A DNA stretch of 64,000 nucleotides. Origin: Octopus vulgaris (lineage: Eukaryota). A program made the position numbers and the translations under genes. How positions within the stretch are numbered: the first letter of the stretch is position 1; every line of letters starts with the position of its first letter. The notes beneath the pieces were generated by a model. It did not search any database and was not told the origin of the DNA. It saw only the letters and a list, made by a program, of their open reading frames with translations. The DNA lies in assembly GCA_951406725.2 (NCBI GenBank), contig OX597832.1, positions 66,526,001-66,590,000 on the forward strand, given 5' to 3'. Below, piece by piece: positions 1 to 64,000 of the stretch.

Positions 1-1690
1 TCATTGTTTCTTTTTAGGGTTGCCGTATATGCCTTAGTCAGAAGAGACTGCTAAGTGTTTTCTGGAATGCAAAGTAGCTTCAATGATTTCCACGTTCTTC
101 TTAGATATGATTCACTTATATTTTAATATATGTTATTTCAATACTTTTATTATATTTGGGAAAGTATGGATTAATATATTCATTGTTTTTTTTCTGGAAT
201 TAATTTTGTTTTCTATTGTCACATTTGATCTAGAGTGTCTGATTTGCACAGCATTTTATTGAAGTAAAACAAACACTCATATTGATATTTAGGCACGTTA
301 TCTCGTGTTTAAGGTCGTTGACAATCCCTGAAGCCTTCCAATGAATACAAGTCTTAGTGTTTTCCAGAAGTTTATGGTCGCTTATTTTCAGCCATGCTTA
401 CAGTGCAGTTATATTGTGTCTTCCTATTTCATCCAAAGTCTAGTTTCGATGCAGCGTTTGCTTTTGTTTTATATTTTATCCCCGCATTGATTGAATCCCA
501 CTGATGGCAGTTTGTAACCTAATGTTATACAGTTTTGCTCATTCCACCTCATATTTGATTTAATTAAGAATAGCTCATATATCTGAAATCCTTATCAAAT
601 GTGTTATTGCTTACATGATTTTCTGAAGCTTCACTTTTCCTTCCAAATGTTTTTTTATACACACACACACACACACATACAAGCACATGCGAACGCGCAC
701 ACACACACACACATACACATGCACACGCACATATCACAGATCTCCCGTATTTGGGTTCCATATTTTACTCATACGTTGGTCCTTTTCAAATTCACTAAAA
801 GAAAAATACGTATTGTTATTTTGCCATTTGTATGCACTTTCTTTTCTTTTTATGAAGAAATGGCTAAAGGTGATTGAATCCCATAGAAATAAGTCAAAAC
901 TATCACTGCCAAAGTATTTTAGAAATCATTTATTCCATCAATATTCAGATCTTTTGTTGCCATAGAGACATACAGAATATTTTGCAGAGCCTTCTAACAT
1001 TTATCTTCCTTTTTTCCACAGACAGGCTTATGTTGACTCATATCGATCGATTCCTGGTTAATTCTTGTTTTTCCTTTTGTTTGTAGTTTCTATTAAATTT
1101 TCTCAAGTCAATTCCGGTGGTTCAACTGTAGTCTGTGATTGTGTTCTGTTGGCTGTTGGGTGGGGAGATAAGTGTACACCCAAGATCACTCTGTCTAAAC
1201 AATTCTCTCATAGTGGACATCTATATTCTCCATTTTATTTTTGCTTTGTGTTTCGTTTCTGTCTGATGTAAAACCATGTTTTCTTGGATACATTCTGTAG
1301 CAGTTTTACAATTCGAGGATTTCCTTTTTTTTTTGTATGCTTAGTCGCCCATATTGAGTCGCTATTTTGGTTACTTTTATGGATTCATGATATATATGTG
1401 CATCAGGTTCTAAAATTATACTTTTCACTTGTTTGAGATGGAACAATGTTTATCTGTGCAGTCAGCTGGTTTGTATTTTTCAGCTTCTTTTTTTCTATTC
1501 TTAGTATTTTTCCTATCCTTTATACTATTTATTATTTGAGAATTTGTTATTGCGCTATATAAATTTTCGTACAGTCACAAATTATTATTCTCTCCCCTAT
1601 GATGTTTGCGTTTGTTGGAAATATTGTTGACGAGTAACAGGCATAGAAGATTTCAGCGTCTGGTTCAGCGTTCTATTTTAATTATCAACT
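1..1690 (-). pseudogene. Heavily decayed non-LTR retrotransposon (probably R4/Dong-like), region upstream of and entering the RT
   Basis: Purine-rich minus strand with LINE-like composition and a remnant resembling the NYRPITCL motif near 370-390; no intact ORF; interrupted by (CA)n at about 660-735. Boundaries approximate. Confidence 0.35.
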
Positions 1691-1925
1691 TTGGAACCTA
1701 AGAATAAAGGGCAGTTATTTGTATTTTCTGGCGTCTCTGGAACATGTGCAACATTATTATCTCATCATGATCTCAATAAATTTACAGAACGAAATGCAAC
1801 GCATGTAATGCTGAGTCCTCTTTTGATTGCATCATTTTATTTTTCTTTCAAGTGCATAACTTTTATTTTAAGAAGGACCTTTCTTTTAGTTGATATTTAA
1901 AAACTGTTACACCTTATTTTGTATA

Positions 1926-2330
1926 GGCGCATGCGTGGCTGTGTAGTAAGATGTTTCCTTCCCTACCACATGGTTCTGGGTTCAGTCCCGCTGCGTGGGA
2001 ATTTGGGCAAGTGTCTTCTACTACAACCTCGGGCCGAAAAAATCCTTGTCAGTGGATTTCACAGAGGGAAACTGAAAGAAGCTCGTCGTGTATATATATA
2101 TGTTTGTTTGTTTGTGTGTGTGTGTGAGTGTGTGTGTGTATGTGTTATGTGTGTGTGTTTGCGTGTGTGTGAATGAATTTGTGTTTGTCCACAATCACCT
2201 CTTGTGTGCTGGTGTATTTCCGTCCCCTTAACCTTGCAGTTCGGCCCAAGATGCGAATAGAATAATATTCGGTGCTCCAGCATAGCCGTAGGAAAATGAG
2301 TGAAACATGTAACTGAAGAGTAAAAGAATA
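1926..2330 (+). mobile_element. tRNA-derived SINE (family A)
   Basis: Head GGCGCATGCGTGGCTGTGTAGTAAG...GGTTCAGTCCC with A/B-box-like motifs and an internal (TG)n; aligns by eye with copies at 17527 and 19999. Confidence 0.85.
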
Positions 2331-2499
2331 TTCTTAATACATATCTTTGCTTTGTTTTCGAAAGCCTTTTAACTTTCATTCTTTCGAATCAATAAAATGA
2401 ATTAATACTGAAGTATTGAAATCGACAAATCCCCAACCATGGAGATTGTTATTGTCTTGCCTCAATCATCATGATAATAATGAAAAATTATAATGAAAT

Positions 2500-3130
2500 T
2501 ATTGTATACATTGCTCAAGTGCACCACAAGTTATCAAAAAGTGTGTATAAAGTATATGCAGTAATGTACAAAAGTCTGGAAAGCGGACAATGTATGAGTC
2601 AGAAAATGCTTGCTTGTGTATAGAGGGGAGAAAATCAGGTGTAGTGTTGGCGTATCTCAGGAAGCATGGACGTTTTGAAGGATACAGTGCTCCGACAACT
2701 AACAACTGATGCCGGCAGTCTGTTCCATGCTTCAGCAACTCTTAGCGTGAAAAAATGTTTCCGAAAGTCATGGGACCTGTGCTGTTTTCTGACTTTGTAA
2801 ACATGTCCACGGGTGTTAGACAGGTGGAGTTTGAAAAGGTGTTCAGAGTTATTGTTTGTAAGATGGTTAATAATTTTATGGGTGTCTGCCAGACGTCGGA
2901 GTTTCAATGTGTCCATGCCCAGGGAAGTAAGGCGTTCAGAATATGGCAAATGCCTGGTGGAGGGTATTCCCTTGTTTGCATGTCGCTGAACGGCTTCTAG
3001 ACGATTAATATCCTGGGCAAGATAGGGGTTCCAGACCGGTGATGCAAATTCCAGGTGAGGTCGTACCATAGCTATATAAAGCCGCAGATAGATAGCCGGG
3101 AGAGCGGCTCACAAAGGACTTGTTGCTCAT
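2500..3130 (-). pseudogene. 5'-truncated CR1/L2-like LINE, C-terminal RT region and 3' end
   Basis: ORF 2635..3069 reads VRPHLEFASPVWNPY..DINRLEAVQR..YSERL..L..RR..TRGH..K..RKHFFTLRV..AWNRLP..VV..FK, the conserved CR1-group ORF2 C-terminus. Confidence 0.85.
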
Positions 3131-3325
3131 CTTCCTCTTTCTCCCTTCCTCCCTTCCCCTCTTCCTTCTCCTCATCATCTTAATCACCACCCTCAACTCT
3201 ATTAGCTTTCCGGGTTCTAGTAATAAGAAACATTTGATCACTTGGGTCGATGTTATCGATTTACTTGCTCCACCTAAAATTGTAGGTCGTGTGCCCAAAG
3301 TAGAAATGATTATCGTTATCATTCT

Positions 3326-3877
3326 TGAGTGAGAGAGCAGCGCATGCCATAACAGTGACACAAGGATACAAATATACGAAGCCCAGTATAGCCATCATGA
3401 CTACACGTCTGATAAGGGTGCATCAAGCACATGCATCTCAACCATATGTGCGCGGCTTGATCATTTCATGTCAAGTTAAACAGTGCAAGATCCTGCAGGT
3501 GTGGCCAAGCTAGAAAATTCTTCTGGTCGAGTAGCCCATCCCGCTCAAAAGGTTCCCGAAGAAGGGTTGCCTAAGTATATTTAATTTAATACCCATGTCA
3601 CTAGAGGTGAATTATTCAAACCCCTAGGAATGCTTCTCAACAAATGGCTATGATGCTCCCCACTACTTCTGCTCGGGATCAGAGATGCAAATATCGTCAG
3701 CCACTAAGGGAGTACTCAACTGTTTACGGTCAAATAACTGACAAGCAAATCTGTGGTATTCAGCAGAATCTTTGCTGTAGACCATATTTTATACCAAAAG
3801 AATACATGTCCATGAATACATTTACAATCAGTTAAGGTCAGAAGCCATGAGAGCCGGTACTGCAACAGGGCATTTCT
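3326..3877. repeat. Dispersed repeat, copy 1 (probably a retroposon 3' end on the minus strand)
   Basis: Colinear with 55144-55700 (TGAGTGAGA..GCAG..CCCAGTATA..CATCATGACTAC..GCCATGAGAGCC); the second copy abuts a (TAT)n tail. Confidence 0.75.
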
Positions 3878-3904
3878 GATTTCAAATTTCGTCCAGATCC
3901 ACAT

Positions 3905-4249
3905 TACCTTTCATCCTTTTGGAGTCGATGAATTAAGTACCAGTTAAACACTGGGGTCGCTATAGTCGACTAGAACCCCCCGCCTAAAATTTCAGGCCTT
4001 GTACCTTTTCTAGAAAGGATTATTATTGGTATTGTTAAGGTGGCGAACTGGCAAAATCGTTAGGAACCTGGACGAAATGCTTAGAAGTATTTGACCTGAT
4101 TCTACGTTCTATGTTCAAATTCCGCCGAGGTCCATTTTGCCTTTCATCCTTTCGGGGACGATAAATTAAGTACCATGGAAACACAGTGGTCTATGTAATC
4201 AACTTAACCACTCCCTCAAAATTTTAAGCCCTGTCACTATAGTAAAAAA

Positions 4250-4250
<1 letters not shown>
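3905..4250 (+). mobile_element. Two tandem SINE copies (family B): partial 3905-4027 and near-complete 4038-4250
   Basis: CCTTTCATCCTTT(T/C)GG..GAT(G/A)AATTAAGTACCA core shared with 13025-13257; (TTA)n tail follows. Confidence 0.8.
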
Positions 4251-4285
<35 letters not shown>

Positions 4286-4301
4286 TTTTATTATTATTAT
4301 T

Positions 4302-4336
<35 letters not shown>

Positions 4337-5209
4337 GGCTGCTGCTGTTGGTTTTACTGTTGTCCTTGTCATTACCTGCACTCACCAGCCTCATACTCAT
4401 CATCATTTTAATCATTATCATCATCCAAATCAATTATTAGTCATCTTTCGATCTGTATCATCATTATCAACGTTGCTGGTATTCTGTATTGTTCTTTCTA
4501 TATTTTTGCAACTTTTTACTCGCGAAAATTGATTATTCTTTTTGTCCTCGTAGATTTAGTCGGTTTATGTCTATGTATGTTAGTTACTTTGAGTCTGTCG
4601 CCCTCATCAATGCTAATATTTCAAAAGAAAGGTTACTCTCAACCGATACTTCCCTTTAGCCAAATCAACCGATAGCTTTGTTGATGAAATTGCCTTCTTA
4701 TTGCCTCTCAATTTCTTTTCCGGCTTCGGTTGTGTATTTATGTTTTTGTTCGTTTCTTTCTCATCCATTTTCTTATTCGATTCTAAACTTGCATTTCCCC
4801 CCCTTCTTCTTCGGTTGTCTTGTCATTATGATTAGCCACTATTCAAACTGATTAGTCATTCATTGGTATTTTATTGGCTCAAACTAACAGTACGAGTTAT
4901 TTTCATTCTTCGTTCTTCGTTTATCACTTCGCTGCTTACAAAAATTACCTCTCTCGAAAACGAAACTAAAAACATAGCTAGGCCAAGAAAAAAACATGAA
5001 AGAATGTAGAAATAAATCTATATAAAAATGCTCAGAAACTCGTTGAAATTCAAAGTTAATCTTTTGCACAAATTTCTAATTTATAAAATCTTTATCATCT
5101 TATCATGTTTGTAGACATAAACATACGTAGGCACCCTCATATATACACACGTTTATGAGTTAATATAAAAATATACATACATGCATACATACGCACACAC
5201 ACATATATC

Positions 5210-5633
5210 TACAATATTTTATCAAGGGCAGTTACGAGAACTAAAGCGACACGCTGGAAATAGACGCTACATTTCATCAAATTTAATAGATAAATATTAA
5301 ACAGTGCTGAATTATTTTGGTTATACACACGTGACTGAGACGAACAAGATGTATAAATGTGAACATTTGTATATTCTCTGTGGATGCGTTGTGTGTGTAT
5401 GGTGTGCATAAATGTTTATATACATTTATTTCTGGTTATGTCATACTGACGAAAGGAGAGCGTATTACCTCGCTGACCTTGAAATCGTTTTGATATACGG
5501 CTGAAATTTTTCAAAATTTTTTCTTTGTTTATTCCCTCGATTCCAGTGCGAGTGTTTATTTGATTAAGTAGCTTTGCGTCTATTTGCAGCGTGTGGCTTT
5601 ACTTCCCGTAAGTACCCTATATATAATATTGTA
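5210..5633. mobile_element. Old fold-back element (Penelope pLTR-like) with a decayed hammerhead motif
   Basis: 5210-5290 is a diverged inverted copy of about 5550-5633; between them CTGACGA (5446) - stem AAGG..CCTT - GAAA (5481). Confidence 0.55.
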
Positions 5634-6164
5634 CTTATAACATTATATACCTTTATTGGTTTCACAAGCTGGCTATTTTACAAAATCTTATATAGTTTTT
5701 ATCCTTAAATTGTTATATATATATATATAAAGAGAGAAAGAGTGTGTGAGAGAGAGAGGGGTAGCTAGAAAAGCAGTGACAGAAAAGAAATGAAATTATT
5801 ATAAATCGATATCCGCCTATCAATACTTATGACAAATTATTGTTCGAATTAACCTAATTCTCAAATTTTTCTTCCTTGTGCAAATGGAAATGCGGTGTTG
5901 AAATTATCCATCCAAGGTTTGCTAGAGACGCCATCTGATTCAATGGGTTTAAATAGATCACAAATGGAAGATGGACAAGCAAATTAATTGGCGTTACGTA
6001 AGTATTCTCAAATTACGTCAAATGATATGCTTGTCCACCGCTGTCACTCTTTTTCTCTCTCTGTATGCATGTATGTGTGTGTGTACTTTTACCGTTTCTT
6101 CTGGCTTCAATTAATGATGTTTTAAGACGCAGTTGCTAAAACAATGAAACAGTGTTTCTATTAC

Positions 6165-6269
6165 CTTTAACTCAGTCACAGAGTTTTGTGATAAAAATGA
6201 ACAAAGTGCGCTGAGGTTTTACGACATATCTAAGCATTGTATATATTCGTGATTTTCTAGTTTCCATAC
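6165..6269 (-). other. Candidate 105-nt exon of the minus-strand host transcript
   Basis: Acceptor ggttaaatttcAG (AG at 6271-6270) and donor AAG|gtaata (6164). Phase-1 reading GMETRKSRIYTMLRYVVKPQRTLFIFITKLCD*VK contains a TGA near the end. Confidence 0.3.
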
Positions 6270-6393
6270 CTGAAATTTAACCTTCATTGTATTCGTTGAA
6301 ACACTCGAAAGATAATTAAGTACGCATTCTTGCGCAGCCCCCTATCACACACACACATGGAGGTATCTATATCTTACCCATTTTAATTACATG

Positions 6394-6444
<51 letters not shown>

Positions 6445-6596
6445 AGAGAGAGTGGAAGACAGAGAGTGGAAGACATTAAGCACACGCACATGTTCACACT
6501 CATGCACCCACATATGAACACACACGCATACATACAAATACGTATTTATCTATCTATGTATCTAACTATCTATATATCTATCCATCTCTCTCTCTC

Positions 6597-6657
<61 letters not shown>

Positions 6658-7479
6658 TAACGACTGTGTGGTTTCTTTGTTAAACACGCACAAACACACG
6701 CTTTTAGATTATAAGTAGATAAAGAGGTTAATTTTCTTCTACGTAAACGTTCTATGCGATCGCTTCACATAGCCTAACATAACTTTCTCTATTTATTTTA
6801 CACGTGAATAGATTCTATCGCAGAGTTTACCTCCGAATGATTTAAATATGAAATCCCAAGTACATCTACTCTGTTTCATATGTACTGCATTAAAGTTGCA
6901 GTAATCTGGTTTCTATACTGAGAAATGCATCAATATGAAATTATTCAATGCACTGGAGAAGAATAATGTTTCTCAAAATTATATACTATTTAATTTCATT
7001 GCCTTACTGATGAATATTATGATCATCTTATTATATTTACTTAAAGATTTTGGTAGGTTTGATGCAGTGGTTCGATCTAATAACACAAGTTTAGTCTCTT
7101 ACTTAACCTAATATCAGTTCGAAGTTATATTTCTGCTGATATTTCACTTCAGTATATGCAGTGGTTTTTAGTAAGACTTACATGTGATTTTGTTATTGAA
7201 CATTGCATTTTAAATCATAACGGTTATCAGTGGGAAATGCTCACTGACGCATATGTCTCACAGTCATTTGCGATACTGAAAATAAATATCTGCGATACTG
7301 AAAATAAATATCTGATACATTTTCCACATGTCTTTCCGGATATGAGCTATTGGTGTTTATAGATCTATAGCATATCAATAATTGATCTCGTTGTACATTT
7401 AGCCATAATTACGATTTGCTATAATTAAGCCATATGTTCGTCTGATGCGGTTGCTATTATGCTAATATCAGTTCGTTTT

Positions 7480-8745
7480 GGGATTTGGCTTGCAAGATAC
7501 TTTATGTGAGTTCGTGTGTTGAAGCATATTCTGTTGTGTCTGGGGAGAGTTACTCTCTTTTAGTGCCTTAACACTCTCACCGGTAAAATTTCCACTTAAT
7601 TCCTACTGCATTTTTGCAAAATTTTCGTTGGTTCTTGCAACATTTTCAATAGTTCAAACTAATGAAAGGGTTACAAGACGCAACGAAAAGTTTAGAAAAA
7701 TAAAGAAAGAAATGAGTGGAAATTGTACCGGTGCATGTGTTAAATTATAAGGCACTAAAAGAGTATAGATGAGTTGCAAACTTGCAGTTGCAGCGCTAAT
7801 AATTAACTGGTAGTAGGAAGGTAAATGTGTAAAATAAGATGATGTTAGTGTTATGACATTAAAATGAAAATGGAAACAATTGTGAAAGGCAAGGCGTGAG
7901 AAATGGTAAGAGCAACGGAGAAAGTGGCTATGAATTGCGTTGAGAATGTTGTGGTTTGTGTGGAAATTAATTTTGGGTGTTCTTTTGTCAATGCATGGCT
8001 GTTCTGTCGTATAGATTGTATAGGGAAAGGGTTAATGTAAGAGCAATTGGATGAATTGCTTAGCTTTGTTTAGTGGTGCTCGTGGGGCAGAAGTTGCCTT
8101 TGATGCTGCATGTGAGTATAATAATGGTTATAAATAAGTTGGCAGGTCTGCAGGCCCGCCTGAAGGAAGAAGCAAAAAACACTGGTTAGTTTTAATGCGT
8201 GGTAGCAGCGTGTGCTAGAAATAACAGTGAAAAATTTCATAATTCCTTAGTGAAACGCGTGCAGTTGCATTTCTGAAAAAGGCTACGTACCGAATTCAAC
8301 AAAATGAATGAATGTGCTTTAGTTGATCAGTATTGCTTTGATAGAGCAATGTTGTGAAAGAGGAGACGAGAGCAATGGTAAGAAGAAAGGAGACAGTGAT
8401 TATGAATTGCGTTCCGAATGTTGTTTGTCGTATTCATAAGAAAGTAGACAGCTAGAAGAATGAAGAAAGATATCCGTGGTTCTATAGTGGTGTGGGGTCG
8501 TTTGAACTCTCCATACGCTAGGAAGGTTAGAGGTGCAGTGGATGACAATATATTTCACTTCACAATTTAGCATGTGGTTCATATATGTTATCATCTTTCA
8601 TTGCCCCGTCGCGAGAAGTAAGTTTTATTTGCCTACAGTGGTAATGAAATGAGAATGAAATGTAAGGGACAAGGTTTTGGAGATTCCGGTTGGAATGCAA
8701 GGCAGGTCTGAAAGGGTTCCCAACAGTTATTAATAGCAGTGGTAG
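7480..8745. mobile_element. Decayed Penelope-like remnant with inverted terminal segment
   Basis: Inverted repeat about 7548-7655 / 7659-7766; 7481-7526 is homologous to the reverse complement of 27510-27556, the end of the PLE at 26-27.5 kb. Confidence 0.5.
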
Positions 8746-8789
8746 TGTTTGTGAGGAATATATATGTATGCCTATATATACATGTGAGG

Positions 8790-9061
8790 TTAAAGTGAAA
8801 TTATCTCACATTGCAATGGAGAAATGTTATTGCTTCAGTTTTGACACGTAATACTGAGATAGTGTAAGAGATAAGAGATTGCTCTAGGCTCGCATTAGGC
8901 AAGAAGTTGAAAGTTGTTTTGGCCTATGACATTACATGGATCCTAAGTAAGGCTTGTGTAAAGTTTGAATGAAATCGTTTGAGTAGTTCTAGAGGTTTTG
9001 GGATTCACACAGACTGACAGACAAACAGACACACATTCTCAGCTTTATATATATACATAGA
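8790..9061 (-). mobile_element. Non-autonomous Helitron, 5' part
   Basis: Minus strand starts TCTATGTATATATATAAAGCTGAGAATGTGTGTCTGTTTGTCTGTC, similar to the 5' end of the Helitron at 59951; left boundary approximate. Confidence 0.6.
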
Positions 9062-9930
9062 CTAGCTAAGGTTGACCCGCTCTACGCGCGGGTAACAGTG
9101 TGGTTGTTACTTTCTGTTGCTTCCTTTCTGTTTATTATCACCACATTCTCCCTCTTTGTTTCTCTCTCCTTCCTCTCTCACTTTCACACTCTCTTACACT
9201 TCCTTTCTCTCGGACACTCCCTCGCTTTCTCTTACTCTCTATCTTTCTCTATCTATCTATCTATCTCCCGTTCATAACTTGAGTAAGTTGAGAATGAAAA
9301 TATTTTGAAAGATCAATCATAAATATCAGGCAGTGACAACCGAAAGGTTTGCTTCAAGGCGGAAAGCAAAACACTAACATTTAAAAGGGACAGACGAACT
9401 TGCGAGCTGAATAAAAACAAAAAAATATTGGAAACGAAAGATTGAAGTGATAGAATGTGAGGATAGTAGAGTCACCATGGCTGGCATTTCTTAACGACGG
9501 ACAGCAACGTAGTGGCAGTTTAACGGCAGGTGCAAAATTTTGAACTTGTTGTAAAAGAAAATTCCTGAACACCAAGTTTTGAAGTGATTCTTTCTAACGA
9601 CAGAAGACTCACAATGGCAGGCATTCAAAACTTCTTCATGATGAAAGGCAACGCATTGACGATTTAAAGGCTGCCGCAATTTTTTTAGCTTGGTGTAACA
9701 GAGAATTCGTAAACACCCGCTCCTGTAAATTTTAATCCCCTTCAAACACCATTTACACCACTTTTCACATTTTGCTTAATATAACCCGATTTCATTCGGG
9801 TCTACTCGGGCCAAATTTTATAAGATGAGAAATTTTGTCACGCCTTTCATTTGAGGAAAAAAATACTTGCCATGCAAATTCGCCAGTACTTTTAACATAG
9901 GTATACATATTTTCAGCTCAACCGACCACA
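9062..9930 (-). mobile_element. Non-autonomous Helitron, 3' end at 9062
   Basis: Minus strand ends ACCCGCGCGTAGAGCGGGT (GC hairpin) CAACCTTAG CTAG, the canonical Helitron 3' terminus; right boundary approximate. Confidence 0.6.
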
Positions 9931-9934
9931 TTAT

Positions 9935-9998
<64 letters not shown>

Positions 9999-10099
9999 GC
10001 ATTAAATATATATATGTATATATATACGCATTATATATATATATATATATATATATAGATATGTGTATGCGTGTACGCATTATATATACAAACGTACAC

Positions 10100-10136
<37 letters not shown>

Positions 10137-10300
10137 TATGTATATATATATATCTATATATATATACATACATATATATATATATATTTATATATATATA
10201 TATATATGAATACAGATATATACTCTTTGTATATATACATTATATATACATATTTATATATAGATATACACGCAAACTCACACGCATACACATATATAAA
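9935..10300. repeat. (TA)n-rich compound microsatellite
   Basis: Directly visible; source of YI-repeat ORFs. Similar tracts occur at 6397-6440, 6601-6654, 22490-22570, 23087-23158, 23530-25240, 27565-27628, 30835-30990, 36411-36955, 53860-54055 and 59835-59932. Confidence 0.95.
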
Positions 10301-12062
10301 TTAACCCAATAAATATCTGATGTATGATATTTGTTCTCATGATTTTGTGGTTGTAGTGGTGATAATAATTCTCTCTATGAATGCAGATAGACGTAGAGAG
10401 AGAGAGAGGATGTGGGAGAAAGACTAACATATTTATGTTGTTATATTTCATATTAAGTGTTTATATTTCTACATTGTTATCCCGAAATTCTTAATATAAA
10501 TATGTGGATATTGGAATAGAATAATAACTTGTGTCCTACATGTGAAGTCTGAATTTGCTTGTGTGAATGTTTTAGGAGAAATATCTGCAATTCTTATCAT
10601 ATACAAAATTTTATTAATCTGCTCTATATACGGGCGAAAAAACAGTTGTACTATATAGTGGAGCTTTACCTTCATTACAATTCTTGTATTATACATTCAT
10701 GAACATAACAAGTTTTATTCTAGTAGTTTAGTTTAAAAAACGTTTATAAACTACTAGTTTATAGCAGTTTATAATACCCGTTAATATCTCATCTTTTCTC
10801 ATTTGTTATGCCTAAGATATTTATTTTGTGTTCTGGCTTTTCTATATCTGTTCATTTTAAAGGAAACATAACAGAGATTTTGTCCAGTTCTAGCTAAATC
10901 TTATAACGATCCTTGTACGAAAAAAAGAAATGACCTCAGGACATTTTTGTCGGATATTCTTTCATGTTTGTAATGGATGGTGATATGTGCGCTAGTTTTG
11001 CGAGAGCTGAAGAAGTGCGACGATTATCGTATCTTTTAGAGAGAAACTTGAGGGTCCGTATGTAAGCGACGACATTATTATGTATAATTGAAGAATTTCT
11101 AACTGAATTTCTTCCTTTGGTCTCGTTTAGCTACAGGGATAAGTCGCATTCTTGTCTGTCTCCTGCAAAAGCTTGTTTCACCAGCATCAGCCCTTGTCAT
11201 TGTTAAATAGCACTTACCGTTTGTTTTGACCGTCCCGTGTTTGTTGCCGAGCCGAGTCGTTACTCCACAAATGTTTTGCCAAAGCTGCTCTTCCTATATC
11301 ATGTTTCAACATAACTGTAATATATTATTTTATATGTATAGATTATTTTGATAACACAATGTCTCTAATTCGTTATGGTGGCATCCGTTTCCATTTGATA
11401 ATTGACTTGTTTGAACCCAAGGAATAGCCAACGCATTAATTCTATAACGTAACAATTTAAAGGAATATTAAAGAGAATTTTTAAGAACATGAACTCTCTG
11501 TTTAAAGAATCAAATGAAAAAGAGGGAACATTTTTGTAAATAGGGGCAGGTTAATGTTGAATATTTAAGAGAATTTGTAGTCTGTAAGCAATTCCAGAAC
11601 AACAAAAGCCGTTACTTCCACTGCAAAATTTAAATTTCATTTGTGTCTAAATATTTTCGTTCTTTGAAACCACGCAAAACCCTGACAAAAATTATTGCTG
11701 CATCTGTTTTGTCAGTCTCGATTTCAAAGAGATAAAAATATTGAGATTGAAATGAGATTTAAATATTGCAGTGAAACCAACCATTAGTGTGCGTGTGTTC
11801 TTGAATGGTTTACAAACATCTACTCTTCAATTGCTTTTGTTTATACCATTATGTAGGAGATAGAATCGTAAAGATTTTGTGCGCAAATTTTGTTTTCATC
11901 TTCGGTTATAGCATAGATGAATTTTAGTCTGAAATGCCACCTTCGGCCTCCAGGACGCGTTGATCGGCCCGAGGCTATGGTTGAAAACACTCAATGGCGA
12001 ACAGAGGTAGGGAGAAGAACAGGACAATTCACACAGTCTGATTTTTTCCCTAAAGAAAATGG

Positions 12063-12487
12063 GGGTGTTTTCGGTTTGAACGGCAGTTTTTAACATAATT
12101 TCTAGGTAACTAAAAAATTTTAAACTTCGTATACTGGTAGAATGTGTTTATAAAACATCTTTTTCTCTTGGCTTTATTGAGAAAATTCTATAGTTTGTAA
12201 GATATTTGTTGTTTTTTTCTATAATTTCTGCAATTTCAACCAATCACTGACGTCCATTGAGGTGAACAACATTCTGTGCCGTATGAATATGCCCCTTGTT
12301 TAAGAAACAGATTGGGTTTATTTACATTTGTGAAGAAAAAAAGATACCATTCCCCCCACCCCTAACCCTAACTAAACCTAACCCTAAAATAGATTGAAAT
12401 GCAATAGATCGATACTAGGGTCATAATTATGGGTGACAATTTCATATGACACCGCTAGAAAAACTGCCGTTCAAACCGAAAAGATCC
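12063..12487. mobile_element. MITE with about 28-bp TIRs and a near-perfect 8-bp TSD (Merlin- or hAT-like)
   Basis: Left GGGTGTTTTCGGTTTGAACGGCAGTTTTT, right AAAAACTGCCGTTCAAACCGAAAAGATCC; flanks GAAAATGG / GAAAATTG (7 of 8 identical). Confidence 0.8.
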
Positions 12488-13024
12488 GAAAATTGATATT
12501 TTTCCCAATCACACGTTTCGGGTGCAGTCCCACTACGTTGGGTAAACACCTTGGGCAAACACCGGAGTTTAAAGGACATGTTGTTGTACACCTTTTACAC
12601 TGTTTTAATTTTTTTGGCTCGGGTCAAACACTAGAGTTTAAAGGTCGTGGTCTGTCGATGTGAATTCTCCGAGTCCTCTACATCACGCCCCGGTTCGCGA
12701 GCGCGCATTTTTTCCTATTCGTTTACAGCGATTTGTTGTACACCTTTTACACTATTGTCTTTTCTTTTGCTCGGGTCAAACCATTTAGTTTGACAAAAAA
12801 TTCCAAACATCGACGTTTATTTTCCAGAAACGTAGGTTTTAACGATTCCTGGCTATATGTTGCTATCTCATGTTGTTTATAGTTCCTTTTGTGAAAGAAT
12901 GAGTTAATCGCCCCGTGAACTAGCCTAAAAACCGATTTGCATAACGTTACAGGAATATGTTTTCATATGGAATATTAGGTGAAGCTGGATCATTGTTACC
13001 CCTAGAATAATATTTTTCAAAAGA

Positions 13025-13257
13025 AAGGCGGCGAGCTGTCAGAAACGTTAACACGCCGAGCAAAATGCGTAGCTGTATTTCATCTGCCGTTACGTTCTGA
13101 GTTCAAATTCCGCCGAGGTCGAATTTACCTTTCATTCTTTCGGGGTCAATAAATTAAGTACCAGTTATGCACTGGGGTCGGCATAATCGACTTAATCCGT
13201 TTGCTTGTCCTTGTTTGTCCCCTCTGTGTTTAGCCCCTTGTGGGTAGTAAAGAAATA
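13025..13257 (+). mobile_element. SINE (family B)
   Basis: AAGGCGGCGAGCTG..GAGTTCAAATTCC (B-box-like)..CCTTTCATTCTTTCGGGGTC..AATTAAGTACCAG; matches 4038-4250. Confidence 0.85.
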
Positions 13258-13549
13258 TATAATCTTTTTTCAAATGCGACAAGTTTAAGTCATATATCAT
13301 GGATCCCATCATATTCATATTCTAACTAAAATTCTAACGTGCAGCATCTGCGAATTATACAAAAACATAGCTGCAAATTTGTAAGTGGATTATTTGTAAA
13401 ATTTCGTTTCAAATTTCAGTTTCATTATTAAGTCTAGTAATGTTGGTGTCTCATAGTAATAATTATCTAAACCAATTGTAATTGGTGTCGATAATTTAGA
13501 ATTGCCGAATATGAATAACAGGATTTGCCTTTGTAATTAAATGACGCAG

Positions 13550-14300
13550 CCTTTCCAATGATGTACGTACAGAAACTAAAACAAGCTCAAACAAAGTGGA
13601 TTAACATTCGGAAGCACTAAATCTAAGGCGAATAATATTGTAAATGTGATCAGTAAATCAATATACAAGTAATATAATGTGACGTGTACTTTTGCCAATG
13701 ATGTATATTCGAGTTACAAATGCTGTAGAGTATCTCTGTAAAATTTCCAGGCTGCTCTGCTGAGATTTGAAATGGGAAACAGCCTACATACTCCAGTGAG
13801 TAATATCATTTGCGACATATTATGCAATACTACCCGTGCGCTACTGCTCTCACGCTCGTCTTCGACTCAATGCAACTGGTTAACTGTCCTTGGAATGGCT
13901 GATTCAAACACGTCAAATGTACTCATGAATTGAAGGCTACTCATTTTCCATGTAGCTTTTCTATTTCTACAACTCGAAACTCTCTACTTGTATGATGCCC
14001 TTTTTCGAGTGAAAACAACTCATTCGTCTCGCTTTCTCACGTCTTTCATATTGTGTTTAACTTCAAGAGTTGTGCTTGATTTTACTATTTGTAAACTTGT
14101 GGTAATTGATGCAGAAGGATAACTACATCGATTTCACCATTGAAGAAGCTCCTGCAATGTCCAAGGACAACCAACATACTCTGTAACACTCTGAAACAAA
14201 CCATGAAAAAGAAAAAAAGAAAAATGAATTTATATTCCATAGTAACAAGGATCTTAAGCCTTGAAATATTTTTTAGCATGATATAGGTTTCTTAAAGGGT
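13550..14300 (-). pseudogene. Very old LTR-retrotransposon (Gypsy-like) RT/RNase H remnant
   Basis: Minus-strand fragments QRYST (13738-13724) and FTDH (13657-13646) in the order of the Gypsy RNase H motifs RYST..ELLA..FTDHKPL; no continuous ORF. Confidence 0.35.
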
Positions 14301-17300
14301 TTCTTGATTTCATCTACGCGACTCCTTTAATTGAGTCGCTCATGAAGATAATTACACTCTACAAAAACGTACATGAAAGATTGTAGGTAAAATTATATCG
14401 AATTTGTAATAGTGTGATTGTTATAATGTTGCCGTCGGCACTGTAATATTTTTGTTGCCACCAACATGTGGCAGTATTACGCGTCATATTATCTTTAACT
14501 CGTGTCTGGTGCTATCGCTGATAGCTCTGCAAGATAACGACCTTGTCACGTCTAACTTGGCGGTAACTCGAACTGGTATGCAACATGTAACTGACACCAA
14601 CTCCAACTGAGAACTCTATTACTAACCTCCTGCAACGACTAAGTGTCTGACGTCTGACTTTAAATTGACTGACTCATACCACTTTGTCACGTGGGAAGGA
14701 GTGTACAATTTTCACTACATTAATGATGCCACTGGATGAGAAATAGTTCCCATCATACACTCTAATAATTTCCTGAGAACATTAATCTATTTATTTGATC
14801 CCAATTTACAGTTTTTTTTATCGTACATGTCATATATTTTTGAATGAATAATTATGACTGAAACTTGTGGTTTTATGAAATTATCAACCATATCAGCTTT
14901 ACTTTGTGAGGGAACTATTACGTATTTGCAACTGGGGCATCAAACTCGAATACTGTGAATTGTAACGAATCAACTATTCAATTCCCATATTTATTCATGT
15001 ATTTCTGTAAAGGGATAATATCCACTCAATCATTTATCAGAGGATATAAAGTGATGCTAATGAACGGTTTGCGTTTCTAATGAATTATACATGTACTGTC
15101 TATTGTTCATACTTGTCACATCTGCAATGTTTCTCTTGATAAACTGCAAAGGCTAGTATTAGCATTGAAAAATAAATAGAAAGAAGAATTGTTATTGTGG
15201 TTCGCTGTTTGCAAATGTGAAATAAAACTTGTCTACTTTATTTTGATCACGATATTATTAATTTAGATAAAATCTAAAAGTAGATGATGGATGTTCTATT
15301 TAGGTTTATCGCATCAGGATTATTGCTGCAGAATTAGTAATCAAAATTAGCTGTAAACCGTTGTGTTTTTTTCCATAAATGCTGCAATATGATCCAATAA
15401 GGATAATTTCTAACAATGGTACAACGCTAATTTACTTGTGAGGAATACACAGTTGAAGATACCGAAAACCACAACTTAACTGATGACGTTTTTCCTCGAG
15501 CCACAAATATGAAAGCAACTTCGAATTGAGCCGGGTGTGAACAGAAAACATAAAGGCATGCAAGTAAATATATAAGACGATTTTGCCCGTTGGTGTTCTT
15601 ATGTACATCTATCATGTTATTGTGAAATGAAAAATAAGTTATCTCAAAACAGTCATAGAAGGCAATATTATTGTCTGTCAGAAAAGGTATTTGTATTCAG
15701 GTATCTAAGATAGAATATAATATAGATTCAGAATCATTGCATTTGCCAGCATTAACTCCAAACATACATATCACATGAAATATGCGACCTATTCCTGCTA
15801 TCAAACATATGTTTCAATGTTTCCAATAAGTATTTGATAGGTTTCAATGAATGTGGTTTACTGTACCTTCGCAAACCCTACGAAAATATTTGATCCAGAC
15901 GGAAAGTGTGCCATCATTGCTTTCTTTATATTGATTGTCTTCCCTTTTTGTTCATTTCCACAATAATTTGCCGAACACCTTCCCCGTCAAAAAAAAAAAG
16001 AACACCACACTTCATTAAAATGCAAAACAAAAACAAATGAGTATTTTCTGAAAATTGGTAGATTCGTACCACACAATGAGGAAAGTTGTATACTCAATAT
16101 TAGAGCTCAACACTATACAAACCGCTTTTGTTGCTATGCTACTAGGTTCAGAAACGATATTATTGAACTTGCTTTACATCCATACGCAAAAATGAACAAC
16201 TGATTGCTTAAGCTAAATTTATTTAGCACCAATGCTGCAGATAAAATGTACACCAGTATTTAGAACAGTTGTATAATATCTGAGTTCAAATCACATTAAA
16301 ACCGTGAGATAGTAAAAGTACACGTTAAAAGAATGTAGAAAGACTAGTCCTATATTTCCAGGTTTACTTCTTGTTTCTGAAATTATATCACTGTCTAAAT
16401 ATCGTAGAGCCAGTCATTAAGTCGATAATTTATTGAAGTGCAGACAATAATTCTAGAGATGACTCTATAATTAAGGAATATGTCCTTAATTTATATGACA
16501 ATTCTTGTCTTGCTACGGAAAGGTATTTTTAACAGTCTGCATCCAGAACGTCTTCGCATATACTTAGCGCCACGTTAACATTGACTCCCGTTACTATTTC
16601 TGAATATATAAGACCAAATTAGTGTCCAGTGAAATTGCTTTCCCCTCCAAACATCACATCAATTAAGAGATTGGCAGCCATCGATGGAAGAGAAATCTGA
16701 GGTACTACATCGAAGCAGCTAACTCATAAATTATAACCATGAAGAGGGCATTGAGGTTCTAAGTGTGCCTCTGAATTCATAGCATTCTTTTCGAGATTGA
16801 AAGAATGAAAAAGGCATTGTATTGTAAATGTTTGGGGAGAAGTTTAGTCAAGGTCATAGCTGACTAGGAGCAAGAAGAAACATTAAAACATAACGAAAAA
16901 ACAATTGCATCAGGAAAACAAACTTGCAAATGAACCATATTTTGGGTTCCGAAATCATATTCATTTCAGTATTCTACTTATTTGAAACGTGACTTGAACA
17001 CAGACTGTATGTCGAAGCCGAAACTGTTATATCACTGAAAAATCATCTCAGACCTTTAAGAATGCGAAATGTGTTACATTCACTTTCCTACTTTTTCATC
17101 TGCTACCTGTATAGTAACGCAATTCCACTGCAAAAAGTATGTCAGAGATAAAATACCCTAACAGCTAACTGTCTCCACATTGTCTAAATATTTATAGAAT
17201 ATCTGATTAATTATTCGAAAGTTAATTTGTCTTTCATGACTGATAAACTGAATTTGATGCATAGCCACTAGCATCGTAAGGGGTTCGGTTTTAGTAAGAG

Positions 17301-17526
17301 AAAATCCTGACATTGTCATTCTGTTAATCAATATAATTTTTGTCTCGATATCATATATTATTGTTTTCTAATTATGACACACCTAAATTTCATAAATATA
17401 CAGTGAAGAAGCATATTCGAGTCGATGTGGTTCATTACATAACTGTCACTATTATTTTATCAATAATTAGGAAATGTAAATTTAGATTCAAGTCATTTTG
17501 GACCGAAAAGATGAGTGATATAATCA

Positions 17527-17880
17527 TGGTTGTGTGGTGAATAAGCACGCTTCTCAACCACCTGCTTCCGAAACCGAACCCCTAGGCGGCAGCTTGGACG
17601 AATTCTTCTTAATATGGCCCCAGGTTACAATAAAAATATGGAAGCAAGTGTGTGTGTGTGTGTGCGTGTATTCGTATGTTTTTGTCTTTGTGACCCTACC
17701 ATAACTTGACAACTAGCAATTGTTTATGTCTACGTAACCTAGGATTCGTTAAATGAAAGTTATATAAAAGTAAACAGTTAAGTACTAGAGTTGAATTGTT
17801 CAACAACACGCTTCAAGACGGATTCCTATCACAGCTGCAGTCCAATGACTGAATGTAGTACAAGATGAAAGAGAAAGAAA
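17527..17880 (+). mobile_element. Diverged SINE (family A)
   Basis: ATGGTTGTGTGGTGAATAAG..CAACCAC..(TG)n..AAGTACTAGAG..GCAGTCCAATGACTGAA; colinear with the 19999 copy. Confidence 0.7.
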
Positions 17881-18341
17881 AGTACTTATGAATAAATGTA
17901 TCTAATGTTATAAGCTGATGAGCGATAGGAATTATGAGAGTAAGAGCATGAAAAGCTTAACTATATCACAGGAATATATTTAAATACATCGTCCCTCAGA
18001 TTATTCCATCGCTAAATTATATTTGTTCAATTTTATTTTATGTAAAGCATAAAATGAAATATATCCATCTAATTCTGCATAAGTGATAAGTCTAAAACTG
18101 ACTTTTTTAAAACCGGAACAGTCGATCTCGTTTAATTTATAGTCCAGACAAACCATACTCTCACACATTTAAACATTTCATCTCTTAATATAAATCTGAT
18201 ATGTATTGCAGTTGATTGCTTCATTATATTTTGTGGTGATAAAGTAAATTACATAAAAAGGATAGCAAACATACAGATAGATTTGGGAAAATGCCGTACA
18301 CAATTTCGACTAAATACCTCTCTCTCTCTCTCTCTGCTTAC

Positions 18342-18388
18342 CTAATGCTCTATACGAAATAAAATCAATAAACGTATTGTATTCCCGT
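18342..18388 (-). CDS. Candidate 47-nt coding exon of an unidentified minus-strand gene
   Basis: Acceptor ttcaaatttcAG, donor TAG|gtaagc; phase 2 to phase 1, reads (R)REYNTFIDFISYRAL(G); in frame with the 37153-37189 exon. Confidence 0.6.
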
Positions 18389-19648
18389 CTGAAATTTGAA
18401 GTCAACGTTGAGATTATATTCCTGTAGAGATTGCACTTCAATATATTACCATTTGTTTGATCTGAATGTTTGAATTTAATTTCATCTATTCATTCACATG
18501 AGCTCAGATCCGTTTCATTACAAATATACTTGTAAAGTTTTTTCCTATATTTGCTACCAGCAATATTCCGATTTTTTTCTTTCGTTTTTTGAATAATGAT
18601 CCACATTTGCTTGCGAATGCGACTCTTTTACAAAGGGGCTTCACTGCGAAGAGATGATTATCTCTACAACGTTGAATAAATGAACTTTCTAACTTATTCA
18701 TTAAATAATAGAACTGTAATAAATAACTCGGCATTTCATTTTGCGATTCAAAACTACTACCATGGTTTCTAAATACATACAGAAAATAGACACAATACCA
18801 ACTTGCAATAAAAGCATATACAAAACCCCTCTAGTGCTATGACAATATTGTTAGCTTCTCGAAATATTTCCCTGCATGATTTATAGAAAATAATATTTAT
18901 TAGATATTTAAAAACAAATTCGATTTTTCATATGAAATGGATAAAATTTATTACAAACTTCAAATCTATACATACTTTTTTGAAAATTTCTTTTCATATA
19001 TGTTTGTCTATAAATAATATTTTCCAAAGACACATATTGTTTAATGTAACTGGGAATTAGATTTAGTAAAAGAATAATAAATCATATTTTATATGGCAAA
19101 TATTCATTTTAGGGCCCTAATATATTTGGGAAGGGATATATTAGATAATCGAACAAGATTGTTTGATATAAATAAACGAGTATACATTTTTATTACGAAA
19201 AGCACACAGACAATCAGAAGCAGATATGGAAACGTACACACTCATCATATATAAAGCAGTGATGACATAGACATGGGAGGCTCTCATTGTATTATACGAA
19301 TACACAGATATAGATATGTGTGTGAGTGTGTATGTGTCTGTTTGTTTGTGCTACTGTCTGTATGAATATACAAGTACATACACACCAAAACACATGGACA
19401 TTCAGTGTTAAGAAATGCGGAATAATAAACATATAGCTGAAATATTTAATGTTATTTTGTCTAAATAGAGACGTTGCTCTGAAAGACACTACAACACCGA
19501 AGATAAATCGAACTTCTAATTGAGAAGTTCACACCACGTAGCCTTTCAACGGCAAATACAGCTCTCGTCGAAATGGATTTCACGAATATATGGCAATATA
19601 TTTATGTATAATCTAGATATTTCCGTTAACCTTGAACCCCCATTCACA

Positions 19649-19696
<48 letters not shown>

Positions 19697-19849
19697 TGAT
19701 TGATTGATTCCAGTTTCAGCTTATGAGCTGTGGCCATGCTGATATATATATATATACTATAAAATATATACTATAAAATTTATACTATAAAATTGGATTT
19801 AATCCTAAATCTCATTTTTCCCCGTAAGTTTGGATTTATACCCTAATAT

Positions 19850-19887
<38 letters not shown>

Positions 19888-19998
19888 ATGTGAGTGTGTG
19901 TGGGTATATATAAAATTATCACTTATATATATGTATATATTTATATATGATATAGATATATGTGAATGACTATGTATACATGTAAACATGTATAAAAT

Positions 19999-20392
19999 GA
20001 GTGGCTGTGTGGTAAGTAGCTTGCTTACCAACTACATGGTTCCGGGTTCAGTCCCACTGTGTGGCACCTTGGGCAAGTTTCTTCTACTATAGCCTCGGGC
20101 CGATCAAAGCCTTGTGAGTGGATTTAGTAGACGGAAACTGAAAGAAGCCCGTCGTATATATGTATATATATGTCTGCGTGTATGTTTGTGTGTCTGTGTT
20201 TGTCCCCTTAGCATTGCTTCACAACCGATGCTGGTGTGTCTATGTCCCCGTCACTTAGCGGTTCGGCAAAAAGGGACCGATAGAATAAATACTGAGCTTA
20301 CAAAGAATAAGTCCCGGGGTCGGTCGAGTTGCTCGATTAAAGGCGGTGCTCCAGCATGGCCGCAGTCAAATGACTGAAAAAAGTAAAAGAGT
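19999..20392 (+). mobile_element. tRNA-derived SINE (family A), well preserved
   Basis: GAGTGGCTGTGTGGTAAGTAGC..GGTTCAGTCCCAC head; 3' end GGCGGTGCTCCAGCATGGCCGCAGTCAAATGACTGAAA. Confidence 0.9.
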
Positions 20393-20393
20393 A

Positions 20394-20424
<31 letters not shown>

Positions 20425-20704
20425 TCAACAATTGAGGGTAAAATTAATTAATTATTAATCAATTTCACCAAGTATTCAGTATGTAAAGGGACCATTATAG
20501 GCGAATTCAAAATATTACATTATATATAAGGGCTTAGTAAAATAAATTACTTTGCCACATACTGAACTCATTAGAAATAGCAGCTAAAGAAATTTCTTCA
20601 GCTATTTCTAATACTTAAAGAAGATCTCTCTCAGATAGTGTTTGCCTAAACCAGCTCACAAAAGTATGGGGGAAAAAACATTAAAAAATCAAGTGCAAAG
20701 GTTA

Positions 20705-20760
20705 TTTGAGAACGTACGTTTCTAGATTAGTCAATTCGACATTTCTTTCTTCAGCTCAGA
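20705..20760 (-). ncRNA. Minimal type-I hammerhead ribozyme, copy 1
   Basis: RNA UCUGAG CUGAAGA [stem II AGA..GUC-GAAUU-GAC..UCU] GAAA C-GUAC-G UU^CUCAAA; stem I UGAG/CUCA; palindromic stem-loop III. Confidence 0.7.
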
Positions 20761-21261
20761 ATTCCTTGAATCGGATTTGGGAACACTGAAAGTCGGGAGC
20801 ATACCCTTTCGGCTTCTAATCACCTCTAGAATTCTGCTCGAACTAAAAGTGCTATCAAATTCGAATATGCAAGCGAAGAATTTCTGCTCTCCCCTTTCCA
20901 CCAGCGTGGGTTAAAATTGACAAACACCATGTATTAACGGTGAAAACCGCAGCATTTAGCAGAGAGAGATGAATTATAATTTCAACAATTGAGGGTAAAA
21001 TGAATTAATTATTAATCAATTTCACCAAGTATTCAGTATGTAAAGGGACCATTATAGGCGAATTCAAAATATTACATTATATATAAGGGCTTAGTAAAAT
21101 AAATTACTTTGCCATATACTGAACTCATTAGAAATAGCAGCTAAAGAAATTTCTTCAGCTATTTCTAATACTTAAAGAAGATCTCTCTCAGATAGTGTTT
21201 GCCTAAACCAGCTCACAAAAGTATGGGGGAAAAAACATTAAAAAATCAAGTGCAAAGGTTA

Positions 21262-21317
21262 TTTGAGAACGTACGTTTCTAGATTAGTCAATTCGACATT
21301 TCTTTCTTCAGCTCAGA
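21262..21317 (-). ncRNA. Minimal type-I hammerhead ribozyme, copy 2
   Basis: Identical to 20705-20760, 557 nt away. Confidence 0.7.
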
Positions 21318-21673
21318 ATTCCTTAAATCGGATTTGGGAACACTGAAAGTCGGGAGCATACCCTTTCGGCTTCTAATCACCTCTAGAATTCTGCTCGAAC
21401 TAAAAGTGTTATCAAATTCGAATATGCAAGCGAAGAATTTCTGCTCTCCCCTTTCCACCAGCGTGGGTTAAAATTGACAAACACCATGTATTTAATGTTT
21501 TTTCCCCCATGCTTTTGTGAGCTGGTTTAGGCAAACGCTATCTGAGAGAGATCTTCTTTAAGTATTAGAAATAGCTGAAGAAATTTCTTTAGCTGCTATT
21601 TCTAATGAGTTCAGTATATGGCAAATTAATTTATTTTACTAAGCCCTTATATATAATATATATATATATATAG

Positions 21674-21707
<34 letters not shown>

Positions 21708-21926
21708 GTGTGTGTGTACATACAAACATATATATATATATATATATATGCATATTGTATGCATGTCTACATGTATACCTAATCATACACATATATGTCT
21801 ATATCAAATATATATATATAAAACTCAACTTGTGTGTCTGTGTGTGCATCTGTGTGTGTGTCTGTGTGTTTAACTTTTGGATCTACCAAGTTTCATTATT
21901 AAGGATAGAAAGTAGTGTGTTGCAAA

Positions 21927-22300
21927 TCTCTATATATAAAGTTGAAGTTGTCTAAGTGTGGTAGGTTTGGTAGCCTTCAACTAACACTATCTCCTTCGAG
22001 ACCCTGCAGCGCAAGTTGAGCAAAATTAAGAGTATGATAGAAGAAGGCTTGCTCTTCATTCGGACCTTGTTAATACCCAGAATTATTTACATCAAAAAGG
22101 TCCTTTTTTTCTATGAAAGTCCCTATTTTTTACGATTTTTGACTGCTGTGTCACCATTTTTCGGTGTATTTCAACTGGAAAAATGTTGTTTAAATCCTAT
22201 TCACACTATTCGACCAGCTGATGTGAGCAAGCGACAATACGGCATTAGATTCACTTCAGAGACGCCTCTGTGTCTGTACAGTTTATAAAAATTATGAAAG
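21927..22300 (+). mobile_element. Probable Helitron 5' fragment
   Basis: A|TCTCTATATATAAAGTTGAAGTTGTCT start resembles the 5' ends at 59951 and 9061; no CTAG end found. Confidence 0.4.
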
Positions 22301-22486
22301 AAAATAGAATTCGCCTGACCTTATTCACTAAGACTTTTTCGATCCGTTGTGTATCGGTACGTCCTTGGGCTTGGAGATAATCTGCACCTACGATGCATCT
22401 AAGCTAAAAGGCACCGGTGCATAATGGGTCGAAATGATCGTAGGGAATAAAAAGTCTCGTGAATACCATTTTCTCTCACATATTTT

Positions 22487-22572
<86 letters not shown>

Positions 22573-22574
<2 letters not shown>

Positions 22575-23082
22575 ATCATTAATTAAAATCTTAGGGTAGC
22601 AAGAATATTCATCGAAAAATTCTTAGTTATCAGTGGTCTAGCGAGAAAGAAAAAAATAGTCAATAGACTATATATTATCCTAAGAAGAATACAGTGTACG
22701 TTCAAATACAAAAGGGATACCCGAAGAATAGGATATCTGACTCGCTAGAAAGAGCAGTTAAATCTCCAAGCCACTAATTTTTTATAATTCCGAAAGTGAT
22801 TGGAAAATCCTAGACCCTGCAAGATTTCTGCAGACTTAAATACAGACTGAAGTAAAATAATTTCAGTCTATATGTGGCACTGCTTTTTCAGTAGGTTGCC
22901 AGGACTAACCACATAGGCACGGAGCGATAAATAACCCGCCAGGTGACTACAGACTCTAATTTCTAGGATTAAGGTAAAAGTTTTATTTTCCAATCACTTT
23001 CGGAATTACAACAATTGGTGGCTTGGAGTTTTAACTGCTCTTTCTAGCGAGTCAGATATCCTATTCTTCGGGTATCTCTTTT

Positions 23083-23086
<4 letters not shown>
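22573..23086 (-). mobile_element. Fold-back pLTR-like element within (TA)n, carrying a mutated hammerhead (22809-22895)
   Basis: Inverted repeats about 22710-22808 / 22985-23082; minus strand CCUA CUGAAAA [GCAG..long hairpin..CUGC] GAAA UCUUGCAGGG UC^UAGG. Confidence 0.65.
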
Positions 23087-23158
<72 letters not shown>

Positions 23159-23161
<3 letters not shown>

Positions 23162-24730
23162 TCCCGGGTTGACTCGGGGTTAACCACAGTCAATAAGGTA
23201 CTCAATACATAGCAGAGTAAATTAATTTATTTTATAGAAGGAGCTTCTACAGGACTAGAACTGTTTCATTCAAAAGAAATCATCAGGAAGCTAGTAGACA
23301 AGAGTTGTTTTAGTATTTATACATTTAGGCAGGTTTAAATGGGTGGTGGTGGGGGACTTTTTTGGGGGGTAGGCATGGCGCAAAACTGTCATTATAAGGG
23401 GAGTGGTCAAAGGAATCGTTGGTAAAGTAGATAATAGAATAAATAAAAGAATAAAAAAATAAAATAAAAAGATAAAAAGATATAAATAGAAAAATAGGGT
23501 ATTAGGTAAGTAGGGAGACTCTCACTTGTACATCTACATATATATATATACACATATATACACCCGCATATTCACATATATCTATACATATACATACATA
23601 CCCACATATACATACATATATATATATACATACATACACATACATATACATATATATATACATACATATACATACATACATACACATACCAATGTACGTA
23701 CACACAGATACACATATACACACATATACATACATATATGTATACCCACTCGCACAAATATATACAAATGCATATACATGCACACACATACACACACATT
23801 TTTATTCTCTTATTTTAATTTTATTATTACTGCTTTTTGTTTATATCTTTATTTTTAATTTTATCTTGACCGGTCAATCGGTCTCAAGGGACGATCTAAA
23901 GATTCCGTTTATCTGTCTACTTACCTATACGAAGAACGCAGGCACTCACTCACGCCCACACACTCACACGTACACACACGTACGTGTTATATTCATACAC
24001 GCATACATCTACATACATTCACGTATATTCACATACACGCATACACATACATACCTCAACACACTCACAGAAGACTAGTCCATACATATACACTAATTAA
24101 TATATATACACATATACATATACACATACATACACATACATACACATACATACACATATACATATACATATATACATATATACTCATATACATATACATA
24201 CACATATACACTCATGCATATATACACACACACATACATATACATATACATATGCATATATATATATATATATAAAACGGGATACATGCATACTCAACTA
24301 ATAATAATAATAATAATAATGATGATAATAATAATAATAAAAATAATAAATATATATACGTGCAGTTACCCATTTTACAAACGGATACATACATATAAAC
24401 ATACCCATATATACCTATTTACACATATATATATATGTATATGTATGTATATATATATATGTATATGTGTGTATATATATGTATATATATATGTATATAT
24501 ATGTGTATATATATATATATGTATATATATATGTGTACGCTCGTGTGTTTAGGTATATGTAAGTATGTAGAGTTGTGTGTATGTGTATGTATGTATATAT
24601 ATATATATATATATATGTGAAGATGGGTATATACGTGTATGCTTATATGTATGTTTCCGACTGTACAAAGGGTAACTGCATGTGTATATATATCTATTAT
24701 TTATTATTCATTATTTATTACACGAGTATG
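23159..24730 (-). mobile_element. Penelope-like remnant starting at a (TA)n junction, with low-complexity body
   Basis: 23159-23292 is nearly identical to 30637-30771; diverged inverted pair 24361-24428 / 24613-24680. Right boundary uncertain. Confidence 0.55.
23242..23292 (-). ncRNA. Type-I hammerhead ribozyme with canonical core
   Basis: RNA AGCUUC CUGAUGA UUUC-UUUU-GAAU GAAA CAG-UUCUAGUC-CUG UA^GAAGCU: 6-bp stem I, full CUGAUGA/GAAA core, 3-bp stems II and III, GUA cleavage triplet. Confidence 0.85.
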
Positions 24731-25140
24731 CGTTTGTATGCATGTATGTATTTATGTATATAAGAAGGCGCGTGAGTGTGTGTATGTGTATGCATTTGTA
24801 TAAACATATGTATACATTTATGCATGTATGTGCTTGTGTGTATATATATGTGTGTATGTATGTATGTATATATATATATACACATATATATATATATGTG
24901 TATATGTGTGTGTGTATGTGTATATGTATATATATATATGTGTGTGTAATGTATATATAGATATATATATGTATATATATATATATATGTATATGTATGT
25001 GTATGTATGTGTATGTGTGTGTATGTGTATGTATGTATGTATATGTATGTGTATGTATGTGTAATGTGTGTGTATGTATGTGTATGTATGTGTATGTATG
25101 TATGTCTGTATATGTATATATATATGTATATGTATATATG

Positions 25141-25225
<85 letters not shown>

Positions 25226-26341
25226 ATATATATATATGTGTACAGAAATATCCTCTTACGGCTATCAGAGCACATTGTAATCAATTAGAAAGTAATGTAA
25301 TATGGAGTTTCCCTGTAACTAAAAATCCTGAATTTCCTATCGCTGAAAATATTTCATGTGCTACATGTAAACGATAAATTTAAAAGTTATGAAAGCTGAA
25401 TAGACCTTTACATAGCCAAGTGGCTTTCTTAAGGTTATGTAAGGAAATATGTTAGCACCAATATGTATGATCTGCATTATACAATGAAATTGGACAGTCA
25501 CAATTTGGTGCAAAGCAGGAAAGCTTGCTCGTCAAATCACCAACGCTTAGTGGTTGAACCAACAGTTCAGATTGAAATTTACTTACAATATATATTTTTG
25601 ATATATACTGTGTAAGGAAGGTTGAAATGGGCAAAATCTGATTAATTTGTTGAGTAAAAATAAAGATAGTTTGTACAGCTTCATATCAATTGAGTTAAAG
25701 GATTTGACACAATTTAAAAATTTGAATATCTTTAATATGAAATGAGAAAAATATGAACAGGGTCTGAAAATAGATAATACACATATTAAATAGCATAAAA
25801 ATATATAAAAATGTAAGTAGATGATATAAATTGATTTTTAACAAAAATAATGATGTAGATGGGTACATGTGTATCAAGACAATTCAAGTTTAATAATTAA
25901 TAATTAATTTAATAAAGACTGTGTGCTTTTTTGTCTGAGTGTATATATATATATATATATATATATTGTTATATTTATATATATGGTCATATTTCGGAAT
26001 GGTCATATTGCCAGTTTAGCCAATAAAAACACACGCACTATATATTTGGTGTTATTTTGCTTCAGTGATATTTAATTTTTACATTAATCTCAATCTTATT
26101 TCGGCCAAAGTTCTTTCGTCACTCTCCAGTGACCGCATCAGTGGTCCTTTGTTTTCTTCTCACCTATTTGTGTCTCTCCTTACTAACCGTCAGCCATTTT
26201 GTATTTCTATTGTATGTCTTCATTTGCGCATGCTTATATTTCTATGTGCGTCTATAAGGTTGTTGAAAAGCCAGGCAACCCTATCAAATCTATAATTGGT
26301 AGAACCTATCCTATTGCACTGTATGTAGATTTAGCCCACAA

Positions 26342-26545
26342 ACAAACTGTAAAGCCAGAAATGTAGTCTATAGTATAAGATGTATAGAGGGACGATGCAG
26401 TAACAAGACAGTAATGTACGTAGGGGAAACAGCAAGAAGCATAGGAGAGCGGGTGAATGAACATTGGAGACAACTCAAGGAAGGTAAAAGCTCATCGATT
26501 CTGTACCAACACGCCGAACAGGAACACGGGGGTAGTCTATTGTGA
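26342..26545 (+). pseudogene. GIY-YIG endonuclease fragment of a Penelope-like element
   Basis: Manual translation TNCKARNVVYSIRCIEGRCSNKTVMYVGETARSIGERVNEHWRQLKEGKSSSILYQHAEQEH fits the PLE pattern VVY..C..C..YVGET.R...R..EH. Confidence 0.85.
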
Positions 26546-27325
26546 CCTTAATACTCTGGTGGATGGAGTTAGCTATTTGCTGGATGCTCTCCATAGTATT
26601 AGTTTCTATTACTATATCAACATTACTCTCTTGTGGGGGTGCCTTTACTACTATATTGATATCATCAACATAGCGAGAGTACATGTTTACGAGTATGGAT
26701 TTCTGCAGTAGGCATTCTTTAAGCATTCTGTCCCACCATACCATGAAAAGGTTGGCCACATCACCAGCGATACTAACACCCTCGTCCTGGGCATATATTT
26801 TATTATTAAATTTAAATGTGTGGCCTCTTAGGGTAACTCTTATACTAGCTCCTAGTGCATGTGCGATCATTTTCTTTACTTGATGGACATTTGTGGGGCT
26901 CCGTATGGCTCTGGTCCATCCGCGCCATCTTTCTATATGTGGCTTCCTAGCCATAGAAGTAATTGTAGGCGGTCTACCTTTTTAAACATCTACTGGGGCA
27001 GAAACTACTAAGATTATGTTTATCTAAGTATTCATTATTATATGTAAGTCTAAGTAGGAGGCCCAGTTCTTCTGTGTCGACATTACAGAACTCCACCTGG
27101 CTCTCGTTGATCATCTCCACGCACTTCTCCAGTGCAAAATCTACGTCAATCGATGGGTATAGGGATACCACATCCATGCTACCTACTATACATCCTGTCG
27201 AGTCACAAGTTTTGTTACAGTCACTGATCCTACTTAGGAGATCTTCTGTGCTGTCACACAAATCAGGTGACATCCTGATTATAGGGCGTATGATCATTGA
27301 GAGGAAGTAGGAGATTCTGTAAAAT
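26530..27325 (-). pseudogene. Penelope-like reverse transcriptase fragment
   Basis: ORFs 26974..27426 and 26475..26954 contain GSMDVVSLYPSID, FKFNNKIYAQDEG, VANLFM and YSRYVDDI; split by a stop codon. Confidence 0.85.
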
Positions 27326-27343
27326 TGGTGAGAAGAAAACAAA

Positions 27344-27389
27344 GGACCACTGATGCGGTCACAGGAGTGTGACGAAAGAACTTTGGCCG
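27344..27389 (+). ncRNA. Hammerhead-like motif with variant core (second copy 26102-26147 on minus)
   Basis: GGACCA CUGAUGC G GUCAC-AGGAGU-GUGAC GAAA G-AA-C UU^UGGCCG; 5-bp stem II, stem I CCA/UGG, A9 replaced. Confidence 0.5.
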
Positions 27390-27563
27390 AAATAATATTG
27401 AGATTAATGTAAAAAATAAATATCACTGAAGCAAAATAACACCAAATATATAGTGCGTGTATTTTTATTGGCTAAACTGGCAATATGACCATTCCGAAAT
27501 ATAACAATATCTGTTTCAACACACGACTTCACATAAAAAATCTTGCACAACAAATATTTAAAC

Positions 27564-27629
<66 letters not shown>

Positions 27630-30600
27630 GTAGTTATGCGTGAATATGTGGGGGATGTACGTATGTCTGAGCGTGATTGTTGGTAGTTTTCCTTCCGTGT
27701 ATGTCTGTGTTCTATGCTTTAAACCAGTTCTATGCACTGGAATATATATTTGGATCGTTGTTAATGTACGGGTAAAATTTTTAAATGTCCAAGTGCTCTT
27801 TTTAGGTTTTCGCAACATTGGTAACCTCTTTTAAAAGTTTACAGTTGTTGATTGGTGTTACGCTTCATTTTGGATTAAAACATAAAAGATCACGTGACGT
27901 GTTAAAGTAACGCGAGACTGCGTAACGAAACAAATATAAATGCAAACAACTCCATTTGTTGAAGTTTAGTTTTATTTCGATTCGATTCAAGTTTTTGATA
28001 AAGGAAGAGAGCAATCCAAAATTGTTTCAGCTGAAATTTGATTGTTTACTCAAAACCTCACGTTATTCTATCATGATCTTACGTGATCTGCCTTGTTTTA
28101 ATCAAAAATGGAAACGAATATTGAAGTTCCATGTGACAGGTTCAATTACCTTTGAAGGAAATTCCCTTAACATAAATCAAATGATAGCCTTAATCCATTA
28201 AGAAAGAAATTTTATCTACCAATTAGCTTTGGGCAGTCGTTCGTTATTAACACACACACGTATGTATATATATATGTTTACATTCATGTGTGTTTGCGTG
28301 TGTGTGTGCGCGTTAACCTATAGAAAACTGCCTCTAATCCGTCACGATGGGGATGTTGTTTTGCTGAATTCTACTTAGAATATTCTGCCTGAAAATTGTT
28401 TCAAAATAATGGTAACCAATATATGTACTAAATTATCTTCAGATGAGTATTTTACATGGTGTTTGCCCCTTTTAGACGTACATATTCCCGTATTGCTGAA
28501 TTATATATAACAAGTTAAAGAATCTACCGTAAGCGGAAATGGCACCATTAAAACTTTCGTAACAATGATATTTTCCAACGTCAGGATATGTTTTTAATGA
28601 GTGTCACGAAATAAAATCACCGACAACTGCAGATAAAATCTCACCTACACCACCTGCAAACTAGACTGTATTTATTCAGTGTTGCAAATGCTGAAAGTCC
28701 AATCCAAAACTCAGCAGTGTCTAGCAGGTCTCTGAAAGATGCTCGCCTCACAGATGTCAGACGAATATTTGTCCCTTGCTAAAGCGGTTCCCTACGAGCG
28801 ATAAAATATTATTTGGTTTTCGGAAAATTCGTAATAATTGTGAGTCGATAAGAAGACATCTTTCTGATTTACCAGCCAAATTAAAATCAACTTTTTGCTG
28901 CACCAACTATTTAAATCCTTTACAAAAGACTTGACGCGAACAACGTGTGCACTAGTGCATCTAGAGTCACCAAGTTCTTCAACCGGAAACCTGAACGTTT
29001 CAGACCACAAACTCTCCATTTTTACGAATGTTCCTTTCGATGCCCCTAAATAATGTACTCCATAGATGACACCTCTCCTCACCTAACATTCCTATCACAT
29101 TCTTTAAAGGATTATCTTATTTCCAATAAGAGCCACCCCCACAACATATATTTTCTCGCACTATTACTATCATCATCAATCTCGCAAAAATATAACAGTC
29201 ATGGCTAAGGACCTATCCCAATATATTCATTCTCTCAACCTTTAGTTTCAATAGATACCTACATAGGAGTGACCACTAAGGCCAAGAAATTTCTATTGGG
29301 AATCTACTCATCTGTTACAGATACCAATAGGCTTACACGCAAATGATTCAGAAGATATATTTCTAAATTCTATGAAAATAGAATTGCTACCATCTGACAA
29401 AGCAAAATTGAATGCCTATGGTGTCCACTTGACTTGCTTTTCTCGTATCAGTAACTTCATGTCACTCGAATGTAGGAGTTGACACATTTTATTAGCTCTG
29501 TCATCTCTTTCCGTCGAATACCCTCCCTCTCTTCTTTCTCTACAAGAATGCAATATATGTTTTGATTTTGATCTTAGCTATTGAAGAATTATACTAGTTT
29601 CTCCTATATCACTATATCCGGAATTAAATGTAGAAACAATCACTTATCTTCGTAACAACTATTGATCGTTACGCCTGCAGAGCGTGACATTGATCAGCTT
29701 CAAATTTGAAACAAGTTGATTTATTCTTGAAGAAGACGAATCGTGTAAAATTTTAAGAAGGACTCTTCAATGGAGTAATGTTTTCATTGTACATATCGAA
29801 TTTAATTGATTGGGATTATAAAGGTGCAGGCAATAAATAACAGATAAACTGATAACTGGAAAAGAAGATGATTATAAATTCATAAAATACATGTAGATAG
29901 AAAAGAGAGAGAGAGAGAGAGAGATAGACAGTGCTAGATAGCTAGACAGAGTGAGAGGAGGGGAGAAATAAAAGACATGGGAGAGAGCGAAAGGAACGGA
30001 AGGGCAAAAGAGATATTAGAGAACAGACAAATATCAAAAAGGCGATCTCAATGTAGATGTGGGGTCAGTGATCGAATCGTGATATGAAACGCGAAAACGC
30101 ATCAACAACGAAAATGAAGAAGTTAGTTACTAGAATCAAAGAAACGATATCTCTCAATAGGGAGAGCGGCTGTAAGTTAGTGGAAGCTTTATAAAATATG
30201 ACAACTGTATTTAGCAGTAGCAGCTTTGAGTAATATTCGTGTCAGAGATCTAGAAATTATTAATCAATATATTTTAGTAATTTCTTTATATTCTGGGTGA
30301 AATTGCCTTACCAACATACATACCAACAATAAATAATTAGATAATGAATGTCTACTAATTACTATCGTTGTCTTTTTACATACACAAAGTTGCCTAGTTT
30401 CGTATAGTATGTTTACTTGTGTCCACTTTACAATTATTTGACAGGTTTTATACAATCAAACGCTTAAAAGGTGACGCGCATGAAGTGTCCGCTGGCCGTT
30501 CGTCATCAATGTAAATGTACATACATAGAAACATACACGCATACCTCTAATTACACACACAAACAAGTTTATGTCCGAGGAACTATCAATCTATCTATCT

Positions 30601-30720
30601 ATCCATCTGTATATATATATATATATATATATATGTAGGTCCCGGGTTGATTCGGGGTTAACCACAGTAAATAAGGTACTCAATACATAGTAGAGTAAAA
30701 TTAATTTATTATATAGAAGG

Positions 30721-30771
30721 AGCTTCTACAGGACTAGAACTGTTTCATTCAAGAGAAATCTTCAGGAAGCT
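30721..30771 (-). ncRNA. Type-I hammerhead ribozyme (CUGAAGA core)
   Basis: AGCUUC CUGAAGA UUUC-UCUU-GAAU GAAA CAG-UUCUAGUC-CUG UA^GAAGCU. Confidence 0.8.
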
Positions 30772-30818
30772 CCCTGAAGATTTCTCTTGAATGAAACAGT
30801 TCTAGTCCTGTAGAAGCT
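30768..30818 (+). ncRNA. Type-I hammerhead ribozyme, mirror copy
   Basis: AGCUCC CUGAAGA UUUC-UCUU-GAAU GAAA CAG-UUCUAGUC-CUG UA^GAAGCU; one mismatch in stem I. Confidence 0.7.
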
Positions 30819-30829
30819 CCTTCTATATA

Positions 30830-30870
<41 letters not shown>

Positions 30871-30900
30871 TATACGTATTTATATGCATGTGTCTGCATC

Positions 30901-30995
<95 letters not shown>

Positions 30996-32124
30996 ATTTA
31001 TATACATAAATGTTTTGAGAGAGAGTGGTAGAGAGACAGGTGTGTGTGTGTATATTTGTTTCTATATATCTTCCTATATCTATATACCTATATATTTTTC
31101 AATCTCTCATCTCTCTCGCTCTCTGTCTCTCTCAATATATATGTGTGCGTGTGTCTGTGTGTGCATTTGATTCCATGTGTATGTATGTATGTGTGTGTGT
31201 CTGTATCTATGTATGTAGTGTTGTATACACATATGCCGCTGTAATCAAGAAGAAACAATCAAAGGTGATTGCATTACTCAAACTTATCATTAGAGGAAAC
31301 TGACTGTGCTGCTGTTTGTTGTTGCCGTCGTGGTGTTGGTGTTGCTGTTGATGATGATGATGTTTTTAGCGCTATAGGTAACCGAGTGGTAGCTGTCATA
31401 ATGGCAGTCCTGGTGAGCAAATTCATAGAAAGTATTGCCTTATAACATACCAGCTGGACACAGACAATATCATATTCAATTAATCGAGACACGCTTCTAG
31501 AAGTTTTCATCGTAGATTTCAATTAATTTTTCATCGGTGTTCAGACCCAAGAGGTTTGTCGATATTAGCCATCTTCGGTCATTTTGTTAACCTTCAGTGT
31601 TAATATAGGCAGCGATATAATAATATTTATCCCGTAAGATAATTCATGTATTTCTTGTTTTCTCAGCATTAAAATAATCATTACAAATTAAAGGCCACAC
31701 GCTATATAGGAAGTATCTGTGATTAATAAGAAATGTTCTCTTTCCTTTGTCAATTTATAAGTCTGCATTCTATTGGTTATAAAGAATACTGATAATATTT
31801 GAATATTTGATAATGTGAGAACTTGTAGGTTACTTCGAGTATAATCATAAATGTACGGAAATAGAAATGTGATTTAAAGATATTTAACTTTGCCAAAATT
31901 AGTGAAAAAAAGACAGACAGACAGACAAACACACACACACACAAACACGAACACACATATACTCACACGAAAGAAAAAAAATGTTTGTAAATTATTTGGA
32001 AGTGTCTATAGCTAATAATCAGCAACATTTTGTTCACATCTGCGTTATAGACACACTGTATAAAAGTACTGCTTATATAATGATGATGATGAAGATGATG
32101 ATAACGATGATGATGTTGAATATC

Positions 32125-32188
<64 letters not shown>

Positions 32189-32268
32189 TAATAATATTAA
32201 TAATAATAATAATAATAACAACAATAATAATAATAATAAAAATAATAGAAATAATGATAGTAATAACA

Positions 32269-32295
<27 letters not shown>

Positions 32296-32299
<4 letters not shown>

Positions 32300-34311
32300 T
32301 ATGTTTGACTTTTGCTTTATGTCTGTACAAGTTGGCTCCAAGTCTCACCCAGAGACCTCAAGAGACAACAGGTTGGAAGTTCTGTGCCATATATTTGGGG
32401 GGGGGTTGTGTTGTACTAGTGAATGTCTAATACAGAAAAATAAAATTTTAAAAACATAAATAAATAAATAAAAGAAAAAGTTTGTTTTAAACCTTGGGAT
32501 TACATAGAGAATATTTTGCGTAGGATATGAGCAGTTCCCATGAGCACTATCTTTTGAATTTCTGCCATTTGGGGGTTTCCTGGTATCTGAGTTAGGTAGC
32601 AATCAGTCCCTTTCGCTATCATTCCCAGGGTACCTATGACAACAGGTATTGTTTTAGTCTTCAGCTTCCACATTTTGCTGATTTCTATTTCAAGATCTTT
32701 ATATTTGCTCAGTTTTTGGTAGGTCTTGACAGATACGTTTATATCGATTGCGACTGTCATATCAATGAGCAGGCATGTTCTTTGTCCGAAGTCTTTCAAT
32801 ATGATGTCTGGCCTATTTGCATCTATCTTCCTGTCAGTTTGAATGGTGAAGTTCCAGAGGAGTGAGATGTGGTCATTTTCAAGCACTGGAGGTGGATTGT
32901 GTTCCCACCAGTTTTTTTTATGGGGCAAATCCAGGTTTTTGCAAATTACCCAGTGAATATATTGTGCAGCTCTATCATGCCTGTTGAGGTATTCTGTAGG
33001 CGCTAGAAGACTGCATTTGGAGACAACATGATCAATGGTTTCATTTTGTTGTCGGCATACACTACATGTTGGGCTACTGCCGTTCTTTAATATGTTGGCC
33101 TGGTAGTTTCTTGTTGGTAGGCATTGATCTTGAGCTGCTATGTTAAACCCCGCTGTTTCAGATTTTAAGCCAGAGGCCATTAGCCATTGATGGGTCAGGG
33201 CTTTGTCAATATCTGCATTATTCGCTCTCTTTGGGTATTTGCCATAGAGAGGTTTTTCGTGCCATTTATTATTCAGAATATCTAAGGCCGCAGTTTTGGT
33301 ACGGGTTTTCATGCGCCTAGATTTTTCTGTGCTTGTTTCTTGTATGTCTATCTCTAATTCCGAAATTGGCTGTATTCGGAATTCACTTAGATATTCCTTT
33401 GCCTGTTTTGTTACTGAGTATGATGCTTTCTTGTTTTAATGTTTTTAGACAAGTTTTAACATCCAGTCCTCAGAGTTTTTCAGGTAGGTGTCTAGGCCAA
33501 TTGTAGCAATCTTCATTGTTATTGCCAGTTGCTAAAGACCACGGCCTCCCACTTTTCTTGACAGATATAGTCGTTCTGTATCTGCCTTATGGTGGTGCAT
33601 TCTATGCATTGTCAACAGTTTCCTTATTTTTCTGTCGAGCTGACATATTTCAGTAATTGACCAGTTAACAATATTGAAACTGTAAGTCACGACTGGTATG
33701 GCTAATGCATTGATCGCTTCGATCCTGTTTCTTGCATTCAGCTCTGTCTTGAGTATTGGTCTCACTCTTCGATAGCATTTTCTCCTGATCCTTTCCTTCA
33801 TCTCTGAATGCCTTATTCTGTTCCCTTCACTTACCCCTAGGTACTTGTAGCTCTCCGCTGGGTCTAGTTCTTTTATGACATTCTGCTGGTCAAGGTTAAC
33901 ATTAGATGCTTCTGTCATTTTTCCTTTGATAAAGGTAGCTTTTGCACATTTATCGAGGCCGAATTTCATTCTGATGTCGTCACTGAATTGTTTGACTATC
34001 GCTAGTAAGCCCTTGAGTTGTTGGTCATTTTTTGCAAAAAGATTTAAATCATCCATGTAAATGAGATGATTTATATTTTTATCAAACATTTTATACCCGT
34101 ACTGCGCGTCATTGAGCAGCTTTGAGAGAGGTATTAAAGATAAACAAAAGAGGAGTGGTGACAGTGAGTCACCCTGGAAAATGCCACACGAAATTTTTAC
34201 ATCACCAGCATTTAGGGTTTCATTGTCACTGTTCAGAATTAGTGTGGTTCTCCATGATCTCATACTTACAGTCAAGAAGTTTCGCAGAGTAGGTGCTATC
34301 TTATAAATTTC

Positions 34312-34313
<2 letters not shown>
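32296..34313 (-). pseudogene. 5'-truncated R4/Dong-like RLE non-LTR retrotransposon within (TAA)n
   Basis: RT motifs GIFQGDSLSPLLF and YMDD; CCHC knuckle CSVC..H....C, RHD, RPD and K..KY of the restriction-like endonuclease; internal stops; TAA tracts on both sides. Confidence 0.9.
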
Positions 34314-34393
<80 letters not shown>

Positions 34394-34400
34394 ATTATTA

Positions 34401-34449
<49 letters not shown>

Positions 34450-35039
34450 ATAAGTGAATAAATAATCAGACCTATTTTGTTGTCTCAAGATATATGAAAG
34501 TTAAATTTGGTTCGTGTAGGATTTGAGAACAGAACAATAATATGAATAAAGATTTAGATACAATGTAAAAAATATTTGAGAGAAGTTAGTTTTCTAGCCT
34601 ATAGACTTCATGGTTACATATTTTATCAACATCAGTGGAGTGATGATATTAATGGTGACCTCAGTGTTATTTGAAATCGAAACATAAAGGGCCGAAATAA
34701 ATGGAATAAATAATTTTTGTTACCGATATTTTAACGATTTTCCCAGATCAAGATGCTTCAACAATCTTCACTCGTTTACATCGACCATAGTATTTGAGTG
34801 TATATTTGTTAATTTGATACCCTTTCTGTTGGAGGGCAAAGAAGATGTTGACGAAATTTGAACGCTAAATGTAAAGATCCTAAACAAATAGAGTTAGAAA
34901 ATTATTTGGGAACCCTAACGAATTTGTCAGCTCACCGTCTTAACGATGAGAATAGTTGTAAGTTCATGATTATACAGGAGGCAAAGCATTTCATGCAGGT
35001 ATCTTTTACGGTTATATAGATAGTATCTATTGGATAATA

Positions 35040-36509
<1,470 letters not shown>

Positions 36510-36557
36510 ATGTGTATATATACAGATATACGTATAAATATATGTATATATATATGA

Positions 36558-36588
<31 letters not shown>

Positions 36589-36628
36589 TATATGTATATA
36601 TGAATATATGTATATATAAATATGTATA

Positions 36629-36679
<51 letters not shown>

Positions 36680-36733
36680 ATATCTATATGTATATATGTA
36701 TATCTATATATATATATATATATGTATATATAA

Positions 36734-36830
<97 letters not shown>

Positions 36831-36902
36831 CATATATATGTATATACATATACATATATATATACATATATACATATGTATTTATATATATATGTATGTT
36901 TG

Positions 36903-36935
<33 letters not shown>

Positions 36936-37152
36936 ATGTATGTATGTATATATATGCAACTTTCTTCATCCAGTAGTAAGCTGTGAAACTGTTCGTATGT
37001 GCGTATACTTCTATCACTGACGTCGTTTCTCATTGTCTCCATCCCTCTCCCTCAATCTCATAGAAATATATATGCATATACTTACACATATATATGTATA
37101 ATTACCTATAGAGAGGTGACGCAAAGTCTCCAGTTATCTGTTGGTAACTTAC

Positions 37153-37189
37153 CTTTCAGTTTCTAATTTAATGTGTTTTATCTTCTCTC
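37153..37189 (-). CDS. Candidate 37-nt coding exon of an unidentified minus-strand gene
   Basis: Acceptor atttgtgttttAG, consensus donor AAG|gtaagt; phase 1 to phase 2, reads (G)EKIKHIKLETE(R). Confidence 0.6.
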
Positions 37190-40100
37190 CTAAAACACAA
37201 ATGTGCTTAATTGTAATTGGAAGTTGATATAACGTAAAAAAAACAACAAATCATTGTGAGAAAGCGCGACATTGATAAATTTACATGCAGTGAACTAACT
37301 TGTCATGTTTTATGAATGAAGGGAGTCCAATCGACAAGTCACGGAAGTGCTCAGAATTTTTCATCGAACAATGAATAAACATCAAAATATGACTTGATGA
37401 TGGCTTTTTGCGTATGAAGGCTTCTTGGAGGCAGTAAAATGTTTCTAATCAGCACAAGCAGGTTGTTGAGAGTGAAGTTATGTAACATTGATATGCAGCT
37501 GTTATACCGATTGTAAGTGACGTGATTTGTTGCGGTGTTGCGGAAGTAAGTGTATTAGAAACTATCTTATAGGAGAAAAGTCAGATAAAGATAGATATGG
37601 ATATAGGAAGATATGTCTCGATATAAATTTAGATGTTTATGTGTAAATCTATATATTTGCGTACGCGTAATTTCAACTAATCCAGTATTTAGTTATTCGG
37701 AAGTCTTTCCACCTTCTAAGTCAATGCTTCAGAGAATTCAAAAGCTAGATAAAATGGCAGAATATCGCTTCAAAATCATATATAGAGAAAAAAGTTATTC
37801 GGCTGGGTTAGAAAGTTTGCATCGATAAAACATACTGTATTTCGAAATAGTTTGGATATTGTAAAATATTTAACACAGATACACGCATTTGGCTAAGTTC
37901 AGAAGAGAAAATTTGCGAAGAAAATCTAAGGCTAAATAAAAGAACGAATGAACAAAAACAATGGAAAGTAATGGTTTATCATTGCTGTTAATCTCTAGGA
38001 ATATCTGTATATAATATAATGTATACACACATACATAATACATACATACACGCATACATGCATTTCATAATACATTCACGCACACACACATACATACGTA
38101 CATACATACATACATACATGCATAATACTTACATACATACTAAGGTATATCGATATAGAGAGCGGAAAGGAAATCTCTCTCCAAACAAGCTAGATATTTT
38201 GGGCAAAATTTAAGGTTTTGTCCATTTGAAATCACTCGTGCTGCACTTTCATTATCCCGCAAGCTACATTGATAACGGAAGTAGTGAGAGACGTTCAACG
38301 TGTTCACAGCACATATTAAAATGACAAGGTCTCATTTCCATCGAGGCAAGGTCTACAAAACAGTTGTGTCGCAGTCGACATAACAGTGTCAACTTGTATT
38401 TCAGACAAAAATAGGAAGCACCACTTTTTTCCCTTATTCTGATCGATCAAAGATAAAAAGTACAACAAAAATAATAATGTGAAGAAAGAGTAAGAAGTAT
38501 TTATCTCAGTGTTTGATGAAATATATAACAGAAATTCATAGAGATGCTGTTATTTATTCGTAGCTAAGGAATCGCCAACTACAATACTAAGCAATGAACA
38601 TGCTCAAAGAAAATAGCTTATTAGTAGAAACAACAATTTCTTTTATTTTCATTTAGAAATAATTACACTCACTATTTGGAAAAGGAAAGCTACTCTGCAA
38701 GGAAGATTATTTTCGTATATTCAAGCATGAAATTAACTGAAATTCATTTATTAGAAAGCTATATGTACATATGTATGTGTATGAATGTGCCTAATTATGT
38801 ATATATGTATGTATGTATGTATACACATATGTATACACATAAATTCATGCACAGCGGCAGTACGATGACACAAATATACATACATATATGCATGTAGGTT
38901 ATACATATATACACATATATAAAAATACACAGACACATGTATCTGAATATATATATATATATGTATATACGCACACAAGGACACCCATGTATATATATGT
39001 GTGTGTGTGTGTGTGTGTATGTGCTTGTGCGCGTATATGAAATTCTAGGACGTCGTCGTTATTTTGATTATTTCGAAAATCTGAGTAATATTGCTGCCTA
39101 AGATATTCAATTATACAGCAAACAGTATACAGTAACTTCTATGATGCATTGGATAAACACTTGGTCGGTCTGACAAAATATTTATTCAACAAAACTGACG
39201 ATATATCTACCGCCATTTTCGACGAAAACTGATTTGTGTTGATAAGAAAGAAAACACATTGAAAATACACGAATGCTGATTTGAAAAAGCATTTCGAATC
39301 AAAGACATACGAGGAAGCCTTTATGTGAAATTGCTTTCGTTGAGTTTGACAATGTATACTATGTAAACATACTTTTCGCATATTCTCATAGTATGTTACT
39401 TTCGAAAACCCTAGATATTCCCAACCGACTCATTCTTGTCCATACAATTTTTTATCTTGTAATTAACAATATCATTGAAAATTCTTCCAATATACGAATT
39501 CTATGAGACAAATGGAATTATATTGCCGTCTTCCTTCTCAATTCATATTCCTAACTAAGTTTTCCGCATTATAAAGAGATAGTTCTATATAATTTTGCTT
39601 TCTAGAAGAATCTTTTCAGTAAAGCGTATGAATGTTATCGTTTCAGATCAATTATCTTCCAGATACTTATTCCGTGGAATCGATTGTGAGGAAATACAAG
39701 TCCCAATATTGACATTATCGCTCGTTGTTATAGGAATACTACAATCTTAGTTGACGTATACAGTTCAGTATTGTACACGTGTCTCTTTTCAAGATTAAAT
39801 TAATAATGATATCCGATATAACATCGATGTAAGTAAATCGACTACAATCTAACAAAATCTCTAAAAATCAAATAAGGCCCCAAAATTTCAATGCAGCCGA
39901 AATTTTGTTTTCTATTACTAAGCCCATTTGAAATTTCCCTCGGAATTCTACTTTACTACTACAGATACTTTTCCCGGGGGTAGCCTTTCTGTGGCAGTTC
40001 TACGTATTGTTAGAAATAGCGACCGATTTTTCAAAAATATCATGATACTCTCTCCCGTAAAATTTACGTTTTAGATAACCATACATTCTTAACTTTGCAC

Positions 40101-40699
40101 GATCTGAACTGAACTTATGAAATGAACAACTCTAATACTGTGTCGCAAGACTTAAGATTGGGTCTGAAGATTGAAAATGCGTTGCTAAAGCTTGTGCGCG
40201 TTACTGGAAATAAACTAAAACAATCATAAAATATTAATAGAAAATTAGAATTCCCCAACTTCATAAACGTTGCTGTTCTTCAAAGTTAAATTAGCAATCT
40301 GTGTTTTTATATCAACCATTAACAGCCATAAGCTAAGACCTGATGTTTATTCGAAGGACGCACATTTTGGAAACTATGCTTAATTTATGAAACATCTGAA
40401 TTTGTTATTTTCTTTTTCATGTCAATTTGACATTCTCTCACTATATGATTTCATTTATTTAATTAATTATTCAAATATTTCCCTTAACTGATAGATAGAG
40501 TTGTTACATATATGTACACATTTTCTTTTAACGTTTTTATTGTATTTGTTGCTTGTGGCTTTTTTACTTAAAGTTTCTTTCTGTTTTCTTTTTTGTATCT
40601 GACATCCAATTACGTAATCAGCGTAAAACTATTAAGCATCAATCTCTTTTGATTTGAAACGCTGTCATTTCTCCATTAATATCTGTCACACAACAAACC

Positions 40700-41450
40700 T
40701 TCGCTCAGCGTTTTCAGTTGACGAGGAAAATAAAATTACTCCAGGACGAATCATTAGCAGTGAAGGAAACATATCAAAATTTAATTATCTCGAATACCTT
40801 ATCAGAAGACAACTATAACTGGAATGTATAAAATTTGATTAATAATTCTACGGAAGATGATGTCGAAAAGAACATCTTTATATATTAATCGCATTAGGCA
40901 CTTCTGAGCTACATGAAGGCGAAATTGCATAATTTTCTCCTTCGTCCGAAATATAATTGTCTGTCATGTTATGCATATCAATCTATCAATTTAGTATTCA
41001 TATTTTGTACTTTATATTTGACGGAATATAAACGGCATTCCTTGGATATGTTTACTCTCCTCTTTCTCTTGCAAAAAAACTTATGGCAATAAAATATATT
41101 ACGCTCCTAAAATTATTAGTTCAATACGAACTTTTCATATGAACTGGAACGCGTGTTAAGTCACAAACACTTGTAAATTTAAATGTTCATGGCCGTTTGT
41201 AGCATTTATGTAACAATTGGTGAAAGATCTAACGTTAGGATTTCTTTAAGGTATGACAATATTTTGCTGATGATATCAACCTAAGAAGAGTCGCGGAAGC
41301 AGAGGTTCACAATTCACCGCCAGGCTAGGATCCATTGTACTATTAAATATGTACAACATCGATATGAGATGAGAAAATAATAAGGTTCTGTTCAATAATC
41401 ACAGCCAGAGAATAGTAACTGACTTTTTGGGAAGATGTTGATAATTACAC
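40700..41450 (+). pseudogene. Ancient LINE RT remnant
   Basis: TATTTTGCTGATGATATC (YFADDI) at about 41260-41277; surrounding frame destroyed. Confidence 0.3.
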
Positions 41451-44045
41451 AGAACACAAGACAATCAGTTTTTTGTTCATGTAAAAGTCAGGAAATAAGC
41501 TGACAGCCACGAAAGTGGCACACTTTAACAGAAGCGATAAAATCTCGTATGGTACAGCCACATATACACCGATACGACGCCCTTTCGAAAACTATCATTC
41601 AGGGTATAGTTACTGAGGACCGAAGATGAGGCAGCTAGATATAAACCGGATGTGGCAACATCACAAACTGAGAGGTTTCAACATCTCTTCTGTGTGTGAC
41701 ACTACAGGTAGAATTAGTGATTGTGTACTTCCAAAACTACTAGCATGGCGGATGGTTTGATGTGCCGGACACAGGGAGTGGAATATGATACGCTATAAAT
41801 TGTTGCTGAGTTAGGTATTAGATAGACATCGAAACGTAATTAGTAGTATAAAATGTCTAGTTTACGAAGTGCTATGAGATGGCTCGTGTTTATAAAGTGT
41901 GGTGAAAACCCTCCTTAAATTCACATCCTTTGATAAACATCTAAAGTGCAAATATGCACGAAGCGCACTGGTCGAAACACTGATGAGAACTGAAATAAAG
42001 AATGGAACATTAGTTACAAAAAGACAGCATTACCGCTTGCCAAAGTTTCCTATCGTTACAAAATAGCTGTCTAAATTATAAGAGGTTCCTTTTATGTTGT
42101 AGTTGTTAATTTATAGATGCACATGTTCAAATATATGCGTGATAACAAGACGTGTCTCCCTCTTCAAGGACAGAATATACAACTGTTCGCAACAGTAACT
42201 AACACATTACAAAACGTGCTGGATATATAATAATGGGCCCCTCCCATGTATTGGTTAGTATGTTTCGTACAAACACACGCAACAGAGACAGCATGGAAGA
42301 AAATAAAGTAGGACTACTGAGAGCGTATAAATTTCTTCTCCAGGGAAAGCTGACTCCTCACAGTTTTTGTTACGCAAGCACGGAGACATGATGCTAATTT
42401 TGTTTTGGCATTCCCTACTTCCTTTTCGTCTTGCATTCAAGAATATTTCCTTCATATTAAAAACTGTAACCACTGTGCCCTCTCATAGCAACCGCATCTA
42501 ACCAGTCATTGACATTTTTTACCCCTACCTCAATTTCCTATCTTTCAAAAGGATCTATGTCTCTGTTAGTCTCACCTGCATCGAGTTCTGAATATCATGG
42601 ATCCATATCCCGATCTTTCAACTAAATTAATGAAAACAATATGAAACGGAAGAAATATTACAGTAGGTTTGTTATGGCCCACTGAAAATTTTAGAATGGA
42701 TTTTTTTCACTAAAATCGGTACTGATAAATTAGATCTATGAAGAAAGGTTGTACGCCCGTGACGATCACTTTGTTAAGAATGGTATATCTAGGGCTACGT
42801 TAACTCATATTTTTCAGATTTTTAAAAGAGTAATCTGTAATCTTAAGAGGATTTTATTTGGTTGTTGTTGTTGCTTCAACTTAAATATCTCTGAATGAAC
42901 ATGGCTATCTCTAGCAGCATACCAATAATGACCATCCTGTCGATTGAGGCTCTTACGTATTTATTACCAAATTCTTCTTCCTTTGCAACGAAAACAAAAC
43001 CCATTTGATCACAAAACCATACTGTTTATTAGAAACCATAGAGATTATTCGAAGGGATCTTTGACTGTTATGCTTAGTAAATCATTTTACCATATACAGG
43101 ATCCTTTGTTCAGACAAATATAAATGTTAGATGAATGGAACAGAAAACTCAGCGAAATTTAACCTCACCACTTCAATATCTTTCAGTACTCTGCTCTGCA
43201 GTTAATATCTTAAGTGTATTCACTCGTATGACAGCATGAAATTGATTGAATGACAAAAGGTTCAATTTACAGCTACATAATATAGTAGGCAACATTTTCA
43301 AGTAAAAATAAACACAGCAGTTTCTTTTCGAAACACGATAGATCTCTGTAAATAATTAATTTAGGAGAAAATACGATATAAGCCTGATGCAGGTAGAAAA
43401 GTTGATAAGCAGAAGATTGATTTAACTCGTAGGAAATGCATAGTTTATTTTCGGAAACTAATTACTGAATTCAAATTTCACTCGCTAATTTAATGAGTAT
43501 TTTATGATGATTAAGTTTCTCTTTTATATTTTATCATCTCAACGCTAAGGAATATTCGTATACGTGGGAAACAGAATAAATCCTTTCTATGTTACTAAAG
43601 TTTCTATCTTTCATTTTTATGCATATATCTTTATCATATTATTGTTCTAGAAGTTGAGTTTGCTGTGATTTCTTTTCGGGTGAGCAGTTTCGGTTCTGTA
43701 CCAATCAATGTAATTCTTATCACTTATTTCACAAACATATGCGAAATTTATCCGAGTCATTTCACTTCAATTTTTCTCATGAAATATTCAAAAACAGGTG
43801 GAATCTATGAAGGGTGTTTGGTGACAAAAACAGGAGATCCCAAACTTTTTCCTCTTGCCCTATGACGCTCACAGATTTTGCTCAATCCTAGAGTCTTTTA
43901 TCGAAGCTAAGATAAAATAACATCCTCACAAGATGTCACAAACTAGTATCGAAAACGCGTGCTCTTGCGAGCGAAGTAAACTTATTATTCAATCGGCCAT
44001 GCTACGTCTGTATTCATAATATATTTCCACATGTATTCACGCATA

Positions 44046-45311
44046 CGAGGGGCGTTCAATAAGTAATGCCCCTGACCCACTTCCCATAGCAATAGAGCAA
44101 CGAAACTTGGCACAGGTATTAGTCTTTTTCTACATAGGAACAACCCAGAGGTACACATTTCTCCCATCGTTTGATGCAGTTCTGGAGACCGTTTTCGTAG
44201 AAGACCCCAGCTTGGTCCTCCAACCACGACGTGACTTCAAAAATCAAGGCTGCATCATCTGGGAAACGCTTTCCTTTCAAAAACAACTTAATGGCTGGGA
44301 AGAGGTGAAAATCAGAGGGTGCAAGGTCAGGAGAGTAGGGGGATGGGGGAAGAGTTCATAGCCGCACGCCTGTGCTTCTGATCTGGCGACACGCGAGTTG
44401 TGGACCGGAGCGTTGTCCTGCAGGAGGAGGACGCCTTTGCTGATCTTGCCCCGTCTCTTGGTTTCGATAGCTTCTCTTAATTTCCTCAAAAGTGAAACAT
44501 GATAGGCTCCTGTAATTGTGGTACCCTTTGCCAGGAAATCTGTCATCACTACTCCGTCCAGGTCCCAGAAGACTGTGAGCATGACCTTGCCAGCGGAGGG
44601 CTGCACCCTTGCCTTCTTTGGAGGAGGTGAGTCATGGTGCTTCCACTGCATTGACTGGGCTTTGGTCTCTGGATCATAGTGATGGACCCAGGTTTTATTC
44701 TATGCAATCAGTCTTTTGAAAAAATTTGACTCATCTTCTTGGCACATCCCTAAATTCTTGCTTCTGGAATTCTTGCGTTCTTGCTTCTGGAAAAGTGTGA
44801 GCAACCTGGAAATCCATCTGGCAGAAACCTTTTGCATATGCAAATGGTCATGAATGATAGTTTCCACAGACCCGGTACTAATCTTGACCTCATGGGCTAT
44901 TTGGCGAATAGTTATGCGTCGATCTTCCAAAATGGCAGCCTCAACTTGACGGACAGATGCCTCATCAATGGCAGAAGGGGTGCGACCAGATCTGGGAGCT
45001 GTTTCCACAGAGTTCCGACCATGTTTGAATACACGATGCCAGCGTTTTACAAGGTCATATGATGGGGCATCATCACCATAAGTTACTTTCATTTCATTAA
45101 AAGTCTCCTGTGGTGTGCGTCATTTCAAATACAAAACCCGGATCACTGCTCGACACTCAACATGCTCCATTTCCCACTTGACTCATTTAAAACACCTGTA
45201 AATTAATTTGCCACTTAATCTATAGAGATATAAATAATTGCACATGCAAAATTTCAGCTAGATCAAACAAAGGCAAGTGGGTCAGAGGCATTACTTATTG
45301 AACGCTCCTCG
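44046..45311 (-). mobile_element. Full-length mariner transposon with frameshifted transposase
   Basis: TA TSDs (44044-45, 45312-13); TIRs CGAGGGGCGTTCAATAAGTAATGCCCCTGACCCACTT; ORF pieces with HTH (VKRWHRVFK.GR), KVSARWI, KVMLTVFWD, QDNAPVH and a frameshifted YSPDLAPSDF. Confidence 0.95.
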
Positions 45312-45583
45312 TATTTAAGAGACTGTGAGAAAAATATCTATGTAGAAATCACTGACGAAAAAAGACAAGTAATATAAAGAGATACTGTTGTTGATATTTT
45401 GTTTGGCTACGGTTAGGGGTCACCTCCTTGGTCTTCTGGAAAGACTTCACCACTATGCAAATATACCATCACTATGAACATGTACTCTTCCGTTTATGCA
45501 TTTATCCTAGAACTGAAACTCGTACACACAGAGGCACACACAAACACTCTCACAAAAAAATTAATAATAATGAAAATTAAGAT

Positions 45584-46055
<472 letters not shown>

Positions 46056-46273
46056 AGAGCAGAATGGAGTAAGTGGAGCAAGAGTACACACAAAAACGAA
46101 ATGTGTCACTGAAGAGGTCACATATGTGTAACGAAAGATTTCCAGACAATGGGCATGAGTTAAAATAAGAACAGTAATAAAACGAGTAAACCACAAATAT
46201 ATAATGCATTTGTTTATTTCCCAAATTAAAAAACAATTTCCATTCGAAATACAACAACAACAACAACAATATT

Positions 46274-48150
46274 AATGAAAATAATATCTTCGTTTTTCGC
46301 ATTGCAGATCGCTTGCGGAAAACAATCTACTGCCAATAGAGTAGAAGGGATGTCGAAAAGGATCCGAGAGCACCAAACACCTCTTTGTGATAGACAAAGT
46401 TATAATGAAGCATTGTAAATGGTACGAAAAATACTTATGCATAGCCGAGATAGACTTCAAAATGGCTTACTTCATTTTGCCGCATTCGGGGATTTTGGAA
46501 ACACTCGAGATCTGTGGAATGGCTGAGAACGCGTGTGCACTGATTAAGAACAGCATTCCTAGTTGGAAAACACGTCTTTCTTGTAACAACCAGCACTTAA
46601 CCGAAGTAACAAGCAAAAGAGGTATCGTCCAAGGAGATTTTTGTTCACCTCTGTTATTTGTTATAGCCTTGATCTCACCTTCTGTAGACCTATGTAAGTC
46701 GACGCGCACTATAAGCTGCGAAAGAATGGACCTCGTCTCAAACATATTCTCTTCATGGACAATTTTAAACTGTTCGCGAAAACAGAGCTCAAAATATAGA
46801 GGCTGGTGGGGACTGTGCAAATGTACAGCAAAGATATAGGGGTGAAATTCGGCATCTCGAAGTGTGCGGCGCTTATTTTGAAGCGTAGGAAAGGAGTAAA
46901 TTGTAGGGGCATAGAATTGCCAAACGGAGAGAGAATTGAAGACCCAGATGATGATGGAAACAAGAACCTTGGGATCCTGGGACTGGACAATATCTTGCAC
47001 AGACAAATGAAAGACAAGGTCATCACTGCATATTTCAAGTGCCTTAAACTTCACTTGAAATCAAAACTCGACTCAAGGACCCTTGTGACTACCATCAACG
47101 TATGGGTGGTTGCTGTAGTCCGCTATAGTGAACCCATCCTGAGATGGACTCAAACAGAGATTAATCAATTCGATCGCACTACCCGAAAGACAATGGCAAT
47201 ATATGATGCCCTCCACACTAAGGCGAATGTGCACAGGCTTTACATGAAGAAGGGTAAACGTGAACGTGTGCTGATCAGCGTACGGGAGTGCATTAACATT
47301 GAAAGAAGAAACGGCAGAACATTTGGTACACAGCAAACAAGATCTGCTACCATATGTTGCAAATGCAGAAGAATTTAACAAAAAATGGAGTTGTGCTCAT
47401 GTATTCCGATCAAGAACAGCCGATGACAGAGAACAAACTCTAATCCGTTTGGAATTATTTTGTCAGTTTCGCCGTGAAACCCATAAATTAAAAGATTAGA
47501 AAGCATCATGAAGGTGGCTTAAAATATGTGATATAAAGAATACTGTCTGCAGAATGTGTGGGAAGAGGGCTGAAAAATTGACTCACATTGTTAGTGCTTG
47601 ATAAAATCTTGCTCAGAAAGTGTACAAGCGTAGACATGACAGGTTAACCCCAAACAATTGCTGGTTACTATGCCGGAAGTATGGATGTGAGGTTATAGGT
47701 ACTTGGTACACAGGAAAAGCTAATGACCGAAAAGGTGAAGGCAAAAACCTTTGACTTCTAGACACACAAAATTTTAGAGTACCAATGGCCGGATATAGTA
47801 ACATTTAGGAGAGACAAACAATAGTGCCTAATAATTGACGTAGCAGTGCCCGATCAACATATAATCATGAAAGAGAAAAGTATAAATACAGAGACCTGAA
47901 AATTGAGATATCTAAGATATAGCAGCAATGTGAGTCAAACATAAAGGCTTCTATATTGTCATCGGAGCATTGGGTTCAATACCACCCAATCTGAAAAAGA
48001 AAACATCGAAAATCTTTAGAAATATCCTACAATCTACGTGTATTGCAAAACTCGGCATTACATGAAACTGCGCGAATATTGCGTAAAGTTATGTCTGTCT
48101 GAGTCCTTGTTGTGATTTGACAGATAGTGCAAACCCCCAGTTAACACAAT
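46274..48150 (+). pseudogene. Degenerate R4/Dong-like LINE
   Basis: IDFKMAY, RGIVQGDFCSPLLF and FGISKCA motifs, then CRMC and RHD remnants; multiple frameshifts. Confidence 0.8.
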
Positions 48151-48304
48151 ATTTCAATCAACAACAGCACGATATAGTATACAGCACGACGCCTATAAGA
48201 ACAACAAGAACAACAGCAGCAACAATAGCAACAAGAGCAACAACAACAACAACAACAATAATAATAAATAAAAATAATAATAAAAATAATAATAATAAAA
48301 ATAA

Positions 48305-48371
<67 letters not shown>

Positions 48372-48374
<3 letters not shown>

Positions 48375-50735
48375 CATCCAAAACAAAATTAAAAAAAATA
48401 GAAAAGACCTGTCGATTCTTAATGAAATCAGCAAACAATCAACGCTACTGAGCAACAAAAAGAGAACAAAAATGCTCCGCAAATATAACATCACAGAAAA
48501 AGATTTGCCGGAGATAAAAGAAAAGCTGAAGCAAGATATCCTTGCCAAAGCTCAAAGGATCTGCCGATGCCTCCCTACTATGTTCAAGGCATTTACTGCA
48601 GTGATATCGCAAAGGCTGAACAAGCACCTGGACGAAAACAAACTGTTTCCAGAAGAGCAGAAAGGATGCCGCAAAGGCTCATATGGCTGTAAAGATCAAC
48701 TAATGATTAATAAAGCCGTAACTGAAGACAGCCACAGAAAGAAGAAAGGCCTCAGTATGGCCTGGATTGACTACAAAAAGGCGTTTGATAGCATCCCCCA
48801 CACATGGATCCTCGAAACACTAGCCATTAACAAAGTAGCACCAACAATCATAAAATTCATAGAGCACTCTATGAATAAATGGCAAACAGTCCTACACCTC
48901 CAAACAAAAGAGGGACTCATGAAAACCAAAGACATCTCCATTAGAAGAGGAATATTCCAGGGAGACACGCTCTCTCCACTCCTTTTCTGCTTGGCACTGT
49001 CACCTCTATCTGATATGCTAAATAGAACTGGATGCGGATATAAATGTTACGGCAAAACGATCAGCCACCTTTTATATATGGATGACCTAAAACTATACGC
49101 TGCAAATGACAAACAGCTGGAAACACTATTAAAGACAGTTCATGGATTTACCAAAGAAATAGATATGAAATTTGGATTAGAAAAATGCGCCAAAGTAACC
49201 ATGAAAAGAGGAAAACTAGTTAAGAGTAACAACATCACACTAGATAAAACCAATGAAATAAAAGAATTAGACCAAAGCCAAACTTACAAATACTTAGGAA
49301 TCCATGAACTAGATAAGACACAATACACACAAATGAATTAGAAAATAAAAAAAGAATATTATAGACGAGTTAGATCAATACTAAAAACAGAGCTCAATGC
49401 TAAAAACAAAATAATAGGTATCAACACTTTAGCTCTCCCAGTTATAAGTTACAGCTACAATATCCTTAACTGGACACGAAATGAACTGTCCAAAATAGAT
49501 AGGAAAACAAGAAAAATACTGACAGGATCTAGGATGCATCACCCGAAATCTGACATAGAAAGACTATATATACAACGTATAGAAGGTGGTAGAGGCCTTA
49601 TACAGCTGGAAAACTACTATAAAATAACCACCATAGGACTGCAAAAATATCTACTTCAGAAGGAAGGAAAACTGATCCAGATAGCAGCAAAACACGAGCA
49701 AAACAAAAAACTGTTCTCAGTATTTAAGGAAGCTGACAAATACAAACAAGAAATCATACCACCTAATAAACATGAAGAAGAAGAAGAAGATGATGAAGAA
49801 ACAACAAAAGCTATAAAACAAATGAAATCCAAACTAAAAATAGAACAGCAACGAACCATGATAAATCGATGGCAAGAAAAGCCCCTTCATGGTAAATACT
49901 GGACTAAACTAAACGCAAAAGAAATAGACAAAGAAAAATCCCAGCAATGGTTGTGAAGCTCAGGACTCAAGGCAGAAACAGAGGGATTTTTAATTGCAGC
50001 ACAAGACCAAAGCCTCCCCACCAGAAATTACCAAAAAACATGTAATGAAAAGAAATATTACAAGTAACTGCAGAATATGTGGAGATGGACAAGAAACAAT
50101 AAATCATATTATCTCTAACTGCCCAGTCCTGGCTAAGAAGGAATATATTCACAGACATGACAGAGTTGGAACCTACATACATTGGAAGCTATGTCAACAT
50201 TATGGAATAACAACAGAAAAAAGATGGTATAGACACACACCAGAAAAGGTACAGAAAACGAGAAAGCAACCATACTCTGGGATATGCCGATACACACAGA
50301 TAGAGAAATTAAGGCCAACAGACCAGATATAGTTGTCAGAGATCATGAAGAAAAAATGCTTTCTAATTGATGTATCAATACCGGCAGATGACAACGTGTC
50401 TCTAAAAGAAATGGAGAAACTCTCAAAATACAAAGACCTGGAAATAGAGGTAACTAGAATGTGGAATCTGAAAACAGAAACAATTCCTATCATAGTAGGT
50501 GCATTAGGCATGATAAAAAAATATTCAGACAAATACATAACAAAAACACCAGGACTTACAAACACATATAACATACAGAAAATTGCACTACTAGGCACTG
50601 CATACATCCTACGCAGAACACTTTCCATACAATAACCATCAGAGCATCACAACAAATCACAGCACATACCCAAGTCACACAGAGCTGCGCTCGGTAGTGA
50701 AGTGAAAGCACGCTATAAAAATAAAACTACTGAAT
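48372..50735 (+). pseudogene. Young R4/Dong-like LINE (RT plus RLE), 5'-truncated with internal deletion
   Basis: EEQKGC, WIDYKKAFDS, GIFQGDTLSPLLF, YMDDLK, CRICG..H....C, RHD, RPD, IDVSIP, K..KY; few stops or frameshifts; (TAA)n on both sides. Confidence 0.92.
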
Positions 50736-50825
50736 AATAATAATAAAAATAATTAGAAGAAGAAGAAGAAGAAGAAGAAGAAGAAGAAGAAGAAGAAGAA
50801 GAAGAAGAAGAAGAAGAAGAAGAAG

Positions 50826-51827
50826 CATGAAAGCCCGTGCTACAACTGCTTCCTTAGATATTCTGAATAATAAATGACAAGAAAAACCTCTCTATGGCAA
50901 ATGCCCAAAAAGAGCGAATAATGCAGATGTTGACGAAACCCTGACCCATCAATGGCTAATGGCCTCTGGCTTAAAATCTGAAACAGAAGGGTTTATTATG
51001 GCAGCTCAAAATCAATGCCTACGAACAAGGAACTACCCGGCCAATATATTAAAGATCAGCAGTAGCCCAACATGTCATGTATGTCAACAACAAAATGAAA
51101 CCATTGACCATGTTGTCTCCAAGTGCAGACGTCTAGCGCCTACAGAGTACCTCAACAGGCATGATAGAACTGCAGAATATATTCACTGAGTAATCTGCAA
51201 AAACCTGGATTTGCTCCATGAAAAAAACTGGTGGGAACACAAACCACATCCAGTGCTTGAAAATGACCACATCTCACTCCTCTGGAACTTCCCCATTCAC
51301 ACTGACAGAAAGATAGATGCAAATAGTCGAGACATCATATCGAAAGACTTCAAACAAAGATCATGCCTCCTCATTGATATGACTGTCCCAATCGATATAA
51401 ACGTATCTGCCAAGACCTACCAAAAACTGAGCAAATATAAAGATCTTGAAATAGAAATCAGCAAAATGTGGAACCTCAAGACTAAAAGAAAACCTGTTGT
51501 CATAGGTACCCTGGGAATGATAGCAAAAGGGGCTGATCGCTACCTAACTCAGATACCAGGAAACCCCAAAATGACAGTAATTCAAAAGATAGTGCTCATG
51601 GGAACTGCTCATATCCTACGCAAAATACTTTCTATGTAACCTCAAGTTTTAAAACAAACAATTTTCGTATGCTTTTTTAGGCATTCACTAGTACAACACT
51701 AAGTACAAAACCAAATATATGGCCCCCTAGGCATAACACCAACATGAACTTCCAACTTGTTGTCTCTTCAGGTCTCTGGGTGAGACTTGGAACCAGCTTG
51801 TGCAAATGTAAAGCAAAAGTCAAACAT

Positions 51828-51829
<2 letters not shown>
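50826..51829 (+). pseudogene. 3' fragment of an R4/Dong-like LINE, same subfamily as 32296-34313
   Basis: ORFs 50959..51189 and 51211..51639 are nearly identical in protein to 32500..33312; shared 3' UTR; (TAA)n tail. Confidence 0.9.
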
Positions 51830-51911
<82 letters not shown>

Positions 51912-51913
<2 letters not shown>

Positions 51914-52585
51914 CGACAGAACGATAAGGAAATTGCTAACTAGATATGTATCACTCCATGCAAAAAGTGACCTAGGGGGGGGGAGAAGTGGGCTTATTGG
52001 ATGCGAACACTACATTAGAGCAGAAGAAAACAACATAGCATGGTATGTAAAAAAAATGCCACAGAACCGATGTTATTAGAAGTAAGAAGGTCAGGCTTTG
52101 TTAGGATGAAAGATTGCAAAGATAAAGCACTGTAAATTAAATTGAAAACGAATGAAACTGAAAATAGGTGGGTAAAGAAAAGAATGCATTCTCAATTTCA
52201 TAGGGATGTTGAAGATAAAACAGACAGAGAACAGAGATGTCTGTGGATGACTTAAAGTGATTTAAAACCGGAAACGGAGGCTCAAACTGTGCTGCCCAAG
52301 AGCAAGCACTAAGATCATAAACTACATAAAATACAGAATGGACAACACAAGAGAAAGTGATAAGTGCAGAATATGTGGACACAACTGTGAAACCGTATGG
52401 CATATTACTAGCCAATATACGCCACTAGCCCTGAAGGAATATAAGAAACGCAACGACAGTATAGCCAGGCTTGTACATTGGATACTAGTATGGACTTGAC
52501 AGAGCACAAATTGGTATGACCACAAACCTGAAAGCATCGTCGATAATACAAATGCAAAGATCCTATGGGATTTTATGATAGAGTG
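51912..52585 (+). pseudogene. Degenerate R4/Dong-like LINE fragment (third subfamily)
   Basis: DRTIRKLLTRY..LH.KSD, GGR.GLI and KCRICG..ETVWHI remnants. Confidence 0.75.
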
Positions 52586-53010
52586 CATTTTACCATGCCT
52601 ATTGCGCCTACTATGATAGGAATTAATTCTGTTTTTAGATTCCACATTCGAGTTACCTCTATTTCCAGGTCTTTGTATTTTGAAAGTTTCTCCATTTCTT
52701 TTAGAGAAACATTGTTATCTGTTGGTATTCATACATCAATTAGAAAGCATTTTTTGCTTCATGATCCCTGATAACTATATCTTGCCTATTTGCCTTAATT
52801 TCACTATCTGTGTGTATTTCTGGTGTGTGCCTATACCATCTTTTTTTTCTGTTATTATTCCATAGTGTGGGCATAGCTTCCAGTGTATTTAGGTCCCAAC
52901 TCTTTCGTGTCTGTGAGTACAGTCCACCTAAGCCAGGACTGGGCAGTCAGAGATAATATGATTAATTGTTTGATGTCCATTTCCACATATTCTGCAGTAA
53001 CTTGTTATAT
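52586..53010 (-). pseudogene. Inverted, deletion-riddled fragment of the 48372-50735 LINE subfamily
   Basis: Reverse complement matches about 50050-50520 with several short gaps. Confidence 0.8.
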
Positions 53011-53012
53011 TG

Positions 53013-53200
53013 CGTGTGTGTGCTTGTGTGTTTGTGTTTGTCCCCCACCATCGCTTGACAACCGATGTTGGCGTGTTCACATGCCCGATATAATAAGTAC
53101 CAGGCTTCCAAAGAATAAGTCGTGGGGTCGAATATTTCGACTGAAAGACAGTGCTCCGGCATGGCCGCAGTCAAATGACTGAAACAAATAAAAGAACGAA
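53013..53200 (+). mobile_element. SINE family A, 3' half
   Basis: GTTTGTCCCCCACCATCGCTTGACAACCGATG..GCATGGCCGCAGTCAAATGACTGAAAC. Confidence 0.8.
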
Positions 53201-53857
53201 AGAAATGAATAAATGACAATATAAGCTGAAAGTAGTTTGACATGGTCTCACAATACAATCCCAAATCTCACAAAGAGGTTTAGAACCTGAGTTTATAGAA
53301 TAACCAAATGAACTCCTTAAACAAAATACTATTTTACAATGCATGCATGTGGTAAATGCAATAGGAAAGGCGATAAGAATACAATCTTAATGTTTCGACT
53401 CTTAATCAGCTTTGTTCTTTTTGTTGAAATAATTACGGTCTGCGCACACTCTGTATATCTTACAAGAATATGATCTGGATAAAATGCACAAAACCAATTT
53501 GCGATACATTAATCTGTAGGGCATCTGTATCCCTCTCGTGGACCGATATACAAGCATTCAATAGGTGTTTCATTCACATCTATTTTCTTTGTTAATGTGC
53601 TATGATATGCACTCCATCAACGTATTTATCACCATTCGATTTTCATAAAACACAATCTCCCTGAATAATTAAGGAAACCATTATTTAATTGCAGTTCGCA
53701 TTAATGCTGTTTTTATTTCTTTTCTTTCTCGTGTTGCTATTTTCTTTTATTTGAATTTTAATTAATTTCGACCACAAATCTCTGAAAGCGGAGTGCCGTT
53801 GAACACGCATAAACCCGTACACCCATATATATAACTAAACACTTGCAGATATACATG

Positions 53858-53895
<38 letters not shown>

Positions 53896-53902
53896 CTTAT
53901 AG

Positions 53903-53942
<40 letters not shown>

Positions 53943-53967
53943 ATATACATATATATATACATATACA

Positions 53968-54011
<44 letters not shown>

Positions 54012-55072
54012 CACATATATATATATTGATGTATATGTATGTATATATATATATGCTCTCACACACGAAATCCGTAATATATAACACTTTCATTGTATTG
54101 GTAGCTAAGAGATCGATAACTCTATAATAGCGTTCGATTATATTGTATTTGCGATACAGTTTGCTTAACAGCATTAGCAGTGATTTTTCTGTATATCAAA
54201 GACTATTGACTGATATTTTGATGAGAAGATTGCGGGATTGGCCTAATTGCTCGAGAATTCCTAATTAAATAGGTTAAATATTGTAAAGTGAACTTCTCTT
54301 CTTTATAGTTATTTGTTTGGGGCTATTGTTTATTTTCTACTTTTTTTTTACTTTCTTGTTTATTTTATTATACATTACTTTTTGCGTTTGCCACATTTTT
54401 TCAGATAGTGTGTAGTCTATCAAACAGGAAATTAGGACTTGCAGCTAATCTACTGATCTACTATTTATATTCGTTTTATTACTATTTTCTTTTTTTTATT
54501 TTGTAATTTTTGCTAACACTTCATTCTTGAAAATACGAGATTGGCTCTGCTAACTAAATCTTTTTATCGCAATTAAAAGTTTAAAAAAAAAATTTAGCAA
54601 TAGTTCGTACAATAATACTAGTTATTGATGAGCTACCTAATAACAAAATGTCATTTAACCCTATAAATCATGGCTATAAATTTGCAGAGAAAAATATCGA
54701 ATACTTCAAAGTGCTTCCTAGTTTATTTAGCAGTACAGGGAGCAGGCATCATTGCATAGTTAAGGAACATGTAGAAGTCCATCTATTAGCTGCCTAGTTA
54801 TATCTCCATCCCCTCCTCTACATGATTATTAAATCGCCCACATCATTTCAATTTATTGTGGTAGAAGGAACTTTGGGGATACTTGACGCAAATACCGATG
54901 CAGCCCCTTGGTGGAACGGTTACTACGTCACATGATGTAACCCAAATAAATGGTATCTTTAGTTGAGTCATCTCTCTTACATGTACTCGAAAAAGATCTT
55001 TATTTTCTGGGAAACATACTCTTTTGCTTCTATACACCAGGCAAAAATCACTGAAAATGTCCAAAAATGTTA

Positions 55073-55142
<70 letters not shown>

Positions 55143-55143
55143 T

Positions 55144-55700
55144 GAGTGAGAATGCAGTGCATCACATTAAAGTGGCACTGGGGTAAAATATATGAAACCC
55201 AGTATACCCATCATGACTACCCATCTGATTAAGGTTACACCAGGCACATGCATCCCAACCATATGTGCGCGATATGCTGACCTCATATCAATATTAACAG
55301 CACATGGCGTTGCAAGTGGGACCTAGTTAGAATTTTCTGCATGTTGAATAGCCCATCCCACTCAAAAGGTCATTAAATAAGGGTTGTTTAAAAGACTTTC
55401 AACGAAACATCCATGTTTCCATATGTGAATTATCCTAACCCCAAAGAATTCCACTCAACACATGTGTATGACGCTCTCCCACTAATTCTTCTCATGATCA
55501 GAGATACACATATCATCAGCTACCAAAGAATATTCTCAACTGGTTAAAGTCAAGCAACTGACCAGCATATCTCTGGTATTAAGCAGAAATTGTACTGTAG
55601 CCCATCTTTTATGCCAAGGCAAACTAATGTGCATGATAACACTTCCAATCAGTTAAGATGAGAAGCCATGAGAGCCAGTGTGTGGTAATGCATCAGGGCA
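55144..55700. repeat. Dispersed repeat, copy 2
   Basis: Colinear with 3326-3877; adjacent (TAT)n at 55070-55142. Confidence 0.75.
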
Positions 55701-55914
55701 ACTTAAACAACTTAAAGAAGGAGACCATCCAGAAGAGATGCAGGAGATTACGAAGTTGATTGGAAGCCGTAGTTTATGGAATAAATTTACTCTTTAGTAT
55801 TTCAAGATGTTTTAATACAGTTTCGGTAAATATATCTGTTCAAATGAGATGTCAGAGTTATTTCCACTTTCGTTAATTTAGACAACAATATTTTCACCGC
55901 ACCTTGTGTGTACG

Positions 55915-56009
<95 letters not shown>

Positions 56010-57926
56010 GTATATGTATGTGAATATATATATGTATGTATACACGAACTTTAATCTACGTAGAGAGACAAGTAGGCAAAGGGGGAGAGAGAATGAGATT
56101 CATAGATACACATGCATACACACAAATATAGACCTCAATAATAGAATTTCAGAGATCTTCTAGAAATTGACATTTGCCAAATTCTGCAAGAATAGTTAGA
56201 TATTAATATTACTTCCATGATGTTTTTCAAGCGTATATAACAAGTAGAACCTATTCAAGCTTTAATTACAGTCTCTTTATTGCGCCGGGAGCAGAGTATT
56301 TCAAGTGTCACGAGTTACAACAACTGCCGCTGATGCGGTTATATTAAGATAATCAACCGTCAGATTACCAATTTATAACTAATTTGCACACATTTTTAAA
56401 ATTGTAAAATTGCAACTAAGATCAAAACAATCACTTGATCTACTGGGCCTATCCCAATCAACAGCGTTTCTTCTTTAATAAAGTCTTGATTGGAACGCAT
56501 CTGACGAGAAGCCAAACATAATAAGAGCACTGTTTGAGAACCAATGACGCAACAACAATAGCGGACATATACAAACTGTGAAAAATTCGTGTTTCGTTTT
56601 CCTTTATTTCTCTTGTTGTGTTCAAATTCTCCATGTGCAGAAAAAAATCTTATGACAGAGTATAGCATTAACTATAAATTATATCTTATACAATATTAGT
56701 GTCAGATTTGAATAAAAAATACCACAAGGACGTGTTAATTAGGAGTTTTCAATTGAAATCGAACTTTATTTGCATACTCACGATTACGCAACTAATCGTA
56801 GCAGAAACAACATTTCAAGTCGTTAACGGTTTGCTTAACCTATGTTTGAATACAATTACTGCGGTACAGAATGGCTTATGAAAAATGCATACATATATAC
56901 ATAGCAACAAGTGCCTTCAGGAATTTAGGCCCAGAATAGACTCTATGCCAGTTTCGGACGTAGATAGTTCAAGCTAAATTCATGGTTTTATAGAATTTTT
57001 TAAGGATTCACTTTTCATATTTCAGATCTGTATAGTTCTATCGTTAAAGATCAGTAGCTTCAAATCGCTCGAAGTCTCTAAATTTAACGTTTCACAATCC
57101 TGGCTGGTAAGGATATAAATTTCTATAATGAATCGAGAAAATTCGGATTGTTTCTTCAGGAAAATTGTTTGGAAGAGTTATCGTAGTTCACACACAATAA
57201 TCTACATGCTAATATTTATAGCTTTATTTATTTCGACTTCTACCGATAAAAATTACGTACTTCGTATCTCTGAATGCTTCTAAATTATTATTTGTAAAGT
57301 CTCTCACACATGCACGCACGCAAACAAACACGTGCACACACCCACACACACACACACATAATATTTATATTTTAGTGGATTTATTCCTTTGCTATGCTGA
57401 ATTTCGCCTATAGATTCACAGAATATTCAGTCAAAACTAGCTGCTGTTGTGAAATTCCAACGGGAGATTAACTCGACAACAAGATATCTGTACTATGGTA
57501 TCGGATACCTGTTCTTCCGACATTCAACACTAAACAGATAACTACATATAGACATAGAGTGAGAAAGAGAGAGGGAGAAAGAGAGAGAGATTGAGAGAGT
57601 GACTGAGAGATAGATAAATAGATAGAGAGAGAAATGGAGAGATGGAGAGAGAACCATATACTCATATATGTATACCTGGGCAACCTGTTACCTTAGATTA
57701 ATTCAAAGGCTGTCGTGTTCCAACGTTTATTAACCTAAGTCATTCTCCCCGACAATCTCTCTTTTTTTTTTTTCATGTGTAGGATACAATGCAGTAGATT
57801 TATCCAATGTGTTACTTGTAACGACTGCGTCTATTAGTTGAGCATTATAGTCATTCGATCTAACAAAACTCCATTATATATATGTGTGTATTTATGTGTG
57901 TGTGTGTGTGCGCGCGCGCGTGTGTC

Positions 57927-57958
<32 letters not shown>

Positions 57959-58399
57959 TGTTTGTGTGTGTGTTGTGTTCTTTAATACTCGCCCTCACAA
58001 AGAACTATCAAGAGGTTTCACTAGTCTGCAGTATGATGCAGATAAAATTATCGATGACAAAGGGGTATAAACATTATCAATTAGCTGACATTAAGCCTTT
58101 TTTAGATCTAGAGAATTAAGTGATGGGTTGCACTATACTGAAGAGCTTTTACTTTATTGAAAAAAGCTGTCGCTAGCTGAACATTCATGTTTAACACATT
58201 AATTACACTGAGGTAAAGCTGCTTATAGCAAACATAATTTATAATAAATCTTCCTCATGTCTTATTTAGAAAGTAAACAAAATGCAACAGTAGAATGAAC
58301 TGAAGTAAATTTAAAATCTCAAACAAAATACTCCCATCAAAATGAGATGATTCTGGTGGGTAATGCAGTTTTAGATATACAGGAAGAGTGGATGCTTAC

Positions 58400-58420
58400 C
58401 ACAATCCTCCTGAGTCAGAC
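58400..58420 (-). CDS. Candidate 21-nt microexon of an unidentified minus-strand gene
   Basis: Acceptor ctgctttatttctttcacAG, donor GTG|gtaagc; GTCTGACTCAGGAGGATTGTG reads xLTQEDC(G) in phase 1-1. Confidence 0.55.
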
Positions 58421-59829
58421 CTGTGAAAGAAATAAAGCAGAACGAAATATATAATCATGATATTCGGCTAATGAAGGACATTTTACACAGTAGCCACCCA
58501 TGCTGAAATGGTAGCCATATCATTAATCAATCATACACTGCTTAAAAAATATATCGGGAGCAACATACTGGAGGGTGTATTCCTAGAAATATTTATTCAC
58601 AGCGACTCTAATAAATACGCAGTAGTGAAGCCAATGACGGTGTCTGTTCAGTAAGAACTGCCTGGGGAATACTTTACAAAAATAATAGCAACAAAGTACG
58701 TGACTGAGTTTTAAAAAAACCTTTCTCTATTCAATGATGGTGTGTAAAAGAAAGTGAAATCGGATATAAATTTTTAATTTCATACACTGCATTTTAGATT
58801 GATTACTTGTGAAATGTTACTTCGGAATAGGTTCAGTTCTTTAAATTATTTTGCTTAATGTGTTTATTTGTGTTTATTATTGTTCTTTGTTTTATCATAT
58901 TTTATTGTATTACTTTTTTTCTGTTTTCGATTTAGGGAATCTGTCACGACCTTGCCTTTGTCTACTGACGTGTTTTCATTATATCTAATTTAGACTCCTT
59001 GCCATGGTTCAGTACATTTAATTAATTTTATATGATGTAAGTTTTGTTTATATTTCAGAGTTCTCTGAATATAGATGTGTGTGTGTGTACGAATGTATCA
59101 ATCTATCTATGCACACACACACACACATACACACACACACATACACACGCACAGAATATATGCACCTGCACAGACTTATACACAAAGGCGCCCTCTAGTT
59201 TTCTTCCTGTAAGTTCAGTCAAAATTAGTATCATATCGAACTGAATAGTGTGATTTAAATATATATAAAAAAGCCAACAAATTAGCCAATATAGCAAAGT
59301 GTTGGTCGGAAGAGGCTGAGTGATGTTTATTTTGCTCGCATCTATTAGACCAATAATAGTGTTAAAGGCTAATTTATTTTTGTAATGTTATTGCTTGTCT
59401 CTGGGGGAATAGCACCAAGTCTGTATTCGAGAAACTAGAACTCACTACGTAAAGCGTAGAGATTTAATAAAACAATGTGTTTAAACCGATGATCGAAAAG
59501 ATGGTCCATTCACGATCAGAGAGGAACACAAATGCTGCAAATACAAATATTCGGGAGCCGTACTAAATTTCATTCTCTTTCGATCAGCTAAAACTACTAA
59601 CCACATAAGCCAAACCACAATGTAGGTATTTTCAAAAATCTCTCATTGAGTAAAGTGGTCTAGAATATACCAAGTATTTCAAAAAGGGTATTGTTATGTC
59701 TAAAATGTCCTTGGTAACGGAAATCCTTGGTGGTAGACAAATATTTTCACAGCAACAAGTAAATCTTGCTGCGACGTATCTTTGAGCTAGAGTTCACTCA
59801 CACTAGAACGATTGCATTTTCGTCGTTTG

Positions 59830-59938
<109 letters not shown>

Positions 59939-59950
59939 CACATGTATATA

Positions 59951-60345
59951 TCTTTATATATAAAAGTGAGGTTGTGTGCTGTCTGTCTCCTACGATTTAG
60001 ATTCCTAACTACTCCCACATTTTGCGGTGCAGTTTAACCAAAACCGGGTATCTTAAAGTCGTGATTCATATCAAGCCCTTCTGGGTATTAGCGCGCGTCT
60101 ACGATGAGTCTACGATTTTAAAAAAAAATTACCATCAATTTTTCCCATTTAATGCATTTTTGGCATATATAAGGGAAGTAACTCTCTAAAAATTTATTAT
60201 TAAATCTCAGATCGTAAAAAAGCTACAGTAACACACCCCCTTTGTGGTTAACCATATTGAGATGGCTATTATACTTTACATCTCATAAAATGCTTATATA
60301 GTTATTTCCCTTACAAACCCGAGCAACGCCGGGCGATACTGCTAG
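59951..60345 (+). mobile_element. Complete non-autonomous Helitron
   Basis: A|TC start (TCTTTATATATAAAAGTGAGG), subterminal hairpin CCCGAGCAACGCCGGG, CTAG end, no TSD. Confidence 0.85.
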
Positions 60346-60399
60346 AATATTATACATACATACATATAGCACCGTCAACATCGAAGTAGAAAGTTTAAA

Positions 60400-63100
60400 A
60401 TGTCCGCATCGAATGCCTTCCTCTAGAAATATGCCAATTTTTCCAGCCTAAAGCGATATCTGGTTTATTTCTCCAATAATTAATAAGAGAAACACCTCTT
60501 ACTCCCCAATGCAGCGCGATCCTGAACAGATTATATAATATACATCTACAGAACTTGGAATCTCACTAACACGATTATGGCTCAGAGTAACACGACCACC
60601 TAACAACGTCACCACCGATGAAAACTTGGACTCAAGAACTAAACTAAGATTTACATCGGTGCTATGAAAAACCTGAGATGAGCCTTCAATCGGATAGATG
60701 AAACGATTAAAACAATACTGTGCCGAAGCTCATCCCGACTTGAATATCTTCACGGTTAACATCTCCAACAAGCATCCTTTGTCAAAAAAAAAACAAAAAA
60801 AAACTCAACTGGTCCTCGATCCTCACAGGACACTGAAAATAGGCTAAAATCTTCCAGGAACGGCGTAAAAAATAATGTAAATAAATCACCGTTCCTGCCA
60901 CCGCTAGATTCGAGGGTGCCTTCAAATCTATCCCAGCAGCAAAGACGGCGGAACGCATCTAACTCAAAAACATTTTAAAATTACAATTCGCAAAAATTTT
61001 TACTACTCTCTCGAAGCTTCCTTTGAGCAACAGACCATTCCCAACACGAGTAAGAAAAAACCGACCGATTTAATTTCTAAGGCTATCGACGATGTTGCTG
61101 GAGAGCACATGGAATCATGGAATAGTAATTACTGGAATATTAATACTCTTATATACACAGCCGCTATTACTCTTAAAGAACACCTACGAGAAATCTACGG
61201 TGAACAAAGTAACGAAGTTACTGAACGGAAACCATCAAGACGGAAAACAAAACTTGAAGAAAACATCAACAGTAAAATGTAAAATGTAAGAAGAATGAGT
61301 TTTCACCTCGCCAACTCTACCTAAACAAAAATTAACGAAATTTTATGGCAATTCTTCAAACCGAGCTCTTGAGGGAACGCTAATCTCTTTAAAATTTGAA
61401 TTCAGGAAGATGAGCGAGAAACTCTGCTGTCGCATGCGAATGTTTGAACGTGCCATTGTTAATTGTAAATTTGTTTCCAAACTACAAACCTTATACAGAG
61501 AGATGAGGAAGGAAATCATTACCATTAACAATGCTCCCTCCCAAGAAGATCTACAATCATTCTGGTCAATAACTTGGAACGAAAAGAGCGATTTCATCTT
61601 GAATGCATCATGGTTGAATACAGTTGAGAGAGAATATTGTACCAACACTAACAGTAAAACATACAAAATTGATGCAGAAACCTTCTCTCTAGCAGTAGGC
61701 AAACATGCAAACCGGGAAGATATCTGGAAGGGACCTAATAGTTGGAAACTGTTACAAGAAGCTGGCATTTTATAGTAACCAGCAAGTATGTATATTCAAA
61801 AGAACTATGGAAGGTCAGAATGATATATAAGATTGGCTTGCTACAACAAGGACAAATCTTGTTGCCAAAAATGAAATCACCGAGATGAAATCAGGCCCAT
61901 TTATGGCCTAAACGTTATGTGCAAATTGTACACAAGCTGCCTCAAACAATTCCGCTAGGACCATTGTGAGTCGAACAGCATTTTGACTGATGAACAGGCT
62001 GGTGGAAAGAAGGGACTATGAGGATGTGCGGAACAGCTTTTATTAAACAAAGCTGTAATGTCTGAAGTAAGAAAACAACGTAGAAACTGTGTGACAGTAT
62101 GGTTTCACTATAAGACGGCATTCAACTATCACTCATTCATGGCTGCTGAAGGGCCTACATCTGGCAAAGGAACCTACTACCTTAATTGCTGGTAACAGAG
62201 TCTCACAAAGTCTTAACGTTACAACTGAGAACAGAATAATTGTTTCTGATCGCAGCGGCATTTAAAGGGAATATTCCAGGGAGATAGTGTTTCTCTACAT
62301 CTTTTCATTTTGGCACTGACTCCATTATCGTTCCTACTGCAGAAAACAAATGGTAGGATCTTCAACTGCTGGAAATATGAATTTAACTAATGCCAAAAAA
62401 CAACTGGAATTAATAACATTTTCAGCTGATATAGGCATAGAATTTGGCCGAAAGAAATGTTCATTTTTGGTTATAGAACGAGAAAAATCAGTCTCCCAAC
62501 CCCAAAATCTGTGCATCAACGGTCTCTCTATCCCCCCATTCCACACAATGAATGTTGCAAGTACCTAGGCATAGACGTAACTGTATCATATGAAGTACTG
62601 TGAATAAAGGTAGAGTGACCCGAGAATATTGCAGCAGACTTAGGAAAATATGGCAGTCGGAACTCTCCTTCTGCAGCAAAACAATATCCCACAATGCATT
62701 TGCTGTATCAGTGTTGATCTCAACATTTAAGATTATTGATTGGTCTGTAGAGAAATTCCACTCCATAGATCTCAAAATCCGCAAACTCCTGAAAACAACT
62801 GGGAACTTCTACGGAAACAGTAATGTCGACAGACTCTACTCAAGAATAAAGGTGGTAGAGGCTCTACTCAAGAATGAAGGTGGTAGAGGACTGAGATCAG
62901 TGCAGACGTCATGAAATAGAATTATAAAATCTCTCTGTTATAGAATACATTCATAAGCACAAAAACTGGGATTTTCGGAAAGAGAAATCGAGCGGCTAAT
63001 TCGTACGTTACAAGTCCAATCTGTGATAGGAACAGTAAAAATTTCGAATGCATCCATTGAGACATATGTCGATGATATGAAGATATAACTGATTTAATAA
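60400..63100 (+). pseudogene. Long degenerate R4/Dong-like LINE
   Basis: FWSITW, DEQAGGKKG..GCAEQLLLNKAVM, GIFQGDS, FGRKKC and SNVDRLY..GGRGL motifs across broken frames; boundaries approximate. Confidence 0.8.
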
Positions 63101-63264
63101 CATCTTGAGCGTCGGTATCCATTATCAAGTTTTCCTATGTTCTCCAAAATACGTCGCACTTCTCACCGGAATTAACTCCCACACAAGTCTGATCACTGAT
63201 TTTCTGGGACTCTTATGTGACATCTGGCTATGTTGTAATTACTTTCCAATAAATTTAACAGTCA

Positions 63265-63307
<43 letters not shown>

Positions 63308-63322
63308 ATATATATATATCTA

Positions 63323-63358
<36 letters not shown>

Positions 63359-63938
63359 GTTGTGTGTAATCTCTCTCTTTCTCTTTCCCTTTTCTCCCTT
63401 TCTCACTCTCTCCCCCTTTCTCTCTATCTTCTTATCTCTCTCTTCCTATACATCGTAGGAATCTTTCAAAGCTGGTATTGTAGATTAATATACAATCAAT
63501 GGTTGCTCCTCTCTTGCATTCTTCAATTTTGGAAATTGCCTCTGTTCGTGCGATGGTATTGATTATTAAAAGCGCTTATTTTGAAATGATTCATTTAGGT
63601 TTTACGATTTTCAATGTTAACCAGGGCTAGATGCAAGTATCTTTCCTTTTCCTTTTAATTGGTAACAGTTGAGTTTAGAATTGTTCTTTCATGTTGCCTA
63701 TACTATTCGATTGATTTGTGTTTTACTAAATCAGTATCTTGCTATTCATTATTAAAAATGTACTTGCTGCCTGTGTGCTCGCTCAATTTCACCCCCACAA
63801 CATATACGAAATATCTTTGTTTCGAAGTCATGAAATCTCAAAATCCAAGTTTCATCCCACAAATTCCTCTTGCATTTTCTTAATAATAATGGCAACGCGG
63901 AAGATCATAGGAACAGGATAATAATAATAATAATGATG

Positions 63939-63994
<56 letters not shown>

Positions 63995-64000
63995 GGAACT

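Follow-up and report, generated by a model that had tools for sequence, protein, structure and literature searches.

What are the fold-back insertions that lie close together in one stretch of octopus DNA, flanked by TA repeats and bearing hammerhead-like motifs, and do they form one system? We analyzed a window of 64,000 nucleotides (64 kb) of the Octopus vulgaris genome, which contains families A, B, C and D, together with the relatives A' and E found elsewhere in the genome. The window very probably holds five separate insertions, in which Penelope-like elements (PLEs; families C and D) stand beside non-coding retrozymes (families A and B), which likely rely on the same proteins. The first-pass annotation had proposed a PLE/retrozyme system that targets TA repeats. 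This identification is mostly right, with support for both the PLE/retrozyme identity and the targeting of TA. Since Craig 2021 (PMC8557442) already describes the tandem and inverted structure, the tails and the (TA)n targeting for PLEs of these clades, the finding as stated will not surprise a specialist. Such elements are apparently very abundant in the common octopus genome.

The four families have only short AT-rich words in common, and each is multicopy. A first look at the genome returned 1963 candidates for A, 1641 for B and 771 for C; D gave 207 by its end and 1265 by its reverse transcriptase (RT). These are candidates, not copy numbers. The copies are scattered across many chromosomes with unrelated neighbours. 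Distinct termini are flanked by TA in 40 of 44 cases for A, 29 of 42 for B, 58 of 64 for C and 57 of 64 for D, as compared with 3.6-7.5% of background positions, and in each family they fall at two fixed positions. The tandem and inverted arms of the window insertions are as initially described. The claim of one design shared by four unrelated families thus stands except for its last element, a CUGANGA motif in each: A and C carry it, but B has CUGAAAA in its window copy and the D core is a variant. Fold-back DNA transposons or MITEs that carry terminal inverted repeats and target TA would also show inverted ends and TA flanks. The inverted arms, however, are 5'-truncated, vary in length and differ by the tail, the linked ORFs encode RT and GIY-YIG and no transposase, and full-length, RT-linked copies of C and D largely refute a DNA transposon origin, which we regard as scarcely credible.

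Family A, a non-coding retrozyme, occupies 20423..21665 on the minus strand and consists of a 557-bp unit (20423-20979), a partial unit (20980-21492) and an inverted arm (21491-21665). Its long, tailed end lies on the left; the right end is the short one and falls 89 nt earlier along the RNA. A stop-free frame extends for at most 62 aa. The unit contains a type-I hammerhead motif at 20707..20758 (minus strand) with the core CUGAAGA, A.A at 10.1/11.1, a palindromic stem III and a predicted site GUU. A second motif in the next tandem unit (21264..21315, minus strand) is a possible dimer partner. The lowest-energy fold predicted for the A monomer is not the hammerhead, and in co-folding the palindromes of the two motifs pair with each other. 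A aligns with its sister family A', and its motif is homologous to the motif of A', which is canonical and has compensatory changes in stem I. The A unit was covered in 30 of 30 bins in all four of four sequencing-run contig sets, a result silent on expression, ends and strand.

Family B is also non-coding and is represented by an older insertion at 22572..23085 (minus strand), less than one unit of about 480 bp plus an inverted arm at 22985-23082. The window copy is 80-89% identical to its best matches across the full query and about 94% identical in the terminal part. Its hammerhead region (22809..22895, minus strand) has a long stem II and a broken core; family-wide, CUGANGA is kept in 20 of 24 copies. 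A profile search found no coding remnants in A, A' or B, and its positive control failed too, so the search was insensitive.

The TA tract at 23086-23159 is common to the B insertion and the adjoining insertion of family C (23160..25242, minus strand), a 5'-truncated PLE consisting of a terminal repeat and a microsatellite-rich 3' UTR. Its inverted UTR arm, at about 24430-25242, falls short of the element end, with an uncertain boundary in low-complexity sequence. The hammerhead motif at 23242..23292 (minus strand), with CUGAUGA, U.U at 10.1/11.1 and a predicted GUA site, is in the published Hydra-clade style. A second C insertion, a 199-bp fold-back at 30637..30835 with unassigned strand, has its long end on the left and its short end on the right, and carries the CUGAAGA variant at 30721..30771 (minus strand). 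The motif is present in 39 of 39 C copies. Longer copies run into an ORF of about 715 aa with Hydra-clade motifs, which rules out C as a short non-coding element. Based on these motifs, and not on a tree, C is assigned to the Hydra clade: RWR at 39, DKT at 117, CxCX5C at 568, CxxC at 668 and CxH at 696, with a spacing of 96 and hence no insertion-in-fingers. The 3' UTR is about 3.1 kb and microsatellite-rich at locus L156, so C exceeds 5 kb. A second autonomous Hydra family, E, has TA flanks at 35 of 35 termini, which lie at +4 or -66/-68.

The annotation that one family retains PLE RT and GIY-YIG sequence was borne out by family D (25981..27565, strand unassigned), a rearranged fragment of an autonomous element with three inversion junctions. 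Its short end lies on the left and its long end, with a 55-nt tail, on the right, where the first approximately 30 codons of the ORF are found. An incomplete GIY-YIG endonuclease fragment at 26256..26539 (plus strand) scores just below the Pfam cut-off (GIY-YIG E=2e-4) and matches P0001 by tblastn; an incomplete, frameshifted RT fragment from motif A to YVDD lies at 26546..27321 (minus strand). The Pfam evidence consists of such sub-threshold hits to the window fragments, the full protein being unscored. Two minimal hammerhead-like motifs lie at 26102..26147 (minus strand; core CUGAUGC with an extra G, predicted site CUU) and 27344..27389 (plus strand). Elsewhere in the genome, intact D ORFs of 1310-1312 aa encode an RT followed by a C-terminal GIY-YIG, and telomerase RTs are the two best PDB matches of the predicted structure (pLDDT 89). 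The linker is of the short form CX2-5CxxC and the endonuclease has CCHH, as compared by eye with reference rows. The distance from motif A to YxDD is 171-176 aa in 31 of 53 proteins (those with both motifs matched), pointing to an insertion-in-fingers. These motifs, rather than a tree, suggest a Nematis-like PLE; we use the name Nematis-like only, because the Nematis clade lacks this insertion. An identity as Naiad was rejected because the D endonuclease is C-terminal.

Are the hammerhead motifs functional? A strict type-I descriptor, tuned with the window motifs already known, matched four times in the 64-kb window, at two sites each in A and C, where 60 shuffles averaged 0.017; a relaxed descriptor gave D twice in addition (6 against 0.33). 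The Rfam hammerhead models matched none of the window copies of A-D, and a search of the whole window likewise gave none among the 150 of 189 matches listed. The best Rfam matches on the window copies were miRNA hairpins, judged to be chance. A' matched Hammerhead_1 (RF00163), below gathering (21.1 bits, gathering 34, E=0.0074). The motifs could then be inactive relics riding in the terminal repeat, a reading to which the missing Rfam matches lend weight, as do position 9 of D, which is C in 36 of 37 copies, the broken core in the window copy of B and the finding of Li et al. (2026, bioRxiv 10.64898/2026.07.22.740005) that only one of nine assayed retrozyme dimers cleaved. Covariation in the B stems was also not above shuffles (139 of 500 as good); A and C copies are too young for covariation. 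Against decay, 27 sequence clusters whose flanks are unrelated have the motif on the sense strand close to the 3' end, and the unusual 10.1/11.1 pair and the GUA/GUU sites are the published Hydra norm. We had taken the odd 10.1/11.1 pairs for decay and dropped this view, since the published Hydra hammerhead table (PMC8557442, File S2) shows the same pairs. The 1x1 mismatch is common to A, B, autonomous C, E and the published Hydra hammerheads. We consider relics unlikely. Functional hammerheads would cleave multimeric transcripts, and the one in A would probably act as a dimer via its palindromic stem III; cleavage may be dispensable for insertion.

The ends of the insertions speak to how they are made. 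A pseudo-LTR partial tandem, an inverted 5'-truncated copy and a tail at one end were all found in C and D. Among two-ended insertions, retrozymes included, 80 of 82 had one long and one short end, and a rerun with more loci and B left out gave 76 of 78; for A, B, C and A' the tail was part of the query, so that one long end is selected in advance. For D and E, whose queries were without tail, the count was 27 of 28, and a retrozyme from the blind sample (L221) also had one long and one short end. The exceptions include one long/long insertion (L295), and short/short also occur. TA length did not differ between long and short ends (P=0.34). Only 9 of 152 TA flanks were shorter than 8 nt, compatible with a target-site duplication, which (TA)n would hide. 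In 22 of 27 A/A' insertions the longer arm bears the tail, an observation set aside because the A/A' queries pick out long arms with a tail; in E the arm with the full ORF ends either way.

The new detail is the near-strict pairing of one long with one short end, retrozymes included, as read from the insertion sequences. In vitro, a PLE protein was shown to cleave the two strands, extend each of them and begin at two sites within the RNA, between which the tail lies (Frangieh 2024, PMC11167929). In the octopus, a PLE RT/GIY-YIG protein, probably a dimer, would nick both strands of a (TA)n array, and each nicked 3' end would prime reverse transcription on the element RNA. One start at the downstream site would yield the long, tailed end and the other, 55-100 nt upstream, the short end; the two cDNAs, joined head to head, would give a fold-back with a single tail. 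The near-strict rule limits how the second step of PLE integration, as yet unsolved, could proceed, and it lends itself to in vitro tests, for which three octopus families offer intact young ORFs.

Because the retrozymes share the one-long/one-short ends, their integration is tied to this two-start-site mechanism, and the full PLE integration signature on non-coding retrozymes is evidence, at the sequence level, for the proposed PLE-retrozyme partnership. A and B would have lost the ORF, kept the terminal RNA and been copied in trans, by Hydra-clade proteins more likely than by D-type ones. The early suggestion that the short non-coding members are mobilised in trans fits A and B but not C, which is the 3' end of an ORF-bearing PLE. 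Two protein searches for an autonomous parent of A or B found only D and E, and the E ends were unmatched to A/B by BLAST; given A and B without a cognate autonomous partner, we infer rather than observe mobilisation in trans. The tail showed no likeness to Hydra E for A and a marginal one for B (17-21 of 400 shuffles equally high), and the A/B link to Hydra E passes through intermediate families.

The template itself could be a different one. In the Cervera model, A and B would require hammerhead cleavage and circularisation, and rolling-circle reverse transcription of monomer circles would produce the tandem arrays. A arrays of about five units (L037-L039), the A core kept in 52 of 52 copies and the canonical motifs in A' and L221 speak for circles, and circular RNAs are demonstrated for coral, mussel and axolotl retrozymes (PMC7229834). 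The A and A' insertions, however, end 180-300 nt away from the predicted cleavage site and not at it, multimeric templates are obtainable from tandem genomic copies with no circles needed, and insertion in vitro was unaffected by hammerhead mutants (PMC11167929). On balance we consider a circular template less likely than not, while treating it as a serious competitor. The Cervera model is compatible with integration by PLE proteins and differs from our preferred explanation in the template alone.

Is the locus itself special? The annotated cluster spans 10.4 kb, and at this scale it holds up, with three strict hammerhead loci against 0.34 expected (P=0.005 uncorrected); at the scale of the whole window it does not (three against 2.1 expected, P=0.34). 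The cluster contains 14 TA arrays, where 10 kb hold 7.1 on average. Both densities could indicate a hotspot or a single compound element, but the region was chosen for density, the full window lies at the genome mean, and the families are dispersed on many chromosomes with unrelated neighbours. A blind sample of 40 10-kb stretches contained 13 hammerhead loci, with two loci in 2 of the 40 stretches, which extrapolates to roughly 90,000 loci genome-wide (45,000-150,000). Based on this sampling and the window count near expectation, the cluster is not special, such elements occur throughout the genome, and a hotspot is very improbable. Local clumping would follow TA density, as every insertion leaves two TA flanks and the C UTR adds more.

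Taken jointly, and quite tentatively, PLE integration might be a coordinated two-primer reaction in which the nicked strands are obliged to use different RNA start sites and the (TA)n target is duplicated or extended. About 100,000 hammerhead-bearing PLE/retrozyme loci of dozens of families might both feed on and build the octopus TA-microsatellite load, and D might represent a marine lineage, so far undescribed, of PLEs whose endonuclease is C-terminal and whose RT fingers bear an insertion of telomerase size.

How do these elements compare with known systems? Published hammerhead counts, obtained with differing descriptors, are up to 120,000 in axolotl, about 9,000 in Xenopus, more than 6,000 in coral and about 5,000 in mussel; some 90,000 octopus loci would rank near the top, in a genome about one tenth the size of that of axolotl. 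Like the Hydra-clade PLEs (PMC8557442), which include Hydra-1_Obim of Octopus bimaculoides, C has RW(K/R), DKT, YRDD, the CxCX5C linker, CxxC and CxH, and a C-terminal endonuclease; it targets (TA)n, and its hammerhead motif has U.U at 10.1/11.1 and a GUA site. The start of the protein is unlike that of Hydra-1_Obim by eye, and Hydra elements are generally below 3 kb, a typical and not a defining size, whereas C is longer. D shares with Nematis/Neptune-clade PLEs the order of RT and C-terminal GIY-YIG, the CX4CxxC linker of short Nematis spacing, CCHH, a pseudo-LTR over the ORF start and a minimal hammerhead-like motif in which an additional base follows position 9, and differs by C9 in the core. 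Non-LTR retrozymes are described by Cervera and de la Pena (2020, PMC7229834) and by Li et al. (2026), and A, A' and B resemble them in being non-coding, low-GC (34-37%) tandem units with one type-I hammerhead motif each and co-occurring PLEs. The octopus units, at 480-590 bp, are at the large end, and their signature of inverted arm, one-sided tail and TA target is apparently undescribed in the accessible parts of these two accounts. The Poseidon element PAc (Frangieh et al. 2024, PMC11167929) likewise has two internal RT start sites bounding the tail, an AT-rich target and extension of both strands. Its tails are 30-40 nt as compared with 55-100 nt in the octopus, and whereas in vitro its start sites did not differ between strands, the octopus insertions pair the two sites almost without exception.

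Comparison of the window with itself recovered the tandem and inverted arms described in the first-pass annotation. A search of the 2.8-Gb assembly containing the window showed that the four families with hammerhead motifs, A (20423-21665), B (22572-23085), C (23160-25242 and 30637-30835) and D (25981-27565), are each multicopy, scattered through the genome and mostly young. Identity to the best genomic copies is 93-100% for A, C and D; for B it is 79-89% along the whole query and about 94% in the terminal part. With overlapping loci merged, TA flanks were found at 40/44 termini of A, 29/42 of B, 58/64 of C and 57/64 of D, as compared with 3.6-7.5% of background positions; these termini come from the best 30 loci of each family search and are not a random sample. 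Type-I descriptors, tuned with the motifs already known, found 4 (strict) and 6 (relaxed) motifs in the window versus 0.017 and 0.33 in shuffles. The core is CUGA(A/C)GA in all 52 copies of A and CUGAUGA in all 39 of C. The claim that every copy has the core was wrong, however, as B has CUGANGA in 20 of 24 copies and CUGAAAA in the window copy, and position 9 of D is C in 36/37 copies. The Rfam hammerhead models gave no match to the window copies of A-D. The elements are real, and their earlier interpretation is mostly correct, for a kind of element that is already known.

The TA flanks average 33 nt per side (n=76 insertions), and only 9 of 152 are shorter than 8 nt. Left and right flanks sum to about 67 nt, nearly twice the length-weighted background TA array of 36 nt, a background that includes split arrays. 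This length could result from target duplication, from a strong preference for long arrays or from TA synthesis. A blind sample of 40 stretches of 10 kb (400 kb), placed at round coordinates along 22 large contigs, contained 22 strict-descriptor motifs at 13 loci, as against 0-2 motifs in 15 shuffles. The density of about 31 loci per Mb, extrapolated from these 400 kb, gives 88,000 loci genome-wide (45,000-152,000). The window holds 3 strict loci versus 2.1 expected, and the 10-kb clump holds 14 TA arrays versus a mean of 7.1, twice the density. In all the fetched loci taken together, TA lies downstream of 265 motifs, and these form 27 clusters by sequence.

Other repeats were also observed in the window. 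A further family is represented by a TA-flanked end (19755-19855) that aligns with the 3' terminus of an element bearing a hammerhead, at genomic locus L284. A very common short repeat (19997-20390, 1931-2137 and 53011-53195) is presumably an octopus SINE. An element of about 1.27 kb with 43-bp terminal inverted repeats and TA flanks (44043-45314) is probably a Tc1/mariner-type DNA transposon, and two ~1-kb copies in opposite orientation (32269-33314 and 50825-51859), 86% identical and with (TAA)n at the end, are probably the 3' ends of a LINE.

At locus L156, the C end runs through a microsatellite-rich UTR of ~3.1 kb into an ORF, and full-length copies encode a ~715-aa protein with the Hydra-clade motifs listed in the accessible part of Craig 2021 (PMC8557442). 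C is therefore an autonomous Penelope-like element (PLE), and its earlier description as non-coding does not hold. Another Hydra-clade family, E (L261-L290), is very young: most of its 63 scored copies have open frames of about 720 aa, its protein is 43% identical to that of C, its hammerhead motif has an A.A pair, and TA flanks 35/35 termini.

The window copy of D is a fragment with three inversions, and copies elsewhere carry intact ORFs of 1310-1312 aa, RT followed by GIY-YIG, with the hammerhead-like motif on the same strand. The top-ranked PDB structures for the predicted fold (pLDDT 89) are telomerase RTs, as expected of a PLE, and the closest database protein, 98% identical, is labelled Octopus vulgaris. 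Whereas the EN linker has Nematis spacing when compared by eye, the distance from motif A to YxDD is 173 residues in D versus 96 in C, and we therefore name D only Nematis-like. D (P0001, L141:3442-7380) and its relatives (P0124-P0175) carry some 80 additional residues at the RT insertion-in-fingers position and a C-terminal Nematis-type EN; the EN pattern is matched in 20 of the 30 homologues that match both RT motifs. Together they are possibly an unnamed PLE lineage. An old remnant at window 7461-7553 is similar (64% over 31 aa) to the first part of a D-like ORF and adjoins an imperfect inverted repeat (7555-7763).

The tandem units of A (557 bp) and B (~480 bp) have 34-35% GC and longest stop-free frames of 62-67 aa, and protein searches of the genome found no autonomous parent of either. 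A', a tandem retrozyme (L151:2926-4003; L191-L220) and sister of A, has a 586-bp unit ~70% identical to A over the 3' part and a canonical hammerhead with a 61-nt stem II region, which matches Rfam Hammerhead_1 with E=0.0074, short of the gathering threshold. The stem I differences between A and A' are compensatory, and this comparison gives the best evidence for genuine homology of the A motif to hammerheads. Covariation among B copies showed no excess over chance. At L151, A' adjoins a C copy with one TA tract between. A 359-bp retrozyme found blind (L221:2098-4766) has a canonical hammerhead, TA at both ends, a long tandem arm with five motifs and an inverted arm with two.

In every family, E included, the ends fall at two positions separated by 55-100 nt, a tailed long end and a short end lying earlier in the RNA; the long end of D contains the first ~30 codons of the ORF. 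One long and one short end were present in 80 of 82 two-ended insertions, the remaining 2 being short/short, and in 76/78 of a rerun with more loci and without B (one short/short, one long/long). Searches for A, B, C and A' used queries with the tail, which pre-selects one long end and leaves long/long detectable. For D and E, picked without the tail, 27/28 were long/short, a result of about 1e-7, calculated by hand, if ends were independent at 50:50. As far as the accessible parts of these papers go, a PLE in vitro has two internal RT start sites and extends both strands (Frangieh 2024), and a tail is frequently present at just one end (Craig 2021, PMC8557442). Both nicked TA strands thus probably prime reverse transcription, one per start site, and the two resulting cDNAs would become joined. 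The same long/short rule in A, A', B and the L221 retrozyme, which has one end of each kind, makes their insertion by PLE proteins likely. Since the 10.1/11.1 mismatch is common to A, B, C, E and published Hydra motifs, and since the tail-similarity chain leads to E, not D, Hydra-clade proteins would be the likelier helpers of A and B, the link being a weak one.

Among the openly accessible papers searched, no title or abstract opening indicated a census of octopus hammerheads or a strict one-tail rule; the families may already be named in Repbase, Dfam or subscription papers. In O. vulgaris, 31 PLE families have been active recently according to the accessible text of Bonar 2026 (PMC13282606), which does not mention ribozymes. 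A preprint, in the part available (Li 2026), makes the case that PLE terminal repeats gave rise to retrozymes, and related work includes Cervera 2014 (PMC4209133), Cervera 2020 (PMC7229834) and a review (PMC6765202). The accessible part of Craig 2021 (PMC8557442) already includes a Hydra family from octopus that targets (TA)n, and the C motif, with its U.U pair and GUA site, agrees with the Hydra hammerhead table in that part. The window families belong to already published kinds of element.

Follow-up and report, generated by a model that had tools for sequence, protein, structure and literature searches.

Non-LTR retrozymes consist of tandem units that are low in GC, lack coding capacity and carry one type I hammerhead ribozyme (HHR) per unit (PMC7229834; 10.64898/2026.07.22.740005). 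The same organization is found in a repeat with a 557-nt unit that lies in a 64,000-nt stretch of the Octopus vulgaris genome (hereafter the window, to which all positions refer). The unit is longer than the 150–450 nt given in one description (PMC7229834) and falls within the 51–972 nt given in the other (10.64898/2026.07.22.740005). It shares a single-pair helix III and a palindromic loop with the axolotl HHR_Amex1 and a mismatch at the base of helix II with HHR_Amex2, although the mismatch is U·U in the axolotl and A·A in the octopus (PMC7229834), and the predicted circle is self-paired, as in other non-LTR retrozymes. Inverted arms with two fixed ends, as known from Penelope-like elements (PLEs), are present in the 557-nt family but were not met with in the accessible parts of the retrozyme descriptions (PMC7229834; 10.64898/2026.07.22.740005). 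Furthermore, cleavage and circular RNA are predictions in the 557-nt family, and no homologous PLE terminal repeat (pLTR) was found.

The EN+ PLEs (Penelope/Poseidon and Neptune; PMC8557442, PMC3846280, PMC11167929) resemble the 557-nt family in their partial tandems with an inverted 5′-truncated copy, a tail at one end only (seen in published inverted insertions, PMC8557442, PMC3846280), microsatellite targets and an HHR upstream of two internal starts. They differ in the length of the tail (30–40 nt vs. ~90 nt in the 557-nt family) and in the ORF, which the 557-nt family lacks. Two internal reverse-transcription starts define the tail of the anole PLE and both target strands were extended in vitro; the anole element starts at sites that are non-homologous to the cut DNA, whereas both ends of the 557-nt family resemble the (TA)n target (PMC11167929). 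The MRC1-type elements of Chlamys (PMC8557442) are non-autonomous PLE passengers with multicopy head-to-tail insertions, as is proposed here for the 557-nt family, but as a rule they have their 3′ sequence in common with an autonomous family, and most have no HHR, whereas the 557-nt family carries an HHR and no shared sequence was found. The cave-cricket repeat pDo500 likewise has units of ~500 nt with an HHR that was proposed to act as a double hammerhead (PMC2837043, which together with PMC13282606 serves as a background source). The HHR satellites of newts and schistosomes (as cited in PMC7229834) and of crickets form blocks, in contrast to the short dispersed insertions with defined ends of the 557-nt family. 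A link between retrozymes and PLEs has already been proposed (PMC7229834; 10.64898/2026.07.22.740005) and as a kind of element the 557-nt family is not new. Literature searches for a cephalopod retrozyme or an octopus hammerhead revealed no description of the 557-nt family, which the octopus repeat library, Repbase or the 2026 preprint supplements may name otherwise, and the word “ribozyme” is absent from the accessible text and one supplement of the octopus repeat-annotation paper.

The octopus insertion (20423–21657) lies between two (TA)n tracts (20392–20422 and 21658–21701). Its long arm consists of a full 557-nt unit (20423–20979) whose outer end is located at site A and includes the tail, followed by a second unit (20980–21492) that stops after 513 nt and differs from the first by 4 substitutions; the HHR-sense strand of both units is the minus strand. 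The second arm (21491–21657) is a 167-nt inverted copy of unit positions 97–263 on the plus strand (97.6% identity) that overlaps the long arm by 2 nt (21491–21492) and ends at site B without the tail. A first-pass annotation of the window had reported near-identical tandem copies, an inversion of 167 nt and the absence of an ORF, all of which were recovered here: positions 20418–20935 and 20975–21492 are 99.0% alike with a period of 557 (5 mismatches in 518 nt, one of them at the TA edge), and none of the six reading frames of the unit stays open for more than ~70 codons. Of the two copies that it described, however, only the first is whole. G or C accounts for 193 of the 557 majority bases of the unit, which corresponds to a GC content below 50%. 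The insertion sits in the TA-rich end of a SINE-like repeat (19997–20390) that has further copies in the window.

Both end sites are TA-like and are located on the minus strand within the units. Site A (20975–20982 inside the tandem) represents one class of family ends and is a putative start of reverse transcription; site B (20512–20521, also 21069–21078) represents the other class and is a putative second start. Site B is enclosed by an 8-bp helix (20476–20483 with 20558–20565, minus strand) which, in an RNAalifold prediction across 16 members of the clan (the 557-nt subfamily and its relatives), is the only helix kept and shows two-sided changes in 3 of its 8 pairs.

A DNA search of the octopus genome returned 1,953 candidates, and the best 40 loci that were scored contain 146 matches to the unit with up to 100% identity. 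These 40 loci and a further 10 from a search with the shorter stretch 20512–20700 were examined. The outer ends adjoin (TA)4 in 95 out of 100 cases, and (TA)n on both sides masks any target duplication, which in non-LTR retrozymes exceeds 4 bp when present, at these 50 loci as well as at 20423–21657. The ends fall at two sites ~90 nt apart, A at q553-3 and B at q90-99 in unit coordinates. Two arms with their HHR-sense 3′ ends facing outward were found in 37 out of 50 loci, and among these top-scoring matches, a choice that favors long arms but should not hide A+A loci, 34 combine A with B and 3 combine A with a B end that is shortened; A+A and B+B do not occur. The remaining 13 loci have a single orientation (8 with B, 5 with A). 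A tail of ~90 nt is present at one end only in 34 out of 37 two-arm loci, and an LTR-type layout, which non-LTR retrozymes lack along with a primer-binding site and a polypurine tract, was not found among the 50. The inner junctions are variable (24 out of 32 simple two-arm loci have a 0–5 nt overlap and 8 contain 1–62 extra bases), and the longest arm reaches up to 5.4 units. As judged from these ends, the A+B arrangement is the “tail/no-tail” inverted signature of PLEs, and the inversion that the first-pass annotation had left unexplained is the key PLE signature of the locus. That annotation also made no mention of the (TA)n target, the family, the two fixed ends or the A·A mismatch described below. 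A strict one-of-each rule for the ends was not found described in the open literature.

Divergence is lowest within an arm (0.43%), slightly higher between arms (0.52%) and highest between loci (1.6%), and 7 out of 38 well-covered loci show no internal difference, all of which points to a young family. The copy at 20423–21657 is among its more diverged members; the near identity of its two units, which had been taken as a sign of recent activity, reflects and dates a single insertion event and not the activity of this locus. Relatives with ~85%, 72%, and 63% identity have the stretch from the HHR to site A in common and use similar ends, and sister subfamilies show the A+B arrangement in 7 out of 8 two-arm loci (among 10 loci chosen for several HHRs). 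Overall, positions 20423–21657 represent one insertion of a young, dispersed, non-coding and hammerhead-bearing family, rather than the assembly artefact that had been named as a possible refutation of the tandem, and this insertion was probably placed in a (TA)n tract by a PLE enzyme acting in trans. In a related family, a whole inverted insertion occurs three times nearby (L093–L095, two of them 511 bp apart), which suggests a DNA-level duplication.

Identical HHR motifs of type I are present on the minus strand of both units (20707–20758 and 21264–21315), and the predicted cuts after GUU fall at the positions given previously (20711/20710 and 21268/21267), so that the predicted monomer spans 20711–21267 (557 nt, minus strand) from cut to cut. 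The hammerheads do not delimit the insertion, as had been assumed, since it ends ~190–200 and 290 nt downstream of the cut. Each motif has a 4-bp stem I and a helix II of 3 + 3 bp around a 3 × 3 internal loop. Helix III is entirely palindromic (A15.1-U16.1, one C-G pair and a GUAC loop); the palindrome that had been assigned to the loop is thus present but spans the whole helix. According to the clan alignment, the base of helix II is an A·A mismatch at 10.1-11.1 in the 557-nt subfamily and G-C, U·U, G·U, or A-U in the relatives, part of the HHR set having been chosen by a pattern that demands G or C at 10.1 and 11.1. The minimal HHRs of PLEs have an unpaired base after A9 followed by a conserved G10.1-C11.1 pair, where the 557-nt unit has A·A instead, and a U3-A8 swap has been described for them (PMC4209133).

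A search against Rfam gave no hammerhead match to the locus, either at the gathering score or at E ≤ 10, and the hammerhead assignment is therefore based on the motif and its covariation. Weak miRNA-like Rfam matches were dismissed as AT-rich hairpins and TA tracts far below the gathering score. A pattern for the HHR layout of the clan had 2,536 matches in the genome compared with 10 for a reversed control pattern, and a narrower pattern had 173 compared with 6. A total of 54 distinct clan motifs were parsed without demanding pairs in stem I or II. Each of the four stem I pairs, formed by several pair types, is kept in 50–52 of these motifs, as are the three upper pairs of helix II; positions 3 and 8 are C3-G8 in 39 motifs, U3-A8 in 11 and U·G in 4. 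Of the 54 motifs, 53 have GUC, GUA, or GUU as the cleavage triplet and 52 a self-complementary helix III. Paired cells number 383 out of 432 compared with at most 329 in 1,000 shuffles, which ignore the relatedness of the motifs. The covariation is good evidence for a selected ribozyme fold in the clan.

Whether the A·A variant is active was assessed from predicted folds and described cases. In the predicted two-copy transcript the two palindromes pair with P ~0.99, but the lowest-energy dimer fold is inactive, as helix III over-extends into the core via U17-A14, and the active double hammerhead is predicted to lie 3.3–4.1 kcal/mol above the minimum-energy fold. The minimal HHRs of PLEs cut poorly even as dimers (PMC4209133), no product was obtained from 8 out of 9 retrozyme dimers of Xenopus (10.64898/2026.07.22.740005), and the HHR of the anole PLE cut only with protein present and was dispensable in vitro (PMC11167929); dimer cleavage of minimal hammerheads, which the first-pass annotation treated as established, was therefore overstated. 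An axolotl retrozyme with U·U at 10.1-11.1 does cut, and better as a dimer (PMC7229834). Taken together, the A·A mismatch, the predicted folds, and the axolotl case suggest that cleavage is plausible but weak or protein-assisted, and we consider it fairly probable that the hammerhead of the 557-nt subfamily is still functional. As a circle, the 557-nt monomer is predicted to fold at −134.3 kcal/mol compared with −112.8 ± 5.0 kcal/mol for 60 shuffles (z = −4.3), whereas the opposite strand (−115.5 kcal/mol) does not stand out.

The structure of the arms provides information on the template that was copied. Arms longer than one unit are common (42 out of 74), the cut site is traversed by 76 out of 88 aligned arms, and no more than 2 out of 74 arms terminate within 10 nt of it (~3 expected by chance). 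Since the arms cross the cut and rarely end there, the linear cut monomer was rejected as the main template. At a single sister locus (L271) the end of one arm coincides with the predicted hammerhead cut. This leaves two templates to be weighed: a circle, and an uncut multi-unit linear transcript from which a PLE-driven insertion would be made with jumps between RNAs, the hammerhead being weak or incidental and no circle being needed. Copies within a locus disagree at 66 out of 1,889 comparisons at shared polymorphic sites (544 expected), and there are 27 rare variants, distributed over 20 loci, that every copy of the respective locus carries, including copies on both arms in 14 cases. The fixed variants imply that lineages pass through single units and are then re-multimerized, a bottleneck that uncut transcripts would have to undergo as well in order to account for these 20 loci. 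The cut site is moreover crossed almost without scars (118 crossings carry 6 nearby differences), and the sister subfamilies contain arrays of 5–9 near-identical units, both of which count against the uncut transcript. One such array consists of 5 units that differ by single-base indels and has TA flanks with A and B ends (L267), and another has 9 HHR-to-HHR units of which 8 are identical at 545 nt (L266); these arrays would fit rolling-circle reverse transcription. A third array of 11 identical 546-nt units (L265) was not relied on because it is bounded by N on both sides.

Other observations favor the uncut transcript. The anole PLE used mainly uncut RNA and its HHR mutants inserted normally (PMC11167929), the predicted dimer fold is inactive, and a total of 7 locus-private variants in 5 loci are present in two but not all copies (including q136 at 20423–21657). 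Furthermore, different family alleles occur together at 3 sites of L069, an array of 5.4 units, and mixed templates, template switching, or later conversion are thus needed at some loci. On the other hand, an incidental hammerhead agrees poorly with an HHR covariation that persists across families that are only ~63% alike. Weighing these points, we regard copying of uncut RNA as rather unlikely, and a circle as slightly more likely than not to be the usual template. The earlier reading of the locus as retrozyme-like and recently active, with a possible 557-nt monomer or circle, fits the family data, although three of its points were overstated.

Sequencing runs were also inspected for this region. 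Four runs that are guessed to be RNA (from three studies; none is on record as RNA) gave contigs over 21–26 out of 30 bins, including the HHR, with neither joints nor shared ends. All listed runs are stored as contigs, a form in which ends and circles are not visible, and the four runs were counted neither for nor against expression. In the window at 20380–21700, these runs show plus-strand T>C differences at 10, 3, 5, and 2 places compared with A>G at 2, 0, 0, and 0, with five of the T>C in one run contig at 20616–20647. These differences would fit A-to-I editing of the hammerhead-sense strand, and other subfamilies could explain them too. Editing that is written back into the DNA is unsupported, with 4 T>C and 10 A>G among the locus-fixed variants.

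The genome was searched for a partner PLE. It contains two young PLE families whose ORFs, of 781 aa and 1,312 aa, are intact; the former has matches to RVT_1 and GIY-YIG, and both families end in TA at two sites that are separated by ~40 and ~56 nt, respectively. Contiguous similarity to the unit was absent from 60-odd loci around GIY-YIG matches (150 out of 6,136 GIY-YIG candidates scored) and from 28 loci of the second family with the 1,312-aa ORF (the search also scored 150 out of 3,507 candidates), and in the loci fetched neither young family shares DNA similarity with the relatives of the unit. The 781-aa protein has no tblastn match anywhere in the 64-kb window. Matches to the unit beside the 781-aa PLE at four loci (L038, L057, L085, and L089) were not accepted as joined because they fall outside the ORFs; a complete reading of L038 and L057 revealed separate relatives in the same TA tracts as the PLE.

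These searches bear on the possibility that the units are severed pLTRs of an autonomous PLE, that is, truncated copies and not an independent lineage. An HHR and a two-ended tail are features of pLTRs (PMC4209133, PMC8557442), the Xenopus retrozymes are homologous to pLTRs (10.64898/2026.07.22.740005), and a joined element could be hidden among the GIY-YIG candidates beyond the 150 that were scored. Yet in families A, C, and D whole units of 545–564 nt follow each other head to tail with no ORF between them, and screening of the clan loci with PLE proteins revealed no ORF joined to the unit, the few matches being separate insertions in the same TA tract; the loci found by the HHR pattern likewise contain no joined ORF. 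We therefore regard an origin as severed pLTRs as improbable. As the unit contains no RT or GIY-YIG ORF, the repeat is not an autonomous PLE, and it is very probably non-autonomous and PLE-mobilized. An origin of the tandem and the inversion at the DNA level (slippage, unequal exchange, or fold-back in a minisatellite) or as an assembly artefact could explain the longest identical arrays by expansion but is highly improbable, given that the copies at 20423–21657 differ at 7 out of 502 doubly covered positions, that 50 dispersed loci have common outer ends and different inner junctions, and that it offers no nameable explanation for the A+B rule.

The best explanation overall, which we consider reasonably probable, is a retrozyme unit that is spread by a PLE after being cut, circularized, primed at two sites, and re-copied. 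The tandem locus would be transcribed on the minus strand, and the two hammerheads would pair via their palindromes and cut weakly, probably with the help of a protein. The released 557-nt monomer would be closed into a circle. A PLE protein would then nick both strands of a (TA)n tract and prime one of them at site A and one at site B. After the circle has been copied once or several times, the two cDNAs would be connected head to head. At the level of sequence features the repeat resembles the non-LTR retrozymes, and it appears to behave like a PLE-mobilized non-autonomous element; it would represent an additional non-LTR retrozyme with unusually clear PLE footprints. A more specific joint reading is offered only tentatively: a protein-free 557-nt circular RNA would be copied by an unrelated PLE enzyme that rolls round the circle and always uses two distinct internal priming sites, one per nicked TA strand, and the clan would have lived in this way down to ~63% identity while freeing the usually conserved 10.1-11.1 pair of the hammerhead. 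If this joint reading is true, the genome directly preserves at these loci both an obligate, asymmetric priming by PLEs at two sites and a record of rolling-circle reverse transcription.

The proposal that PLEs move animal retrozymes via circular RNA has so far been based on co-occurrence and on homology to pLTRs rather than on the structure of insertions, and how PLEs build tandem and inverted insertions has been called open (PMC8557442). The 557-nt family presents a PLE end signature on a non-coding HHR unit together with a strict one-of-each end rule, and the same genome holds the two young PLE families with intact ORFs. With this combination, a short RNA would suffice to address both questions in vitro.

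Members of the two young PLE families were observed in more detail at several places. The PLE at L061–L068 (e.g., L061:906–4587), which we take to be of the Neptune type, has a CxxC linker between RT and GIY-YIG and a 359-codon open frame that precedes the 781-aa ORF; it is young, its TA ends are ~40 nt apart, and its long terminal repeat region contains no clear HHR in a motif scan. Within the window, a young PLE insertion in (TA)n (25981–27570) has several internal inversions, pieces of RT and GIY-YIG, and one end with and the other without a 56-nt tail. In the family of this insertion the ORFs are intact, 1,312 aa long and contain an asparagine-rich stretch, with no Pfam match at E ≤ 0.1, and a hammerhead-like motif near 27347 has C in the place of A9.

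The window contains several other repeats. An insert of ~515 bp between TA tracts (22571–23086) has no similarity to the 557-nt clan and contains an inverted repeat (22710–22808 vs. 22985–23082, 94%). Broken reverse-transcriptase frames, presumably of the LINE type, are located at 32269–34500, 46345–51859, and 61299–61772, and 32269–33314 and 50825–51859 are 86% alike in inverted orientation. A transposase in two frames, which we take to be mariner-like, is found at 44280–45119.

Follow-up and report, generated by a model that had tools for sequence, protein, structure and literature searches.

A stretch of 64,000 nucleotides from Octopus vulgaris, referred to here as the window, contains a decayed and internally rearranged copy of a Penelope-like element (PLE), of the kind whose endonuclease (EN) lies C-terminal to the reverse transcriptase (RT). 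The copy is dead and its architecture is of a known type; its hammerhead is a variant that was probably inherited and is probably of low activity, and the RT of its lineage bears an insertion that looks unreported.

When the RT fragment was used as a query, 64 relatives were recovered out of 161 candidates, the top one being P0001 (93% identity), an O. vulgaris ORF of 803 aa that encodes both an RT and a GIY-YIG endonuclease and to which the protein pieces of the locus are 93-96% identical. P0001 covers both fragments of the window, its aa 282 to ~551 corresponding to the RT piece (93% over 151 aa, 96% over 114 aa) and the region from aa 729 to the linker and endonuclease (82-86% by tblastn), while a second O. 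vulgaris protein, P0191, contains the RT region only. RT motifs A, B' and C are all present, with Pfam RVT_1 scoring under its cut-off, and the GIY-YIG fragment at 26303-26533 (+) matches Pfam PF01541 with E=2e-4 and 22.0 bits, slightly below the cut-off of 22.6; this fragment shows two Cys and two His, and the alignment consensus of the relatives contains CCHH. The features expected of an EN+ PLE are to be found here, namely a telomerase-like RT, a GIY-YIG domain with CCHH in the same ORF as the RT, and inverted pLTRs with a hammerhead motif, non-canonical at position 9, and a one-sided tail. The copy is dead, since there are frameshifts near 26980 (RT) and 26310 (linker), and four codons of motif B', aa 552-728 and the C-terminal half of the endonuclease are missing. 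A sequence search of the PDB returned no PLE. The structure of an intact relative, P0080, was modelled (mean pLDDT 84.6), and in VIA-align the top 14 rows were TERTs (best Z 14.9, rmsd 4.7, 404 aligned), with other RTs close behind at Z 11.9; for a model of a PLE, a TERT as top structural match is as expected.

The insertion consists of four pieces of alternating polarity, pLTR (-), linker and endonuclease (+), RT (-) and pLTR plus tail (+), set inside a (TA)n target that can be read directly on the left (25942..25966) and right (27565..27628) flanks and would mask any target-site duplication. Piece A (25981..26255, -) is the 3' end of the element, with a presumed 3' UTR of ~86 nt (26170-26255, aligning weakly to a homologue at 46 kb described below) and a pLTR arm of 189 nt. 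This arm and its inverted counterpart, 25981-26169 and 27322-27510, are identical by blastn at 181/189 nt, and the right arm extends ~54 nt further, up to the (TA)n at 27565. The last two of the differences fall in a stuttered left end (25963..25994, -), where the pLTR terminus recurs as a further short copy with TA repeats between, and which may reflect repeated priming, leaving 6 differences over 181 nt. Piece B (26256..26533, +), delimited by tblastn and Pfam, comprises the RT-EN linker, with its first Cys lost in addition to the frameshift mentioned above, and the N-terminal half of the GIY-YIG domain (P0001 aa 729-800 and beyond). Piece C (26529..27321, -), matched to P0001 at the protein level, is the RT core with a long A-to-B' insertion, and piece D (27322..27510, +; blastn) is a 5'-truncated pLTR arm with a near-blunt join to the RT piece.

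The RT, running on the minus strand from 27321 to ~26529, and the GIY-YIG on the plus strand converge in a GGGGG run at 26528-26532, so the meeting point that the sequence-only reading had placed near 26530 is borne out; its description of the two domains as fused head-on holds for the meeting, which is real, but the supposed fusion is a breakpoint (26528..26533, with a shared G run of 3-5 nt, a microhomology inferred from the two reading frames) between ORF pieces that are non-adjacent and of opposite orientation. A genuine RT-EN fusion gene was ruled out on these same grounds, opposite strands and non-adjacent ORF parts. Each hammerhead is antisense to its adjoining coding piece; a Naiad-type 5' arrangement with antisense hammerheads was also ruled out, the endonuclease of the relatives being C-terminal. 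Read along the minus strand, the body is colinear from RT through endonuclease to 3' end, apart from piece B, which is flipped and trimmed on both sides; the locus thus has the form of an element truncated at 5', at whose 5' end an inverted and likewise truncated copy is attached. At the pLTR/endonuclease junction there is an inverted repeat of 6 bp, spaced by 14 nt (26234-26259); PMC3846280 discusses the palindromes of inverted PLE junctions.

The right arm ends in a probable ORF start (27485..27564, +), with an ATG at 27485, 26 open codons and a one-sided tail at 27511-27564. In a short-match search with blastp-short, the best match to this frame among 107 homologues was to residues 1-13 of P0079 (E=0.08); ordinary BLASTP did not recover the tail frame as an ORF start, nor was it ranked by a profile built from six N-termini, and the assignment is suggestive only. 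A homologue of this tail and probable ORF start is present elsewhere in the window, at 7483-7553 (-), with 79% identity over 53 nt and 0/500 shuffles as high, and no pLTR or hammerhead was recognised adjoining it.

With numbering after PMC4209133, a motif resembling the minimal type I hammerhead was located by descriptor scan and folding in the left arm at 26103..26147 (-), where the core starts at 26141 and C9 lies at 26135, and in the right arm at 27344..27388 (+), where the core spans 27350-27357 with C9 at 27356 and an extra G at 27357, followed by stem II (27358-27373), GAA (27374-27376), stem III (27377-27382) and U17 at 27383. Both inverted repeats keep CUGAUGC-G and GAAAGAACUU, as had been noticed from the letters alone, but the '5-bp stem II with differing loops' of that reading has to be corrected: the stem has 6 bp and both arms share the loop GGAG, the actual difference being a compensatory closing pair, U-A on the left and A-U on the right. 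The motif has the extra nucleotide after position 9, the G10.1-C11.1 pair of stem II, GAAA, an NUH site and a stem I (3 bp, or 5 bp if a bulge is allowed), and departs from the CUGANGA core by having C at position 9 in both arms. Its stem III is non-palindromic, with two central A-A mismatches in the self-duplex, whose energy is +1.4 kcal/mol for the arms, 0.0 for the 46 kb copy and -5.0 for the relative L001, both of which are treated below.

The relaxed hammerhead descriptor was composed after the motif had been seen, and with this post hoc tool equally good matches arose in 2/2000 dinucleotide shuffles for the right arm and 1/2000 for the left; over the window it matched five positions, the two arms and three weak ones, two of the latter in simple repeat. 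Rfam identified no hammerhead in the window, the locus or L001, and the motif does not stand out in its folding z-scores (-0.8 to -1.4). An extension of the hairpin by C9-G12 was ruled out as the chief reason for inactivity, the predicted Watson-Crick sequestration being small (P ~0.08), and U17 was discarded as a sign of decay since it occurs in 18/44 published rows. Hand counts of the same 44 rows (PMC4209133 Fig S3) gave A9 in 44/44, C9 in 0/44 and an extra G in 1/44, figures that are biased for A9 by a descriptor that demanded it.

Another pLTR of this lineage, solo and diverged, lies apart from the locus at 46043..46257 (+), where sequence alignment to the pLTR arm gives 64% identity over 162 nt, with 0/500 shuffled queries as high (best 32 vs 34). 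Its core, CUGAAGA at 46109, has the canonical A9, with an extra G, C17 and partly decayed stems, and was missed by the relaxed descriptor. Because this pLTR has A9, the sequence comparison makes A9 most likely ancestral and C9 derived in the family, although its divergence is too great for it to decide what the family consensus is. A four-way DNA alignment misplaces L001, and only the three window rows were used. The solo pLTR has a (GATA)n tract on one side and an AAC repeat on the other, and lies a little upstream of an RT fragment, unrelated to it, at 46345.

L001 (JAAELB010000961.1) is the sole locus on GTDB contigs, from 183 pattern matches, and shows 32% protein identity. In its 3' UTR, at 2535-2578 (+), there is a hammerhead-shaped motif with A at position 5, a U15.1-A16.1 pair, a 6-bp stem I, a 5-bp stem II and a perfect palindromic stem III, for which 1/2000 shuffles was as good. 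A natural hammerhead variant with U15.1-A16.1 is low in activity, which was ascribed to a lost A15.1-G5 contact (PMC3088659), and because that contact is reported the A5 and U15.1-A16.1 of L001 may co-vary; this putative co-variation, drawn from a single decayed copy with a descriptor devised after the fact, is a lead. Non-canonical cores are thus present in two of the three lineages sampled. L001 and a further sequence, P0278, are PLE sequences of this lineage within records labelled as bacterial MAGs, and both are most likely animal DNA in bacterial bins.

Two of the six differences between the arms are the compensatory stem II pair, and in simulations of random changes, chosen after the pair had been seen, such a pair arose in 766/400000 trials (stem II) or 1608/400000 trials (13 pairs), i.e. 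~0.002-0.004. Since both arms have C9 and differ by this pair, C9 was probably inherited from the donors and not acquired by local decay, and the arms suggest two donor variants that both carried it. The analysis covered two copies of the C9 motif, both within one insertion; in a search for more family copies by way of the translated antisense pLTR frame, 0/2 candidates passed, and two weak hits were to unrelated tandem-repeat proteins. A9 engages G12, which acts as the general base, in a sheared pair (PMC11300833), and because C9 removes this pair the ribozyme is, to judge from the core, probably weak or dead; the non-palindromic stem III is easier to reconcile with lost catalytic constraint than with a new core that is active, a palindrome being needed for dimer cleavage. 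The hammerhead-dead RNA of another PLE inserts normally in vitro (PMC11167929), so a PLE family can spread with a crippled core. On the other hand, the compensatory pair shows that selection acts or once acted on the hairpin, so that the ribozyme could still be working. The sequence-only reading had suggested that the shared A9-to-C change may be a family-level variant core and not decay, which agrees with an inherited C9 present in both arms together with the compensatory pair, but sits poorly with A9 in the homologous pLTR and with the want of a palindromic stem III.

For PLEs in general, inverted 5'-truncated copies, one-sided tails of 30-40 bp and a (TA)n bias are described (PMC8557442), as are a pLTR plus a tail with the first 12-22 codons (PMC3846280) and inverted pLTRs with hammerheads (PMC4209133, PMC8557442, PMC3846280); the link from fold-back/hammerhead architecture to Penelope-type enzymes that had been proposed for this DNA is right in that the locus is a PLE, but was already in print in the same three papers. 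A purified PLE protein cleaves and extends both strands, with two adjacent start sites defining the tail (PMC11167929). The GIY-YIG of the element would have cleaved within a (TA)n tract, and reverse transcription would have been primed by both strands of the target at the 3' end of the element, the left primer beginning at the pLTR end and the right one ~50 nt on, inside the ORF start; such offset priming would give inverted pLTRs with a one-sided tail. The endonuclease piece would have been flipped, with deletions on both sides, through microhomology-guided template switching or later repair. Both pLTR hammerheads would derive from donor RNAs already carrying C9, and the C9 hammerhead would keep its hairpin scaffold but neither the sheared A9-G12 pair nor a palindromic stem III, passed along since insertion needs no cleavage. 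Taken as a whole, this account of a dead, rearranged C-terminal-EN PLE, formed by priming from both target strands and with an inherited weak or dead C9 hammerhead, appears to us probable. The architecture of the insertion is of a known kind and only the flipped internal piece, which may have arisen in the course of insertion or later, is particular to this copy.

The head-on layout of RT and endonuclease might instead have come about through a later inversion with deletions, or be an assembly error in a repeat-rich region, either of which would fit any reading of the hammerhead. A single flipped internal piece with flanking deletions would account for the entire layout, many PLE copies have been disabled by microhomology-mediated deletions (PMC3846280) and structures of this sort trouble assemblies (PMC8557442), and we accord such an origin some weight while thinking it the less likely course of events; both outer ends are 3' ends of the element in (TA)n, with the tail asymmetry to be expected, and the arms are non-identical, which speaks against a collapsed repeat. 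As to C9, one donor RNA or one arm could have gained it locally, the change being spread by a shared template or by gene conversion and the stem II pair arising later by chance or hairpin template switching. Between the two arms, which are opposed at a distance of 1.15 kb, identity is 96%, and the copy is decayed throughout by frameshifts and deletions. Quasi-palindrome correction is able to mimic compensation. A local origin is nevertheless unlikely in our estimation, given how rarely chance produced the compensatory double change (in a test that was post hoc) and that conversion would tend to wipe out the six differences around C9.

Unlikely too, as we see it, is a C9 core that works family-wide, with the protein of the element helping altered cores to fold and cleave. 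It would explain why the stem II pair was compensated while C9 was kept in both arms and why the remaining core positions, the G10.1-C11.1 pair and the NUH site are intact, and it would find company in L001, where another non-canonical core (G5 to A plus U15.1-A16.1, at positions that interact according to PMC3088659) goes with a perfect palindrome and a 6-bp stem I; one PLE hammerhead, moreover, cleaved only with protein (PMC11167929). Against this stand the pairing of A9 with the general base, the non-palindromic stem III and the canonical A9 of the closest diverged relative, and L001 is itself frameshifted by this reading, so that its core may be decayed. A hammerhead with A9C was also absent from the literature searched, which included PMC6765202 and bioRxiv 10.64898/2026.07.22.740005 and had the PLE hammerhead variants of Lunse et al. 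(PMC5785218), where such cores may already be recorded, outside its scope. An inherited C9 of weak or no activity ranks as the most likely reading.

The relatives of the element were collected as a set of 191 proteins, two unrelated ones having been dropped and many being near-identical cluster members. Motif A was found by pattern in 124 relatives and motif B' as well in 119, and the span from motif A to the end of B' is 134-145 residues in 119/119 measurable relatives, all gathered with queries containing the insertion; this amounts to ~70 extra residues at the position of the telomerase IFD. Counted by hand in PMC8557442 Fig S1, the same span measures 67-70 in six rows (Penelope, Poseidon, nematode and Neptune), ~91-94 in a pair of Naiads that bear an IFD and 120-159 for three TERTs. 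In the P0080 model the insertion, at residues ~505-575, is predicted to be folded (block pLDDT 81-95 over residues 501-580), its likeness to the TERT IFD being one of position and length only, and in the Atlas it matched no named family (best score 0.91, unnamed clusters). The endonuclease is C-terminal to the RT in 116/116 relatives with both domains, and the DKG motif reads DKS in 81/90, DKT in 2/90 and DKA in 1/90; DKS and GG[APS]IG recur as motifs of the lineage. P0001 has a C-x4-C-x2-C linker with a spacer of 7, and among the relatives the spacer from CxxC to the next Cys is 7 in 60/72 and 6-8 in 67/72. The named hosts are O. vulgaris, the jellyfish Sanderia malayensis and the sea cucumber Holothuria leucospilota.

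According to PMC8557442, the IFD marks PLEs with an N-terminal EN, unlike the canonical ones, and is sporadic in Coprina; of six clade-specific peptide motifs, five are absent from the supplement of that paper, and DKSG occurs there once, in the Hydra alignment. The combination of a C-terminal EN with an insertion of ~70 residues at the IFD position met with no report in the literature searched, a scope outside which lie Repbase, the PLE phylogeny of 2006 and the Terminon paper of 2017, any of which may already contain such families. A quick tree comprised this lineage alone, without an outgroup, and is no basis for clade assignment. Among the matches listed there was no reference protein of Nematis, Neptune, Poseidon or Naiad. 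That the lineage is an undescribed clade seems to us an evenly balanced proposition, and we think it improbable that there is an unnamed, widespread invertebrate PLE clade which joins C-terminal GIY-YIG and a telomerase-sized IFD to altered cores (C9; A5/U15.1-A16.1) working with the help of protein.

Several other features were noted in the window. A near-perfect hairpin at 30714-30825, with arms of ~55 bp and AT-rich flanks, drew only spurious miRNA-model matches from Rfam. Non-LTR retrotransposon fragments (RVT_1, zf-RVT) lie at 32475-34500 (-), 46345-47375 (+) and 48268-51664 (+), and an 863-nt inverted pair, 32475-33337 and 50802-51664, represents two 3' ends of one family; these fragments resemble the R4/NeSL type, with a putative restriction-type endonuclease. 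A mariner-type transposase remnant (Transposase_1 E=3e-23, HTH_48) is present at 44280-45119 (-).

As to the role of the hammerhead in PLEs, a family spreading with C9 would be a natural test between dispensable cleavage and protein-assisted tolerance at a position thought to be fixed. Descriptor searches that demand CUGANGA miss motifs such as C9. A C-terminal-EN lineage whose insertion at the IFD position matches that of TERTs in length, in turn, breaks the published split in which the IFD belongs to N-terminal-EN clades and not to canonical ones, and bears on the relationship between PLE and telomerase RTs.

Set beside named systems, the element shares with the canonical EN+ PLEs (Penelope/Poseidon, Neptune, Nematis) a single ORF, a TERT-like RT plus a C-terminally placed GIY-YIG with CCHH, as well as the hammerhead pLTR, the inverted 5'-truncated copy and the one-sided tail (PMC8557442, PMC3846280), but differs in the span from A to B' (134-145, against 67-70 in the six rows counted by hand), in DKS for DKG and in the flipped internal endonuclease piece of this copy. 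Compared with the minimal type I PLE hammerheads of PMC4209133, its motif has C9 for A9, G as the extra nucleotide and a non-palindromic stem III. Penelope/Poseidon elements are distinguished by having no Cys-rich linker before the GIY-YIG (PMC8557442), whereas P0001 has C-x4-C-x2-C; Neptune has CX2-5CxxC followed by a long spacer (~25 aa in the Fig S2 rows), whereas that of P0001 is 7, the use of spacer length as a clade marker being our own reading of PMC8557442 Fig S2. The CX2-5CxxC linker with a short spacer, of 7 residues also in three Nematis rows of Fig S2, and the C-terminal EN are shared with Nematis, from which the lineage differs in that two nematode rows of Fig S1 are without the insertion (70, hand count) while it is found in 119/119 here, and in that the named hosts are octopus, jellyfish and sea cucumber. 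The Hydra clade is characterised by the lack of CCHH, by DKT and by the lack of an IFD, whereas here CCHH is present, DKT is found in 2/90 and the insertion is present. From the Naiads, defined by an N-terminal EN, no canonical hammerhead and DKA, the lineage is set apart by an EN that follows the RT in 116/116, by DKA in only 1/90, by the presence of a hammerhead and by an insertion longer than theirs and near TERT size; with Naiad/Chlamys and TERT, however, it has in common an insertion at the IFD position, with the Naiads a targeting of (TA)n, and with the TERTs the closest structural match of the P0080 model.
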